NCBI GenBank assembly: GCA_046757025.1
Contig: JBHHXN010000178.1
Coordinates: 1-10,709 of the forward strand
DNA from: a bacterium
GTDB lineage: Bacteria; Zhuqueibacterota; Zhuqueibacteria; Oceanimicrobiales; Oceanimicrobiaceae
Length of the DNA: 10,709 nt
Direction: 5' to 3'
Shown: piece after piece, positions 1 through 10,709 of the stretch
Numbering within the stretch: position 1 is the first letter of the stretch
Layout of the letters: each line of letters begins with the position of its first letter
The notes under the pieces: generated by a model
Databases searched by the model: none
Told to the model about the DNA's origin: nothing
The model's input: the letters and a program-made list of their open reading frames with translations, nothing else
Translations under genes and position numbers: made by a program

Positions 1-76
1 TTTTAAATACTGAATTCAGTAATAACCCCGTTTCTGAGCTAACTGGATAGCCGTATGGCGGGTATCAAATTAATTA

Positions 77-230
77 GGGATTGAACGAAAACTCGCGAAA
101 TGCGCGATATAAAAACCTTTTCGCGAAGGCGCCCCATCGACAAAGCTCAGGACAGGCCCCGCCGAGCGAGGCAGGAATTCACCCTCGGCCAGGAGGCCTT
201 CTAGAAGCTCAGGTCGTTTTCGTTCGGCAC
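77..230. mobile_element. MITE-like element family 2 (putative)
   Basis: Imperfect TIRs GGGATTGAACGAAAAC (77-92) and GTTTTCGTTCGGCAC (216-230) with a perfect 10-bp core. Flanked by TAATTA and TATTTA. Internal TCGCGAAA...TTTCGCGA and CCCATCGACAAAGCTCAGGACAGG REP-like motifs. Confidence 0.6.
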
Positions 231-236
231 TATTTA

Positions 237-381
237 GTCCATCCGTAAAGAGTCTTTTTTTGTCATACCCGCAATCTTTAAGCGGGAATCCATTGATCCA
301 TTAGGCATGAGATTCCCGATGAGCTTGTCCCTGCATGTTTTAAGCAGGGAGCATTCGGGAATGACGATTACGGATGGACAC
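237..381. mobile_element. MITE-like element family 1, copy A
   Basis: Terminal inverted repeats GTCCATCCGTAA...TTACGGATGGAC(AC) and internal GTCAT(A/T)CCCG...CGGGAATGAC palindromes. Reverse complement of 3600-3746 with 7 substitutions and 2 nt missing at the left end (manual alignment). Confidence 0.88.
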
Positions 382-463
382 GAATTATCGAAATTTTTCA
401 GGGGCGGTCCCCAAAATCCTGTTTCTTCACTTTGATCGGAGTCCAATGGTTTTGCAAGTTGTT

Positions 464-1033
464 TTAAGGGTGCCCGCGACTCTCACCGTCGGCGATGGCG
501 CCCGCGATGAGATGTGCGGTGCGAATGGGCTCCGGGATTTGACTGTGAATGGCAAAATGCTCGACGACCTCGGCGGCTTGCGGCAGGTTCAAACCCACGG
601 CCTGTATGAAAATCTGGCCGACCGCTTCGAGCGGTCCCAGCCTCTGAATCAAATCCCATTTTTTTAGACCATCGGAAATTTTGGACATCAGAGCCGTTTT
701 TATGGCGTCCATGTCGGCTGATTTTCGACACACGATCAAAACCGGGATTTTGAGCAGCTCATGAATGTGAAAAGCGTCCACCACATTGAACCCCGCCAGC
801 GTAATGCCCTGCAGCATCATGAGCTGCACGTGCTCAGCAAATTTCGACTCGCCCACCAGCGTCACCAATTTTTTCGCGGCGTCCGAGCCGTCTTTTTCGA
901 TTTCGCCGACGAGCACGCCATCCAAACGTAAATTGGCGTACACCGCGCCGACGACTTTGACTTTGCCCACGTGGTCGCGGTCAAACGGCGCGTCATCCAC
1001 TCCGATGACGTTAGAGTAAGTTTTGCTGGACAT
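464..1033 (-). CDS. DUF99/UPF0215 family protein (endonuclease V-like fold, putative deoxyuridine endonuclease)
   Basis: 189-aa ORF with DUF99-type motifs: N-terminal VIGVDDAPF, DGSDA, MLQGITLAGFNVVD and C-terminal IPEPIRTAHLIA. Start placed at ATG 1033 (MSSKTYS) instead of the TTG at 1054. Confidence 0.88.
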   Translation of the reverse strand: MSSKTYSNVIGVDDAPFDRDHVGKVKVVGAVYANLRLDGVLVGEIEKDGSDAAKKLVTLVGESKFAEHVQLMMLQGITLAGFNVVDAFHIHELLKIPVLIVCRKSADMDAIKTALMSKISDGLKKWDLIQRLGPLEAVGQIFIQAVGLNLPQAAEVVEHFAIHSQIPEPIRTAHLIAGAIADGESRGHP

Positions 1034-1102
1034 GATTGGCTCTTGCGATTGCAAATGACCTCGGCACTTTTATGCAAAAAATCTCCAAAGCCTTTTGAAC
1101 AA

Positions 1103-1230
1103 TTCAAAAAGCAAAGTGAAAAATACAAATTTTAAAGTTGATGCCTTTTCTTATCTTCTCCCATTTTGCAACCTTGGTCCGGGCTTGTTTCCGAAAAGTC
1201 ATTTTGCACCTTGTACTTTCAAATTTGCAA
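1103..1230. repeat. Inverted pair of degenerate 7-mer tandem arrays
   Basis: TTCAAAA AGCAAAG TGAAAAA TACAAAT TTTAAAG (1103-1137) faces ATTTTGC ACCTTGT ACTTTCA AATTTGC (1201-1228). Confidence 0.65.
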
Positions 1231-1375
1231 TTAGTCATTTCGGTTTCACCACGTTGAGAAATAATGAACAAAATGGTCTGTTGAGAGTAAAATTCTTCCT
1301 CAATAAAATCCACATCACGCATAAGCGCCAGGGCACATAGTTGACGCAGAGAAGAATAAAAAATCCACATTCAAT

Positions 1376-3109
1376 TCACATGGAGATGGAGCCTTTCCTG
1401 AAATCGGTTTTGCTCAAATGCGCGTTAAGCAATACTACCTTACCTCGGGCCAGCGCGCTTTTAGCCAGCCGCAGCGCGCCGGTGATCTCCGCAGCCTTGC
1501 GAACCAACAGGCCTTTGCCTCCCAGTGCCTCGGCCATCAAATGGTAGTTGGAATGCTGCAAAACCGTACCCACCTCGTCCTGGAAAATTTCAACTTGTTC
1601 ACGGGCGATTTGCGACCAGCCGGCGTCGTTGCCCACGATGGCTAGCACCGGAATTTCGTGTCGGACAAAGGTGTCGAATTCACACAAGCTGTAACCCAAC
1701 GAGCCGTCGCCAAAAAGAATCCACACGTCGGCATCGGGGCGGCAGAGTTTGGCGCCTAGGGCAAATCCGGCTCCCACCCCCAAAGTGCCGAACACGCCGG
1801 GGTCGAGCCAGGAAAGCGGAGCGCGCGGTTGCACGATGTAAGACGCAGTGGCCACAAAATCGCCGCCATCGGCCACCAGAATGCTGTTCTCTGTCAGCAC
1901 CCGTTCGATTTCACCACACAGGTGCAGCGGATTCACCCGCTCGGTGGGTTCGCACGCTTTTTGCTGGATTTCGGTCTCTCGTGTGTCATCTCTCTGGCGC
2001 AACGTGTTAAGCCAGTCGCGGCAATCATTGGCATGTTTTACCACTTCCGCCAGTTGCACCAGAAACAAACCCGGCTCGCCCTGAATGGCGATGCTGGGCC
2101 GCCGATTTAGCATGAGATCGTGGCGGCTGAGATTGACCGATATCAATTGCGTTGCCCGCGGAATGTGCCGTCCGTAGTTCAAGCGAAAATCGCACGGGAC
2201 GCCGGCCAGGAGAACGAGGTCGGCTTCCTTCAGTGCCAGGCGCCGTTGATGTCGCAACTGCAGCGGGTGCTGCACGCCCAGCAGACCGCGCGCCATGCCA
2301 GACAAATACACGGGAATTTGCAGTTGCGTCACCGCCGAAACCACGGCTTGCAACTGGTTTTTGTGCAGCAGCGCCTGACTGCCGATGAGCAGCAGCGGCT
2401 TTTGGGCTGTGCGCAATTTTTCAGCCACCCTTGATATGCGAGCACGTCCGGGGGCTGGGACGGAAACGGCCTGCGGTTTGGGAATGCGTATTTTGTTGGC
2501 GCCGCTGAACAGTCGGGTGACGTGCTGCTTGAGATACAAATTCAGCGCCCGGTCGGCAACGGTTTGACGGCCGCTTTTTTTCGATTGCACACCGTACCAT
2601 TCGCGCACCAGATCCTCCGAATAAAGCAGGTCGATGGGACATTCCACAAACACGGGGCCAGGGACGCCTTTCTGGGCTTCTCTGAAAGCTTGCGTTACCG
2701 CCGGCGCCAGCTCCCGCACTTTTTGCACGGAACGCGCCCATTTCACATGCGGTTTGAACAGCGCCATCTGGTCGATGTCTTGCAGCGAACCGCGTCCTTT
2801 CAGTGCGGTGGCGGTGGCGCCTCCCAACAAAATGACCGGCGACTGCGCCAGTTGGGCGTTTTTTACGGCCGTGACGGTGTTGGTAGCCCCAGGACCGGCG
2901 GTGACCGCAGCCACCCCGGGTACGCCTGAGAGCCGAGACACCGCGTCCGCTGCGAATACCGCCGTGGCTTCGTGCCGGACGTCGATGACCTGTATTCCGA
3001 GCTGCTTGCAGCCCACGAGGATGGGAGAAATGTGTCCGCCGCACAAAGTGAAAAGAAATTTCACTCCGTGTGCTTTTAAGACTTCAGCTATGAGCTCGCC
3101 GCCGTGCAT
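1376..3109 (-). CDS. Thiamine diphosphate-dependent enzyme, ILVBL/HACL2-like (acetolactate synthase-like / 2-hydroxyacyl-CoA lyase family)
   Basis: 577 aa. [15 protein letters not shown] (catalytic Glu), VTAGPG, ThDP-binding GDGSLG...[13 protein letters not shown], and C-terminal [10 protein letters not shown] typical of the ILVBL subfamily. AGGA upstream of the ATG. Confidence 0.92.
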
Positions 3110-3198
3110 TTGCGTTTCCTGTTCATTTTCCAGCTCGCAATATTAGTTTCGCTAACTTTAAAATGCGATTTGATGATGGTTAAATATTTCAGATCAAA

Positions 3199-3237
3199 TC
3201 ATTCCTGCGAAGCGGGTCCTCGTGGAAGCAGGATTCC
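3199..3237. repeat. Degenerate solo TCATTCCTGC...GCAGGATTCC palindrome, related to the inner hairpins of MITE family 1
   Basis: TCATTCCTGC-N19-GCAGGATTCC resembles the GTCATTCCCG...CGGGAATCY unit in 3600-3746. Confidence 0.5.
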
Positions 3238-3412
3238 TGAAAGATCAACGAATTATCGATTTCAGCACTCCGAATCTAAGAACGTGCTAAAATAATTGAA
3301 TGGATTGGCAAATGCAAGTTTAATTTTGCGACTCCCGGTTGAGTTTAATGTGAAAATAAGACATTACTAAACAGAAATAAATTGGATAATAAGACATCAC
3401 TCCGACTCTTCC

Positions 3413-3443
3413 ATTTTAATAAAATACCCCCTACCTTTGTCAA
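3413..3443 (-). promoter_or_regulatory. Possible sigma70 promoter pointing toward the ThDP enzyme gene
   Basis: Minus strand TTGACA (3443-3438) followed by TATTAA at 16 nt or TAAAAT at 19 nt. Spacing is imperfect and it implies a ~300-nt leader. Confidence 0.3.
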
Positions 3444-3599
3444 CGATTTCCAGGACGTGACACCGACACCTTATACCTCATATCTTATACCCAAAATCAC
3501 AAGCCAGACAACTTTACCCGGCAGCCAAATGTTTATTTCAATTCACAAGAATGAACTTTTTGTTAAAGTATGCCTGCTAATATTTCGATTAATTAATTA

Positions 3600-3746
3600 G
3601 TGTCCATCCGTAATCGTCATTCCCGAATGCTCCCTGCCTACAACATGCAGGGACAAGCTCATCGGGAATCTCATGCCTAACGGACCAATGGATTCCCGCT
3701 TAAAGATTGCGGGAATGACAAAAAATGGCTCTTTACGGATGGACAC
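3600..3746. mobile_element. MITE-like element family 1, copy B (intact ends)
   Basis: 147 bp with perfect 14-bp TIRs GTGTCCATCCGTAA/TTACGGATGGACAC. TAATTA lies on both sides (3594-3599, 3747-3752), giving a 20-bp perfect inverted repeat overall. Confidence 0.9.
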
Positions 3747-3901
3747 TAATTAGCGTCTGGACGACAATTTGTTTTTTCACTTCGAATGGTGACTTTCAGA
3801 TTAAAATTTTCATCATTTTAGCCGGTTCCAAATCGGAATCACGTTATCGACCGAAGAGGAAAACTATTTATTCAACCGTGTCATTCAATGGAGAAAATAC
3901 C

Positions 3902-4561
3902 ATGCGGAATTCGCGTTCATCCCACCAAGAAGAAAAAAAGAGGTATGTTAAAACTTTTGAGCTGGCCTTGATTTTTTCGCTGATCATCCATCTGTGCGTT
4001 CTTCATGCCCTTCCGTCCATCGATGCCAGTTTTTGGTGGACGAAGATAAAAGTAAACGATGTGGTGCTGGAAGTCGAGGACATTCCCAAGACCTTCCAGT
4101 GGCGAAAAAAGCCGCCGCCGCAAAATCCTTTCGTGCCCGTACCCACGGAAACCGAGGACTTTCCAAGCAACGAAACCATCGAGACCGTGGAGGTGGAATT
4201 TGTGGACATTCCAGAACCGCCGCCCTTCGAAAACGGTCTTTTCGAAGAATTTATTTTTATTCCGCATGAGGAGCCGCCCGTACCGATTGGCGGTATGCGC
4301 GCCATCCACCGATTTCTGAGATATCCCAGCAAAGCCTTGCGCCTGGGTGTGGAAGGCAAAGTGGTTTTGGGACTGCTCATCGATGAAAAAGGACATGTTG
4401 TGAAAGCCCAGATTTTAAAACACGCGAAATTCGATGTGGGTTTTGAAGAGGCCGCTTTAAAAGCCGCACTGAAAATCAACTGGAAACCCGCCCGACAACG
4501 CGAACGCGCCGTGAAAGTCTGGTTAGCGCTCCCGGTGCGATTTGAACTGGTGATGATTTAG
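3902..4561 (+). CDS. Energy transducer TonB family protein
   Basis: N-terminal TM helix with S-x3-H (FSLIIH), Pro/Glu-rich linker (KKPPPQNPFVPVPTE, IPEPPP), and TonB C-terminal domain (YPSKALRLGVEGKV...WKPA...VRFEL). ATG 3902 is preceded by GGAGA. The ORF-track start at 3725 lies inside a repeat element. Confidence 0.88.
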   Translation: MRNSRSSHQEEKKRYVKTFELALIFSLIIHLCVLHALPSIDASFWWTKIKVNDVVLEVEDIPKTFQWRKKPPPQNPFVPVPTETEDFPSNETIETVEVEFVDIPEPPPFENGLFEEFIFIPHEEPPVPIGGMRAIHRFLRYPSKALRLGVEGKVVLGLLIDEKGHVVKAQILKHAKFDVGFEEAALKAALKINWKPARQRERAVKVWLALPVRFELVMI

Positions 4562-4645
4562 GCGCTACGCCAAACATCGACAAATTGTTGTGTCGATATG
4601 TTGAAGGGTCTAAAATCGCACATCAATATAAAATTGAGTATCTCA

Positions 4646-4727
4646 GATTGCGGAATTCGGAAGGTGGAAGGGTGTTTGATAAACGATTGACCTGTAAATT
4701 CCGAAATCCGCCATCCCCCATCCGCAA
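4646..4727. repeat. Inverted pair of degenerate 7-mer tandem arrays (GGA/TCC phase)
   Basis: TTGCGGA ATTCGGA AGGTGGA faces TCCGAAA TCCGCCA TCCCCCA TCCGCAA. Confidence 0.7.
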
Positions 4728-4771
4728 GCAAAGTTTTTCGGATTTCCCTTGCGCTTTACAGCGTCAGCTCT

Positions 4772-4797
4772 CTTTTCGCAAAAACGTTTGCGAAAAG
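4772..4797. terminator. Putative bidirectional terminator hairpin between convergent tonB-like and Fe-S membrane genes
   Basis: Perfect 11-bp stem CTTTTCGCAAA-aacg-TTTGCGAAAAG between two convergent stop codons. The U-tract is weak. Confidence 0.45.
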
Positions 4798-4843
4798 GTT
4801 TGGAATTCTTTTTTTGAAATTTCGCTATTCCGTTCTTAAAATT

Positions 4844-6376
4844 TTACATGGCCGTGCGCATTTCCATGGGTTGGGCAATGAGCCACAAACTCAACACCGA
4901 AAACATCACCATCAAAGTGATCATGGGTATCTGGCTTTTCAGGGCGGAGATTTTATCGGAAAAGATCGTGTGCGAATGCGTGTTTGAGATGACCACACCA
5001 AAAACGTGACCGACGATCACCAGCCCCACTTGTAAAAACCAGATCGCTTGCAGACTCAAAAGCGAGCCCACCTGCATGTCAGCCGTCCCAAAAATATTCC
5101 AGCCGTAGCCAAAAGGATCGGACAAGAGCACCAGCAGTTTTTGACTTTCCATGAAAAAATGCTCCACGTTGTGGGCGAGGTGGTAAAACAGCGCGATGGG
5201 TATCAGGCCATAAGCATACTTCGTGAATAGGCTAAAAATGGATTTCTGGCTTTCACCCGAAAATATTTTCGACAACCAAACAGACAGCCCATAGATTAAA
5301 ACCGGTAAAGTCAGGCTGATCAGCATCCCCAAAGAAAAGGCCGCCAACTCGCCGACCGAGATGGTTTGTTGAATATTTTGCACAAAACTTTTCCAGTTTG
5401 GCGTCATGGTCAGACCATGAAAGGCCGTCAGCGAAAAAAGGATCAAAGCCAGATAGGCTTCGTCTTTTTTTGGTTTAGGCGCGTGTAGCAGATCCGCGGC
5501 AAACGGCCGCACATTGAACGCGACATTATCGTATTTGCAGGTTCGAAAACACTCTGCACACATGGTGCAATAGGTGTTGGCGGTCATGGTTTTTAAATAC
5601 TGACCCGTGGGGCAGGGGTAGCCGGTGCCGTTGCCCTTCAAGCAATCCGCGGTTTTGCAATTACTGCAAATATCCAGATCTCGGGGGCGGATTTCTACCG
5701 GCGAGAACATGGCATAAAGTCCACTCACCCGGCCGATGAGACAACCGTAGCGGCAGAACGATTTTTTCTCGAACAGCAGTCCGGGGACGAACACCAGGCC
5801 GAACATGAGCAGACCCAGGGTGGCGGTGGCTTCCGGGCTGAGGGTGACGTGATAGCCGAGCTCCAGCCAGGTTAGAAAAACGAACAGGATGGTAGCAAGA
5901 TAAATGTTTTTGAAAAAGCGCGGCCAGCGCCAGCCGAGATTGACGGTATCCTGTTTGATCTTGAAAAAAGAAAGTCGGGTGAGCCAGTTGGTCAGGGCGT
6001 CCCAGGGGCAGACATAACACCACATTTTGCCGAAAAACAAAATCAGAAAAATCAAGCCGATCCACCAGATATTCCAGGTCAGGGTGGGTGCGATGTTTTC
6101 CCCGGGAAGCTGGTTGCCATAAAAGCCCGCAAACAGGATGGTCAAAAACAGCAACACAACGATAAATTGAATGGCCGCCTGTACTTTTCTGGATTTAAAG
6201 AAAATTTTAAACAGCCTGTATTGGGTTAATTCCCATTTGCGTGTTTGGGCCAATCCTTTGTTTTTGTGCTTGAGCATTTCCAGAATGCCGAAGGAGACCA
6301 GCATGATGATCACGATGGATGAATAGTACAGCCAGTCCGGTATGCCAGCCATATTTTGACAGTGGGACATTTCCAT
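4844..6376 (-). CDS. Polytopic membrane 4Fe-4S binding protein (NapH/FixG-related polyferredoxin with extra C-terminal TM domain)
   Basis: 510 aa with many hydrophobic segments. Motifs GKMWCYVCP, FCRYGCLIG, CSNCKTADC...CP and CTMCAECFRTC. C-terminal TM part carries histidines (AFHG, YHLAHNVEH, GHVFG). Confidence 0.85.
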   Translation of the reverse strand: MEMSHCQNMAGIPDWLYYSSIVIIMLVSFGILEMLKHKNKGLAQTRKWELTQYRLFKIFFKSRKVQAAIQFIVVLLFLTILFAGFYGNQLPGENIAPTLTWNIWWIGLIFLILFFGKMWCYVCPWDALTNWLTRLSFFKIKQDTVNLGWRWPRFFKNIYLATILFVFLTWLELGYHVTLSPEATATLGLLMFGLVFVPGLLFEKKSFCRYGCLIGRVSGLYAMFSPVEIRPRDLDICSNCKTADCLKGNGTGYPCPTGQYLKTMTANTYCTMCAECFRTCKYDNVAFNVRPFAADLLHAPKPKKDEAYLALILFSLTAFHGLTMTPNWKSFVQNIQQTISVGELAAFSLGMLISLTLPVLIYGLSVWLSKIFSGESQKSIFSLFTKYAYGLIPIALFYHLAHNVEHFFMESQKLLVLLSDPFGYGWNIFGTADMQVGSLLSLQAIWFLQVGLVIVGHVFGVVISNTHSHTIFSDKISALKSQIPMITLMVMFSVLSLWLIAQPMEMRTAM

Positions 6377-6473
6377 TCTTCAATCCTAAAATATTTTCAT
6401 GTGGCAGAAAATCACGTTAAATAATCAAGGTAAAATCACTGGCAGATAAAATACTTTTCTCTTATCAGATCTT

Positions 6474-7082
6474 TTAAATCGAATGTGCGCCTTCACGGTT
6501 GATTCGGTCCGGTAAAATTTTTATGGCATTCCCTGGCGCCGGGCAAAAATACTCGCAAATGCCGCAGCCGGTGCATTTTTCCACGATGACCCGGGGTTTG
6601 TCATCTTCCATGACGATGGCGGCGTTTTTAAGCGGGCAGCGGTCGAAACAGTAGTCGCACATCTGCACCTGACCATTGTAAGCAAAGCACTTGTTGTAGA
6701 TCAGGTGCGCCGTACCCATTTTGAATTCTTTTACGGGCAGCAGAACGCCTTCCGCACAGGCGTTCACACACGGCAAATCTTCGCAAAGATAGCAGGGCGC
6801 TTCCGCGGGCCTGAGCATGGGGGTATCCACGCCGGAGCCGTATTTAGCGTCCGCCCGCACGATGGCGTCGTGGGGACAGGCCTCGATGCATTTATCGCAA
6901 CGGGTACACTTGAGCAAAAAGGAAATCTCATCGATGGCGCCAGGCGGCCGCAGCACAGGAATGATCATTTTTCGGGCTCGGGCTTCCACCTGGTTTTCCA
7001 ACGTTTCCGCCGTAAATCGGAACAGCGATTTCAACCCATCACGCAAAAAATCAGAGCGGGTCATGTTTTTATTATGGGTCAT
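6474..7082 (-). CDS. NapG/NapF/MauM-type 4x[4Fe-4S] ferredoxin, probably cytoplasmic
   Basis: LRPPGA motif followed by four Cys groups (CTRCDKCIEACP; CYLCEDLPCVNAC; C...CDYCFDRCP; CTGCGICEYFCP). N-terminal TRSDFLR lacks the twin arginine and has no hydrophobic region. Alternative start at ATG 7064. Confidence 0.88.
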   Translation of the reverse strand: MTHNKNMTRSDFLRDGLKSLFRFTAETLENQVEARARKMIIPVLRPPGAIDEISFLLKCTRCDKCIEACPHDAIVRADAKYGSGVDTPMLRPAEAPCYLCEDLPCVNACAEGVLLPVKEFKMGTAHLIYNKCFAYNGQVQMCDYCFDRCPLKNAAIVMEDDKPRVIVEKCTGCGICEYFCPAPGNAIKILPDRINREGAHSI

Positions 7083-7269
7083 CGTGAAATGTATTTCGAT
7101 TTAAAATTCATCATTTTCATTTTTTTTGTTGACGCTCCTTTTTTTCCCTTTAAGAGGGAATGAAAGGATGTGTTTTATCAACTTGACTTTTTTATCGTGA
7201 TTAAAATCCCAATGGCCTCGAAGGGCCAGGTGTTTCAATTAATTTTTGTAATTCTGGGTAATTGACAAA

Positions 7270-7830
7270 TCAGACCCTTTTACCCTGACGTTTTTTAGTC
7301 AATCCCACACCGATAAAAATAACTAAAAATACCGCTCCAAAAATGATCGGCACCATGTTAAAATTGGTCTTGCCGATGACAATCGGGAAAGGAATTTTTT
7401 CGAAAAAATCCGCTCTCGGTTCAAACTTCACGTTGATGTAGAACTTTTCGGCTTCCTTAAATTCGTAGCTCATTTTGTATTCGTTGTAATCGCAGGCCAC
7501 GGTTTTGGGTGCGACAATTTCCTGTTCGCCGCCAAAAAACGTTTCCTGGCTAACCGACATTTGGATGGGTTTGGTATAAACTTCTCCCGTGAGTTTGTGT
7601 TTGATGTAGGTTTTAATGCGGACTATTTGACCCGGCCGGGGATTTCCAGGAAAAATCGAAAACGTCACCAGGTAACCTTCGGCGTCTGCCTCAATGACCA
7701 TGGTCGGAATTTGCGGGTAATCCTTTGAATAGAGATAATGCGGCAGCCCCAGTTGGTGATGGGCCTGCCCCTGACTCGCAAAGATGACGATTCCAAAAAA
7801 AATACTGAAAATATATTTGAGTATTTTCAT
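7270..7830 (-). CDS. Hypothetical exported protein with C-terminal membrane anchor; predicted mature N-terminus HHQLGLPHY
   Basis: AAGGAG 12 nt upstream of ATG 7830. Sec-type signal MKILKYIFSIFFGIVIFASQGQA, beta-rich-looking middle region, and C-terminal TM plus basic tail (VPIIFGAVFLVIFIGVGLTKKR). Starts 21 bp after the stop of the upstream ferredoxin. Confidence 0.82.
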   Translation of the reverse strand: MKILKYIFSIFFGIVIFASQGQAHHQLGLPHYLYSKDYPQIPTMVIEADAEGYLVTFSIFPGNPRPGQIVRIKTYIKHKLTGEVYTKPIQMSVSQETFFGGEQEIVAPKTVACDYNEYKMSYEFKEAEKFYINVKFEPRADFFEKIPFPIVIGKTNFNMVPIIFGAVFLVIFIGVGLTKKRQGKRV

Positions 7831-7851
7831 GATGAACAACCGCTCCTTAAG

Positions 7852-8427
7852 TTAGGTTTTTACAATCCGGATGGCTTTAACTTTTTGTAAGCACACTTCT
7901 TCACACAATCCGCAGCCCACACATTTTTCGTCGATGACTTTCGGGTATCTTTGCATGTCCAGATTAACGGCATTGAGCGGACAGACGGTGTAACAGGCAC
8001 CGCATCCGCCCTGATTGATGTACGGCAAGCACAAATTTTCCTCCAGCACCGCCAGCCCCATTTTCACTTCTTCCATTTTGTTCAATGGACTCAAGGCACC
8101 CGTGGGACAAACACGCGTGCACTCCAGACACAAATCGCAGGCCGCCTCAGCGGCGACGATGTACGGGGTGTGCGGCGTGACTATGCCCTGGAAATCTTCC
8201 TCAAAAAACTGAATGGCATGACGATCGCAGACCTCCGCGCAAACGTCGCAATGGATGCAGCGCTGTAAAAAGTCCGTCTCCGGAAGCGCGCCCGGTGGCC
8301 GCAAATAATTGCTTTGCTGGTAAGCAAAACGGTAGAGTCTTTTCGCGGGTCGGGAATCATCCCGGCACCCCAGCACTCCGGCCAGAAAGCCAGCGCTAAT
8401 CAGTTTTAAACAATTTCGCCTATTCAT
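7852..8427 (-). CDS. NapG/MauM-type 4x[4Fe-4S] ferredoxin with Tat signal and lipobox (putative Tat lipoprotein)
   Basis: MNRRNCLK-(hydrophobic)-VLGC N-terminus, LRPPGALPE, four Cys groups (CIHCDVCAEVC; CDLCLECTRVCP; C...CGACYTVCP; CVGCGLCEEVC), and GGAGAAG RBS. Confidence 0.9.
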   Translation of the reverse strand: MNRRNCLKLISAGFLAGVLGCRDDSRPAKRLYRFAYQQSNYLRPPGALPETDFLQRCIHCDVCAEVCDRHAIQFFEEDFQGIVTPHTPYIVAAEAACDLCLECTRVCPTGALSPLNKMEEVKMGLAVLEENLCLPYINQGGCGACYTVCPLNAVNLDMQRYPKVIDEKCVGCGLCEEVCLQKVKAIRIVKT

Positions 8428-8485
8428 GTATTATACTTCTCCAATCGATTTCTTGTGAACACGATTGGAAATGGGTCTTTTCTAA

Positions 8486-8646
8486 GTGCTCCATTTCAGA
8501 AATGGTTGTAGGGTTCACTAGAGATAATAGCAGCTACCGATCTTCGCCCTTCGACGTCGCGCAGGGTGAAGATCATGGTTTCCCGAATGTGAATTGGGAC
8601 TCAGCATGAAGATAGGTACCCAATAATCAATTTTGAAATGGAATAC
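8486..8646. mobile_element. MITE-like element family 3
   Basis: 161 bp with imperfect ~22-bp TIRs GTGCTCCATTTCAGAAATGGTT / AATCAATTTTGAAATGGAATAC. TAA directly repeated on both flanks. Internal hairpin GATCTTCGCCCT...AGGGTGAAGATC. Confidence 0.75.
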
Positions 8647-8750
8647 TAAGTAAAGGTTAAATTGACTTTTCAAGCTCATGCTTTTTTACGTCCTCTTTTA
8701 CAGTTGGCGTTTTATAGTATTAACACTGAACTTTTGCATTTTTTTGCCAA

Positions 8751-8868
8751 GAAAAACAAAAATCAAAAACCGGAAACCGAAATTCGTCGTCTATAGATTT
8801 TGAAATAGACAAGCCAACTCTGGAATTCCTTTTTGCGAATTTCGCTTTTCGGTTTGCGGCTTTTCGCT
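8751..8868. repeat. Inverted pair of degenerate 7-mer tandem arrays overlapping the 3' end of the napH-like CDS
   Basis: AAAATCA AAAACCG GAAACCG AAATTCG (ending 8786) faces CGAATTT CGCTTTT CGGTTTG CGGCTTT TCGCT (8836-8868). Inner hairpin GTCTAT...ATAGAC. Confidence 0.7.
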
Positions 8869-9779
8869 ACATTAGGATTTTCACCGTTTGGCGTTCTGTT
8901 AAATCCAAACGTATATTTTAGCGCGCCGGGTTTGCACACTGAGATGCACAACCCACACTGATCGCAATCAGCTTTTAGCTCACGGGTCATGGGTTTCAAA
9001 TCGTAGGGACAAACGGGCAGGCAATCGCCACATTGGTCGCAAAACTGGTCGTTACGTTCGATTTTTAGCCACTTCCATCGCGACAGCGCCGTGTAAACCG
9101 CTCCGCCGGGACAGATGTACCGGCACCACCAGCGCCGCGAAAGGATCAGCTCCACAAAACAGATGGCACCAATCAACAAAAGACCGTTGCTCCAGAAACC
9201 GTTGTAAATCTTGTAAAAGAGCTCGCGGCTGATAACCGCCGGCGGGTAGATCAGCGACAGCAAAGGACGGCCGGCCAGAAAAGCCGCCAGCAAACCGATG
9301 AGCAGCACCCAAAATTTGGTTTGCTTTTTAAATCGAACATCCCGGGTGTGGTAGCCGATTTTTTCCAGCAGCCGGCGCATTTTGTCGTTGATTTCCAGTA
9401 AGAGATGCATGGGACACAGCCAGCCGCAGTAAACTCGCCCCAGGGTAACGGTGAAAAACAACGGCACCAGCAGCGACAGCAGCATGGGCAGATAAAAATA
9501 AACCGCGGTGGTGGTGGATTCCAGCACTGCCAGCGGATCGCTGATTCGAAATCCGAAAAAGTTGATGGTCCACACCGAGCCCTTGACCTGGTGCGACAGC
9601 TCGATGACTTGACTGCGATCCTGGCCTTTGAACAAGAGGTGGATGGCGCGCAAGGCTTTGGAATTCTCGATGGCATAGTCGTCTTTTTGCTCCACTTTGA
9701 TGCCATAAAAATTAAAAAGCGGAATCAAAATGAGCAGCGCGATGACGGCGATTTGTACGATTCGTCTAACTATTTGCAC
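8763..9779 (-). CDS. NapH/MauN-type membrane quinol dehydrogenase ferredoxin subunit
   Basis: RRIVQ N-terminus, ISDPLAVLE, GRVYCGWLCP, RWWCRYICPGG, CDQCGDCLPVCP and DCDQCGLCISVC. Start placed at GTG 9779 (AGGAG upstream; overlaps the end of the upstream napG-like gene by 14 bp) instead of 9884. Confidence 0.9.
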   Translation of the reverse strand: MQIVRRIVQIAVIALLILIPLFNFYGIKVEQKDDYAIENSKALRAIHLLFKGQDRSQVIELSHQVKGSVWTINFFGFRISDPLAVLESTTTAVYFYLPMLLSLLVPLFFTVTLGRVYCGWLCPMHLLLEINDKMRRLLEKIGYHTRDVRFKKQTKFWVLLIGLLAAFLAGRPLLSLIYPPAVISRELFYKIYNGFWSNGLLLIGAICFVELILSRRWWCRYICPGGAVYTALSRWKWLKIERNDQFCDQCGDCLPVCPYDLKPMTRELKADCDQCGLCISVCKPGALKYTFGFNRTPNGENPNVAKSRKPKSEIRKKEFQSWLVYFKIYRRRISVSGF

Positions 9780-10410
9780 TCTGATGGCCGCTCCTGGTCT
9801 GGTGGTAAGGAATGACTTTAATCGCCTGGGGGTAATGATAGCAGATTCTTTCGCAAAGTCCGCAGCCCACGCATTTTTCAGCAACCAGGACAGGTTTCTC
9901 CCACGCCCCGATTTTTAGCGCTTCATCCTGCAGAGGACAGGCGCGATAACACACACCGCAGATTCGGTTGTTGTATGAATAACAGAGGTCGGTATCCAGT
10001 ACCGCTACGCCCATGGCGACCTGGGTTTTGATGGACGCCAGATCATTTTGCAGCGGCTGCAGCGCCCCCGAAGGACAAACCTGGTTGCATTTCATGCACA
10101 GAATGCAGCCTTGCGCACGCGGGATGATGTGCGGTGTGCCGGCACATTCGCCCGACCCGATGTCGAAAAAGCGGATGCATTGATTGGGACAGACGTCGCC
10201 GCACAAGCCGCAACGAATGCACTTTTTCAGGAATTCATTTTCGGGTAGCGCGCCAGGCGGACGCAGAAATCGCAAGCGTGTGCTGCTTGGCAGCCATCTT
10301 AAAAATGAGAAAAAGTACACGCCCAATCCCAGCAGACTGTATTTTAAGACCTCCCGCCGGGATTTTTTGCCGCTGAGATTAGCAAAAAGATTTTTAAATA
10401 CACCCATCAT
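9766..10410 (-). CDS. NapG/MauM-type 4x[4Fe-4S] ferredoxin with Tat signal
   Basis: SRREVLK plus hydrophobic stretch, LRPPGALPENEF, four Cys groups (CIRCGLCGDVCP; CILCMKCNQVCP; C...CGVCYRACP; CVGCGLCERIC), and GTP motif. Overlaps the napH-like gene. Confidence 0.92.
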   Translation of the reverse strand: MMGVFKNLFANLSGKKSRREVLKYSLLGLGVYFFSFLRWLPSSTRLRFLRPPGALPENEFLKKCIRCGLCGDVCPNQCIRFFDIGSGECAGTPHIIPRAQGCILCMKCNQVCPSGALQPLQNDLASIKTQVAMGVAVLDTDLCYSYNNRICGVCYRACPLQDEALKIGAWEKPVLVAEKCVGCGLCERICYHYPQAIKVIPYHQTRSGHQSANS

Positions 10411-10433
10411 TTTATTAACCTGAATAATTCACA

Positions 10434-10568
10434 GCCACGAAGTCCCTAAGACACAAAGTATGTAAATATTGAGTAAAATTGAATTGAAAAGATTACCTCA
10501 GAAAACTCAGTTTTAAATTCATGCTTGTTGTAGATTATTTATTCTTAGTGACTTTGTGAATTTGTGGC
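10434..10568. repeat. Inverted pair of degenerate 9-mer tandem arrays around an AT-rich core
   Basis: GCCACGAAG TCCCTAAGA CACAAAG (10434-10458) versus CTTAGTGAC TTTGTGAAT TTGTGGC (10544-10568); 19/25 complementary. Confidence 0.75.
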
Positions 10569-10626
10569 GAAAGTTTATGAGTCATGCAGGTTGACAACTT
10601 AAGGTTTAATAAAATACCATACGCTT

Positions 10627-10694
10627 TCGGTGTCATTTGGTGAATTCAGTGTTTATTTTTGTTTTGAACACCGAAGGCCTCTGAAAGCACTGAA
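10627..10694. repeat. Inverted degenerate 9-10-mer arrays (TTCRGTG / CACYGAA)
   Basis: TTCGGTGTCATTTGGTGAATTCAGTGTT followed after a short T-rich spacer by AACACCGAAGGCCTCTGAAAGCACTGAA. Confidence 0.55.
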
Positions 10695-10709
10695 CCTGAA
10701 TAATTCCTA

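Follow-up and report, generated by a model that had tools for sequence, protein, structure and literature searches.

Which enzyme is served by a set of genes that encodes five iron–sulfur proteins and a small His-His protein, with no terminal enzyme beside it? The window analysed here, i.e., a stretch of 10,709 nt that makes up the whole of contig C178, has six co-oriented minus-strand ORFs filling positions 4844–10410 (Table 1). The ORFs and their cysteine counts bear out the preliminary description of six co-oriented genes with cysteine motifs for 16 [4Fe-4S] clusters, and no terminal enzyme is in view because the window is the entire contig. The start of H overlaps the end of G1, and the final codons of H extend into a dispersed repeat; the spacer between H and G2 is widened by two such repeats. 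The TonB gene at 3725–4561 was considered as an operon member and rejected, since it lies on the strand opposite to the module and its adjacency to the operon is not kept in relatives.

Table 1. Features of the window discussed in the text.
Feature	Position	Strand	Description
G1	9766–10410	−	214 aa; NapG/MauM-type ferredoxin, four predicted [4Fe-4S], Tat motif and hydrophobic stretch
H	8763–9779	−	338 aa, likely GTG start; NapH-type membrane polyferredoxin, ~4 TM
G2	7852–8427	−	191 aa; another ferredoxin of NapG type, paralogous and sister to G1; has a Tat motif and a possible lipobox Cys21
X	7270–7830	−	186 aa; signal peptide, then His-His at the mature N-terminus; predicted beta sandwich (Ig/YtkA-like); TM anchor at the C-terminus
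G3	6474–7082	−	202 aa; 16-Cys ferredoxin without export h-region; likely cytoplasmic, NapF-like
M	4844–6376	−	510 aa; NapH-related N-terminal half (two predicted clusters) and C-terminal membrane domain
C355 overlap	10655–10709		55 nt, exact, with the end of C355 (3′ part of the Mo gene); inside a repeat
Two dispersed repeats	8482–8652 and 8710–8880 (span 8482–8880)		~25 genome copies each

G1 and G2 (18 cysteines each) and G3 (16) all have room for four ferredoxin-type clusters, H has two CxxxCP motifs and eight cluster cysteines, and M has one CxxCP, one CxxxC and eight more cysteines; judged from these motifs, occupancy of 4+4+4+2+2 = 16 [4Fe-4S] clusters is possible. In profile searches all five Fe–S proteins match NapG/MauM or NapH models, each under the curated cut-off (G1 138.9 vs. 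269, H 143.1 vs. 213.05, M 35.1 vs. 213.05; and, against the NapG/MauM cut-off of 178.85, G1 116.9 and G2 92.2). H nevertheless has the NapH features, that is about four TM segments, two CxxxCP and two ferredoxin motifs, and G1 and G2 have the four cysteine clusters and Tat signal of NapG/MauM and form together the sister of NapG in the tree (support 82). It was initially thought that the module contains three NapG paralogs, which stood for G1 and G2 and is better given up for G3, since the Tat motif is followed by a hydrophobic stretch only in the former two (hydrophobicity past the arginine motif ~2.0, vs. 0.41 in G3). The lack of this stretch gives G3 a NapF-like appearance, and with its four cysteine clusters and no functional export signal it has the features of NapF; G3 is thus likely a cytoplasmic NapF-type protein by its sequence, scoring 69.8 against a NapF cut-off of 102.2, while the NapF rows of the tree are long branches of unsure placement.

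The redox enzyme that had been postulated beyond position 10709 proved to be a Tat-signal molybdoenzyme of the Nap/Nas group (the Mo enzyme), its gene being split over contigs C170 and C355 of the same genome and standing in intact operons in relatives. The intact order is FAD/Fe-S oxidoreductase, Rieske protein, cytochrome b, octaheme cytochrome c, Mo enzyme, G1, H, G2, X, G3 and M, so that G1 is the first gene 3′ of the Mo enzyme; this operon is unbroken in genomes G014 (locus L014) and G001 (L015), and L012 has the same genes with the Mo gene relocated to the end. The upstream genes of the genome under study lie on C170 and C355 (70–89% identity). Some 100 codons of the Mo gene are absent between these two contigs, and the junction of C355 with C178 falls in a repeat, for which no bridging contig was found among public contigs; one could therefore argue that C178 is not adjacent to the Mo gene and that the module is an orphan in its own genome. 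This is scarcely credible, given that the exact 55-mer is present at these two contig ends only, that order and orientation agree with G014 and G001, and that the genome holds one close copy per gene.

In our opinion the module is probably the downstream half, conserved as a set, of the operon of a Mo enzyme from a distinct Nap/Nas-group clade, the members of which are predicted to be exported and likely act as periplasmic nitrate reductases. The best PDB match of the Mo enzyme is a periplasmic nitrate reductase (E 3.9e-73), and it has the NapA features, i.e., Tat signal, N-terminal [4Fe-4S] and a Cys ligand followed by Met. The scores of its G014 ortholog stay under the NapA cut-offs (TIGR01706 287.4 vs. 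930.55; PRK13532 312.2 vs. 904), and the Tat motif and a score under the Nas cut-off (NasC 227.6 vs. 1100) set the Mo enzyme apart from Nas. In two quick tree searches with a small reference set of 14, the Mo enzymes formed a separate clade and NapA one branch without them (support 99 and 96), whereas the placement of this clade as the sister of NapA had support of 85 and 74 only. The preliminary description had named a multiheme/HAO-like cytochrome or a copper enzyme as examples of what it might be, and neither held. An HAO or multiheme enzyme was rejected as partner because the upstream octaheme gene encodes mostly c4-like domains, and NosZ because the genome, 94.8% complete, has no TIGR04246 match over cut-off, the search giving four weak CuA-domain matches only. 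The standard nap was rejected as well, as the canonical nap operon is a separate locus (C12:30464–35930) whose NapA passes the NapA cut-off with a score of 1008. The other octahemes of this genome accompany that canonical operon. The region upstream of the module is accordingly not a standard nap operon, nor is it clade II nos: the enzyme has no match to NapB or NapD next to it, and the genome has no NosZ over cut-off. NapD (PF03927) occurs in G000, G001 and G014 only beside other Nap-type genes and is absent from G013 and G168; at 48 Mo-anchored loci NapD and NapB were both found in 0/48 by single-query BLAST, a less sensitive search.

These 48 metagenome loci, counted where at least 5.5 kb of downstream flank was present, contain H in all 48, X in 47, at least two G in 47, three G in 29 and M in 37, in agreement with the earlier expectation that the extra genes are conserved together. 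The Mo clade and X share the same 4 relatives among 167 genomes of the phylum, in addition to the genome itself, and X-anchored loci from another phylum have the Mo clade in 13/19, with contig ends cutting 4/19. X occurs without the Mo enzyme at L136 and L146, and at L040 the 3.8 kb that follow the Mo gene contain neither G nor H. The operon is found in SAR324, Poribacteria, Magnetococcales, Myxococcales and Thiohalobacter (by record name), in vent, sediment and low-oxygen marine lineages.

As to the substrate, the sequence makes nitrate likely. With residue roles that we take to be those of D. desulfuricans Nap, the Fe–S Cys motif, the Lys, the Cys-Met ligand and, in the GQP motif, Gln and Arg are all kept in the Mo enzyme, unlike in formate dehydrogenase, and C-M stands at the active site in 26/26 aligned clade members, none with the formate-dehydrogenase Cys/Sec-His. 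The Met of W-x-M-G-x-N-Q, present in NapA and most NasA, is Ile in 26/26 members and is accompanied by clade-specific His residues after the motif, so the substrate may differ. Hence one may ask if the same wiring serves another oxyanion or an N/S-oxide (selenate, chlorate, iodate, N-oxide), with X and M needed for its chemistry. We consider this unlikely, even though the Mo clade is a long, strongly conserved branch, a dedicated accessory set of this kind is found in no Nap operon examined, and canonical NapA coexists with the Mo enzyme in G000, G001 and G014 (3/6 genomes checked), where a second nitrate reductase would be redundant. The Cys-Met ligand motif and the GQP residues agree with nitrate reductases, and the neighbours of the Mo gene also argue against another substrate: a NarX/NarL-like pair in 6 loci, FNR/CRP in 4 and a cytochrome cd1 nitrite reductase cluster immediately upstream at L031. 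The known selenate and chlorate reductases belong to other branches than the Mo clade. The known iodate reductases are likewise placed on another branch, according to the accessible part of the source (PMC10100899). Genome G013, 100% complete, has the Mo enzyme, with NapD and any NapA or NarG over cut-off absent.

Taking the Mo enzyme as a nitrate reductase, the products of the six genes would be electron carriers linked to quinol and helpers in maturation. H, G1 and G2 could together act as a quinol dehydrogenase of NapGH type that either supplies electrons or activates the enzyme reductively, with G3 as a presumable NapF-type partner in the cytoplasm. Upstream, the Rieske/cytochrome b pair would oxidise menaquinol and pass electrons through the octaheme cytochrome, five hemes of which lie in c4-like domains that may stand in for NapB, to the [4Fe-4S] and Mo of the enzyme. 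The Rieske protein has Ser at one and Phe at the other of two potential-tuning positions, and cytochrome b and subunit IV are fused in one chain. This cluster unites the component set of anammox complexes (FAD/Fe-S oxidoreductase, Rieske, cytochrome b, multiheme c), for which NAD(P)H production has been proposed in the available portion of PMC12954380, and in this lineage a second electron may similarly reach the FAD/Fe-S protein and yield NAD(P)H. The FAD-Rieske-cytochrome b part is present in only 2/40 metagenome loci with enough upstream flank; most relatives have instead a diheme cytochrome c, frequently together with one of the NapC type (a NapC/NirT cytochrome is near the Mo gene in 34/80 loci). 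The same upstream part would fit an oxidative enzyme acting on nitrite, reduced sulfur or a one-carbon compound, with electrons passing via the cytochrome to Rieske/cytochrome b or NapGH and by reverse transport to NAD(P)+, and sulfur oxidisers as well as one Nitrospinaceae record do have clade members. Little credence can be given to this alternative, as the ligand lacks the formate-dehydrogenase His after it and partners of the NapGH, NapC and NapF types usually accompany reductases. Nap catalysis, moreover, generally runs in the reductive direction only.

X and M are the least familiar part of the module. X begins with His-His after its signal peptide and has no Pfam or NCBIfam match in profile searches, in keeping with the earlier listing of an unknown His-His protein. 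Its best fold likeness is to CrdA (Z 12.7, rmsd 2.5, 106 aligned), tied with alpha-2-macroglobulin (Z 12.2), and PF13115 was found on 18% of one cluster of X look-alikes. The C-terminal membrane domain of M has the invariant residues H320, M324, H399, H402, H406, E410 and M504; its fold searches gave nothing clear (no Foldseek match at E 0.001 or better, best VIA Z 7.0), which is not proof of a new fold. X is frequently fused to H or to M, and X is predicted to bind M: the modelled complex has a score of 0.67 (best control 0.00), above a mark passed by 116/157 solved pairs and 2/215 mismatched pairs, with at least 70% contact agreement between runs and a partner pLDDT of at least 76. A ~770-aa protein in the place of M at some loci was considered as an M variant and rejected, being a DUF255 thioredoxin protein. 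The conserved His and Met of X and M may handle a metal, e.g., copper, and the two could be partners in the membrane, X offering a His-His site on the periplasmic side and M a membrane domain lined by His and Met, a pair that would likely bind a transition metal (copper as a first guess) for maturation or electron transfer.

The six genes might also be an independent metal-handling or Fe–S module that merely accompanies the Mo enzyme while its real clients are copper enzymes elsewhere, as would be the case for a CcoG-like cupric reductase with a chaperone; CcoG is indeed a membrane-bound Fe–S protein that reduces cupric ions and has an Ig domain (PMC7558416). An M paralog on C103 sits between two proteins with CuA-type motifs, one distant M relative is upstream of a copper membrane monooxygenase operon, and G-H-X-M-G occurs once, at L136, without the Mo gene. 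We hold this to be very improbable: linkage to the Mo clade is near-perfect, M has no match to the CcoG model TIGR02745 (H reaches E 1e-4 only), and a copper enzyme is missing from 4/5 neighbourhoods of distant M relatives. The neighbours of such relatives have no Pfam family, and their cupredoxin-like look was judged by eye. It would be bolder, and is a long shot, to see here a new class of respiratory Mo enzyme that needs a second metal, in which copper or a different transition metal would be taken up and reduced by X and M, which would then either hand it over to the enzyme or employ it themselves as a redox site. The clade-specific His residues beside Mo would hold this metal or a substrate other than nitrate, and in this lineage the reaction would also drive NAD(P)H formation through a quinol-bifurcating bc complex of the anammox type.

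No description of this operon was found in literature searches of open-access text without supplements, and its Mo enzyme, which is widespread, is apparently unstudied; it goes unnamed by the curated profiles for NapA, Nas and NarG. Should nitrate be its substrate, nitrate respirers are undercounted in surveys, G013 being a genome in which no further respiratory nitrate reductase scores over cut-off; should it not be, the substrate of a widespread respiration awaits naming. In the variant described here, a simple terminal enzyme is coupled to a NAD(P)-linked bc complex of the anammox type, a combination that would ease the testing of the proposed bifurcation, and the predicted metal-binding module of X and M is new and testable and may clarify the roles of NapGH-type proteins.

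Among known systems, Nap with NapGH/NapF (E. coli napFDAGHBC; monomeric NapA, PDB 2NAP/2JIO) has a similar Mo-bisPGD enzyme that bears a Tat signal, an N-terminal [4Fe-4S] and Cys-Met, together with NapG-, NapH- and NapF-type partners and frequently a NapC-type cytochrome close by. Unlike Nap, the Mo enzyme is ~27% identical to the NapA of its own genome, forms its own clade far below cut-off, has a c4-like diheme or octaheme partner and no NapD or NapB match, and comes with a second NapG, X, M and the Met-to-Ile change near the active site. With NasA/NasC/NarB it shares the CPYCGVGC, GSD-x-P and GQPNAMG motifs (~28–31% identity), but it differs in bearing a Tat signal and in falling outside the Nas branches of the trees, and the operons examined contain neither nirBD nor a gene for a flavoprotein partner. 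The pairing of a two-cluster membrane protein that has Cys-Pro motifs with a periplasmic Ig-like domain recalls CcoG/YccM, although M has CxxCP rather than CxxxCP, an additional His/Met membrane domain and no CcoG match, and the Ig domain sits on the separate protein X. CrdA is described, in the available part of the source, as binding copper via Met with no His (PMC9182242), whereas X has His-His and no Met cluster. The nap cluster of Caldithrix abyssi includes Rieske/cytochrome b (PMC5317091) and Qcr-dependent Nap was shown in C. jejuni (PMC6195509), so that, as far as the accessible text of both papers goes, there is a precedent for Rieske/cytochrome b and NapGH both serving a periplasmic nitrate reductase; those descriptions have NapA with NapM or NapB and mention no flavoprotein, X or M. 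Finally, the anammox complexes Kustd1480–1485 and Kuste4569–4574, compared by their description in the accessible part of PMC12954380, have the same component set, and the Ser/Phe tuning positions of the Rieske protein are as described for Kustd1480, with the difference that the high-potential acceptor would here be the Mo enzyme and that cytochrome b and subunit IV make a single chain.

The six minus-strand open reading frames claimed in the preliminary description are all present in the window, and the Cys motifs in their products would accommodate 16 [4Fe-4S] clusters, as had been estimated. In profile searches NapG/MauM/NapF models pick up the ferredoxins G1, G2 and G3, and NapH models pick up H and the 510-aa membrane protein M, each under the curated cut-off; the 186-aa His-His protein X gave no match. 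The six-gene feature is real and conserved, and it is the accessory half of a Nap-like respiratory operon. The window constitutes an entire contig (C178) of a 5.96 Mb genome that is 94.8% complete, and the sequencing runs containing its DNA belong to a single hydrothermal-vent study, which may itself be the source. The spacers of the window are filled with dispersed repeats of several families, which have between 12 and about 109 matches in the genome; they enlarge the operon gaps, provide the last codons of H and coincide with contig breaks. The neighbouring TPP-dependent enzyme, with acetolactate synthase and 2-hydroxyacyl-CoA lyase as its top NCBIfam matches, under cut-off, has no tie to the operon.

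Features of the window, the source genome (G000, with contigs C) and loci in relatives or metagenomes (L)
Feature	Location	Strand	Basis
G1, H, G2, X, G3 and M	window 4844-10410	-	
TPP-dependent enzyme (577 aa) and endonuclease dU gene	window 464-3109	-	NCBIfam
Stand-alone TonB C-terminal domain protein, convergent with operon	window 3725-4561	+	
Short dispersed repeats	window 64-395, 3583-3767, 4558-4798, 8482-8652, 8710-8880, 10410-10591		
Cytochrome c oxidase subunit II gene and two regulators	G000:C170:197-3670		
M paralog (30%) with third FAD/Fe-S, Rieske, cytochrome b, octaheme module downstream	G000:C103:8705-18367		
Canonical nap operon and adjoining modules	G000:C12:26666-52886		
X locus without Mo enzyme, keeping G-H-X-M-G	L136:8095-11510		
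X locus without Mo enzyme, lone X	L146:9769-10533		
Second, partial M copy	L015:1666-2406		
M relative of Mycobacterium dioxanotrophicus plasmid	L152:3555-10786		

The gene-neighbourhood search anchored on the 186-aa protein, which had been proposed as a check, recovered four relatives among 40 other genomes, plus loci in other phyla. In the genomes G014 and G001 the gene order is FAD/Fe-S oxidoreductase, Rieske, cytochrome b, octaheme c, molybdoenzyme (Mo enzyme), G1, H, G2, X, G3, M, and locus L012 has the identical gene set with the Mo gene at the end. In the source genome the end of contig C170 carries the first four operon genes and the 5' part of the Mo gene, the start of contig C355 carries its 3' part, and these genes share 70-89% identity with those of the relatives. 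The last 55 nt of C355 overlap the last 55 nt of the window, an exact 55-mer that occurs nowhere else; overlaps of such kind are found at 106 of the 748 contig ends in the genome. If C355 and C178 are joined, the Mo stop codon lies ~860 nt ahead of G1. Since the overlap sits inside a repeat and no public contig spans the junction, the join rests on overlap and synteny. The oxidase subunit II gene on C170 is divergent from the operon, with two regulators, which we take to be Rrf2-like, directly upstream; one such regulator likewise lies upstream of the operon in G001.

In the G014 ortholog of the Mo enzyme (906 aa) a twin-arginine signal is accompanied by Molybdopterin, Fe4S4 and dinucleotide-binding domains. 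Its scores on the NapA, Nas and Fdh models, 287-321 bits, are far below every cut-off, and its closest solved structure is a periplasmic nitrate reductase. Over residues 55-600 the best 120 relatives in the database share 63-100% identity with the enzyme, while identity is about 30% to plasmid-borne Nas and 27% to the NapA of the source genome. Two trees built with 14 references and 26 (or 6) clade members unite these members on a single long branch (support 100), placed sister to NapA with support of only 85 and 74. The clade retains Lys and the Fe-S Cys motif, keeps Met after the ligand Cys, and still has Gln and Arg in the GQP motif; the W-x-M-G-x-N-Q motif has Ile for Met in 26/26 members, with an invariant His six residues further on, and an acidic residue is shifted to before the Arg. 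Roles for these positions follow the Nap literature. The operon's Mo system is NapAGHF-like in its predicted workings, and its enzyme falls outside NapA.

Conservation of the module was followed in the best 80 of at least 530 metagenomic Mo-enzyme relatives, near-duplicates included. Among the 48 loci with at least 5.5 kb downstream, H is present in 48, X in 47, M in 37, two or more G genes in 47 and three in 29; single-sequence queries for NapD and NapB found neither (0/48 each). Where at least 4.5 kb is available upstream (40 loci), a matching c-type cytochrome, usually a diheme protein of ~220 aa, is always present, and only two of the 40 have the FAD-Rieske-cytochrome b genes. In the reverse test X was found in 20 of 401 genomes of another phylum (that of G167), and of 19 new X loci 13 include the Mo clade, 2 are without it and 4 have an upstream contig break. 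In the phylum of the source genome, X and the Mo clade pick out the identical four relatives among 167 genomes. Because kin are not independent, these counts describe linkage and are not a statistical test. Cultured carriers include Thiohalobacter sp. IOR34 (WP_289930467.1). An extra G-H gene pair adjoins the operon in four loci (L137, L141, L144, L145), a DUF255 thioredoxin-domain protein recurs nearby in 9/80 (downstream of G3 in L023, L024, L033, L053 and L056), and in G001 a partial M copy follows the full gene.

The three ferredoxins had been described as NapG paralogs, which holds for two of them. G1 and G2 each have a hydrophobic stretch after an arginine pair, and the tree places them as sister paralogs (support 97) adjacent to NapG. 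Three rows labelled G2 in that tree are G3 genes, the filter having missed the true G2 there; G3-type proteins are without the stretch and fall outside this group. One database protein (P0311) has G3 fused behind the C-terminal anchor of X, an arrangement consistent with G3 in the cytoplasm. NapF is a cytoplasmic protein tied to NapA maturation, and NapD loss leaves NapA inactive (PMC10609526). Campylobacter jejuni Nap requires the Qcr complex, and the authors considered that NapGH may serve reductive maturation (PMC6195509).

In the wider X family His occupies mature position 1 in 143/148 and position 2 in 145/148 rows with a residue there, and a third His is present in 103/151. In the X model (pLDDT 83.4) two helices flank a beta sandwich, and the prediction is poor for the His-His segment. 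Its best match is Helicobacter pylori CrdA (Z 12.7, rmsd 2.5, 106 aligned), level with a macroglobulin domain, and structural look-alikes carry the name YtkA-like. CrdA forms its copper site via Met, without His (PMC9182242), so that a shared fold is by itself no guide to the function of X. A NapH-type Fer4_5 domain is present in 15 of 50 X relatives scanned, and H-X-M single reading frames exist.

The N-terminal half of M is NapH-related (probability 97.6), and H320, M324, H399, H402, H406, E410 and M504 are invariant in 41/41 operon members; histidines of M may ligate heme b. None of the seven residues is present in the paralog on contig C103, which sits between two CuA-motif proteins on a contig where no terminal enzyme was seen. 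H402 is present in 5/5 distant M relatives; one of them is encoded upstream of a copper monooxygenase operon, and no copper enzyme is seen near the other four. On the M. dioxanotrophicus plasmid a pmoCAB-like copper monooxygenase operon is immediately preceded by genes for two His-rich secreted proteins and for an M relative that has no Fe-S motifs. The X-M complex model scored 0.67 against 0.00 for the best control, although controls may be without a membrane helix; the mark set for such models is reached by 116/157 solved and 2/215 mismatched pairs. The runs share at least 70% of contacts, partner pLDDT is at least 76, and the confident interface, modelled with X paired to M alone, joins the anchor helix of X to the NapH-like helices of M. 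X and M are a candidate metal-binding pair.

Judged from gene content and sequence, the Mo enzyme is predicted to reduce nitrate, which on balance is the probable reaction. Counted for nitrate were a NapC/NirT cytochrome in 34/80 loci, a sensor/regulator pair whose domains we read as NarX/NarL-like in 6/80, FNR/CRP in 4/80, a MoaA-type cluster in 10/80, a cd1 nitrite reductase cluster immediately upstream of the operon in locus L031, and the genome G013, where NapA and NarG gave nothing over cut-off and NapD nothing. Counted against it were the canonical NapA also present in G000, G001 and G014, and the different active-site surroundings.

No description of the operon was found in the open-access literature searched; the available part of a MopB survey reports mixed Nap/Nas-like basal branches, the operon being absent from that account (PMC10100899). 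Elsewhere in the source genome, a canonical napDAGHB(F) operon on C12 adjoins two octaheme cytochromes and an alternative-complex-III-like set, and the region also holds another FAD/Fe-S, Rieske, cytochrome b, multiheme module. Caldithrix abyssi has a nap cluster with Rieske/cytochrome b; unlike the operon here, it has no flavoprotein, X or M in the available part of its description (PMC5317091). The upstream genes for FAD/Fe-S, Rieske, cytochrome b and multiheme proteins parallel the set in anammox complexes that are proposed to form NAD(P)H through bifurcation (PMC12954380), and the operon Rieske protein has the Ser/Phe pattern of Kustd1480, which was measured at +335 mV.
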